Notes: generated by a model not told the origin, from the letters alone. A stretch of DNA of 58,775 nucleotides, filler included, from Sphacelaria rigidula (GCA_964200075.2; 6 parts of 6 records of this genome joined end to end with filler, not necessarily neighbours in it); one strand, 5' to 3'; numbered from the whole stretch's first letter, positions 1-58,775 are shown. Program-made: numbers and translations.

Positions 1-636
1 CCCCTACAAAGCCGGGACGGAGCACGCCGGGTTCTCGCCGGACCAGGCAATGAACGGGGGAGGGGGGGAATGGATTGATTCCTCGACACCACGAACCCGT
101 TTCGAGAAAGGAGAGAGGTTAAACTAAAAGTGTAATGAAAAAGTAACGACAAAAAATAATGGTGGAATCTTGTGAAAAACGCTTCACTTTTCCCCCGCGA
201 GCCCCGAGTGAATTCCAAGGTAAACAGCTGGAAGATTGTCACTCCAATTTACCGCCAGAGTAACCCAGGCCTTTTCATGAAGCCTTGGACGCCGACCTTC
301 TCCTCCTTTACTCCACACTGTGCAGTTTTCCTTGGCTACCTTGCCTACGCAAGTCGAAACGGGGCTTAGCCCCCTCCAGAGCAGCCACCTTGTACCCATG
401 TAAGATAAATACAAATACCAAGTAGTCTCTACAAGCACAGCGTACGAAGAAACTTAAAAAAGAAGCCGTGTACCCACATTCATCACATACATATGCTCCT
501 GCCGACCATGTGTGGGAAGAGATGCGTATATATGCCCACGCCCTCACGCCCTTAGATTTCCAGCGCTGTCGCCTAATGCACAGGCGTGGGCCACCAAATG
601 ACTACTACACTGATCCGTAGGCAACGTTTTCCGTAC

Positions 637-3600
637 CTGCTGGTAAAGGATGGAGATGGCCAGCGTCACCAGAGGGGGCAGTAGAGTCACCCAACCAGGA
701 ACACAGGTGACCTTGACGTCGTGCGTTTGGTCGCCCACCTTAAACCGAAGCGTGCTTGGTCCTACGGCCCTGTGTTTGTGTGTGCATGTATGTGAGCGTG
801 CACGCGCACGTGTGTGTGGTGCAAACGAAGGGGCGCCGTACAGTAGCGACATTTAGTCTCGGCGTCTCGGGCAGCCAAAGGATGATAGCCTGTCGCAAAT
901 GGATCGATTTTCTTTCTATAGATTTTTCCACTTGAATAGACCCCCAGGTAGTCATGATCCAGTCGTAGTCATTGTCCACACGATAGACGCACCCGAGATA
1001 AGAACAAAACTGGAACACTTGTTGAAGAAAAGGGGGGGGGGAAACACAGAAAATATAGAACAGACCAACAGAGTAGACTTGAGAATAAAACAACAAGCCA
1101 AGAGGAAAAAAATAAACAAAATAGACATGGTCGGTCTCGACACACACATGGCTTTGGTGGAAAAGGTCTTGCGCAGACACCACACTCACGCCCAATCGTA
1201 CAAAACAGAGGACCCTGGAAAAAGATTGCGGCTCGTCTACCACAACCTTGCTATTTGCGAAGTAAACCCGATCTTATTCTTGTACCTAGAAAAAAAATGC
1301 AAAGTGGATGTGATTTTAGTCTTCTACCCGAAAAACTCTTGTGCGGCACAAGAGAGGCGCGCAACACGGCCTGAAGCGATGCAGGGAGCGGGTACACACA
1401 CGTTCGTCGCTATTTTTGTTTGGGGGCGTGTGTTTCCGCTTGCGGACGTACACCTTGCAAGCAGAGTACACTATAATACACTGTCGTGTCTGCGATGCTG
1501 CCTGTACACGCATGCGAGAGTGTGCAGTACACAGTCCACGAAGCAGGTGCCCAGGGTGGCGGCATGGAGTGGGCTCCCATGATGGAGGTGTCATTTTCGT
1601 CTTGTGATATGATTTGGCGCGTCTTCGATCGACCTTGCGCTACTGAAACTCTACTACAGCTAGAGTGACTTTCTTCATGACGACTGCATGGTTTACAGGC
1701 GGCGCACTCGCGATCCATTGAATCTCTTGCACGCAAGATGCCCCAGATCACTATATACAGAAATTCGGAATATTTGTTTTGTCCACGACGCCTGCTAAAA
1801 TACGTCAGGGAGAAACGTGCGTCTGTATGGAAGATGGTGTCGGAGTATTCCCCCATTACTTCGTGCTGATCGGTGTGTTCGTGTGCTTCTTGTCATAAAT
1901 GCAGTGGTGAAAACACGGGGCGCTGCCACATGCATATGCCATTAAAAAAAATGATACAGCAGCGTTGTGGGGGATGGCTGTGGCTCTCAGTGTGGTCCCG
2001 CCACGCCCCTGGGTAGCGGAGCGGTTTTTGCACATTTGGTGAGGATTTCTAGTCCTGTGCGTGTACTTTTCTGGGCTCGATGTACAGGTGTCGCGCTTCC
2101 TTGTCGCGGCTTTTTTTCACCAGCAGAGATACGTTGGACCGGCAACCACTGCTATCACAGAACAGCCGCATTCTCTGACCTCTGCGCGAATCTGGTTTAC
2201 ATCTGGATGGGAAAATACTTTCCAAGCGGGTGAATATGTGTGTCTGCACAAGTTCATCATATTTGATTTGGTAACTGGAGCAATTTTTTTTGTGAATCAT
2301 TTTAATTGAACATGAACAGTGAAAGATGAAAATAACATGGGTTAAGTCAGTACTTGGAATGAATTGGCCCATCAAGTGCCATACATCACAGTGAATGCCA
2401 ATCCATGCGCCGAGGGCTTGAGAGCCAGAAGCATTAGCACATATTTGCAACGGCGGCCCGGGCAGCCAGTCGTCCTTGTTTGAGTGTAGTGGGGGTACAG
2501 TGGTGAAAACGGTAGTGTACGGTATTGTCAGGATTCGCATTACGTTCCATCCGCCCGCCTGATACTTTTGGAAGGTGTCATCGAGCGGGGACGATCGGTC
2601 CGACACTGAGCGAGTAGCATGGTCGTAGCAGATTTCCGAATACCGAGTCTATGCTTGGAAGTGATTCCGATATTTGGTAGTGTGGCTTTTGTTTTTTTTT
2701 CCTTTCAACTTCTCAATTCCTCCCCTTCTTCGGGACGATGGAGAGACACCCATGAGGCAGTACGGAACCCGCGGCTCTTTGGAAGTGGCGATGCCAGAAA
2801 ATGAAGTAACTCATTCGAGGCTGTCACCCACGTGCAAGATAATCAGTACGCTTCGGGTCGAAAAATCTTGGCAAGCTGCAGCTCATCCCTTCATGAGACT
2901 CCGCGAACACATAACGGCGCTTCACGCTTGGTGATTGATTGCGAGCCTGGTCCGGCGAAAACCCAGCGTGCTCCGTCCCGGGTGTGTAGGGATGCGGGGT
3001 CAACAATCATATGGCTACGGCATGCAAGATCATGAGCACAATCCCTTCCTCGGGACGAGTCCATGGTCTTGGAAGGAATCAACCCATCTCTCCCCCGGTA
3101 CACGCCGTAGATTTTGGTATCGCGGGTTGGATCAGCACTTCCGCATCGCGTCGACTGTCTGCTCAAACTTGGACGAACATACCATTTTTGCTATGCACGT
3201 CCTCGCGCTCAACAACCAAGATCAGATACTGGTGAGAAAAGAGCCAAACTAGACGCATCTGGTGGAAGTCGAACCCGCATTTTTTTCCACGCCCTCACGA
3301 TGCTTGTTGTACCAGTAGACCACCTGGGCACGGTTTTTGACAAGGACCCGCCCAGTGCATACATGCTCGAGGTCATGAATCGGTATCAGGTGTCATTGCT
3401 AATGCGCGAATATAAAAGCCGAAATCAAACGGTTGTTTGCGGGCACAATCCTGTCAACTCTCAGACAGCGACCCCCCCGCTAGTAGGCTGAGGTAGACAC
3501 TCCACTTTTTGGCTTTAGAATAATTTCTTCGTCACAACTTAAAACGCCTACTCTACGGCGGAAGGGAGTGCATAAGAGGCACATAGTTGTGAGAGTCATA

Positions 3601-4970
3601 ACACAGACGGAGGTGTAGTTGTCGACCTCCTGATTATTATGCCTCATATTTTTGCTGTACAGCCTGTACTGTATCGTGCCGCGGCTGCACTTGCGGTCTG
3701 CAGCGTGCTGGATCTTACAGTGTTGAACGCGCCCAGTGTACGCAGCGTGCGTTTGGGTATCGCACCATGACTACGGCCGGGAACGCCCCTGATTACCGTA
3801 AAGCAATTGCTCGGCAATGGCGGTCGCCTCACCGTCGAAGTAGTTGTCTACATCTACGTGCGGAGGATACTCGTGGCCGCCGCTTGCGCCATGGCGTTTT
3901 ATACCAGATGGAGGTGTGGAGCTAGTAGGACGCTCAGGCGGTACTGAACAGACACAGTGTACCGAAGATGCTCGAACACCTGCTTTTTGGTTGTAATCTA
4001 TGGTTGATTTGGCATGATCAAAATGAGATTCGAGGAAAGACGGCGAAGGTGTCTACCAGCTGTCCACCTCAACCAGAACAAAAGTGCTCATTTTGACGAC
4101 CGTGATTGGTTAGAATGGTCATCCCGCGCCTCTCGGGCCTCGTGCACGGCTCATAATTTCCCGTGGGAAACTTTCAAACACACATGGTCGACTCCGTGAG
4201 CTTCTTCGATGCTCGGCGGAGAACCCCCTCCCCCTCCCGAGCTCTGGAAACCCCCGGATGTCTCAGGACTGTCAGCCTGTACAACTGCTCCGAGGCGACG
4301 CTCGTCGTCTAAGGGTTAACCAACTGATTTTGCGAACAGATTTCACCTGGCTCGATAGGACACGGCGTAACGTCGCACATGGGCGATATCACCACGACAA
4401 CAGTAGATGTTGCGGATCTTACCGCAACATGGATGTGTAGTACAGTATAGCATCTTGGTCGCAATCGAAAAATCATCGGTACATAGAGACCACCACATCA
4501 AGCATTGCAATAGCAAAGGCACGAAGGCAAATATGGTGGCTGTCAATGCGCCATACAGCAGAGAGAGAGTATCAAAGCATTGGGGCGCACAGTAGTAGTG
4601 TATTGTATCCCCATCTGCAAGCCATCGACTCTTACCCAAGGCGCAGACCGCGCAGCTCGTGGTGCATGTGGACCTCGCCACCGGCGGAGACCGACAGTTT
4701 CTGCTTGACTAGCAGACTTTGCCCGACGCCGCCACTACCATTGCCATCCACGACCGAGACCTGTGCCTCGACATTGCCTTTCTTGGCCAGGGATGGCGGC
4801 AGCGTTAGCATTGCCGAGAAGGTGGCGTTGGTATGCACCACCAATGAAACATCAACTTCAAGGCCGCCGCTGCCACCACCGCCGCAGGCTCCACATATTG
4901 CAGTGGAGGCGGACACGAGAGCTGCCAGTGCCAACGCCAGGCGGCGCGGTCTTGCAAGCAGAGGAATCAT
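637..4970 (-). CDS. NhaC-family Na+/H+ antiporter-like membrane protein, 5' part (2 exons, runs off contig)
   Basis: Exon 1 is 4970-4636 (ATG, hydrophobic leader LALALAALVSAS, donor GG|gtaag, phase 2). Exon 2 is 769-637 (acceptor cacag|G, donor CAG|gtacgg). The join is in frame: ...LRGLRLG-AVGPSTLRFKVGDQTHDVKVTCVPGWVTLLPPLVTLAISILYQQ. GWxxLLPPLVxxxxxxxxxQ resembles the first transmembrane helix of NhaC-family transporters (recognised from memory). Confidence 0.65.
2725..3107. repeat. Copy of an abundant dispersed repeat family inside the NhaC-like intron
   Basis: Shares long blocks (gacacccatgaggcagt...ctgtcaccca..tgcaagataatcagta; ccggcgaa...gcgtgctccgtcccgg; gatcaacccatctctcccc) with 1-110, 15400-15770, 19320-19526, 29440-29535, 48000-48060 and 58680-58745. 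Confidence 0.85.
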
Positions 4971-5496
4971 AATGACGTGAACAATGTGCTACGGACACGA
5001 AGATGCACACGCTCTTCAAGAGCGTGAGCTGACAGCTACGGACGGGATCAATCTAGCAATGTCTGTGCGCGCGGCGCAAAGGGTATCCTGATTTCCTCCC
5101 GTTGTCAGACCCGCGATCAAACGTAGTCAAATTTACACACTCCATTTGCGCAAATTCAAGACCACAGACTCCCCTCTCTTTATAGGAAATTGGGTAGGTA
5201 CGACAGCGGTGAAACGAACAAGTGTTGAAATCATTCACCCTCTCATTTGAAAACAGAGTATGCCCTGACGCAACTGTACGTCAAACGAGCCGCTTCCAAC
5301 CTAGCCTATTACCTTGAAACAGTAAGACAGTTATACTACTGTAGTATGCAAAGTTCTACAACTACGACTAGATATTTCTGTCGGGTGTGACGACCACGAG
5401 AGGTTCTAATGTGACGATGAAAACAACAATCAAGGTCCTGCGTAACTCCACCAAACCGGCAGCGCCCTACACGGACTCGTTACAGCACTGGTAATC

Positions 5497-8400
5497 ATGG
5501 AGTACCTAGGGCCTGGGGCTGAGGATGTCAGTCCGAAAGCCGCAGCTGGTATCCTTGTGGAGCGGCTCAAGCACTCAGGCCACCTCGGCGACCGCCGCGA
5601 GGCACTGGATGCCCTGTTGTCCTTGTCAAAGAAGCATCCTGCAGACGTTGGGCAGGCAGGCGGTATGCCTACGTTCACTGACATTTTGCAAGCCGGCGTT
5701 GCCGACAGCGGCATGACCCAGACGATCGTGGAGATTATGATTAATCTCGTCAGTGATGGTGGTGATGGTGCAAGTGGTGATAGTGATAGTGGGGTTGAAG
5801 CGAACATTGCGGTGTTTTTGAAGGACGTGCAGAACGTCCAGAATCTTCTGGATTTGCTCGAGAGCCCGGACACGATAACGGCTATGTCGGCCGTTCAGGC
5901 AAGTGGGGCTTATGTCGGAGGACAGGGCAGAAAACAAGCGCGCCGGTTGGTTTGCTCTTCATTTTTACCCATGTGCGATTGTGTCGGGACGGCGGGATAA
6001 TGGAGCTTGAAGTCCTGTACTTGTGTCTCTTGGCCTTGCAAGAAAAAAACTGTCCGCGGGTAGGATTTTTCAAATATTCTGTTCCTGCTTCCGGTTGAGC
6101 ATACGAGTATACGATAGCGTGTTTGTCCACGTTACTGTTGACTGCAGAGATGCTGTCGTGATGTGCTGCGCTCCTGCAGCATATCCACTCGTGTACAGCA
6201 TATCGAGTTACTTGCGCTGATATTCCATTTTCACTAGATGGTCGCCGGCTACACACGGAAGCATGTTCTTGAATTTGTTTCTCGTTGCAGTCCTGCGCCA
6301 AAATAAAAAAAAACAATTGTTTCGGAACAGAATCTGAGCTCTTCTCATCCAGTAGTGCACTGTTGTTGCAGCGCCCAACCTCAGATCTATGTGCATGGGC
6401 TTGTTGATTGCGGTTTACATGCCATGTGACATAAATTTCAGCGTCTCGCAGCGACGACTCCGTACGACCGTGCCTCTCGCGCTGAGCATCTATCTCTACA
6501 GGCGATACCGGAATGAATTTTCTACAGATTATCATTTTCCGGAGGATGTGCCAGCACTGATCTATGTTTGCCAGCACTTTACCCTCCCAGGTGATCATGA
6601 TGTGAAAGTGAGTGCACCACCATGTTCACATTTGCATTCACTCACAGAGCACAGAAGCTGGGCTGCGAGATAGCCGTTTTGAGGGCCTATCGACGGTATA
6701 TCGGTATTCGCTGAGTTTAATTTGCTCGTTGACCGAAAGGAGCTTTTTCTCCGGTACATATACTGCCTGTGTTGTGTCAAACTAATGCATCAAGTTTCAT
6801 GGGGGTGACTTGTCCCATGATCAAGAAATCCAGAAGCAAAGTTTCCGTTCGAAAATGCAATGATTTTTTGTATGCGGGCCAAGTGCGGGCAGTCACAAAT
6901 ATGGAGTGGGCATTCCGTTATATATATACTCCGTAGTATATAATTTTGTTTTGGCGCAGGACTGGTTGGCGTGATTTTCTGATTCGTCCATATACAACGT
7001 CTTCCCTTGTGCATTGCATCATACAACGACTTCCACCGTATGCAGGTACTGCAAGCCGTGCAAAAGTCGGCCGCCGACTCCTTGGAGGCCAGCATTCTCG
7101 AATGCCCGGCGGGGATGCAGGCTCTGGTGGAGGTGCTGCGAGATCCCCGGGAGGAGGTCAGGAACGAGGTTATCTTACTACTGGGGCAGGTAAATGAATA
7201 AAACGACTATCGTGCTCCCACATGTACGCGAGGCACGTGTGCATGTCGACATACACGGTGCACCCATTCGCAGTGTAAACCTGGGGATGGAGTGCTAGAG
7301 GAGTACTATATACCTAGCCAGAATCACCACCTGATGTGTGAGTTTTGTTATGTGCTGAGGGAGACGGACGTGCGTACTCGTGCCATATTTTATAGTGACA
7401 TACGGCACCGTTTGGGGAGTTTCCGTGCGTGCTGGAGTGCATCGGTACAGCTCTTTTTCTCTCGCTCTCTCTCCCTTTATCTCCAGCTAGATATACACCT
7501 GATTTCAGCACGTTGGTTCCATCACGGTTCATTTTCAGCGCGGTGCTTGCCCCATGTATCGCACAGGCCGCTGCTGTTGTCAGTTACCCCCAGATATCGA
7601 GAAAAAAAACCCGAGTGCGGCGCATATGTCGAGACACCCTAAAAAAAGAAGGAGGGATTTCATGTTTGAGCAAGTTACGTCCCTTTCTGCATCATATGCT
7701 GTATCGTGCAGTCCTCCAAACATGTCGAACGTGTACCCCTCGTGCTGATAGACTGTTAGAGCCCATCTTCCTGTAAATTTCGTCATCAATTTTTGTCACC
7801 CAGAAGTCAGATCTTGGTTGATCTCTCAGCATACCGCACCCCCTGCACTCCACCCCTCCCGCTCCTCCCCCCCTCCCCTTTATTTTTCCTGGGCGATTTT
7901 GCGAAACCGAAACGCCTCTTTTGTAGTTGACCTCCACCAACCTAGAGGTGAAGAAATTCGTGGCGTTCCAGGAAGGGTTCGAGCGACTGTTCGACATTAT
8001 GGCTGGAGAGGGCATGCTAGAGGGTGGGAGCGTCATCGTCAAGGACTGCCTGGACGTGTGTCTCAACGTGCTCGCTGGGTCCTCGCTCACAAAGGTGTGT
8101 CTTGGGTGTTATTTTTTTATCATGTATAACTTACGTTTGCTGCTCCCCTGCTGATGTACTAATGGTACAGACAACAATGTCGTTATTTTTTTCACTCAGA
8201 GTATCAATGGTACACACTACGGTGCTGTATCAGTAGTGTATTGTAGGTGATTCACGTAGCACGATATGTTCCGCACAGTCATAATTTGCCATAGTCCACT
8301 TTTTTACCTTCATGTTCATCGTATAAATCGTAGGCTAGAGACTTGTCTGTAGTGGAGCCTAATGAAAGGACCAATCCGAGTTATTGAGGCAGTCCAGACA

Positions 8401-9050
8401 ATCGCGTGAATTTGAAGCTGAGTAAAAAAGAAGCCTTCAGAGAATAGTGGTTTCAAGAACAACCGTGATGCATATGCGCTTTTACGGATACAATTTGTTG
8501 TGCGCTACGCGGTGCCATCCTTTGCCGTGCTATTATTGTTATACGTGCTCTTCTCCTGAAGTATGACCAGGCATATTGGCGTTGTTGTTCTTGCACGCGC
8601 ATTCACCTTCACAAGAGTAAGCTCTCGTCTCCAATAGATGAAGTGCCCTCCGACACATGACTATGAAGAATTATGTTTCGCTCTTCAGTAGGCGGATTGA
8701 ATCCTCCTCGGTCAAGCTCTCGTTAACTTATTAACTTTGCTTCCCTTTAGCGGAAACGTGTAAATGTAAAGCCCGCTTCTTCTTTTTTTCATGTTGCTGT
8801 AGCGGTGTTTTGATGATTGACCATGTGCGGGTGGACTGACCATTCGTGCTGCAACAACCAGGTCCTTTTCTGCCAGAGCAAGTGCCTAAACTACGTACAT
8901 CAGCTGATCGACGTCAGAACAGCTAACGGGGGAAACGAGGCCGCTACCGCCGCGGCTACGGATGAAAAGAGACGGAGTGAAGGCGGGGAAGTGGCGGGGG
9001 GGCGCGACGTCGAGGGGCATCTGCGGCGACGAGCGGAGGACGTGTCTCAC
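5497..9050 (+). CDS. USO1: Vesicle tethering factor p115/Uso1, N-terminal head domain (4 exons, truncated by contig end)
   Basis: Exons 5497-5898 (donor CAG|gcaagt), 7046-7189, 7927-8094 and 8862-9050, all phase 0. Motifs DRREAL..L..LSK, ILECPAGMQALVEVLRDPREEVRNEVILLL and KFVAFQEGFERLFDIM..EG..EGG.VIVKDCL match the Uso1/p115 head. Confidence 0.9.
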
Positions 9051-9713
9051 GTGAGATTGGGCGCGTTCGCAGAAATCGTTTTTGTTGTCACAACCTGGGC
9101 AATGTGCAACACTGGGGGGAAAGCGTTTTATGCATAATATCGAATCTATTGTCTATTGCTTGTAACAAGCAATAGGCTCAATATTGTACGCAGTACACTT
9201 TCCCCCAAAGTGCGTTGTTGTCCAGCGTGATATTGTTGCACACCTGTAGAGCAGTAGTTTGCGCTTGTTTCTATGTGTGTGAATATACGTGAAGTCGTGG
9301 TGAGGGAGACGAGTGAAAGAGTAGGGCGAGAGAGTACGGCGTAGAGTAATGCCCTATCACGACTGCCTACGATCCAAAATCTACTGCGCGGCAAGACCCA
9401 CAACAGATCCGCCGAGAGTCCCCAAAATATTGGAACTTGGAACAATTTTCCCTTGTTCAATCACAACAATGTTCTCAGCCGGGGAGAGTCCATCGAAAGG
9501 CCGGCTAAATCAAAGAAGATCTCGTCGGCCGCGCGCTGTTTTTTGCGTTGTGTGCTTCAGATCGCAATGCATATTTGGTCAAAGTCGCTTGCCGGGAACT
9601 TGCCACGCTCGGCAGACCAGACGGTAAAAACCTTTCAGAGCATGTTTCAATTCCGTTTTTTTCGGGTACGTCTATCATGAGACCACGGCTGGACCCCTGG
9701 GGGGTCAGTTAAA

Positions 9714-9813
9714 NNNNNNNNNNNNNNNNNNNNNNNNNNNNNNNNNNNNNNNNNNNNTTAATTAATTAANNNNNNNNNNNNNNNNNNNNNNNNNNNNNNN
9801 NNNNNNNNNNNNN
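9714..9813. other. Artificial contig linker
   Basis: 44 N + TTAATTAATTAA (stop in all six frames) + 44 N. Confidence 0.98.
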
Positions 9814-10135
9814 GTCGTCTTTGCGAGTTGGGGTATATTCGGTTGTGGGGGTGGGGGGCGTACTCATTTGTTGCTTGCCTTAGTCATTTGACCATTGACC
9901 ACGCATCCCTTTCGGTGAGGGGTGGGTGGGGGAAGGGGGTGCGAGGTCGATGGCTCCATGACTACGACATGCAACATCATAAGCAAACCAGATCAATTTT
10001 CTGGTTCTCTGGACGTTTACTTTTGGTATCACCCTTCTACTCAGTTTGGGAGACTCCCGCATCCCCATTGGATTTTGGGCAGAACAGGTGCACGAAGTAC
10101 CCATTGAAGCAAAGCAAAGCAAAGCAAGTTTGCAC

Positions 10136-13100
10136 CTGTAACTCGGCCTCCTCGAGAGAGTCCTTGCACCTGGCCACGATATCCGTGCCGATTTCCACGC
10201 CAACTTCGTCCGTAGCCATAGCAATCAAAGATCTCAAGGTTCCCATGTCTGGCGTGGGCTTCATCATTTCTTTCTCCATGGCCTGAAGCACGGGCGCCTC
10301 CTGCTTCTTCTTGAGCTCTTTACGTATCGCCCTGCGAGGAACGGAGGGATACAGCAGGGACAGAGCGGCGGAAAATACGGAGAAAATGATCAATGCACAA
10401 CGTTCTGGGACTTCTGAACACACGCTTATTTTCTAGGGTAAACTCCACTGTGACTACACTAATCCCTCCCCAGCCGAAGAGTACGTATGTTCCTTCACCT
10501 CGGATCATCACTCATTCTCATCAACAAAGGATCGTCCTACTCCAAGGAGGGTGAAGGTCACACGTCCGACCCCCTCCAGGTCAAAGTTTAAAGCCCGAGT
10601 CCACACCTACAATCACTGGAGTATGGCAATACACACAATAAAGGACATGCAACCTTGCCCTAGTAGCTCATCTCCCGTAATCGACGAGGTTACCCCGCCA
10701 ATCCGCGGAGATATGTTGTACCGCTATGCGGAGGCGGCGACGCACCGCACTATGCGGGGACCCAGACCATAATCTCCATTGCCCCGAAGTAAAATATCAA
10801 AGGAGCCTCTATCAGGGTTGAAGACCCGCCCCGCGACATGACTCTGGTGTTTCCTGCCACGCACAACTCAACAGCGTTAGGTAGGGTATTTCCTACATTT
10901 GTGTATTTTGAAAATCATACTCTCAAGTACCCAAAACTTGGGTGGAGTATTGCAGTCATCCCTCCAATATTCGGGTCGAGTTTGGAAATCAGACCATCGC
11001 TACACTGAATTCGGGACAATCATTACCCGGATACTTACCCTACCCAACACGCCCTTGCAGAACTTCGAGCTTTGGCATACTCACTTAGAATCGTCGATGT
11101 CGGCCGCGGGTAGCTTCCTCAGCCTGCTGGACAACTCATCCAGCCCGGCCAGGATGGGGTCCAGGGCAGCCAGGTGCGACTGCGGGTCTCCACCTTCTTC
11201 GAGACACCGCCCGGCGTTTATCGTCGACTGTCGAGACATCATAGATTCATCAAACACCCGCGGTAGAGCACATCACGGCGACGTGTACGCGCAAGGAACA
11301 TAACCAAATTATAAGACGCCGTTTTTAATTACTGCACGACACCGCGATATAGCAAGGTCGTGCTCACGTGCTCAGAGAGGTACACTGGAGCCGAGTGATT
11401 ATGGGTCCCGCTTTTTACCGCAAAAATCTGCATCGCACACCACCCCGACCGCGCCATACCCTACTGTAAATTAAAAATATAGCACAGCGCAAACCACCCT
11501 GCAATAAATAGCCACGTATGATACAACAGGAACCATGACAGCGCGTGATATTTGAATGCATGTCGGCTCAACGGTAACCGCCCAGGCACCAACGCTGCGG
11601 GTGAGCGTTCAAATCCCAAGTATGTGTTCCTCCAGAAGCGAATTACCGCGGTAGGATATACCGAGGTTGCCCGATTATCGGGGAAAACCTATAAGCGTAT
11701 TTCACCGCGTAGGTACTGCAGTGGTCCGGCCGGCCCCGTCCCGTAATGTGCCACGCTATTAGGAAAATACAATACCCTGGACAATGACAGCAGCATACAA
11801 AACCAACTCCAACCATGGCGCCGACACATTCGGCTCTTTTCCCGCCCATTTGCCGTCCACAAACGCCACAACCATTAACCCTTTTGGGACCGCCCTCCCC
11901 ACAACGGTACAGTATGTTCGTGGCACTTTCCCCCCACAATCGTGTGTTAGTAGCAACAGTCCATTTCAACTTGAAAAAAAACGAATGGACACCTGCTACT
12001 GACATACGGTTGTGGGGGGAAAGGGTCCGAAAATAGTTAATACGGAACATGACACCAGCCACAGATCGCAACAGCACGATGTTACGTCACACTCCGCAAG
12101 CGCGAAAGATCGACGCGCTGTGAGTTGTGAGTCCAGTTCTTGTGCCGATGCGGAGAGATTCGGGAACTATTTTCGAGGAGAAAGGGGTGTGGTCATTGTG
12201 GCGTCCGTAAACGGCAAATGGGCGGGAAAAGAGCCGAATGTGTCGGCGCCATAGTTGGAGTTGGCGCGTAGATTCCCTTGCGCGCAGTGTGCCGCATCCG
12301 GTACAGTGTGGGAAGCAATGGCGCAGGACAGGCACTTTCTGGATCGATTGGTGAACCAGAGAAGGTACGATCGAGAAAGAATCCCTACATCAGGTATACC
12401 TGGCCGAAATTTGGCCTAGAAAGGGGGAGTGGTTTCTGGAGGCGAGACGTTCTTCTGGGCATGGCCATATCTCGCGAGTAAAAATGTTTTTCTCTGATTT
12501 TCTCTCGAGGCACTGGTGCCGAGGAGCGCCCCTGGATTGCTGTGGGAGAAATTCTCGGAGCGAAATCGGTCTAGATTATGTGTTTAGCTGTTTTCGCGCT
12601 ACTACTCATTTTTCGTACGAACACATGTCTTCGGCAAAATACAGGAAGGTATACCTTTGTAGGCCATTGCTCAAAAATAGAACAAAAATCCAGTGTCGGG
12701 GTATAGAACGACCTTTGTGGGATGAAAGTACGGAACGTCAAGACCGTCACGAACGTTCTCCACACAGAGGCTCTTGACCACTGTTGACATGATATCTATC
12801 GACTTGTGAAAAAGGAAGTGGAGCGAACAAGTAGTTCTCAGGGGTGTGGAACACTCACTGGGTGTTATCAATGGGTCAACTATTTTGTTCGGCCACTATC
12901 TCCGAACTTTTTGAGGGGAAGAAATAATTCGAGAAATGTGAGAGCAGATATTTTTTTCGAAAACATGGCATCGATTCTTCTTCTATTTCTCCCCAGCGCT
13001 TTGTTTTTTGGGAGACGTGGAGAAAAAAATGGAAAAAGTGAAGAAAAAAAAACGGACAAAGTTGTTCTGTTAGTAAGGCCCCCCCTTCCCTTACCGTGTG

Positions 13101-16100
13101 CATCTTGCTGACCAGATCCTTTTTTTTTTGGATATCGCGGCACAACCTCCTCGCGTCCTCGAGCTCCGCGTCCTTGACCCCGATCGAGGATGCAGCCTGA
13201 GTGAGACGGACGATGGCATCGAGTTCCATCTCAAGTATTACACACGTCGGTCAACTCATCTCATATAACCCATTTTCGTATATCTCGGCTGCTGAGATAT
13301 ACTATATAATTCCGCGGTATTCATTTCCACCGGCAGAGCTATATTGTATAGCTCAGCGGTAGGTTTTTCCACTGGATTGGATACATCACAGAACTGAGTG
13401 ACTCATGAGTAGTCCAACGTGTCAGGTATTACCAGCAACTCAACGCATCGGGGATATGATCACCAGACAATGATCCAAGGGCAGGCCGAGCAGAGTATAC
13501 TCAATTGCGGGGTATTATGAACGACGCACTTGCGGTACTCAAATCAGGGTAGAGTGTTTGGAGTCGTACCCATGAAATAACTGGAAAACGATCCCTTAAA
13601 CCCTACCCCCGATTGGTGTACTCCAAGTACGACTTTCAAAATACCCCGCGATTGAGTATAATCTACTCAATCTGCCCTTGCAATGATTACACGGAAGCTA
13701 CCCTAGTATGTGGGGAGTTTCTCCAGCTACACCAGAACAAAAATATTTATACTAGACAGAGCAATTTGGACACCAGGACAGACACAAGTTTGACTTATAC
13801 ATGTACATACCAGAAGTAAAAGTTCGGTCCATACTGAGGACAACAATTTGACCAAAAACTTCGCTGTTAGCCAGAAGACAAAAACTTCCGCTGCTTCCTC
13901 TCGTGGAGAGTATCGCAAAGCCGTACCTGAAAACTTCCCTCTGAAACATGTATCACCCTCCGCTCCCCCCCCCCCCCCCCCCCCCCACAAAAAAAACAAA
14001 AAACCTAACAATCTTCCGGAAAAAAGGAGGTNNNNNNGACAAAAACTTCCCCTCCTTCCCCCCGTGGAGAGTATCCCAAACCCGTACCTGAAAACTTCCC
14101 CCTGAAACATGTATCCCCCCCCCCCCCCCCCCCCCCCCCCAGAACAAACAACAAAACACTATATTTCACAATCTGGACAGTAGGTTGCGTTGTCAAAAAG
14201 TGTACTGCGTAGATTATCGACTATTGCGTATATCGCAGTAGAAAATACACTCCGTACCATACGTGGAATGTTTTTTTTGAAAATGTCACATACTGTCAAG
14301 GTTGTGTTACAGTTTCAACGGGTTTTCAAGACCCCATCAGTCAGGTAAAGGCCTACATACCTGTACAGACTTCAGGAGTGGGTCGAACTCTTCATCGGTC
14401 ATGGCAGCGTGAACCTTCGCCAGGGCCTCCTCTCTGTTCAGCTCCAGGATGAGCAGCTTGGCTTCTTGTACCTGCTCCACGCAAAAAAAAAAAGGTTCAG
14501 TCTTGAGTTGGTACAGTGTCAATCTGTCCGGGCCTATCCCACCAACGTTTTGGGTACCACAGGGGTCATTCTCCAGATCAATCTTGACCAACTTTTTACA
14601 AGCTAAGCAGTATCATTATCTAGCCCCATGCCACCGATATTCTGAAAAAAAAACTAGAGTCAAATGCCCCAGGCCCACGTTTATCATGTTGCAACATCTT
14701 CGGACGCTGAGCAGCGTCATAATCCAGGCCCATGTAACCTGCATGTTGGACACATGTCATGTTCAAACACCTTGTACACGGTACATGTAATTCTTTACAC
14801 CGATTCCGTGCATAATGGCCCGACGAGTTCACCTGCGAGCAATTTTGAAACACGAAACGTGATGAGCGGAAACGCACCTGGGGCGATCGCAGACGAAGCT
14901 GCGTGGCGAGCGCAACCGCCGCTTGCAGATCCTCCTTGTTCCTCTCTTCCATAGCCTTGGTCAGCATCTGCTCGGCCTCTCGGCGCACCTGCACAAGTAT
15001 ATATGCACAAGCAAGCAAAAGTGTTACTGTGTGTGTGCGGGCGACGATGTACGTCCTCCGGACCGCTGCCGCAAAACATGGATAACTCACAGATATATGG
15101 CCATCACCCTGCCACCGCCCGAATCCCTAGCTTGACGCTAGATTTTTTTTTCGGGGGGGGGGGGGGGGTACCCTTATGGTGGTTTCCTGTTCGGGTGGTC
15201 CTTGACCCCCCATCCCTTTCGGGACGGTCGGGAGGGGGGGGGCGGCGGTTCGCGCTTGGTTTTTCCACCTGAAGCCGGCCGTTTCTATCAGGTCCGGTTT
15301 TTCTTGCCCTATTTTCTTTTCTTACTTGCTCGTTTTGTTCCTGATTTTTTTTTTCTTGTCGAATTTACTCTAATGATTTTCATCTTCGACCGTTGGGGGG
15401 GGGTACTCATGATCACGCATGCCATAGTCATAAGACGATATGGGGGGGGGGGGGGCATGATCTTGCATACCGCGGCCATATGACCATTGATCTCGCATCC
15501 CTACAAAGCCGGGACGGNNNNNNNNNNTGTCTTTTTTTGTTTGGTGTTCTGGTTGTGTGTGTGTTTTGTTTCATTGCTCTTGAGCCGGGGCCCCCGGCCG
15601 GGGGTCATGATCTTGCATACCGCGGCCATATGACCATTGATCTCGCATCCCTACAAAGCCGGGACGGAGCACGCCGAGTTTTGATCGGACCACGCGCGCA
15701 GTCAATCCCCAAGCACGAAGCGCCGTAATTTGTAATTGACTCGGCGAGTCTCATGAAGGGTTGGGGAGTGGGGTGGAGAAGCGGAATGGGAATTTTGGAA
15801 TAGTAGTTGCCTGCCTTCACCGGAGAGACGACACATTTTGCCGCGGGTCATCATTACTCCTGTGTACACAACAACCAACAGTATTAACACCGTCTCAGTT
15901 CATCCACTCGGCGCACCTACACGATGTAAGTGAACGCGGAGACATAGGTAATAGCCCATTACATTTCACGTTGATTGAATGATTGATCGTCGCACTTTAA
16001 CTGAGCCCACAGGGATCCAGCCATGGTTACATGACAGACGTACCGGGGATAAAACAAAAATAAAACACTCGCTGAACAAAAAAGTAACAGAAACGCATGT

Positions 16101-18177
16101 TGTTGTTGTCTTCACATTCAAAACCGTTGCGATATCTGCGCGGTACATTCGTACTGGACATCTGATGCGGGCGCCTTCAGTGGTCACACAGGCTAGCAAA
16201 AAACAAAAAAACAAAATAGACCAAAATTAACAGGGATAGATAATAAAGAAGAAAGAGAATACATATGGCTAACCTTAGAAGATCCGGTGCTGCAACATGT
16301 ACACAGGCATATATTCATGTATTCTCAGCCCTCAACGTCCAACCCAACGCACATGACAAAACTCTCCTCTGAACCTTCGACTACTGTCCGTATGGACGAC
16401 ATGTTGCACGACTAATCAGAAGCAGTGTCATCTTCCATTTGCTTACGTGCTCCTCTCGTGCAGCATCCAGAGCCCTCTGGGTAGCCGTTCGGATGAAAAT
16501 CTTGGTGTTCCCCAGGTGGAACTTGCCCGCCTCCATATGCCCATCGTTCACCAACTCGGCGGACACCTTCTCCAGACAGTAGCACAGCACAACATTCTCA
16601 AAACGTGAAGAATATCTACTTTTCGGAAATGTCCAAGGCGGAGAGTGGAGTAGCAAACAAATGTTCAACACAAACACGTGATTGAAATTTTGACATTCGA
16701 AAAAAAAACACTCGGATTACCTGGAGCAATATAACAATGATCAGTATTACCTCTCTTTGTTTCTTCAGCCAATGAAGACAAATGCTCCCTGTATCAACAT
16801 TCGACACATTTCTCACACCGCTGGACGACGTTTCTACCCAAAAAGCAGGATCACGATGAGTGTGCGGGGTTGAGCAATACACCTATCGTTACCGCCAGAG
16901 GAACCCAGGGACCCTGGAAAAATCAAACGGACTGCACTGAAAACAAAACGGGCAGGAAGTTTTCAAGATAAGATCACTCCCCTTCTTTCGGTTAAACTCG
17001 GATTGGTTGTACATCAGCGAGGGAAAGAAAAATGTCCCCGGCTTTGAAGATGTCGACGAGTTTTTATGCCACAATAATCCCGTAGTTGAAGTTGAGGTCT
17101 CCACTCGAAATGTTTCACACCCGGGGTAATGACAGTACACAACATCGTCAAAAAATGTGATGCGTGCACTACGATATATATGTTACCCATTACAATAGAT
17201 GCAGTAGTCGATACTCTCCGCGGTATAGTTCTTGACTGTAATCTTTTATCCCGTGTGTGAAACGTTGAGCGGCGCATTACTACATCTGCAGATTTGTGCA
17301 CGAAGATGGTTTCGCATGTATTTTCTTTCAGCTGTAGCACTCGAACGATGATGAAACACGGGATTACACTATTAGTAGACATCCACTGCCTTTTCCTCGC
17401 ACCAAAGATTTACACTACCAGAGGTTTTGGTCAGATTCGGAATAGTTCTCGATGGAAGACTTTCGAGTTCCACGACACCAATTCCGCGGATTTCAAAACT
17501 GGACGGCTCCGCGTGACCGACATAGCTAATCGATCACAACGATATGCTCAGCTCGCCCCGACTTTGCTGTTAAAATGGTATGACTATCCAACACGACACG
17601 GGGTTTTCTTCCCCGACCCAGCTTGAACATATCCGGACGCGATACGTAACACATACGCACATCATATAGGGATACGTAACATAACATACAAGACGAAATG
17701 AAAAAAACGAGGGCAACCATGTGTAAAAACGGAGGTCACACGCCCCAACAAATGTTCCCGACACGCGATATCCGCGACCACAACCACATCCACAATGGAT
17801 CATGACGAAAAGAAACTAGAGTACCGCAACCATAATCATATCCACAATGGATCATGACCAAAGGCAACAAGGGAACCTTGCTCACCCGTTTGGATCCCTC
17901 CCACCAAAAAATCATACATGAGGACTCAAACAAAGAGGCACTACCGAAGAGACGGATCCAAGCTTACCCGTTCTGCCTCCTCTCGCCAAGCGGCAGGGCC
18001 CGCATGCTCGTCGGCCCCGGGACCCTGGAAAGCCGGTTGACCGGGTCCCCTCCCCACGATGGGACCGTACTTGGTGACAAATTCATTGTGCGGATATCGC
18101 ACGCTGAAGCCACGCTGTCGAATCTCCACAATCTGCACCATACCCATCCAGTTGAGCTGCTCCAGGATGTACGCACC
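10136..18177 (-). CDS. Myosin heavy chain, internal fragment (end of motor domain plus helical tail; 7 exons)
   Basis: Exons 18177-17968 (YILEQLNWMGMVQIVEIRQRGFSVRYPHNEFVTKY, the SH-helix region), 16566-16447 (FHLGNTKIFIR, the converter GxTKxFxR), 14988-14878, 14471-14361, 13229-13095, 11227-11085 (ends phase 2) and 10331-10136 (starts phase 2). All introns are GT-AG with compatible phases. Confidence 0.85.
11803..12264. mobile_element. Foldback/MITE-like element with ~80-bp inverted arms and an inner hairpin, in a myosin intron
   Basis: ccaactccaaccatggcgccgacacattcggctcttttcccgcccatttgccgt (from 11803) is near-perfectly inverted at ~12210-12264. There is a second palindrome at ~11926-12023. 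Confidence 0.75.
13476..13680. mobile_element. Small palindromic MITE-like element
   Basis: caagggcag...agtatactcaattgcggggtatt pairs with aataccccgcgattgagtata...ctgcccttg. Confidence 0.65.
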
Positions 18178-19526
18178 CTGCTTCGTTTTGTTCCGTTTTT
18201 TTTTTTCCCCGAGGGAAGAGATGTTCAGTCCATGACCACGCACGTTCATATGCTTCGCTCATCAGATCTTCTTCTTTGCATGTAAGATATATGAAATTGG
18301 CACTTCTTCTATTGCAACTTTTGACCACACATCACCCACACTAAATGGTTGCAATAGGCCTGTACTTGACGCAGTACACTTTTTTCTACTGCAACTGTCG
18401 ACCACACGCTGCCCTGTTCATGAAGTATATACAGGGTCATCCCATGGTACATCGCCAACCCGATAAGGCGATAGTCCTGGACGGAAGCTTGTACACAACG
18501 GACAGCTAATCGAAAAGGACTTTCATGACCCGTTGTCCAAGAGTACGAAATACGTGACAGCGGGGTCCGAGAAGCCGAAGGGCAACTTTTCACGGTTAGG
18601 ACGAATCATTCCAGGTTCGAACCACCAAATCCACGATTTTTCAGGCCCAATCGCTCAAAAAAAAAAGTTCACCGCTGGTCAAAACGGTCTCCACGTAATT
18701 TTTGCACCACTCCATGTGCCTGGCCTGCGCGTGTTTGAGTTGCAACGCTGAAAACAAATCCCGAGGATGGATTCGTGCGGTAGGAATCAATTACACTAAA
18801 ATCAAGTGATTTACAGATATATCATTGATTCGTCCGACCCTTGCAACTTTTGCGCCACTCCGCATGCTCGGCGTACAGGGCCGTAGGGTAGCGAACACTG
18901 AAAAAGGGGTCAAATAAGCTAGCTCAAGGTCCGGGTCAGTACACCAACACGAAGGCATACTGACGTGGCTCATGAGCTGCGCGACGTGTGGTAACTTGTG
19001 TGCCCATTCTCTCCTCGGAATGTGGTGGTATCCACACTATAATAGTCCCCAATTTAGGAAAATCACTCCAAAATATACTGTCAAGACACGAATAAGCCAC
19101 CTTGAAGGATGCTACGATATTGTAGGGAAGGGGGGTGCGGGAGCGGGCGGGGGCAGGTTGATTCCACGTAAAATAGGGGCCCACACATGTGTCACATGAC
19201 TAACTACTCGCGGTGAACACGGTGTCAAGTGGTACAAGTGAGTTCTGCCTTTTTGGTAACGAATATTTGAGGTGGAAGAACTGGTCCAAAATCCCCCCCC
19301 CCACCGTACCATGGTCATGGTCAGACACCCATGAGGCAGTGTATAAGCTGTGGCTGTCTCTGGAAGTGGCGCTGCCAGGTAATCAAGCAACTCTGTGTAG
19401 ACTGTCACCCAAATGCAAGATAATCAGTAGGCTTCGGGCCGAACAATCTCAGCAGTATGCAGCTCACCCATGCGACTCGCCGAACACACCACGGCGCTTC
19501 GCGCTTGGTGATTGAGTGCGAGCCTG

Positions 19527-19626
19527 NNNNNNNNNNNNNNNNNNNNNNNNNNNNNNNNNNNNNNNNNNNNTTAATTAATTAANNNNNNNNNNNNNNNNNN
19601 NNNNNNNNNNNNNNNNNNNNNNNNNN
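19527..19626. other. Artificial contig linker
   Basis: N44-TTAATTAATTAA-N44. Confidence 0.98.
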
Positions 19627-19838
19627 GGGGAAAGCACTGTTTCAAGCTTGAACCTCATGTCGGAGTTAAACCTCAATTCGCACAATTTGTTGTTAAATGC
19701 GATTTGCCTCCACGTTCGCATGCACGGTCTCCGCTTCTCTGAAGACGCCAATATATCGACAGTTACAATGGCAACTTGTCCAAATTGCATGAATGCAAGT
19801 GCTTCATATAGATCCTTCGCCAAATCCAGTTTTGGCAT
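19627..19838 (-). mobile_element. Possible N-terminus of a PIF/Harbinger-type transposase, cut by contig end
   Basis: The ORF MPKLDLAKDLYEALAFMQ...NKLCELRFNSDMRFKLETVL runs into the gap. FxxxxRFxxETV resembles the N-terminal helix motif of HARBI1-like transposases. No catalytic domain is visible. Confidence 0.25.
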
Positions 19839-21196
19839 TATTACGTGAACAAAAAAGTGCAACCCTATCGTAGCACGACTCTGTAAGCACACGCTAGTGA
19901 TGGAGGCGAAGAGAAACACACACGAAATAAAAAATTGGCTGTGTTAAAGCGAATGATCAAAGCTACTCTCAATCAGCGCTCTACTACTCTCAATCTCACG
20001 AATACGTTGTTCAGTGTTCGTTGATCATTTTTTTTCGACAATTTCGACGAAAAAGAATCACGAAAAATGTAAAAAAATCATGACAATTTTCGAAAAAATG
20101 CCCTCCGCCCCGCGCGGGAGGGGGGGGCGGAGGGGGGGGGGGGGAGGGCGTCGAAAAATTTCTCTCGACACACCCTTGGAGCTACACAAATAAATGTTTC
20201 CATTTCTTTCTGCATAAGAACAATTTTAATTCTTGAGTCAGCGGCCACCCATCCGTGCTTCAATATGCACTCAAGGTTTCTCAGAACCACACGGTTTCAC
20301 GCTCACTGGGTCTTTATTAAAGCAAATCGTGCTTGGCTTGTTTGTCTGATTCTGTGCCGAACCGGTGTAAAATCGGACGGACCCCATTTTTATGCCGAGT
20401 TGGCATAAAAGCGATCGTGTGCCAAGTAAATATTATGCCGCCGTTTTTTTTCGGGGTACACTACCCGGCATATAATCGGGCCCATCACTGTAACGCTATT
20501 ATAATTGTTAATAAGGTGCGGCGCACATCGCCAGGCAAAGGGTATGACTCTAGCTGCTAGAGTCATGCCCGTTGTCGCCGGCAATCCGCCAGTAGCGTTG
20601 CCTAGGCGCCGCATCTAGTCCAGTGCTAGAAATGTTGTAAACATCAGCCTTCAACGGGACATCAGTAAAAAAAGTTGTCTGTAAACCAACTCATGGATAA
20701 CGCAGGTCCGGTCTTCCACTGGTGCTGGATAGATTCTGTGGCTGTTGTTGGTCCTGCACATAATGTGTGTTCGACTTTTAATACGCTCAACACTTGTTAT
20801 AATCTTCAATATTATATTCATCACATTAGCTCGATCTCTCGAACCCGTGGCCACAGAGTGGAAGGAGCATACCACCCACACTGTACGTACCCATAAATCA
20901 AACAGCCAACCCGCAGAGGAAGGCAAAAACAAAACATCTACACGAAAAAGGGCACTTACACCTGCCTACGCCAAGAAATATCCGTGTAAGACCGATTGAA
21001 CTACAGGAGAACTACTGGAATCCAACAACAAGTCCCCGCGTGCGATTTCTCCGACTACCTTGCCACGTACTGGTGTATACACAGAGTACAGTAGTAACAG
21101 CGAGTGACCCGATAACCGAAACGGTCGCGTAGAACAGAGACCATTCCCAAAATAGATACAACAGTACAGTATCTGTATAGTGTCTAGAGTGCTATA

Positions 21197-22077
21197 CGGC
21201 GTATATCTGCCTGTACAGGCAGGTTCTAAGAACCTGCCTGTACCATTGAACCAGTCCCACTACACGTTTGAGCAGACCCGCCAGTCGAAGAACGAACACA
21301 TTTTTGAATTCGCCCGCTACCCTCAATAGAGATGAAGCATCATAATGCGAATAGACCACCACATGTACACGCACAGCACTACAAGCCACAAACTCCCCCA
21401 CCCTCAAAAGAGACGAAGCATCATAATGCGAATAGACCACCACATGTACACGCACAGTACTACAAGCCACAAACTCACACACACACACACAGACACACAG
21501 AGACGAGCCTCACCAGCAGCCCTTCAACCCATCGTACACGCTTGGCAGGCAGGCAATCCACCTGCTTTTGTATGTACAGATGGGGTTTTTGGTAAATACC
21601 CGTCAGACAGTCAGTATTAAAACGCATGCGGTGGAAACTGTAATGTACAGTATTGCGATGTCCCCAGCGTGTGTCGTTAACAAAGCCCTAAACAAACCAA
21701 ACTTTACCGTCTGCGCAGATGCAGGATGAAAAAACTCGCACTGCTCTTCTTTTTGTATCTGTTGCAATCGCTGCACCCGCTGTCATGGTTTCGACAACCG
21801 TGCCAGCCCTCCCCACACACCCACAACTGTGTTGAGGCATGTGACGTCTGAGGAGGATGTATGTACAAGAGACGGGGTGTGTCTCGGCCGGCGTATATCT
21901 GCCTGAACAGGCTGATTAGCAAAACCTACCTGTACCATAGAACTAGTTCCACAGCACGTTTGAGCAGACCCGCCAGTCTAAGAACGAACACGTTTTTGGA
22001 TTCACCCACCACCCTCGAAAGAGACGACGCATGATAATGCGAACAGACCACGACATGTAAACGCACAGTGCTACAAG

Positions 22078-22124
<47 letters not shown>

Positions 22125-22540
22125 CACACTCACACTCACACACACCAGCACCCCTTCAACTCATCGTTCACGCTTGGCAGGCAGGCAATCCACCTTTTGT
22201 ATGTAAAGATTGCTTGTTTTTGGTAAATACTCCTCAGAGTCAGTACAGCACTATTATACTACTGCAAAAATTATTGGCGATACAGTACAGACTAAAACGC
22301 ATACGGTGTATACTGTAATGTATTGCGATGACTCCAGCGTGTGTTGCCCACAAAGCCCTAAACGAAACAAACTATACCGTCTGCGCAGATGCAGGATAAA
22401 ATAACTCGCACTGCTCTTCGTTTTGTATCTATTACCATCGCTGCACCCGCTGTCGTGTTTTCGTCAACCGTGCCAGCCCTCCCCACACACCCACGACCGT
22501 TGTGTTGAGGCATGTAACGTCTGAAGAGCATGTATTGTGT
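21197..22540. repeat. Two diverged tandem copies of a ~690-bp unit containing (CA)n tracts
   Basis: The unit starts cggcgtatatctgcctg at 21197 and 21889. Shared blocks include acacgtttgagcagacccgccagtc, cgcttggcaggcaggcaatccacc and ccgtctgcgcagatgcaggat. Confidence 0.9.
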
Positions 22541-22565
22541 ACCGGAAACAAATTTGTACACATCG

Positions 22566-22939
22566 GTCGTCCCGGTGGCTCAGTTGGTAACCTCGTAACC
22601 TTCTTCTGCTGGTTGAGTTGTGGGGTTCGATTCCCGGAGCGATCTGGGATTTTTTCTTATAACATGCTCAACAGTGCAGAGCGACTATCTATGTTGTGGG
22701 TACACAAAATTCGACTTAACGGTCGAGGAGGGAAAGGGATTGCTGAACCCCTGTCGCGTCAAAAAATACTTAAAAGGCAAGCACCGCAGAAGGAAGGGGG
22801 GGTACTAAAAGTAAAGAAAAAAGAAAAAGCTCCTGTGTTGACCTTCCTCCTATGTGACCTCGGCTGATGCGCCCACATATTTCGAAAGAGGCGGACTGGC
22901 GCCCAGAATAAATGGGACGACAACACACACACACACACA
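22566..22939 (+). mobile_element. tRNA-derived SINE with (CA)n tail
   Basis: Pol III A box TGGCTCAGTTGG (22576-22587) and B box GGTTCGATTCC (22624-22634) without a proper cloverleaf, then a ~290-bp body ending aataaatgggacgacaa(ca)n. Confidence 0.75.
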
Positions 22940-23049
22940 AGTAGATGGTTTAGCACACTCTATCCGTCGGAACTGGACCGTATGGCCTCCATAACTGAAT
23001 TCTCCTGCCATGACACTTCGACCACCCGGGTGCAGCAATTGTAAAATTT

Positions 23050-23337
23050 ACAAAAAGAGGAGCAGTGCGAGTTATTTTATCCTACATCAGCGAAGACGGT
23101 AAAGTTTATTTCGTTCAGGGCTTTGTGAACAACACACGCTGGAGTCATCGCATTTCATTAAAGTATCCACCGTATGCGCATTATAGTAGTCTGTATTGCG
23201 AACAATGTTTACAGTAGTATAGTCGTGCTGTACTGACTCTCTGAGAAGTATTTACCAGAAACAACTGATCTGTATATACAAAAGCACATCTATTGCCTGC
23301 CTGCCATGTGTGTACGATGAGTTGAAGGGGTGCTGGT
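23050..23337 (-). repeat. Inverted partial copy of the tandem unit (pairs with ~22145-22425)
   Basis: gatgagttgaaggggtgctggt and gcagtgcgagttattttatcct are reverse complements of accagcaccccttcaactcatc and aggataaaataactcgcactgc. Confidence 0.85.
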
Positions 23338-24368
23338 CTTCAACATTCGTCATAATCTAGTACGAAAATATACCACTTTGGTCATGATCTAGTGAGAACG
23401 GTGGACCCTCGCTTGTTGCAAACTTGTTGCGTTACTCCCGGATTTCAACCCTTTCAGTATAGCTGGTCTTACTTCATACATCGAATTCTGACCGCAGAAA
23501 TCATTTTTCCATCGGCTGGGGGGAAAACTGGTCGAAGACACCAGCCGAATTAAAAAGTCCATCATGTGACAACAACAGAAAATGCTTACACAGTACCGTG
23601 GGTCTGAGAAGAGGGATGGGTCAAAGCAAATTTGAATATATATGCCGCACCCTCGCCGCAGGAAACACCTTGGCCGCGTTCTCCACGACGAAACTACCAG
23701 GCTTCTCATGAACTTTCCCAAGATAGGAATTCAAGGGCACAGCCTTGGATCTCTGAAGCTAACTTCGGAAGAGTTCGTTTGGACTTCCTCCGACAAATCA
23801 AGGTGAGCAAACAACCAACCATCCCACCAATTCCCTTGCTTTGCTGCTGGATCTGTGCTCCCTCAAGGTGAAACAACCGTAGTGGGGCAGGTTCCCACCG
23901 CAGCTTGGAGTAACTCCCTTCCGCACCTCGATGTTGCCTTCACTTCGGTCATGGTTCATTTCCTTTCGCTATATCTGCCAGCTCGAAGAAGGTCAAGTGG
24001 GCCACTGTTTCTCACGCTACCTGGGCACAGTTTGGAGACTACTGTCACCTGCGATTGTTCCTTCACAACGACCTGCCTCCTGTCCGGTTGGATGGATTCG
24101 GTCAGGCGCAGTACTCAGGTAAGGGTGCATGATGGAGCAACGGTGTAGGTTGAAACGTTCAAGTTTGCTTGTGTGTTACTGATCCGGGTAAGATACAGCT
24201 AACGAATATCTCTTACATCTATTTTGTCTGCCAAATGTGAAAAAAAAAATGTAGGTGAGACACCGACAGCTGGGATGAAAACCGATGGGTAGGAATCGGG
24301 GCCGATTTTGGGTACTATATTCATGGAAAGTGCAAGCTGAACGCTACATGCGTCACAAGTGGTCCGTA

Positions 24369-24833
24369 AGACCCACTTTTATGGTACGAATCTCGATTGG
24401 TACAAATCTCAGGATCTCAGCCCGCCTTGAGGCGATTTTCTCTCGTGGATTGATTTTTCGGACCCCAGTCCGTGGGGCAATGTTTTTCGCCTCCTGTAGC
24501 TGTGAGCAAACCAGATCAATTCCCCGATCCTCTCGACGTTGACTCTTGGTTCACCACCTCTCTGCCCAAATCGGGACACTGTAGCGTCTCCCCTGATTTT
24601 TTCAAGAAATCGGGGGAGATGCGGGAGTATTCCGATTTAGGCAGAAATGTGATGTATCGAAAGTAAACGCCCAGAAAATCGAAGAACTGAACTGGTTCGC
24701 TCATAGGTAGCCGAAAAACATTGCCCACCGGACTGGGGTCCGAAAAATCAATCCACGGGAGAAAATCGCCTGAAGACGGGTTGAAATCCTCATATTTGTA
24801 CAAATCGAGATTCGTTGGTTTAGAAGTGGGTCT
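24369..24833. mobile_element. Long imperfect palindrome (foldback/MITE-like)
   Basis: Arms pair along most of their length, e.g. gtggattgatttttcggaccccagtccg with cggactggggtccgaaaaatcaatccac. The centre is at ~24602. Confidence 0.85.
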
Positions 24834-27800
24834 AATCCAACGAGAGATATTGATGGGAAATACACGCGTCACCTACAAACGACGATCTGGCTCGCAAGAA
24901 ATGAATTATGTTTCTGGTACATTTATTCAAGCCTCGGAATGGTCGGTGTTGAGGTGATTTTGTTCCTCCCGAAAGCTCGCTCCACATCAGTAGATGGACA
25001 ATCTTGTTGCACTAGCTAGTGTCCTGCTTCTGTCTGTACCAGTCGGGAAACACACGCCCGCGAGCTTCCACCCCACGTTTACCGTCATTGCGAAGATTAC
25101 AAAACAAGAGCACGAACAGCAGCTGTTGTGGCCGCTACACACCAACGTGACTGCAGTGAACGGCGTGCCTGACATGGTGCTGGAACGATAAAAGTACGGC
25201 AATTTGGAGCTCATGAGCAGCAGCGTCGCGCATCCGAAAAATACTGAGAATGATGCTGATGATGTTGACGATCAAGAGGTTCATGCTGTGCGGATTGGCC
25301 ACGCGCTGCATGTCCTACTCACAGCTATGACTGCGGGATTGCAGAGTGAATTTCTCATGGGCCCCATGGGGTCAGGGTCATGGCATGAGTGCAAGGAATC
25401 CCATCTTGTCAGTCACTTGGGCACGGTCTGGTTCTCCCTGTCCAGATCAACATCTTCAACGTCAAGTTTTCCCTATTTTCAGTATGTACAGGCAGTCACT
25501 TGAAACATCGTGGCTCTGCTGACCTAGGCATACATGGTGCGCAGTCTGAAATCAAAATCACTCTTCGCACCTTGGCTTCTCCGCCGGAACCCGCAGACAC
25601 AACAGCCAAAGTTTATGTGTGACCTCGCTCTCTGCAACTCAATGCATGAAGGGTACTCGCTGTTGCAAGGCGAATTTGCCCTTTGTGCACAGCCGTACAG
25701 AACAAAGCAGCACCTGGTGGCATCCACAAAGTGAAATGCCATCCGTCACACACTGCTCGCCGCAAGAAAGAAAACACGCAGCCCAAAACGAAGCTTATAG
25801 GCCACCGCATAGTTTGCATCTCAGTCTGATATTATTGATAGTATATACAGTTACTAAATACATGACCGCGGTCACCAGCAGATGTAACGCACATACTCGT
25901 ACTAAAATAGCCCTCTACGCCTTGGCTTGTGCACTCGAGCCCTGACATGAAGCAGCCACCAGTCTTGTCTTTCTGCTGTTAACTCTGCCTCTGTAATTCG
26001 AGACTTCAAAGGATACTCGCCGTTGAAAGGCGAAGTTGCGCTTTGTGCACAGCCGCTCACAACAAAGGAGCGCCTGGGGGCACGCAACCCAAGTGCATGT
26101 TGTCACAACTTGCTTGCGGCAGGAAAAGTAGTATGCGCACCGAACTTTTTTTAATTTGCCATCTTCGACCTCGAAAGACGGTACTGATCCTCAACCCAAA
26201 AGTGCCGATCGCGTAACGCTTACAACTCGGCAACGAAGTGGGGGATTGGACTGCGGTTTCTTGGGTGCGCTTCCAACAAACCCAAGCTATGTCACCTAGT
26301 TTGGTTTTGAGTTTGCGCGTGATGGTGACTCGCAAATTACCTAAATATACTAGAATATATTTTTTCCGCTCTGGAAGGGGATTTTAATGCCGCTGACGCG
26401 ACGCCAGCAAAGTATCAAACTAGGTCCCCTGGATCTTGTGTGTATGCGGAGGGCTGTCAAGTGCCGTGGACCGGCTTGCTTCCTGTGTCGAGAACCGCGC
26501 GTTTTCCAGTACTGCAGCTTTCCCATACAACACCAACTTGATAAGTGATGTAGCGTGTGTTCAGTTCGTGAGGGCCTCGGCACAGGTCCGACCACCTACT
26601 GACGTGTTCATTATTCCTCTGCCTCCTGTGTATGGAAAGCGCACGCATCAAACCGCAGTCCAATCCTCTGCCTTGTTGCCGAGAAAATAGAGTTGAAAGA
26701 TGAGCACAGCAACATACTGCAACAAGAGGTGCACAACAACAACACGAGCAGCACCTTCTATATTTCTGTTGTGGTAACCCTGTGTACAGGTGTAAAGCAA
26801 CGTCAGTCACAGGTTTGTTGCAGAATGTACTATAGCAAAAGTACATTTTGTATGAGCGCCGTCGTCATTTCGAGTGACGCGTGTACTTGTGATTGATTCT
26901 GATTAGCTCATTTAGGTTTCATCTCTTCTGGATTCAAGTGACTGTGGAGTTGGTCGGTCCATTTTCCAGGTATATAGTGCCCAAAATCGGGCCCCAATCA
27001 CCCCCACAACAGTGTTGAGTGCCATTCCCTTTCAAAGGTATAGAGGCTTTTATGCTCTCAATTTTCAGTACAACGAATTGATGTGATTCAGAGAAGCACG
27101 AGAATAGCACACAATATTTTCCCGCAGCTGCCCTCCGCATTGGGTAGCAGAGTCGACTGCAAAAAACACTCTGCGCATTGTGAACCAAGTAAGGCGATGA
27201 AGGTAAAAAATCCGCAAGAGGTCGGCCAAGTCAACGTTGGCAGATCACGATAATCTCCAGTAAGAGCCATCAACTATCTGATTAAGAGTCGATACTGGTA
27301 AAACACAACAGCTACCACTACTGTGGCTGTCAGACTGTCATGACATCTTCACAGATAGCTCTGGTACTCTGCAAGGAGACTTTACACCCTGCATAGTCGC
27401 CTGGGCAATAGTCCATGGCAGAGGCCGCAGTACGCACCGAAACAGTAACTCGGCCAGCTCTCGCGCTAGATGACGCGGGGACACAGAACCCAGCAATTTC
27501 AGTGACATGGCGAACCCTGGACCGTGCTTGTTAGCTCTGTTCCTTCGATCGTTCACCCGTGAGCGGGAAAAGTTTTACGAGATAAGTGGCTAGAGTTTCT
27601 GCTGCCCCCATACCGGTTTCTGTGGCACCGTCTCTAATCGTCAGACGACAATGGTTCCAAAGAAAAAAGGGCGCCATACTCACAATCATCGTTTCAACCC
27701 ACACACCGCCCAGAACGACGTTGGCCACCTACACGATCACTTCAACACCGACCGCCGGCATCGAGCAAAATGCTGGAAGTTTCAGCGTCATCTAGTGCCA

Positions 27801-29339
27801 CGTGCTCAGTTTCTCGATCAACACCTCGTAGAAAAAGACTCGAGGGAACAATACTGTTGATGAACTCTCGTCAGGCCCAGGTCCGTTCGCGAGGGCTGAG
27901 AATTATACCTTTTTCGCTCCCGCCTGCTTACTACTTATTTTCTTCCTGGAGTTCGGAATAATTGTTTTGGTGTAGAGACAGCGTCTGCATGAGGAAAGCC
28001 GGAGACCGTTTCCACGTACATGCCGCACGCCACCGTAGGGTTATTCGTTTCTCGTGCCTAAGCCGGGGCCAGCGGTATTGTCGCTTCACCACATTTTTTT
28101 CACCTGCTTTTCAGAGGCCATTCTCGAAACCTCGGAGCCAAGTGAATCGGACAAGTGGGCTGGATTCCTCTCGGTGCGGTGATGCAAATTGTCCAAGATC
28201 TGTGGTCGCGATTGTCCCTGGTAGGGGACCAAAACCGTGTCGAATGTTCAAAAAATGGAAATAAGCCCCCCCCCCCTCCCCCCAAATACCAAATGTAAGA
28301 ACGGTCTGAAGTACACATTTTGGCTGTCCATGAAAGAATGTCGGTAAAGTACGTGAAATGCTGGAAATAGTAATTTTGCTATGTACGTCACCGTAAAGAG
28401 ATGGGGTCAAAAGGTTTGCTCAACCTACCGAAGATAGTGTATGTCAAGACGTGCCTCGGCGTTTGGCATCAGTCAGGGGATCGCCAGAGTGTAGGTATGC
28501 CCGATCTGCAATTATTAGGCTTCTTGTAGTTCAGTCAAACGAATAACTTCTTTACGGTATATTCCTTGAACGAAAACGAGGGGCGTTTCTGCGGTGGTCG
28601 CCGCTACTGGTTTGGAGGTATCGAACCGGTCGTGGAACCGATCCCAACCGTATGGTACCATAGTGCCGCACGGTGATAAATTGCTGTACACTATTAATAC
28701 ATGTCAATAGTCATCGCGAGAGGGCATGATGTCATCGATTTTACTCATAAGGTCAGAGCCCACGCGAACTATAAACCACCTCCACGATGAGGTGCTGCAA
28801 GCGCGGCTACAGTATGTGCGCTCATGAGAGTGTCTCCTGCTTTAATTTCAACGAAATTTAAACGCCTCCTGCCCCAACTCCCTAGGCCACGAGCTCCTGG
28901 TTGGGTGGGCACCACGAGTTTTTTAGGAGGTGACGCTCACCGCTGCGCTCCCAAACGCGTTGTTTTCGTGTGTACGTCAGCTTGTGCCCGTCCTGCTCAC
29001 TTCGCTGTGGGGGGCATGGGGTGAAATCCCGCAAACTTCAGACACCAGAGTCCACCACCACCCAACCACACCCGCTCGCATCGCCTAAAAGACGTACACC
29101 CCCAAGTATGCGGCGCCGTTCAGCTTTTCAGGAAGAACAGGTGTTTGTCACCACATGCATGTACTACCGTTGACAGGGTCACGTGTATCGTGCCGGGCTG
29201 TTTGAAATATTACCGTCCTGATCAGATGGTGATACGACTGGTGGCGACCCATGCACGAGTATCGATGATGTTTGGCCCGAGGGAGAGAGTTGTCGACGGT
29301 TGTTACGACTCGCTCCCGAGGCCCGCCGGGGCTCGTGGT

Positions 29340-29439
29340 NNNNNNNNNNNNNNNNNNNNNNNNNNNNNNNNNNNNNNNNNNNNTTAATTAATTAANNNNN
29401 NNNNNNNNNNNNNNNNNNNNNNNNNNNNNNNNNNNNNNN
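29340..29439. other. Artificial contig linker
   Basis: N44-TTAATTAATTAA-N44. Confidence 0.98.
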
Positions 29440-29586
29440 GGTCCGGCGAATCCCGGCGTGCTCCGTCCCGGCTTTGTATGGATGCGAGGTCAATGGTCTT
29501 ATGACAATGGCATGCATGATCATGAGTACACCGCCCCCCCCCAAATTCATAAAGATGATGTATCTTGAATATGTGGGGTGTCTCAC

Positions 29587-32500
29587 GGCGTTGTTTGCCC
29601 TTTTTTGCCGTAAGGCCGCTTGAGTTTTGGCCGCCTCGCTCTTCACGGACTCCGTCGTGGTAGCAGCGTCTTCTTCCAGGGCCTCGGGAGGAGCGACTCG
29701 GGAGACTGCCGCCGCAGCAGCAGAGGCTGCCTTGGCGGCGTTGAGGCAGGCAGCGTGCAGCAGCAAACGACTCCATCCGCGGAACAGCAGACATTTTTCA
29801 TTATCCGCGCACACGCGGGCGATCTGCAACGTGCAGGCATGGGAGGTACCGTGATCAACAGCTACGACCATCACGGACACGAGTTCCTAGATGTACTTGA
29901 ACAATACTGCTGATACCGCTGCTGTCCTCGCTACACACGCCGCATAGCCGCACGTAGCTTTATCTGGCAATGCTGTACTGTAATATCAGACGGAAAGTGA
30001 ATGTCCGTCGAACGCCCTTGCTGGATGTTGGGCAATCATGATTTCATCAAGAAGTCGGTGAGTGGCGCAATGTTGCGTATTTTTAGTACTCCAACCACTC
30101 GATGACGGGCTGGGTTATCGTCGACACAAACTGGTCAACGCGTAGAAGCGAGTTGTGTTCGCGGGCGCTGCGAGAGGATGCAGAGGATGCGGGGCCATGT
30201 GAAAGCAAATGGGAAACTCGTCCGAGTGCAGGAAGAAATAGATAAGTCAGAGACACAGAAAAATAAACTCCTGTTTTCAGGATATCCGGCGGTTTACAAC
30301 TGGTAGCAAGCACAGTGCCGTTCAGTAGGAAAAACGTTTCAGACGTACTGGGTACAAGCTTACGCTCATCGCCACTTCTGCAACAGCGATACCATCAATC
30401 GTATCGCTCCCCTTGCTTCAAGGAATGACAAGTATCTGCGTGCTTCGCTCTTCCTAAATCAATCCATGTTGACCCTGAACCCGTCCCCATCATCCTGCTG
30501 GCCCATGATTGCAGTGACATACATGTTCGATCCTGACCCCGAATCACACTTACAAGTCGTGCCGCACCGGAGTTTCGCGCCGTATCGTGGAATTCCTGAT
30601 GATCGTCACAAGCGACGGCGCCCGCAGAGACAGCCGCCGCAACCCTACCGGATTTTCTTTTCATCCCCTTCGCCGAAGTGGCTCGTGTGGTGACACAACC
30701 GGCGCCTACCGCTCCCTCGGCGACATGTAGGGAGGCGACATGAAGGCACAGGCGGCTCCAACCCCGAAACATGAGCCGTTTTTGCTTATCAACACACACG
30801 CGGGCGATCTGACCCAGAAGATTAAAACACGCACGAGCAACAAAACGCGGGTGGAAGAACGCGGGAACACCACAGGCGAAAGCCCGCAATATCCACGTGA
30901 GGCACGTACTAAACGAACGTAAGCATTCTGCGTCACACACCGTGTTTGGCGATTTCACTGATACGAGGCGTGGAACTGAACGATTGTCTGCTTATACAGT
31001 CAAATTTCAAGCATAAGGTATTCAGTTGGCGAATGATTGGTGTTCGCCCAATTTTCATGCGCCAACACTCTTCTGGCCTTGCAGTATATGACTCACCTTT
31101 CCAGTACGGCTTTCGGTTCAGCATAATCTCGGTATGTGTATGCAGACATTACGCGTGCAGTCGCAACCTCGCTACATTCTGACGCAGTGAGCGGTACGTA
31201 CGTTCTACATTGCGTGCGTAAATTGTCTGAGGCAACGGACACATTCTTGTCAACTACAGAGTAGGGGTTAGTTACGTTGATCAGAGTAGCGAAATCACTA
31301 CGATGATGATAGGGTCTGTCCAACATCTACAGCATTGATGACGCAATCGCGTTATGTTTCAGAAACTTTTACATTGGCAACCTCTAGAATGTGCCAGTGG
31401 CGTATCCGCGTAAGGGCTTCGGTGGTGACGACATTTCATCCACAAGGATATTATGCATGATTGCATCACCCCGGTCGCACGCACTGTTGAATGGGTGGTG
31501 AAACTCTGGAAAAAAACGTCGAAGTGGTCAAGATCCTAAAAAGCTATAGGCGGGAACTGAAATACACGCTCATCGAACGATAACGAGTCTTTAATTCACG
31601 GTTGTGGTGATATTCTAGGTTTGAGGAAGGGTCCGTTTCGTCAATAACGTGTGTGTAGTAGTAAGATTTGCTTTAACATCACACCAATGCATCAGCGATA
31701 AAAAAACGTCCGCTCACTTTGACGGATTTTCCCCTGGTAGTTGCTGTGAACGGGCCACGATTCTAACCCAGGACCATGTGGTCACTAGTAAACTAGATTT
31801 TTCTCCTAGTGTCGCCAATATAAAAGGGGGAAGGTCGTCGATAAACAGTTGTGATGATTCAGCTCCTCCTATAGCTTGATACTCCTTTTTGGTTCTGACC
31901 CGACTCACAAAACCAGCATGAACTAGTGTGGATGCACGAAGATCCACGGTGTTTGTACCGAAACATTGTCGTCTCACCATTCTGCCGGCCTTATGCTGTC
32001 TGTTCGCCCGCATGAGCTTCTCCGCCTTCTCCGCCCTTTCGTTAAGCTCTGTCGGTACCATCGAAACCCCTGTTACTTGTTGAACCCCCTTACTCGCTGT
32101 CGCTCCGATCCCGGCGGCTCTCACCGCAGCAGCGGCGGCGTTGAGGGCGGCACTGTGTACGCACAATCGGCTCCACGCGCGGAATACGGACCGTTTGTCC
32201 TTCTCGCGTGCCCACCGAATAATCTGCAAGTGTCGTTGGGGAATAATGAAAATAAAGCATAAATCCAAAAATATATATAACCGCACGGGAAAACGTCAAC
32301 GTCTGGCTCGGACAGTTTTGAACGAAACTTCTGAGAGTTTTGTCCCCGCAAAACCTGAACACTTTTTAAAATGAAGCGGTATATTTGAAAAAGAGATGTA
32401 TCGATACGTAACCGACCCTCCTCGTCTATCTTCAACAAATGGAGACACCGTGACCTTTTACGTAGTGATCTACTATTCCATGTCGGTCAGGGTAGAAGAA

Positions 32501-35500
32501 GCTAGCCGTCTACGAAACGAGGAAGGGTGAAGGCATGTTGAGCACAGTAAATGCCTCATGAGCGTTGTGCAATGCTTCTGTTGACTGGCATCAAACGCTG
32601 CAACGACATAACGCCAGAATTCGGCGTTGTGAAACAAAGCAATTGTCCTCAGTATTGATGAAAATGACCGCCCAGCTGCCTCGAAATAGATACGTTGCCT
32701 TTAAACACACCTCCTTCGCGTTCATTATTCACGGGAAACATGTCTTTCATAATTCATGTCGGAATCGACAAGGTGTAACTACACGATTTGAGGTATTACC
32801 AGGCGCTTCGCCTCATTAATCCGCTGTCTCTGTTCATCGTGCTCTGCCATCTCCGCCCGCCTCCTCTTTCTCGAAGCTACATCAGCAGCAGCAATGGCTG
32901 CAGCGGCTTCTCTTTCCATGGCATCCGCCCTGGTGGCTCTAGCCGTGGCTGTAGTGGCCACCTCTTCTGCCTCAGCGACACAGAGTGAGGCGGCGTGCAG
33001 ACATAGCCGGCTCCATCCACGGAATAGTCGGCGCCTATCTCCGTTCCTACAAACGCATGCAATCTGGGTACGTGCACGTGTCCCATGAATGGGCATGGGT
33101 TTTGACGGGATATGGTTCAGCACGGGGTTTGAAGTGGGAGGTATAGTAGATTTGAAGCATGTGGGTGGTGAGAGCATGATACGGCATTAATGTAGGAGGG
33201 TCGGTTGGATGGTTCGATAGGGGGGAACTTTGGGACATTATAATAATTGCAGCATTTTTTGGCGTTTTGTGAAAGAAAGAGTCCCTAGTACAACCCCCCT
33301 ATTCCCGACTAGATATCATTAGATACCGAAAGCGTACTCACCTGCCGGGCTGCGAATTGGCGTTTCTGCTGAACCGTATCTAGTCTACCACCTTTCCCGT
33401 ATCTTCTAGCCTCCGGCCCTTGAGCAACAGCCGTGAATACTCCGTCCCGTCGAGATGCTGCCATTGTTTCTCGGGATGCCGCATTGCCAGCGATATCGGC
33501 GGCCTCCCGTTCCATCGCGTTTGCCCTTGCAGACCGTGCATGGGGCGTAGCAGCGGCCGAATCCCCCCCTGCGTCGGTGGAGGAGGCTGCATTGAGACAG
33601 AGTCGACGCCACCCGCGGTACAATAGACGATGATTGTCGCTGCTGGTCATCCGAACGACCTAGCGAAGCGAGCACAACAGGTTTTCCCCACAAGCAAGGA
33701 CGAGCGTGTTTTAGAGGTTACTTTGCCGACACGAGTCGCATAGTATTCTGATGCTGTTCGACTCTCTTCGAAATGCTGCTCCCTAGGGATTGGAGCTCTG
33801 ACACGGCAAGGTGAGCTACAGCAAAAAATGTGGATGCACGGAGGAAATGAGAGCCAGAACGCTCCAAGGGAACAGCGTATCAGCCCTGGTCGTCTGCCGC
33901 AGCTTTAACATGTACAAACCGACACGTCGTACTCTCACCTATTCGAAACCTGTGGCCACGGGCAAATGTACGACTTCGGATGCCCTTGGCCTTTTGAGCG
34001 AACTATAATCTCACCAAAATACCCAAAAACCGGTGGCGATGTTTCCGAAGCGCTCCCTCTGCCTCTTCCGTCCTCTTCCGTAGATCCTCCACCCCTGTCG
34101 CCGTTCCGGTTGCTCCAGACATCGTTACTTCCCTCACCGTCGCAGAATCCGCGTCTAACTTTATTCGTTCACCCATATGTTTCCACACCTCCACCTTCTC
34201 TTCCGCAGCGGCTGTTTGCCTCTCTAGCGCTTCAGCGCGGGCCGTTCTCGCCACAGCAGCGGAGACAGCCGCCAATCCCTCAGTAGCGTTGAGGGAAGCC
34301 GCATGGGAACATAGTCGACTCCAGCCCCGGAAAATAAGACGACGTTCTCTGATTCGCCACCCGTTCACAATCTGACGATGTAGCGAAGGGAGAAAAGCGT
34401 GGCCATGAGCTGCGTCTTCATTGCCAAGAAATGGGCAACCATGGTTCGAGTTGTTTCAATACGTGAAATATTCATCAGGGCCTTGAAAAAGTGTAATGTG
34501 GACAAGCCCGTAGCTCTCGTGCGCGGCGTCTCAGGTGTCAGCGAGCCATGAGAATCAGATTCACCCCCAGCGGCACCGGTGTCGAAGGAAATTCCTCTAG
34601 ACTACACGTTCCGTAGAGCTCCTGCTGTCTTCAATTCGACCGTAGCTACGTCATAGCAGAATACACCTACGCACGCTCGACCGGGACAGCGCTAACAACC
34701 ACGGTGCAAACTCGATAACGACACTATGCACAAGCTTCTCACCAGCCGTATGGCGAGGTGCTGCTGCTGCTGCTGCTGCTGCAGTTGGGCGTTCAAGACT
34801 CTGGAGTGATTGCTTTTCCACGAGTAATGATACCCTTTTCGCCCCTGTCCAACGCCGTTCTCAACGAAGTGTTTGTCGACGTAGTCCACGGTTGCTTCTC
34901 CAGCAGCATTTACAGAAGCAGTGTGCACGCGTAACCGACTCCAGGCCCGAAAAAGTGAGTGCGTTTCTCTTTCCCTGCAAACGTGATACAACTGTTCATG
35001 CAGAACGAATAGACGCATGGTGAGCTGTTCTTGTTATTCCAGACAACCGATCGTTCACATTTTAAAAAGTTCATCTTCGATAGTTTCTGGGTGTGTCAAC
35101 GCCACGGCTCTGGTGGCGTTACTGTCGTTAGGCATTTACGACACACGTTATCTGCGCTGGAAGGCCAGACGTTTCCACTGTTCCCCGAATATAGATACAA
35201 TAAACCGACGTTTGAAACAGATCCCAACCTCACCAGGTGTGCAGCTTGTCGTTGTCGATCCCATTGCTTTCCCCCTGGTTCCAGTTTCACCGCATCGAAT
35301 GATGCTGTGGACTGCCCCCTGGATATTGTCGCCACCGTTGGGACTTTCGCGTTGTTAGAAAGGCGTGCAGCCTCCCAGGTGTGCCGACAAAGGCGAATCC
35401 ATGCTCTAGTTTTCGCTTGCTTCGTGTACTCTCTTGAGTATCGAGCAATCTGAGAAGGCATGTACATATTTTCCATTGAAAAGCATTCCCGAAAGGAGTT

Positions 35501-37826
35501 AATACAAATCAGGGCCTTGAGAACATCATCCAACTTTCGCTATACTCAACCGACATGGCAAGTTCATTTTGATATCGTTTCCCCGAGTTCTATCCGTTAC
35601 AAGCGCCTGTAACAACGGCATTTCCTCCACAAATGAAAACGATGACTTATTCCGGCCCGCAAAACATCTCCCAAAAATAAGAGCCTTTACTCGGCCGTAT
35701 AATACGAAAATAGCAATGTTCAACTAGGTTAGCTCATTTTGTGCTTGAAATTCGTTTTTCAAATAAGCAAGAATTGCCGCTACTTCACTTCGAGAAGAGC
35801 GTAGCGACGCCGAAAGTGGTCCCCGAAACACGCACCTCCTCCCAAAGAGAATGGCAGAAAAAATGTGCATCAAACATCGTGTTGAAAGACCCCGAAGTAA
35901 AGTGCTACGAAAGTGATAATATGTACACAGTACAACAGAGTTAAAGACATGGGCAGGTGGTGAACGACACAAACAGTTGAACATAGAGTATCTGAAAATC
36001 GGTCAGGCATTTCTTGCATGTTGCCTGGAACTTATGTTACTGTAGTTTCAGACGATAAACGAGTCAGTTTTCTCTAAATATTTCACTGTGCTCTGTCACT
36101 CACCAGTCGACGCATAAGAGTCTTTCGCTTTGTTCGATCTCCGGAGTCACTGCTTGACTTTCGAGTCAAACTATCGTTGTCGGCAGCGATTGGTCCTCGT
36201 TTGAAAGGACCGCCGACTGCAGATCCATGGGATGGGGCAGGAGAAGATTTATCAGAGGAACATTTCATCTCTTGAAGCAGATCGACGTCGGCGAATCCGA
36301 GATGGCCTGCCAAAACTTGGTTTAACCGGCGCATGCGATCAGCGGACAATCGCCGCTCGCGGTCCACAAAGTCTTGTTGCTGCTTCGTGAGAAAGTGCTG
36401 CCAAGACGTATGCCAAGTGCAGGATGAAAGGATGAAAGGATTGAAGGAAAAAGCAACATCACGACACACGAGTACGCTTGCTGTCGTTGTGTTTCTTCAA
36501 GAAAAGCGTACGTTGTAGTAACAACCGAAGTAAGACCAGGCACAAGCGTCGCGGTCAGTAGATATGCTGCAAGATCGGGACTTCGGACCACTGGATCACT
36601 CGAGAAGTACAACTTCCCTCAACCCCCTACTACAACCAACAGACACACGAAGAGCAGTCATCGCTGGAGCAAGGTTCATTCTCCTCAACGACGATACCAG
36701 CGATGGACGGATAAATCGCACCTACTCTAATGAAACTCACTTCTCTGAGTGTCCCAATAGCAGGAAGAGAACCAGCTGGTATAACCGGTGGCGGCGGTAC
36801 CCCGCCGGAGGACACGTCGCTCACAGAAAGCGTGTCCAGCAAGTCAAGGCCGCCATTCCATCGCCTGCGATTATCGCCAATTCCTTCTCTGCTGCTAAAT
36901 TCACCTGTACTGTAATGACCCCCAACATCACTTATGTCGCTGCCAGCACCGTTAGCACTTTGAGTGGCGCCCTCATCATAACCATGGTCTTGCGTCCCAC
37001 CTCGTTCATGCCGTTGACTAAATGAGTCCAGATCCCCCTTGTCTTCATGAGTTGCTGGGGGTATCCCTTTCGACCTGGATATATGGTGTCTGAAATCTCG
37101 AGCGTCCGCTACATTTGACCTCGATGGTCGACGATCGGGTGTAGATAGTGGAGAGTTGAGCGGGGCGTTATCGTCCCAGGATTCCTCCAGCGCAAGAAGG
37201 CCATCACGTGCCGCGGCCACGGCGCGGTCGAAGGGCCAACTGCTCTGTAGTCGAGGGTGATTCTGCGGCTGCGGTCGTCGTCCTGTGGTACTCGCCCTGA
37301 CGGTGAAGCCGTCGATAGCGGCAACTTCTCTTGGGCGCTTTCGGGTAGTTGTAGAAACATGATCCGAAGCAGTATTGATATCGCTATGGGGAATACTCCC
37401 CTTTCGGGAAAGACTCCCTCTTGAAAAGTTGGGATCACGATCATCGTTGGAGGCCGTGTTGTTGCCAAGCCGTTGACGCTGCGATTCTGAATCCTCGAGG
37501 CTTGAGCCCATCTGCGTGCCAGCACCCCCGCCGCGTTTTGCGCTGCTTGCGGTGCCCCCAAAGTTTTCATGATCAGCGGAGAATAGTAGCGGCGCATCGC
37601 TCACGGGGGATAGACCAAAGCTATCCACTGATGGTGTGTTCCTGATGCCACCGTGGCCATGGCGGCCGTCAACAGCTGTCGCAAGGTCGTGTCGTGTAGG
37701 ATCGGGATCTGCCTGTGTTGGGAAGGATGACAGCAGGCCGACCCCGAATCCAGAGGGCTCGCTGATGGAAACATCATCTCCTGTTGCATACGGTGACAAG
37801 GAATCGGCCGTCACATCTGAATCCAT
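29587..37826 (-). CDS. Uncharacterised large protein: disordered N-terminus followed by at least 8 exon-encoded 'LFRGWSRLCxH' helical repeats (Sfi1-like?), 3' truncated
   Basis: Exons 37826-36741, 36397-36104 (acceptor may be 36379), 35449-35234, 34991-34743, 34371-34015, 33659-33342, 33063-32800, 32223-31978, 30808-30554 and 29823-29587. All introns are GT-AG, all exon lengths are multiples of 3, and the exons are stop-free. Confidence 0.85.
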
Positions 37827-39151
37827 CGAGTTTTATGTTGTCCTCTCGAATGAGAAGAGGTATGGTGATGCATTAGGTGAGGCACAGTGCACCAAGATCG
37901 CTGATTCGGATAATGACATAAAGGTAGCAGAAAGAGATCGAGAGAGAAAGTGACGACGCCTTGATATTTTACACATACATGCAGCAGATGTTATGTTCAT
38001 CTCCCATAAATTCACTTCTTGTGAGACTTTGATCCGAATCATGGTTCGTTTCACTGCCCTTGGACCTACCCCACATATTATATATCAACTGTTTATTCTA
38101 AAACATGTGTCGACCGTGGAAAATAACAAAAATGTATAGACTTGCATTAATTTATCATATCGCACAGACCTGTGGTTAGCGAAGGTCAGCTCGCGCCAAG
38201 GTCAGTTCGCTATCGGTCTGTGCATACACACCATGGGCCGCCGGAGGACTGGGATCTATGGCGTTGCTTCCACTTTTGATCTCAGGTGCTCTCTGTGTCG
38301 TTTGTAATACCGAAGCCCATTGTGTGCGCATTTGCGTGTCTGTTTGTGTTTGATCGGTAAGTGCAGTCCAGTCACTCCATCACCGGTAAGCGAGTATGCT
38401 CAGTTCGTCGTCGTGGAAAGGTTTTCAGCAGTGCTCTCGAGTACATATTACGGTACTCCTGAGAGGGAGCAATGCCTTTTCGGGATTTTAATTCCATTAT
38501 ACGGTGCCCGCAGTTATGTTGGCCTTGGCCCCTCACATGCAATCTTTTGATAGTTTGGTTTTCAATCGGGAACCACCAACCATCAGCTGTCAAATTTCGA
38601 ACTGAGATATCACCCCTGATTACAAATGAGGAGTATGATGTACGAGTCATGAAAGTGTGTAAGTGCAGACAAGGGTATCTGACGCTGGAGGACTCTCGGT
38701 ATTACCGTATCCATACAATAAACGATGTAAATTACATGATTTCACTCCCTACACTTCAAAAACACCCTCTTCTAGACCGTTGTTACACTAATCCGCCAAT
38801 GACTTACTCCCGACTCGGGATCTGCCCGCAACTCCTGCCAGGGACTCCTGTAGTCATCGCGTCATGGCGATCGTGCTCTGAACAAGCTCACATCTACTCG
38901 GAGAGCGTGATCACTACCGACGTGCGGTGCAGCGCACCCTCCCTGTGTAGGCCCGTCCCTGGATGTTGTGCAAGGCGACTCCTCTCAAAACACGCGGAGG
39001 GTGACAGTTGGGTAGACACCACTTTGCACAATTTTTTTCCATGACCCCAAGTTGTGCCGGCGTGCTTTTTTATCGTAGTCAACGACGCTACAGTAGTCAG
39101 CGTCAGAAGTTGTCAGAATTCGTAGTCGTCCTTTTTTCTGAGTTTTTCTGG

Positions 39152-39251
39152 NNNNNNNNNNNNNNNNNNNNNNNNNNNNNNNNNNNNNNNNNNNNTTAAT
39201 TAATTAANNNNNNNNNNNNNNNNNNNNNNNNNNNNNNNNNNNNNNNNNNNN
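39152..39251. other. Artificial contig linker
   Basis: N44-TTAATTAATTAA-N44. Confidence 0.98.
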
Positions 39252-39334
39252 AAACACCGAGGTAAAAAAAAAAATTTAATCCGCAAAAGTACCCCCCAAA
39301 CCCAACCCCCCCCCCCCCCCCCGAAAAAAAACAG

Positions 39335-39594
39335 GAATTTATTTCAATAAGATTCAGTGCTTCTGCTTCGAAGAGCAACGTCTGCGCGCGGGAGAGGAGA
39401 TAGACATGCCGGTATTCTTTTTCTTGGATCCGGATATGCTCGACGACCCGGCGATGGACAACGTCAACAACGTCACATTGTCCTACACGTTTTTTCAGAC
39501 AGCGGAAGAGATTGAAACCGATGACGACGGCGAAGAAGGGGAAACGGCGGAAGGTCGGACGACGCCCGCGGCATTGGCAGTCGCCAACCGATGA
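39335..39594 (+). CDS. COX11: Cytochrome c oxidase copper chaperone COX11, last coding exon
   Basis: After acceptor acag| the exon reads GIYFNKIQCFCFEEQRLRAGEEIDMPVFFFLDPDMLDDPAMDNVNNVTLSYTFF...stop, containing the diagnostic CFCF and LSYTFF motifs. Confidence 0.96.
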
Positions 39595-41367
39595 CGATAT
39601 ACAGTGAACCATATAACTTAGGGTCACCGGTGGCATCTACAGCAAAAAGTAGAGGCGAAGATATTCCATACGATGGAAGCACTAGCTTGTTTTTGTTTTT
39701 GTTTTTTGTTTAGGGGGGCAGTGTCGGGCACGTCAACCATATGGGCGCGAGACCCCGCCATTTGGACCTTGAAGGATCACCTGTATGAAAAAGAAAGTCG
39801 TCATGTTAGTACACGCTCTATCCCACACCATCTCATCTCCAGGTGTCGAGAGAACATGACAGTGTTGACCAGTTTGAGTGTCTAGCGTTGTTTGAGAGTG
39901 AGAGCTTTATGATTCGCTCTAACTTGACCATTTTCTTGTGTTCTGTGTTCGTGTTATGCCCGTTAAACTGTCGTGTGCTTACAGCTACACGTCGATATCT
40001 CATCAAAGGCTTTAGTCTCGAGCTACTTCAGAAAGCGTCCTACTCGTATATGACCTGGAGGGGCATTTCGCAAGTGAAGGTGTTTCAGGCATTGACAAGC
40101 ATAGACCATTTTATAGAAGTCTGGAGTTCTAGACTTCCGCTGATTGACGAGGCCAATGCATTAATTAGTATATACATTGGATTCGTTGATCCTACGCCTA
40201 ACAGCTTTCATTCGAGCCACTCCTCGCCTGGCTCTGCGAAGGATTCCCGGAGAAACACCAGTCGATGAAGGGATGAAGATTTCCCATTTTTGGGGTTCTC
40301 ACTCTCCTTCAAACGCTAGATCCTCCATCTGGCGAAAACCCTGTTGGATATGCGTTTCGGTGGAACAGAGTATGGAGTATCCCCGTGTTACTGTTTCATG
40401 ACTGGTCCTTGAGCTGTTTTGTGGTATTTGTTATGTGGCTGCCGAGGGGAAAGCATGGCGCGTCACGACCGTTTGTTCGAAAACACGGGTACAGCTACAA
40501 CCTAGGTAATGGCTATGGCTCTCTCAAGTCTCATCCTGCCACGTCTCGGCAGTTAAGTGACTCTTCTTTTTTTTTTTTGCCGAGTCTCCGATGTTGGTTG
40601 GGCAACACGCCATATACCAGCCAGGCTGTGTCTTGTAAAATTATTTCAGTGTCGAAAACGTGCGATCGAACCGAATTCGCTCCTTTCTGATTCGTCCACA
40701 CAGGCCGTGCCTTATCAAAGTGTTCTTGACGCAAAAAAGTATGGTGGAATCGAATTGGTCGCTACGAGGCCGCATCAGATACGTTCACGGCATTTATGTT
40801 GTCAGATCGCTTCAAGTCCATTTTAGAATTAGTTGCGCGCGACAGGCAATGTCGAAAACAGGAGAGCGTAGCTGTTTCGAGCGAAACGAGCAACGAAGCA
40901 GCACGTAGCTTGTATGTTGCAGACAACCGTGCCAGATGCTACCCTTTCGCAGAATAATGCGAAACCCAAATAGTTTATTCGCAGCTACCCACCCAACCCC
41001 GAGGCGAAGATCACGAACTGAGCACAGGGGTACATACACTACAATGAAGTAAACCGACGCCACCACCCTTTTGGCATGACGTGTTTCTTTTCGTTGGCGA
41101 AAACTCGGGTACATTTGGCGACTGAGCACCGGTCCGAAGAACATATGGCGACTGAGCACCGTTCTGAAGAATCAATATACAGTGGATCTTCATTCGCTGA
41201 TTCGTCAACGAAGTTCTCAAAAACAGAACCATTGATCTTTGAATTTGTTCTGCGTTCCAAATTCCGTTCCTCATACCGGTGCTTGGTGAATAATCCATCT
41301 TGACAGTCCCGTCGCTTCGCTCCGCTCCCTGCCCCATCAACCGCGCATCCTCTCTCACAATTCAAAC

Positions 41368-43089
41368 ATGGAGAACAACAACAACATGAAAGCCAACAAC
41401 AGCAACAGCAACAACGACAAGAGCAGCAACAACATGGAAGCCAACGAAAACAACAGCAACATGAAAAATAACAGTAAAAACAGCAACAACGACTCCAGCA
41501 CCACTATCAGCAACAAGGAAAACACCGGCAGCATCAACCATAACAAGGAACATCACAGCGGCAGCAAGACGGCCACTGCCGCAGACAACGTGGCGATGAT
41601 GCGAAGTGCCCCGGGAGACACGCACTGCCGTGACGACATCAATCTCTCTGCCCCAGTCCAAGTCAAGCATGCGGGTGCCCCCAAAGATGCCAACAAACTG
41701 TACAAGGTGGCAGCGCGCAACCTCCGTCACGACTACGGGGTGCAGTCCATGACCCCCGCCAACCTCAAGAAGACTATGGCTCTGCTCGAGCTTCGCCCTC
41801 GCCGCCTCGTGGTGCACGGTTTGGCCTCCCAGCAGCTGCTGAGAGGAAGGAGCCGGCAGGATACGCTCGAGTCTGAAGGCGACGACACCAATGCCATGGC
41901 CTCGGCGTGGGAGTGCCTGGATATCAACAACGGCGACAGCAGCGACAGCCACGACGGTGATGGGAGAGAGATCCAAGAGGACATGACTGATGGCGGTTCT
42001 GATGATGGGCAACAGCCCCCTGGAGGAGACAGCAACTCCGACTCGGACTACCACGACAACAAGGCTCAACACCGCCGTGGAGACAACAAGGCAAGACGCC
42101 CTATCCACACGGCCCTGATCACCGGCGGCATCGACATACGCCCTTGCGAGACCGGGCTCCTGCTTCACGCCCTCGGTGTGGGACCTGGTCGTCTGGTGCG
42201 ACTAGGGCTGGTTGATCATGAGGCCCTGGGCGCCATGCACGGAGAGAGGGACCGCCGTCGTCACGGTGTCCAAAAAGGGCGGCGCCGGAGCGGCCACTCG
42301 CTCGCTCACCCCGCTTTCCCTCCACCGCGTCCTCATGGTCATGGTCACGGTGGTGGTCACCAGCGCGGCGGTAGCGGAGACGAGGGCCGCTATGGGCGTC
42401 ACGGCCCGTGCCACCGCAGGCTTGAGCACGGTAGCCCTTCCCACGGACACCACGGCGGGCTGCGGCAGGGCGCCGCGTGCTTTTCCTGCTGGCAACCTCA
42501 TGGCCCTCATGGCCCTGGTCGCTACGGCAAGGCGCACGGCGAGATGCACGGACGGCGCCACGGCGGGCCCAGGCGCGGCGGGCACAATATGCACGGCGGA
42601 AGCGGAGACGAGCATCGCCACCCGCCCCACGGCCGCGTTCAACGACGCGGCGGGCCGGAGCACGGCGGACGGCCTTGCGGTCATCCTTGTCCGTCGTGGC
42701 GCAGAGGTGGGAGTCCGCCATCGCCACCACGTCACGGGCCGGGTCACCGCGGCGGACCGATGTGCGATACGAGCGATGATGACCACATGCACAGGCCTCT
42801 CCGTCACGGTGGGCGTTTCCGTGGACATGAAGGCGGGCCCAGACGTGGCGGGATCATGCACATACGGCTGAGCGACGAAGATTCGCCCGGACTTGCTCGT
42901 CATGGCCATCGCCGCGGAGACCACGGCCACCCGATGGAGCGCGAGGGTGGTGAACACGAGCATGTCCGCCGTGGGGCTCATGGGCGTCATGGACCGCCGC
43001 ACTGCGGACATCTTCACGCTCATCGCGCCGCCAGTGGCGGCGGAGGTCGTGGGGCGAGGAGGATGGGTGGACACGTGGTGGCGTACTAG
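41368..43089 (+). CDS. Intronless 573-aa low-complexity protein (Asn-rich N-terminus, two 'LxxxPxRLVxxGL' modules, His/Gly/Arg-rich C-terminus)
   Basis: Long GC3-rich ORF with start context caaacATGg. The internal motif appears twice: LLELRPRRLVVHGL and ALGVGPGRLVRLGL. Confidence 0.75.
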   Translation: MENNNNMKANNSNSNNDKSSNNMEANENNSNMKNNSKNSNNDSSTTISNKENTGSINHNKEHHSGSKTATAADNVAMMRSAPGDTHCRDDINLSAPVQVKHAGAPKDANKLYKVAARNLRHDYGVQSMTPANLKKTMALLELRPRRLVVHGLASQQLLRGRSRQDTLESEGDDTNAMASAWECLDINNGDSSDSHDGDGREIQEDMTDGGSDDGQQPPGGDSNSDSDYHDNKAQHRRGDNKARRPIHTALITGGIDIRPCETGLLLHALGVGPGRLVRLGLVDHEALGAMHGERDRRRHGVQKGRRRSGHSLAHPAFPPPRPHGHGHGGGHQRGGSGDEGRYGRHGPCHRRLEHGSPSHGHHGGLRQGAACFSCWQPHGPHGPGRYGKAHGEMHGRRHGGPRRGGHNMHGGSGDEHRHPPHGRVQRRGGPEHGGRPCGHPCPSWRRGGSPPSPPRHGPGHRGGPMCDTSDDDHMHRPLRHGGRFRGHEGGPRRGGIMHIRLSDEDSPGLARHGHRRGDHGHPMEREGGEHEHVRRGAHGRHGPPHCGHLHAHRAASGGGGRGARRMGGHVVAY

Positions 43090-44296
43090 AGGAGATTCGT
43101 CTGATGAACACGTGTTTCCACGGGGCTTGGGCTGGGTGACGAGGAGCTCAGTGGAGTCTGCAGGATACACTGCAGAGAGGTGTTCTTTGTTATCTTCTTT
43201 TCGTAGTTTCATTTGCAAATGTGGCAGAGGCGTCTCTCGGTAAAACCGATACGAGGGATGGGGAACCTCTGTCCGTGTGCAATTGCTGTTTTTTTATGTG
43301 TGTCTACACACACACGACGTCGGTGGCATCGACTTTCGGTCGGCGTTCGTGGCCGTCACGGGATGCGAGCGGAGGTGGCCGCAGCCACGGCGTGCGGACG
43401 GCGTGTGGACGCGGGGGGGTCTGGTCAATGGGGGTGAGCCGGCTTGGGATTGGAGAACACGGGCGGGTGAGATTTGGGTGTGGTGGTGGGGTTGACGGGC
43501 GGGGTTGTGTGATTTCGAACTGCATGTCACGCAAGACGCGAAAATAATACACGTGAAAAAAACAATGTATGTGATGCATTTCGTCACTGCTGGACAAGGT
43601 CTGTTGTCTACAGCCGGAGTGGTCGGGGGGATTGTGTGGGTTGGTGAAGGTTTTTTAGTGAGTTGGAGTCTCACACTGCCTGCGATACGGACTACCACGG
43701 TACAGCACACATGTGCGGTAGTGGCATGTGTCCCGACGTTGGCGCCTAAGCCGGAGCGAGAGATGGCAGCCTGTCGGACTGTCTTGCCTCTCGCTGGATG
43801 GGTCCGTGATGAGAGCATGCATGCTTCCACCACGGTAACCATCATACGAAAGCGAGCGATTCTATTATTCGTTCGTATAAGTATCGGTGAGAGGTTTTTT
43901 GTCCTAGTTTTCCTGCAGAGGGAAACCGAAAAAAAAAAAAAAAGTGGTGCATTGATAGGTCACACGTGTGTAGGCGCCCGGATGGAGTGGCCGCAACGCG
44001 ATATCAGCGACGTGCGGAAGCGCATGTTTTTTTTCGGTTGGAGGAAGCATACCTGCTGCGAACGCGATCTTGTGTGCTGAGGCAGTCTAGTTTTGGTTCG
44101 TGAAGTGTGCGTCGTCTGTTTTTTTCCACCTGAATCTCGCGCATTTTGTGTATTGTGCGTCTGTTCTCCGGAGTCGGCTGAGTTGGTGGCCTCCTCTTCT
44201 GAAGCCCCGGCAGGTGCTTGTCGGGGGTACCCTTGGGACTAGAACTCGTCCGTCGCCTCACGTCCGTATCAGGTTGTTGCTCTCGTTCATATTTTC

Positions 44297-45568
44297 CACA
44301 CGTTGGACGAGGCATTACTCATCGACACCATTGTACTCGTGGGTATTTTTGAAAACACAACGAGCATGACTCGTGTACTGCAGTCGTTACTATTTTTCAC
44401 ATTGAGCAATGCCTCGTGTGCTTGAGTCATAACTTGATCTCACCACAACTAATGAGTCCTGCGCTGGAGTCATCACGTTTTTCGACAACGAGCAATGACT
44501 CGAGTGCTCGCCCTATTCATTTGGTCTCACAACGAGCTATGACTTGAGTGATCGCTCTAATAGTGTTGTTTGCACAACAAGCGATGACTCGAGTGCTCGC
44601 CTCATGAATGCTTTTGCACAACGAGCAAAGACTCCAGTGCTCGCCCTGTTCGTTTGTTTTTACAAGGAGCAATGACTCGAGTGCTCGCCCGAATAGGTTT
44701 TTCCACAACCGAGCTACCAAGTCGCTTCATGCAATCATTTCATTTTACACATGGTATGACTCGTTTGCTCGAGTCATCTGTCTTCCATCACGACCAATGA
44801 CTCGTTCTCTTGCGTCTTCTCTGGACGAGCGAGGCGTGAGACAGGGTGGAAGTTTTGTGAAACAACGGTAGAATATGGTAATATTGTTACCATTACAGAT
44901 CGTGCCAACCCCTTTGGGACCGGACTCCTCACAGTGGGTTTGTTTGTGGCACCCCGCTGCTATTAAATGAGAATGTAACGGTTCCACTCGAGAGATACTC
45001 TCTGCCGCTTCAGCAGAATTCTGATTTATGTGTGTGTTCGGGGGGGGGGGGGGGGGGGGGGGGGGGTGTAGTCATGATCATGCATGTATTTCGGGGTGTT
45101 GGATGAAATTAAAACGAGGTTTGGAGCTTGACGCTTATACATGTGCAGGTATGCATATGAACTTGAAAATTTCACGTTCAAGATCGTCCAATAGCACATA
45201 AAAATTATTTGCTCGTCGGATTGCTGACTCCTCCACTGAAGTCGTCCCTCACGAGCAATGACTCAAGTGCTCGCCCTTATATATTTTCCACAACAAGCAA
45301 TGACTCGAGTGCTCGCTCAATTAATTTTTTCCACAACGAGCGATGACTCGAGTGCTCGCCCTGTTAATTTTTTCCACAACGAGCAATGACTCAAGCGCTC
45401 GCCCGGTTGACGTTTTTCCACAACGAGCAAGGATTCGAGTGCTCGCCCGGATGATGTTTTTCCACAACAAGCAATGACTCGAGTGCTCGTCCTATTAATT
45501 TTCACGGCCAACGAGCAGCCCAACGAGTGCGAGTGCTACGAGTCACGCTCGTGCTCGTCCGACGTGTG
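44297..45568. mobile_element. Non-autonomous TIR transposon (hAT-like), 1272 bp
   Basis: TIRs CACACGTTGGACGAG and CTCGTCCGACGTGTG; perfect 8-bp TSD ATATTTTC (44289-44296 and 45569-45576); subterminal arrays of ACAACGAGCAATGACTCGAGTGCTCGCC near both ends. Confidence 0.85.
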
Positions 45569-46631
45569 ATATTTTCTCTTTCCCAGGTTCCCTGTATCGA
45601 GTATGTCCGTGTGTTCTCCTTGGGTTCCCCGGCTGACACGAAAGCAACGATACCATTGAGCTGAGAATAAACGTACGAAGATCGGTGTACATACTCACCG
45701 CTGGCCGGTAAAACAAATTACCCCTACAAGCCTCTTATTGAAAAACGTACAAAGAGGCTCATGACAGAGGGGGTGATTGCGGGTACCACCACAGAGAAAG
45801 GTAAAATTCCCACACCTGTCCGTCGCGGAATCGTCTTCTTACCATACTGCCTCCGTCTCATGAGTCTGTACAAATATGGACATCTAATCGTTCGGGTATT
45901 TCAACGCTGACGATCACCCTACAGTCGGGTTCGTTACAGAGATAACGCGCAGACGAAGCTGACCAAAAAAGAGAACAACCTTGTTTCCAATACTAAAGTT
46001 AATTCAAAATGTCCCCCATTTTGGCCTTTTTTGGTCCAGTTATACCCCAACCTTGACCGACTCTGGACGTTCTCACGTCGAGCACTAGCGATTACATGCA
46101 TGCTGAAAAAATGTTACATGGGGCGTGCGTAGGTTAGCGTCACGGAGATATCCAAAGCAGTGGTGCTTTTGGCGGTTTCCACATTTTTGTCACGATCTTT
46201 CGCGAGTCCCGGTTCTCCTATGCTTTACTGGGAAAAAGAGCGGAAAATGGCCATATTTTGACCAACCTACTTTTTCCCGGCCGCGAGGCTGCACGGGTCA
46301 AGCATCCACGCTGTAGAAAGGGTGTTGTTTTTAGCTCCAAAAACGCCAACGACTGCAACCAAAAAAACGAAAATTTGGACATCGTCAAGGGCTCGTACAA
46401 ACATAACTGCATAGACGTATGAGACAGAGGGAGTATAAAGATAGATGAAATTATGTCGATAGGAACTGATTAAATGTACGACATATATGGAAATGTATAA
46501 ATTGACAAAAATATACTGATCAAAATGTGTTATGGGTGACGTTACATGGATCCAAGTCAACCAACAGCAGCATGTAGCTGTTTCGAACAATAATGTATTC
46601 AGCAGGTGTTTGATGAAAAAACGTGCCGTGA

Positions 46632-46807
46632 GGCCGTGCCTTGGGGAAATATATTTCGATCGGAAAGGTGCGGCGGAAAAAAAAATCCGATCAGTTTGGC
46701 CGTCGTTCGTTCATATTCACGTCATTTATGTTGAAGTTATGGGAAATTTGAAAATTGCTTTTCCACCGCACTTTTCCGATCGAAAACTAATCTGCGAAGA
46801 CACGCCC
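46632..46807. mobile_element. Tourist/Harbinger-like MITE, 176 bp
   Basis: Ends GGCCGTGCCTT and AAGACACGCCC; inner inverted block cgatcggaaaggtgcggcggaaaa / ttttccaccgcacttttccgatcg; flanked by TGA on both sides. Confidence 0.65.
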
Positions 46808-47033
46808 TGAACACACGAATGGAGAGGGGGAAGGCAACGAGGAGAAGAAACGTGAACGAGAAAAAAAAATGGATTTTGGTCCTCCAGGGGTGGAACGAAC
46901 ATTCATATCGTACGTGCGCGGGCTACCATTCTTCGTGTACCCTTGACAGGAACCACTTTCATTTTTATGTCCGATTGGACTTTCGGCAAGTGGCCGCTTG
47001 ATAAGCCTGGGAGCCGTGGTTGAAACTGGAACG

Positions 47034-47105
47034 GGTTCCGTAGCTCAGTGGCAGAGCGTGTGACTGTTAATCACAAGGACGAGGGTTCGATGCCCTCCGG
47101 AACCG
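47034..47105 (+). tRNA. tRNA-Asn (anticodon GTT)
   Basis: Acceptor stem GGTTCCG/CGGAACC, D arm GCTC..GAGC, anticodon arm TGTGA-CTGTTAA-TCACA, T arm GAGGG-TTCGATG-CCCTC, discriminator G, and a T5 terminator at 47122-47126. Confidence 0.96.
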
Positions 47106-47136
47106 GGCCGAGATGGCTTCATTTTTGAGTCGCCGC

Positions 47137-47676
47137 TAGTAGGCCTTGACTCGTAAGGCATGCCAAAGGGGGGTTGAAGGCAAACCGTTAAAGGCGCGTC
47201 TCAGGCAAAATAGTTGGCTTCAGGCAACTGCTAAGGCATACCTTACCCCGTATTCATGCCTACAGTGCTATATTTTATAGCTCCGGATGCCTTAGACTTG
47301 CCTTAGACTTGCCTTAGACAATCACTCCGGTTAACCGAATAATTGCAGTGGGCGTTGTCACAAGCTTGACTAGTTGCCATTGTTTTTGTGGTACAATGTG
47401 TTTGCCTTTGTTAAATAAGGCATCTCAGGCGAAAAACACCTTATCAGGCAACCCCTTTTCGAAAAGGGGCTCTAAGGCAAAAGGTCAAACCCTGGTATCC
47501 CCACTCATTGTAGTTGGCGTCGTCATTCATGTGTCTTACTTCCATTATTTGTTGTAGTATATTTGTTTGCCTCGCCCGAACAAGGCATCTCAGGCGCCAT
47601 ACCCCCTCTCAGGCAACCCCTTCCTGAAAAGGGGCTCTAAGGCAAAAGTAAGGCATGCCTTAGAAGTCAGGGCCTA
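47137..47676. mobile_element. hAT-like MITE, 540 bp, inserted just downstream of tRNA-Asn
   Basis: TIRs TAGGCCTTGACTCGTAAGGCATGCC and GGCATGCCTTAGAAGTCAGGGCCTA (3 mismatches in 25); 8-bp TSD GTCGCCGC / GTCGCTGC; many internal TAAGGC/GCCTTA motifs. Confidence 0.8.
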
Positions 47677-48113
47677 GTCGCTGCGTCTTCGTGCGTTCTG
47701 CACAGTATAACCGTCGTCGCTCCGGAACCGGTTCGGAAATACCTCATCTTCGAGTCGCCGCGCCTTCGTGCGTTCTACACTGCTTAACTGACACTGACAC
47801 CATTAGGGTGGGAGAGAGCGGGAGGTCGTTTCCCGTCAGGTGCGTCTGAGTTTAATCTTCGCAATATCTTTGCAATATCTGATTTCCGCAGTTGCAAGCT
47901 TGAGTAAGTGAGTAGACAAGAACATCCTGTTTTGACTGAGCTTGTTTGACGAGAGCTGACGCAGTGTGGGAGTCCTGGTTTCATCCATGATAGATACCGT
48001 ACGGGGGAGAGATGGGTTGATCCCTTGAGACCACGAATAACTTGTCCCGAGGAAGGGGAGGGGTTCGAAATGTGAAAAAAAAGGGGGGGGGGGGCGAGCG
48101 ATTCGTAAAAGTG

Positions 48114-48381
48114 CACACGTGGGACAGCTCATGAGCTACCTGAATATTACCTTTTATTAGTGTACTGATCCGGATCACGAGCTGGCTCATGTGGTCGCTT
48201 TTCCCTTATTTTCTCCCTACAAGTACAGCGCTGGACACCAAGCATGCGGGGTGGCGTAAAGGTAGCACTTTGGCTTCTCGGACCCTGCTGTCACTTCATT
48301 TATGTTTTTGGATAGGGGATCCAAGAGTCCCCTTCGATTAGTTATTTTGGGTACAGTAGCTCATGACCTGTCCCACGTGTG
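48114..48381. mobile_element. hAT-like MITE, 268 bp
   Basis: TIRs CACACGTGGGACAGCTCATGAGCTAC and GTAGCTCATGACCTGTCCCACGTGTG; 8-bp TSD TAAAAGTG / CAAAAGTG. Confidence 0.8.
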
Positions 48382-48963
48382 CAAAAGTGGGTCAGGCTGC
48401 TCTCCGTGCCGGCATGCACGGTATCGCAAGGCATGTGGTGGTGATATTTGGTGCGTTATCGGGACCAAACACAGTTGTCATCGGCTCCACGACCGGTTGG
48501 GACCCCCGCAAACCAGTCCCAACGACTGTTGTAAACACGTCCCCTACTTTGTTCTTGTTCAAGGTCATGCCATAAAGAAGTTATTCATTTGGCCAAACTC
48601 TAGGCAGTTTATTTGTTAATTGCAGATGGAGTAGATGCACAGTCTGGCGATGATTGATCTGTCGAATGCCAACGGTGAAGACACTTCCGGATATGCATAA
48701 TCTTTTGTATGTGAAGTAGACTCATGGCCTTTATCCCTCCACGGTGACGTGCAAATCATACCAAAGGTATACTTGTTTTCCAGGATATTCATGTCTCTTT
48801 TCACCGGTCTTTTTTTATGGATAATGATGTTTCACACCCTGGACAAATATATGCTCAATAGTTGCAATAGGCGAGAAGTGTACTGCATTAAGTACAGGCC
48901 CATTGAAACCAACAGTGGATTTTCGAAAATGGGATTGGAAAAAAATGAGGTTCAACTCAAAAG

Positions 48964-49063
48964 NNNNNNNNNNNNNNNNNNNNNNNNNNNNNNNNNNNNN
49001 NNNNNNNTTAATTAATTAANNNNNNNNNNNNNNNNNNNNNNNNNNNNNNNNNNNNNNNNNNNN
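48964..49063. other. Artificial contig linker
   Basis: N44-TTAATTAATTAA-N44. Confidence 0.98.
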
Positions 49064-49162
49064 CGGGGGGGGGGGGGGGGTGGGGGGGGGGGGGGGGGGG
49101 GGGGTGGTGGGGGATAGAACCCGCATAATATAAGCATCTTACACGTGTCATTGCGATATGCT

Positions 49163-50873
49163 CAGGTGTCGAAATTTTTCGCACACTGGCCGATACAATA
49201 TGTTTTCGATATATATTAGTCGATCATATTGGAGTTTTGCGACATATTGCCGGCGTAATAAATATATATATATATATATATCGGTACCCTTCGGCTGCAC
49301 ATGTATTGCGCGCCCAATATATATATATATATATATTGATCCCGTGGGATTGTACACATATTGTCAGATCAATTAGGTAAATATAATATCTATTGGGGCA
49401 GTGTGGGTGCCGACATTTTGACCGACCAATATATATTGGGGTCACATTGGTAAGAGCATATTGACCTGTCATTACATATTGGAGCCACGTGGGTGCCATG
49501 GTATTGGCCGGTCAATATATATATATATATATATATATATATCCTTATAAGTATAGTGTACGCTTTGAGAAAAATCCAGAGGAGATGGATCCCGGAGCCC
49601 GTGCAGATTGGGAAAGGTTTCAAAGAAGACCACAGAAGTTCGCGTGCATTGCTACGGAGAGTTGTCGAATGCGTTTGATAAATACTTCGAAGTATATATG
49701 TATGTATATATTGGCCAGAATATGGTGACAGGAGAGGCGACCCGGTACATATGCCTTTTGATGCCTATCTGGCCACCGGTGCGGGGCCGCCCATCCCCTT
49801 CAAAGTATAAAATATATCTTGGCTAAACATCACGACGACAGAAAACGCGGGTCTATATGTGCCTTTTGGTACCCCTGTGATCACTGGTGCTGTGTTGCTT
49901 ATACCCTGGACAATACAATATGTTCCAATACGATACCAATACTTTGTATTTGAGACAGCGCAAATATTGTCCTTTCAATTTATATTGTGTTGATATGTCC
50001 TCGGAGACATTGAAGCAACAGCATATATTTCTCGTGTCATGATCGTGAAGTAATATATGACAATATGTATGTTGGACATGCAGTTGCTCCGGGAACAAAA
50101 CATTCTATATATATTGTGCATGACGGCCTTGTATGTACTGAAATGTCAATATATACATATATATTGAGTCGAAGCGATGCGTAACATATCGTTACCATAA
50201 TATATATTGAACACCAACCATGCAAAAGTATTGTTTTTCCAATATATATTGCGCATGTTCATCGCATGGCTGTTGTGCAGCCAATGTATATTGAAAACGC
50301 TCGCGGAGGAATATATTGAGCATTTTCGGCATGTAGTGATACATCTTTTATTGGCGCCCGTAGGCATGAAACTGCCCACCGAACTAATTGCGATACACTT
50401 TCCAATTTACATGTCGAATCATCAATATAATTGCTACACCGATATGTATTGTGACCGTCCGTTCCCTCGTGTGTTGTCCGCCCAATATATATTGGACGCA
50501 TTGACGCACGACATGTTGGGGCGGCAATATATGTTGACGCTTCGGGTGTTGAGTATATTGAACCGCCAACATACATTGACCTCGTGTAGCAGTCAATATA
50601 TTACCCGTCAAATACATATTGGTGCCTTGCCGCATCAACATATTACTCGGTCAATATATTTTGAGGTGGCGCGTGTCGTGACATATTGTTTGGTCTATAT
50701 ATATTGCATGTCACGAGCCATGACATATTGATGGCACAATATATAATGACCTGTCTCTTGTGCGATCATATTGCTCGCCCAATATATACTGACAACTCGA
50801 CGCGTCGACATATTAAGCGGGAAATTATATTACATATTGTTTTGTCCAGGGTGTAAAATATTTCGGACACCTG
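49163..50873. mobile_element. Degenerate TIR element densely filled with CAATAT/ATATTG motifs
   Basis: Left end caggtgtcgaaatttttcgcacactggccgatacaatatgt resembles the reverse complement of the right end (caggtgtccgaaatattttacaccctggacaaaacaatatgt). No TSD seen. Confidence 0.6.
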
Positions 50874-50946
50874 GGTCACGGACAAACAACAAACCTTCAT
50901 AGAAGGGGGCGAAGGGAAGGGTTACCGTTGTACATATATTCCATAC

Positions 50947-53900
50947 CTCCTTCATCTCCCTCAAAAGCATAGCGGCTTGCTCGTTCCGCCCTTCACCTGC
51001 GCAGGCAGAGATGGCCGCAGCATAACTGGTGGCGGTCGGCTCAATACCGACCGTCTGCATCTCCCGAAACAGTCCCAATCCCAGGTCCCACTGCCGCCCC
51101 GCCCCGCAAGCCAAGATCGTGGAGGTATAGCTGTCCTCCGAGGGTCGGAGGCCGACGGTGGGCATCTCCCTCAACAGCGCCAAGGCGAGCTCCCACTTGC
51201 GAGCCTTGCCGCAGGCCGTTATGGCTGCGTTGTAGCAGAATCGATGGGGGGGCACCCCGTCCTCCCTCATTTCTCTCAAAAGGTTTCTGGCTTGCTCCCA
51301 CCCCCGTTGGTCGGCGCACGCGGATATCACCGAGGTGTACGTGAGACTGTTCGGTCTCAAGTTCGAGCCCGTGGGTTTGCTCCTCATCTCCCTCACCAGC
51401 TCCAACGCTCTTCCTAGTTCTCCCGCAACGCGGCACGCGTCGATGCAGGAGTTGTAGCTGGCCACATCCGGCTCGATGCCCACGTCCGGCATCTCCCTCA
51501 ACAGGCTCAGAGCCAGATCCAACTGTCCGGCGTTTCCGCAGGCCACCATGGCAGCATTGTAGCATATGGTATTCGGTGAGACGGTGGGGGTACGCATCTC
51601 TCTCAAGAGAGCCAAGGCTCGCTCCCACTCGTGCGCGTTTGCGCACGCCGAAATGACAGCGCTGTACACGTGGGCGTCGGGGCTTACCCCTGCTTCCGTC
51701 ATATCGGCTAGCAGGACTAACGCAGTCTTCCACTCGCCCGCGTCCTTGCAGACGTTTATCGCCGCGCTGTAGCTGTAGACGGACAGGCGGATATCCGCCT
51801 TCCGGAGCTCCCGCAAGAGGGCTACTGCTTGTTCCCACTGCCCGTCACGTCCCGTCGCTGTGATGCATCCGCTGAATCTAAAGCTATCGAGATCGAGCTG
51901 GGTCGTCGCCAGCTCTCGTAGGAGGCTCGCCACTTGCTCCCACTGGTCTGCCTTCGACAGAGCCGTTATCGCCGTGCCGTAGGCTATCTCGTTGGGGGTG
52001 ACGTTCACAGTCAGCATTTCTCGCAAGAGGCCCAGGGCCTGCCGCCAGTCCCCCGCTTGACCGCACGCAAACATCGCGGCGCTGTAGCTGATCACGTCCG
52101 GGTCGAGCCCCGCCTCGGGCATCTCCCTCAAAAGATCGACCGCCTGTTTCGCCTCACCGCAGTTCCCGCACGCAGACAGCACGGTATTGTACGTCACCAC
52201 CCCGGGGCGGACGCCGGCGGCGGCAGCCATATCTCGGAGGAGGCCCAGCGCTTGCTCCCATCGGTTGCCCGTCTTGCAAGCCGCGATGGCTGCGTTGTAG
52301 CAGTCGTCGTCTCGGTCTATACCCGCGCGCGGCATCTCTTTGAATAATTGCAGGGCTCGTTCCCACTGCCCGCTGTTTCCGCACGCTCGAATAGTGTACA
52401 GATAGCTTGATCGCTCTGGGGGCGGGGAAGGGGCCACCGATCCAACTCCCATCTCTTTCAGGACCCCCATCGCCGTTTCCCACTTTCCGTCCTTTACACA
52501 GCTGCGTAGCACCATATCGTAGCACTTTCTGTCCGGCGGAATCCCGGCTGCCTGCATCTCTCTCAGCAGGGACAGCGCCTCTTGCCATCTGCTGCAACTG
52601 CCGCAGACTTCAAGCGCACAGGCATACACGGAGGCATTGGGGATTACGCCCGCGTCTGTCATGTCGCGGAGGAGCGCCAGTGCCTTTTCCCACTGGTGGT
52701 CATTCCCGCACGCCTTGATAGCCATACCGAACGCCACGTCGTCCGGCGGGATACCCGCCGATGACATTTCTTGTAGCAGCTGCATCGCCTCCTCCGAGTA
52801 CCCCTCTACTTTCCCGCACGCCACCATTGCAGAGGTATAGGTCAACAACTCTGGCTTCACACCTACACCCGGCATCTCCCTAAGGAGACCCAGGGTCTGC
52901 TCCGCATTTCGGCTGTCACAGGTCGCCGACATGGCTGCATTGTAGCTAACCGTGTTCGGGGCGATCCCCTTTGCCGTCATTTCTCTCAGTAGAGACAGGG
53001 CCATCTCCACCTGAGAGCAACGCCGGCACGCCGTGATGCACGTGTTGTATGTGCATGCATTGGGCGCTATCCCCACCGTCGACATCTCCCGCAGAAGTTC
53101 CAAAGCCATCTCCCACTTCTTAGCCCTAGAGCAAGCCGCCAGGGCCGAGTTGTAGCTGGTCGTCGAAGGCGAAATCCCAACATCCGGCATCTCCCTGAAA
53201 AGCGCGACAGCTTGCTCCCAGTCGCCTACTTTCCCGCACGCAGACAACGCCCCATTGTAACTGTACAGATCCGGCGCCAAACCCTTCTCAGGCATTTCCC
53301 TGAGCAGGGCGAGGGCATCTTGACACCGCAAGACTTTGGCGCAAGCCGATATGACCATGTTGTAAGTAACAGCGTTGTATTTTATCCCCCGCTGTCTATT
53401 TGATTCGAACACCTCCAAAGCTCGCTCATACTCCCCGGCTCTCATACACGCATCGAGGGCGCAGTTGATGCAGTAGGCATCCGGATCCACGCCCGCACTG
53501 TGCATCCTCTCCAGTACGTTGACCGCCTGTGGCCATCTCTTGCCTTTCGCAAAGAAGGCCAGACAGACGCCGTACATGTGGAGCATTCCTGCGACGCGCC
53601 CGGATTTCGACGCCAGCGATATGATGTGCTTCTCTGCCGCATCGAGCTCTTGCAGAGCTCGTTTCCAGTTCGATAATGGCAACAACTTGACCGTTTTCAC
53701 GAAGCGGCGGTGGGTGGCGAAGATCTCCCTGCTTGCGTTCACTTTGCCCCTGCTGCTGCGTGTACCACCCCCCCCCCGTTGTGACCACTTCGCTTTGCGT
53801 GCTATTGCTATTGTTGATTGGCCGCTGTCCTCTAGTGATAATCTACCAACAATTTGAGCGCCTATGCTTGGAAACCATCGTTTGATGTTGCAATGAAGTG

Positions 53901-54888
53901 GTGCCCCGACGCGGATTGCAGCACCAACAAAATGGGGGATGCGCGACAGAGACATAGATTTGACGGGCGCGCGCGCGGGGGGGGGGGGTTGAAGGAGGGT
54001 TTTCGGGGTAGTTGCGCATGATCATGGGTGTGTGTGTGTGATGAAACAGACAGAAGAATGACCAGTGAGACAGCTTCGTTTTGATAACACAAGTTCTGGG
54101 CTGATATACAGCGTGCGGGGAGAGTTTTCTTGCCGGTGTTCTACAATCAAAGGCCGGCTTGTTGTGGTCCGGGGGAACACGGATAAGGAGGATTAGGGTA
54201 CGTCCAAACTACTGCAGAAAAAAACACATCGGGGTTGCTGACTGCGCCAATTTCGCCCACCGCGCACGGTATCACGGTGTACTGCAGCCATAGCAAGGAT
54301 CCATGGGTACTCGAACGAGACCTACACAGACGGCAGTAGGCGGAGAAACGCTTCCACACTGTGGGCAGGCTCTACTGCAATTGAGTCGACAGTAGCGAAT
54401 TGCCAGGTGTGGCGGCGTCCGCTTTTTCGCCAGAAACTCATAGGGGGTGTTATACACCATCACTTTAAGGACTGTATGCACATGATACTGCTGCGGCAGA
54501 GGAAAAAAACATGCGCAGCACCTCACGCCCACCCAGTTGAGCATACACCATACACACCTTCAGTGATCCCCGGCCGCCGAATCACTCCTAGTTTTCCCGA
54601 AACACGTCGGTCATCAATCTCGTTCGCCTGAGAGCTCAATACCGACTCTCTTCTACCAGCAGTGCGCACGCTTGCAGCAGCAGCGGGCTCGGCCGCGTGT
54701 GGCCGCCGCTGCCATACCAAGCCGTGGCGGTCCAGCTGCGGCGATCGATATTTGGGGTTGAGGAGGCGGACATTTTCTTGTGTAGGAATGGATGAAGGTA
54801 TGAACGCCGTGAGTTTCATTATTGGCATCAGGATATAGCAGGTGTGGGATATACATACGTGCTGTGAATGCCGTGTGAGGAGCATCAT
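50947..54888 (-). CDS. P-class pentatricopeptide repeat (PPR) protein, about 25 repeats, probably plastid-targeted
   Basis: ORF 50830-53955 contains 25 tandem ~35-aa motifs (e.g. SYNGALSACGKVGDWEQAVALFREMPDVGISP). Preferred model: exon 54888-54558 (donor G|gtgtgt, phase 1) spliced to 53861-50947 (acceptor catag|GC, donor GAG|gtatgg). The PPR identity is clear; the upstream exon is less certain, and ATG 53955 is the alternative start. Confidence 0.9.
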
Positions 54889-55520
54889 GCACCTTGGGGC
54901 TCCGTCCGGAGGTTTGTCTTGGTTACAGTATTGTTGCGGGTCTGAACAACAGACCAGTACACACTGATTTCCAACAAATAATGACAAACAAATATAGCGA
55001 TCAACTTTAATTGTTGCAATAGTTTGTCCACATGGCGAGCTACCGCAGTCACCGGTACAGGCTAGGGGGAGGACGACTCTGCTGCGGTCTCTGCTGGGGA
55101 AGCACAGGACAAGAAACAGGTCAGGTAAGTCATAATCATTTTTCATTATAGTGTATCCCCTGTTATTCTGAACATGTAAAACGCCGTGTAAAAATGTATG
55201 ACCAACGGGCAGCAGGAGCACATCACTGCACATGTGAACTCATGGTCTGTAACTTGAAAGCTCATGATGCTCATGGTAGCCACCGCCTAACTGCATGTTT
55301 GCGATTTTCTTGGCAGTGTCCAACCAACACCACCGAATGACGTCTATACGATAGCGATATCTGAATCTATTGCGTCTACGTTGTTCGACTTTGACCGCCG
55401 TCGCTCAGAACCTGACTTATTTCTCGATGCTCGTCTGCGTACGATATCCGTCGGTCCTCCTTGCATATGTGCTCTCTTCCTCCGCTATCAAGGGCCCACA
55501 TTTTTCACTGCAACACGTCC

Positions 55521-58500
55521 ATGCCTAGGCGCCAACACCAACATGGGTTGCTTTGCTTGCTAGGCAAGCGGGCGTACGCAGTAATCATACTGCCGATGGC
55601 CGTGAATTCGTTCGTCACGCCTATGGTGGCGCATCGTTTCGGTAGTGGATGCCTTGCGAGGACTGCCGCGAAATCAGCAGTACTGGCGATGTCAGCACCA
55701 GGAGGCGGCAGCAGTGCCAGGACGTGAGCCAGTGATGAATACATATTATAGTGTACTCTGCACGAAGGGTACAGCACGGTGCCCTGTAGAAAATGGTCGA
55801 CTCTTGTTGTGAGGGACTCTCTGCAAGATGCACGCTAGGTACTACTCTCTCGCTTGGGTGGGACCAGAAGTTCAACATGAAACCAGCCAGGCGGGGGAAG
55901 GGGCAGAGGAGGGGGGTCTTACTGGAAAAATCATATCAAAATCATTACCGAGTTATTGTATGATGGTCGACACTTCACTAAAATCAAGTAGTTTTAGGTC
56001 CTACTGAGACCATGTCTTGTCCCTTAGACAGCAAGCGTCGCTTCGGAACAGTTTCACAGGCTGACAGTCAAGGTACATCTGGGGGTTTCCAGGGGGCGGG
56101 GGGCGGGGGGGGGGGGGGGTGACAGGGGGTAGGAACCAGATCGATTAACAGCTGACAAGATCGTCATGTCAACCGTTTGCATCTTGAGGTTTCCCGCGGA
56201 AATTTTGAACCATGAACGACGCCCGGGATACGCGGAGTGACCATTCTGACCAATCACGGTTTTTGAAATGGTCAATTCGTTCCCCTGCAGATGGATCACA
56301 GATGGACTACTTCGCTGTCTAGCCGTATTTCTTATGTTGGTCGTGACAATCCAACCATAAAACGCATAGGCACAGTTGACGTGCTTTGTACTCTGCTCGT
56401 GGCCTGTGTCGCCTGCCTGGCCCCTCGTGTGTTGCCAGCATAGTTTCACACTGTACTGTTTGTAGTGTTGTGAAACATTACTCAGTGGCATCAGCAGCAT
56501 GCATTGGACCGTGTTCAGTGGAGAGCGATGACAAGCTGACTTTTTCTTGCTGTTGTGTCCAGCGAAGACATACAGCACACATACTGCCTCTGCGCGCTGG
56601 GGTCAAAACCGGCCAGGGGTTCTGCCGGGCTATTTTCTGATTATTTGCCCAACATCCAGATGCTCATGGAAAAAGGCGTTTTGTGCAACGAGAAAGCAGC
56701 CGCTCCGAACCCCACATGTGGCATACCGTAGTTCATCTGAGTCCATCGAGGGGGGTTCGCTGTCTGAGGGTTAAGATAGCTCGATACTAAAACCAAGTAG
56801 TTTGATGTAATGGGCACTGTAATGCAAGGCGGGTTCTCATCAAAGGGGACGATCCCTCTTCAAAAGAGCACTTTTGGAAGAAAAAAAAACGGCCGGTGAT
56901 TAGTCGCTGCGATACCATCCACCGAAAAAAAGCGTCCCAAAATCTCTTGTGCAAGAGGGATTTAGGGTGCACGGAGAAGAGGAGCATAAGTGTCCCGTCG
57001 ACAGCATGTATGTTCACGCTTGCTACACAATCCAACACAACCGGAGGTGGACCCGGGGAACGCTTTTATTGCCCCCGCGAACCAGAAATACAAAGCTACA
57101 AGCCGTAGCCGGTCATCAGCTGAGCGCGTTGTGCGTGACCTTGTTCAAATCTGTTGAGGAGTCAACGAGAACAATGATGATTTCTGTCAGACGCACACAA
57201 AGGGTCAGGAACGGTATGTTTTCGGTTGAAATTTGGCATACCCGCGGCGGTCCTTTCCTCCGAAACAAAACGGATTTCCGTCAAACAAGGACTGCCGTTT
57301 GTAGATGAGCAAAGGACAGCACTAGAGCTAGTACGTGTGAGTGGTGGGTGTCTGGTCATGTTTTTAGGTTCTGCAAAGCGGTGGCGTCGTGGACTTTTAG
57401 CCGACCGAGCCTGAACTGGATGATACGGCCGTTTTTCCTGGTTTGCGGTGTTTCATAACTACAAACAAGGGGAGGGGAGGGAAGACACACGGTGTCATGT
57501 TTTTTTTAGATGATATTAGTCACTACGTGAAGAGTTTCGGAAAGCGCTTTTTTCTGTCATTTCAGAGTGCAAATATCTGAGGATCAGAGTGTAACGAAAA
57601 GTTGCAAGGTTGTGTTCTGTAAGGTACGGTGTTCTGTATACCCGGGGTATTTTTCCGGGTATGTACCGTACCCGACTGTTCTGTGACTTCTGTAAGACTT
57701 TCATACCGGTACCCGACAGTTCTGTAATCTCTGTGAGACTTTCATACCCATACCCGATAATTCTGTAATCTCTGCACAATGCATTTACCCGAACCCGAAG
57801 GGCGGGTATACCCGAAAAGAGTTACCCGATTGCCGGTACCAGTTCTCTGTAAGGCTCCCATACCGTACCCGATGAGTTCTGTAAAATCTGTAAGACTTTC
57901 ATACCGGTACCCGACACTTCTGTAAGTTCTGTACATAACATTTACCCGAACCCGAGGGGCGGGTATACGCAAAAAGAGTTACCCGACTGCCGGTATCGGT
58001 TCTCTGTACGCCTCCCGTACCGTACCCGNNNNNNNNNNGTTACCCGACTGCCGGGATCGGATCTCAGTAAGCCTCCCGTACCGTACCCGACAAGTTCTGT
58101 AAAGTCTGTAAGACTTTTATACCGGTACCCGACGGTTCTGTAAACTCTGTGAGTTGTACAGTAGGAATTTTACACAGGTCGATGATCTAGATGACCACGG
58201 CATGCAAGACCATGAGTACATGGGTACACCCACCCTCCGTTGTCCTTCTGACCTACACGTACTCAGGTGCGGGAAACACACGGTGGGTGATGAGGAGTGT
58301 GTGCAGAGCGTATGGTCTTCACCGTCTCCAATTTCGCGATTTTCGGCGACCGCGAGTGCGAAGGCTCGTCAAACCGCCATGTTTGCCAGTACTGCGGGAA
58401 CCGTAGTCGAGGAGACGGTGACGGAGGTACAAGAGGAAAAGTTCGATCTGGAGAGATACTCGCGTGCGTTCGTGGCGAAGCTGACGGCGATGAGCAAGGT

Positions 58501-58555
58501 CAATAATCAGCAGTGGGGCGCCGTCATGAGAGAGTTCAAGAAGGCTGATGCAGAG
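55521..58555 (+). CDS. Probable plastid-targeted protein, likely a second PPR-type gene, 5' part (2 exons, truncated)
   Basis: Exon 55521-55723 (MPRRQHQHGLLCLLGKRAYAVIILPMAVNSFVTP..., donor AC|gtgagc, phase 2) joins in frame to 58267-58555 (acceptor ctcag|G, donor GAG|gtgac). The end RAFVAKLTAMSKVNNQQWGAVMREFKKADAE resembles the pre-repeat segment RRFVKTVKLLPLSNWKRALQELDAAE of the neighbouring PPR. Confidence 0.55.
57603..58152. repeat. Intronic repeat element built from GTACCCG / TTCTGTAA motifs
   Basis: Multiple copies of ttctgtaagactttcataccggtacccgac and atttacccgaacccga.gggcgggtatac. Confidence 0.8.
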
Positions 58556-58775
58556 GTGACTTGTGAAAAAAAAAGAAGCAGAACAACGTAAAACAGGATC
58601 AAAAACTTTGAAACTGGCTCGTGTGTATCAATATTTCAGTTGTTTCTTTTTCTTTTTCTTTTCCTCACACTTTGAACCCCTCCCCTCTTTCGGGATGAGT
58701 CCGTGGTCTCAAGGGATCAACCCATCTCTCCCCCCGTACGTGCCTTTCATTTTGATCTCGACTACTTTTGTTTAC

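Follow-up and report, generated by a model that had tools for sequence, protein, structure and literature searches.

An unnamed brown-algal gene with one repeat per phase-0 exon, predicted to encode a helical rod

A locus in Sphacelaria rigidula is approximately the 5' two-thirds of a real protein-coding gene of the brown-alga lineage that has no name and belongs to no described family. Its product consists of a disordered N-terminal region of ~360 residues, a short conserved segment, and tandem helical repeats, with each repeat encoded by one phase-0 exon. The reading that we prefer, with moderate confidence, is a lineage-specific helical rod with periodic putative docking sites that grew by exon duplication.

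Gene model and repeat exons

The window, meaning the whole stretch of DNA analyzed (58,775 nucleotides with filler), contains a 10-exon minus-strand gene model of 1,174 codons without a stop, and all of its introns are phase 0 and bounded by GT..AG. The exons and the spacer that cuts the gene are listed below; P0001 is the Scytosiphon protein.

36741..37826, minus strand: first coding exon, 362 amino acids; tblastn of P0001 residues 1-318 onto 37826-36741
36104..36397, minus strand: second coding exon, 98 amino acids; P0001 residues 318-379, 53% identity
35234..35449, minus strand: repeat exon E1, 216 nt; degenerate motif TRAWIRLCRH
34743..34991, minus strand: repeat exon E2, 249 nt; motif LFRAWSRLRVH
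34015..34371, minus strand: repeat exon E3, 357 nt; motif IFRGWSRLCSH
33342..33659, minus strand: repeat exon E4, 318 nt; motif LYRGWRRLCLN; TAG acceptor
32800..33063, minus strand: repeat exon E5, 264 nt; motif LFRGWSRLCLH; GTAATA donor
31978..32223, minus strand: repeat exon E6, 246 nt; motif VFRAWSRLCVH
30554..30808, minus strand: repeat exon E7, 255 nt; motif MFRGWSRLCLH
29587..29823, minus strand: repeat exon E8, 237 nt; motif LFRGWSRLLLH
29340..29439, no strand: artificial spacer (44 N, TTAATTAATTAA, 44 N) that terminates the 9.7-kb piece with the gene

The first coding exon starts with an ATG at 37826, has an in-frame stop two codons upstream, and ends at a phase-0 GTGAGT donor. It is rich in Ser, Gly, and Asp and is little conserved except for its first ~11 residues and the Pro-rich patch that closes it (SSGG.PPPPV.P.G.LPAIG; 21/31 identical by BLASTP). 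The second coding exon opens with the conserved segment ..DRERRLSADRMRRLNQVLAGHL.., has no Pfam match, and ends ..MRRL, like the repeat exons, before another phase-0 GTGAGT donor. The alignment of P0001 covers both 5' exons and every repeat exon but E1, which pairs with the equally degenerate first repeat of the Scytosiphon protein (variant TRGWIRM). P0001 aligns nowhere else in the window, and no other piece matches it: the 3' part of the gene is absent from the window. The model is open at its 3' side, where the spacer cuts it at 29440, and E8 terminates at a GTGAGA donor; therefore, at least one further exon is expected beyond E8. None of the runs listed is recorded as RNA, and the one guessed to be RNA covers 38256-39142 only.

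An earlier note had described eight phase-0 exons with one shared layout, and the coordinates (35449..29587, minus strand) and size range (216-357 nt) that it gave were recovered. All eight are multiples of three with an open frame, the AG acceptor lies exactly 16 codons before a Trp, and each exon closes on a phase-0 GT donor. The seven introns between them have five GTGAG donors, one GTAAT, and one GTAAG, and their acceptors are CAG in six cases and TAG in one. The variant KTRAWIRLCRH is present in the exon at 35449, as reported. Six of the eight exons have ends of the kind that the note described (AIRL, AARQ, AKRL, AGRM, AARL, AAHL); E3 ends in GIL and E8 in NNA. E2 opens with TTG (Leu) and holds a CAG-run poly-Gln at about 34750-34792. 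The long form of E3, with its donor at 34015 and not at the in-frame GTGAGG at 34138, is favored because P0001 aligns through to 34042. A second in-frame GTGAGT donor is possible for E6 at 31909, but it is mismatched to the exon end of the family.

Motif conservation, relatives, and array growth

A six-frame scan of the whole window with [LIVMFYKT][FYLIVMT]R[GA]W[SRI]RL gave eight matches, all on the minus strand (35413, 34955, 34335, 33623, 33027, 32187, 30772, and 29787) and none outside the eight exons. The looser pattern R[GAS]WxRL also gave eight, whereas 200 shuffles within 500-nt blocks gave 0.31 on average and never more than 3. Over their first 36 residues, the eight exons align gap-free, with R15, W17, R19, and L20 invariant, and protein identity over this stretch is 25-61% among E2-E8. 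The invariant residues use varied synonymous codons (four for R15, four for R19, and six for L20), third-codon-position identity between repeat exons is 0.14-0.50, and the seven introns have no cross-hit among them at E<=0.01. Selection acts on the motif at the protein level. Across 164 units, positions 14 and 21-27, left free by the picking pattern, are 78-93% conserved, and the residue after the Trp is Ser in 76% of the units. The motif is unchanged in a strain diverged by ~1% (a run labeled algae metagenome), whose ORF fragments P0004-P0007 retain it. Constraint on the exons outside the motif looks weak because the exons occupy ~1/3 of the span and take 11 of the 40 listed differences to this strain (a further 53 differences lie outside this count).

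Related proteins, annotated as 'unnamed protein products', come from Scytosiphon, Pylaiella, and four Ectocarpus species and carry 7 to about 20 repeats; all nine named sequences belong to Ectocarpales. Among 1.84 billion representatives, a 42-position profile of the eight exons detected 133 proteins at E<=1e-3, of which 59 reached E<=1e-10, and a word-index search returned P0001 (446 bits) and P0002 (443 bits). A further 133 clusters are unspliced single-exon fragments with the same intron position. In unspliced fragments from other assemblies, 94 of 101 units have Q or K immediately before the exon start, which is consistent with a CAG/AAG acceptor at this position. One repeat per phase-0 exon, as the earlier note had it, is real here and common to the whole family. 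The locus is a conserved but unnamed brown-algal gene. Brown algae evolved complex multicellularity independently, and a large share of their proteome is unannotated.

Pfam gave no match for 16 queries (10 window pieces and P0001-P0003 at E<=10; P0143-P0145 at E<=1) with HMMER filters that drop most matches above E ~0.1, and LRR, TPR, Roc, COR, and NB-ARC were found in no exon or relative. PDB sequences gave 11 weak matches and no significant one. At the level of sequence, these searches show no match to any known family. The failure to assign the repeat to a known domain is borne out by a family with neither a name nor a Pfam model.

The exon-encoded units measure 72-119 residues in this species, and their unevenness argues against a strict ruler. 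Spacings in the relatives are 79-205 residues (Trp to Trp, 79-159 in P0001 and 86-205 in P0143), measured on automatic gene models that read through introns in places (P0001 ~1280-1300 and 1440-1460). Spacings of exactly 116 residues occur five times in succession in Pylaiella and four times in E. fasciculatus, with near-identical units in both, and a three-repeat higher-order unit is present in Ectocarpus sp. 12. The exact tandem units and the higher-order unit show that the array grew in relatives by tandem duplication of exon units, as had been proposed.

Predicted fold and putative docking module

AlphaFold2 modeled P0009 from a 119-row alignment as one continuous 177-residue helix (residues 2-178) with a pLDDT of about 96; by 10-residue block, the pLDDT was 92-98 up to residue 170. 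Sequences that form coiled coils also typically score a high pLDDT when modeled as a lone long helix. When 362 residues of P0001 were run as a single sequence, six long helices resulted (pLDDT 62), and the helix breaks between repeats, in or just before CSER/CGER turns. The array is predicted to form one continuous alpha-helix through the exon junctions. This predicted rod would rise ~0.15 nm per residue, or ~17 nm per canonical 116-residue unit.

The spectrin repeat is a three-helix bundle of ~106 residues with a conserved Trp near position 17 and a helix that continues into the next unit. The likeness to the present repeat lies in an all-helical unit of about 106-116 residues, a Trp near 17, and a helix running between units. 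The spectrin repeat was rejected: there is no Pfam row, and the deep-alignment AlphaFold2 model is a straight single helix, not a three-helix bundle. Mid-unit length, which varies from about 45 to 90 residues in the Sphacelaria rigidula gene, also sets it apart from spectrin.

In the preferred reading, each unit would combine a ~55-residue hydrophobic, basic, and highly conserved module that spans the exon junction with an Ala/charge-rich spacer of variable length. The module would read ..QLRR.KML / I.RVC..RD..L.FRGWSRLCLHAASL, where the slash is the junction. Of the 25 large hydrophobic residues in the 116-residue unit, only 4 fall in positions 28-88. Fourteen consecutive residues are conserved round every face of the predicted helix, and hydrophobic power at periods 3.5, 3.6, and 3.67 gave z values of -1.1 to 0.9 in nine of nine 35-residue windows, by a crude test that uses the Kyte-Doolittle scale and a consensus of only 11 units. 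The module is read as a site that a small partner may enclose because of the all-face conservation over 14 residues and the lack of a heptad seam in this test. By analogy with light chains on a lever arm and centrin on Sfi1, we infer that it may be a docking site for a small partner protein, a reading drawn wholly from composition and from the pattern of conserved positions. On this view, the rod would serve as a scaffold along which partners are bound at regular intervals. Up to about 20 near-invariant 14-residue motifs are kept on the predicted continuous helix while their surroundings drift, and such a pattern usually reflects a specific, important protein contact.

IQ lever arms are also one helix with regularly spaced basic hydrophobic sites enclosed by small EF-hand proteins, a binding mode that the brown-algal rod may share. 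The IQ consensus is [ILV]QxxxRGxxx[RK], and this pattern had 0 matches in all seven sequences searched (the window model, P0001, P0002, P0143, P0144, P0145, and P0009). The sites are 72-205 residues apart here compared to 23-26 in IQ lever arms, and the repeat protein, unlike those, is without a motor or other domain.

The main alternative to a docked scaffold is a self-associating coiled-coil or helical-bundle fiber, comparable to rootletin, lamin, or tropomyosin, in which rods would assemble or overlap with one another at the module. The confident long-helix model is consistent with such a fiber. Every structural look-alike is a protein with long helices (tropomyosin, lamin, rootletin, axonemal 96-nm-repeat proteins, and myosin Va 915-1100, the last at Z 8.7; Z>=8 in 12 of 48,161 chains), but a Z below ~13 for long helices may reflect only a common arrangement. 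The Ala-rich stretches also have a weak, non-significant likeness (E 1.8-4.8) to two peripheral-stalk helices, those of ATP synthase b and V-ATPase G. In contrast, heptad or hendecad periodicity was absent from all nine windows of the crude test, and conservation covers all faces, not the a/d positions only. We judge the coiled-coil fiber unlikely. If the protein were an ordinary structural coiled coil, it would still be useful as a marker of the lineage and would illustrate cleanly how an array grows by exon duplication.

A more specific version of the docking reading is doubtful as a whole. It holds that the protein is a brown-alga-specific giant rod, unrelated to Sfi1 but convergent with it, whose helix would run for hundreds of nm and present the 14-residue site (FRGWSRLCLHAASL) every ~17 nm to the clasp of a centrin- or calmodulin-like partner. 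The result would be a periodic, possibly calcium-responsive fiber whose length evolves fast via exon-block duplication, and a third brown-algal repeat-per-exon class that an earlier screen may have set aside as artifact. Docking of an EF-hand protein would make the family an independent invention of the Sfi1/centrin fiber type and a handle on the little-known cytoskeletal and flagellar-root structures of stramenopiles.

Sfi1, exon skipping, and other repeat-per-exon genes

A diverged true member of the Sfi1 family would bind one centrin at each Trp motif and form a calcium-responsive fiber at the flagellar apparatus or centrosome. Sfi1 repeats center on F/L-x-x-W at a spacing of 23-35 residues, and members are defined by the consensus AX7LLX3[F/L]X2W[K/R] and ScanProsite patterns (PMC2173958). 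The Sfi1-centrin crystal structures contain a long uninterrupted helix (PMC2063913). The earlier suggestion of an Sfi1-type repeat stands as far as this helix goes, which is solved for Sfi1 and predicted here. The likeness extends to tandem, basic, Pro-poor helical repeats with a conserved Trp (invariant here) and an aromatic residue or Leu (here Phe) three positions earlier, to non-conserved terminal regions, and to a repeat number that varies between species. The suggestion does not stand on the repeat itself. Kilmartin's three patterns (AX12[F/L]X2W[K/R/H], its paired form with a 21-34 residue gap, and the AX7LLX3[F/L]X2W[K/R] consensus) each had 0 matches in the same seven sequences, and Ser, not K/R, follows the Trp in 76% of units. 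Repeats recur every 72-119 residues here and every 79-205 in relatives, versus 23-35 in Sfi1, and the canonical unit of 116 residues versus 33 makes the period 3-4 times that of Sfi1. The conserved block runs on past the Trp (SRLCLHAASL), whereas the Sfi1 consensus stops at W[K/R]. The Pfam Sfi1 model (PF08457) returned no row for the 16 queries at the thresholds above, with filters that could miss a very weak likeness, and no Sfi1 chain is among the 11 weak PDB sequence matches. Membership in Sfi1 is quite improbable.

A single organism could also regulate the length of its rod by leaving out or retaining repeat exons. Each of the ten exons is symmetric (phase 0, with a length divisible by three), so that skipping any one leaves the frame intact. 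However, symmetric exons follow from growth by exon duplication and are not evidence of regulated skipping. The array is also identical in every DNA sample wherever covered: no exon-scale gain or loss occurs in X3 (all eight exons) or X5 (fragments), which are DNA runs with the same species label, or in the ~1% diverged run. Regulation by exon skipping is very improbable.

In a genome-wide screen, Zambounis et al. (2012) found the repeat-per-exon architecture 'overwhelmingly restricted' to LRR/TPR loci and called all five non-LRR, non-TPR repetitive-exon loci of Ectocarpus 'probably artefactual' (PMC3341825). That verdict would make the present exons a non-coding tandem repeat or a mispredicted gene, a reading close to refuted by open frames and canonical splice sites, by synonymous codons that keep the motif while third positions and introns are randomized, by conservation of the unit in 133 clusters and six named species, and by an unchanged motif in the diverged strain. 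The ROCO LRR and NB-ARC-TPR genes of the same lineage, as described there, encode each repeat in one phase-0 exon divisible by three, as do all eight repeat exons here, and their arrays likewise change via local exon duplication (PMC3341825). The exons are larger here (216-357 nt, versus 72 nt for LRR or about 126 nt for TPR), and the ROCO and NB-ARC-TPR products are solenoids whereas a helical rod is predicted here. The family widens the brown-algal list of one repeat per symmetric exon beyond the LRR/TPR immune-receptor candidates. Unlike the ROCO and NB-ARC-TPR exons, the Sphacelaria rigidula repeat exons are old and diverged and not recently shuffled.

The eight repeat exons of the minus-strand gene belong to a real, unnamed, lineage-specific family of helical repeat proteins whose motif is exceptionally sharp and whose layout of one exon per repeat is a textbook case.

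Repeat exons and the gene model

The earlier note had described eight consecutive phase-0 exons that each carry one tryptophan-containing module, and this observation was confirmed by the motif scan, open frames, splice sites, and exon coordinates that agree with those in the note. When all six frames of the 58.8-kb window were scanned with the motif, eight matches appeared, all on the minus strand between 29787 and 35413, and none elsewhere. The looser R[GAS]WxRL pattern likewise gave eight matches in the window, compared to a mean of 0.31 and a maximum of 3 in 200 block-wise shuffles. Each motif lies in an open frame: an AG acceptor precedes the Trp by exactly 16 codons, and a phase-0 GT donor follows downstream. 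The exons, numbered E1 (at 35449) to E8 (at 29587), are 216, 249, 357, 318, 264, 246, 255, and 237 nt long. Over their first 36 residues the eight exons give a gap-free alignment in which R15, W17, R19, and L20 never vary. The seven introns that separate them span 242–1,169 nt; they begin with GTGAG (five), GTAAT (one), or GTAAG (one) and end with CAG (six) or TAG (one). A CAG/CTG run at 34750-34792 within E2 encodes poly-Gln, and records in the read alignment seemed cut at this run.

The Scytosiphon promiscuus relative (P0001) was aligned to the window by tblastn, which located two more exons upstream of E1.

Upstream coding exons of the repeat gene
37826-36741, minus strand: first coding exon, 362 aa; begins at an ATG, and an in-frame stop lies two codons before it
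36397-36104, minus strand: second coding exon, 98 aa; ends ..RRL before GTGAGT, as the repeat exons do

The first of these exons contains a conserved RKR.RE patch, which might act as a nuclear signal. The ten exons are all phase 0, and joined they give 1,174 codons with zero stops. Six ~9.7-kb pieces make up the window, and between them, every 9,812–9,813 bases, comes a spacer of 44 N, TTAATTAATTAA, and 44 N; adjoining pieces may be non-contiguous in the genome, and the joins truncate genes.

Identical 100-base spacers
9714-9813, 19527-19626, 29340-29439, 39152-39251, and 48964-49063

The piece that holds the gene stops at 29440, 147 bases past the E8 donor, and P0001 had no matches in the other five pieces of the window. 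Therefore, the 3' part of the gene lies beyond the window, and eight repeats is a lower bound for the Sphacelaria rigidula gene.

Very high-copy elements lie at both edges of the gene's piece (29452-29542 and 38836-39151). For the first bin, word depth summed over contigs was ~1.4e5 to 1.8e6 in four runs, compared to ~5–30 for the gene itself in three DNA runs. Hundreds of distinct flanks occur, a poly-C tract follows 29532-29542, and the element in the intron after E8 is likely a short dispersed repeat. Elsewhere in the window, 50830-54021 on the minus strand is a single 1,063-codon open frame for a pentatricopeptide-repeat protein (PPR_2, E=1.5e-152, 20 stretches). Long overlapping open frames occupy both strands of 41290-43293, a GC-rich region (62% in 42001-44000): a plus frame of 599 codons that is His/Gly/Arg-rich and has no Pfam match, and minus frames of 363 and 279 codons. 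Either a gene of low complexity or an artefact of base composition could account for this region.

Conservation and members of the family

Pairwise identity among E2–E8 over the first 36 residues is 25–61%, third-codon-position agreement between exons is only 0.14–0.50, and no cross-matches were found among the seven introns. Judged by sequence, the repeat copies within the S. rigidula gene are ancient. The invariant residues are encoded by varied synonymous codons (four for R15, four for R19, and six for L20). In 164 family units, positions 14–27 (FRGWSRLCLHAASL) are each 76–100% conserved, and positions 14 and 21–27, which are free of the pattern used to pick the units, are 78–93% conserved. 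A run labelled as an algae metagenome holds the locus at ~1% divergence, and one of its contigs covers 29513-34418 with 42 differences and zero gaps. Reading frames from this diverged strain (P0004–P0007) keep the motif and have a few residues changed elsewhere. The retention of the motif with varied codons, across 164 units, and in a diverged strain excludes both a repeat that is non-coding and a mispredicted gene. These data show selection at the protein level that is focused on the 14-residue block.

A profile of the whole exons, run against longer proteins, gave no hits at E<=0.01 among 8,000 candidates. Ala-rich words probably crowded out the relatives in this search, because a profile trimmed to residues 1–42 of E1–E8 recovered two long proteins, which scored 446 and 443 bits. 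A second protein search with P0001 residues 480–980 as the query added three relatives, and one more was found by look-up. All six are annotated 'unnamed protein product'.

Long relatives of the repeat protein
Scytosiphon promiscuus: 1,652 aa; 42-residue profile
Ectocarpus sp. 12: 1,470 aa, partial; 42-residue profile
Pylaiella littoralis: 2,336 aa; P0001 480–980 search
Ectocarpus sp. CCAP 1310/34: 2,852 aa; P0001 480–980 search
Ectocarpus fasciculatus: 959 aa; P0001 480–980 search
Ectocarpus sp. 8: by look-up

Residues ~800–1100 of the Ectocarpus sp. CCAP 1310/34 model, in the middle of its repeat array, match a mitochondrial carrier and DHDPS weakly, which suggests that the model merges neighbouring genes or takes in genes nested inside an intron. 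An exhaustive HMMER search of 1.84 billion representatives returned 133 proteins at E<=1e-3, 59 of them at E<=1e-10. All 133 are 85–357 residues long, and the ones inspected are reading frames of one or two exons off unspliced contigs. A Q or K (CAG/AAG) directly precedes the exon start in 94 of the 101 fragment units with enough upstream sequence; among these units are three frames of the S. rigidula locus itself and five cluster members that are near-duplicates. The intron position is therefore common across the family.

One-repeat-per-exon LRR and TPR genes were established in Ectocarpus by Zambounis et al. 2012 (PMC3341825), and that paper describes such structure as 'overwhelmingly restricted' to these families. 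Five other Ectocarpus loci, neither LRR nor TPR, with long runs of phase-0 exons are called 'probably artefactual' (PMC3341825, Supplementary Table 2). One of the five, Esi0005_0287, comprises 33 exons with 26 phase-0 pairs in succession; 17 of the exons share one length, and the locus carries a 'cell surface antigen' signature that is Ala-rich (PMC3341825). This locus could be the Ectocarpus orthologue of the repeat gene; our literature search found no mention of it by name. The literature searched also held no published name for the family; the Phaeoexplorer supplements, outside this search, may list its orthogroup. The terms 'centrin', 'exon shuffling', and 'per exon' were absent from the main text of the Phaeoexplorer preprint.

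Predicted shape and comparison with known families

Ala makes up 19% and Arg 13% of the repeat region, in which 7 of 714 residues are Pro. AlphaFold2 modeled 362 residues of P0001 alone as six long helices at low confidence (pLDDT 62, pTM 0.22), and each junction is followed by a CSER/CGER turn, within or immediately ahead of which the breaks between repeats fall. A natural two-repeat fragment (P0009) modeled with 119 aligned family members gave a single unbroken helix at residues 2–178, with a block pLDDT of 92–98 through residue 170. Neither the exon junction, nor the motif, nor any of the three sites with Gly breaks the predicted helix, and the array is predicted to be a continuous helix. 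Of the 25 large hydrophobic residues in a consensus built from eleven canonical 116-residue units, 21 fall in positions 89–116 and 1–27, a concentration in a ~55-residue module across the exon junction, and the Ala- and charge-rich middle holds only four. Hydrophobic power at periods of 3.5–3.67 was no better than in shuffles in all nine windows of this consensus.

Residues conserved all around the helix, the basic and hydrophobic make-up, the apparent lack of a heptad seam, and the variable spacer fit a rod with periodic sites that would each be enclosed by a partner protein, much as EF-hand light chains enclose IQ or Sfi1 helices. We give this arrangement slightly better than even odds, and within it a centrin or calmodulin-like partner is a guess. 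The main rival is a self-associating fibre. A complex prediction with two copies of P0009, run without an alignment, scored 0.00, which weighs neither for nor against self-association.

The Sfi1-type label that the earlier note had entertained does not hold, as it failed on the published consensus, spacing, and search patterns. Kilmartin's Sfi1 consensus and search patterns, as given in PMC2173958, had no matches in seven sequences. Sfi1 repeats as defined there have K/R after the Trp, whereas the brown-algal units mostly have Ser, and the brown-algal period is three to four times that of Sfi1. The IQ pattern had no matches, and a literature search for Sfi1 in brown algae returned nothing relevant by title or abstract. 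Pfam gave no family for ten pieces of the window or for six relatives. The whole-exon profile and P0001 each had no matches among PDB sequences; a deep profile had 11 non-significant matches that reflect chance Ala-rich likeness only. Foldseek with the predicted model found no PDB matches at E<=10, and the ESM Atlas gave no usable match by features. A wide VIA-align search returned generic long helices only (best Z 8.7), matches that the tool rates as uninformative for long-helix models; no Sfi1 chain was among the 50 matches listed, which excludes nothing. A unit length of 106–116 residues and a Trp as residue 17 had suggested a spectrin-like three-helix reading, in which the EGAS, RGS, and CGER sites, each with a Gly, would form turns. 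This reading was dropped because the deep-alignment model runs straight through all three sites, and the variable middle of the unit further contradicts it.

Array dynamics and strain comparison

The number of motif matches per relative is 7, 11, 14, 16, and 21 in models of which several are partial or chimeric, and the arrays differ between species. Pylaiella and E. fasciculatus contain runs of near-identical units of exactly 116 residues each, which at the sequence level point to recent duplication or homogenisation, and Ectocarpus sp. 12 has a higher-order unit of three repeats. These near-identical runs and the three-repeat unit indicate recent tandem duplication in some species, and the proposal that the gene grew by duplication of symmetric exons with one repeat each stands.

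Two DNA runs carry the same species label. One (X3) covers all eight repeat exons with zero differences from the window, and the other (X5) is identical to the window wherever its short contigs fall. All eight exons are covered in the diverged metagenome strain as well, and the covered parts of these three show neither gain nor loss at the scale of an exon. A metagenome joint from 32149 to 32883 that skips 733 nt (E6 to E5) was discounted as a repeat mis-join; it occurs in one contig with 20 letters on the shorter side, and the tool itself warns of such mis-joins. Regulated skipping of the repeat exons is possible in principle. A run guessed to be RNA (X8) covers only the repeat element and 38256-39142, both outside the gene body, and says nothing on expression. 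Its contig at 38256-39142, upstream of the gene's ATG, is a candidate transcript of 887 bases with zero differences that overlaps a 193-codon plus-strand frame with no Pfam match. The diverged metagenome strain has a 25-base insertion at 38615, upstream of the gene.
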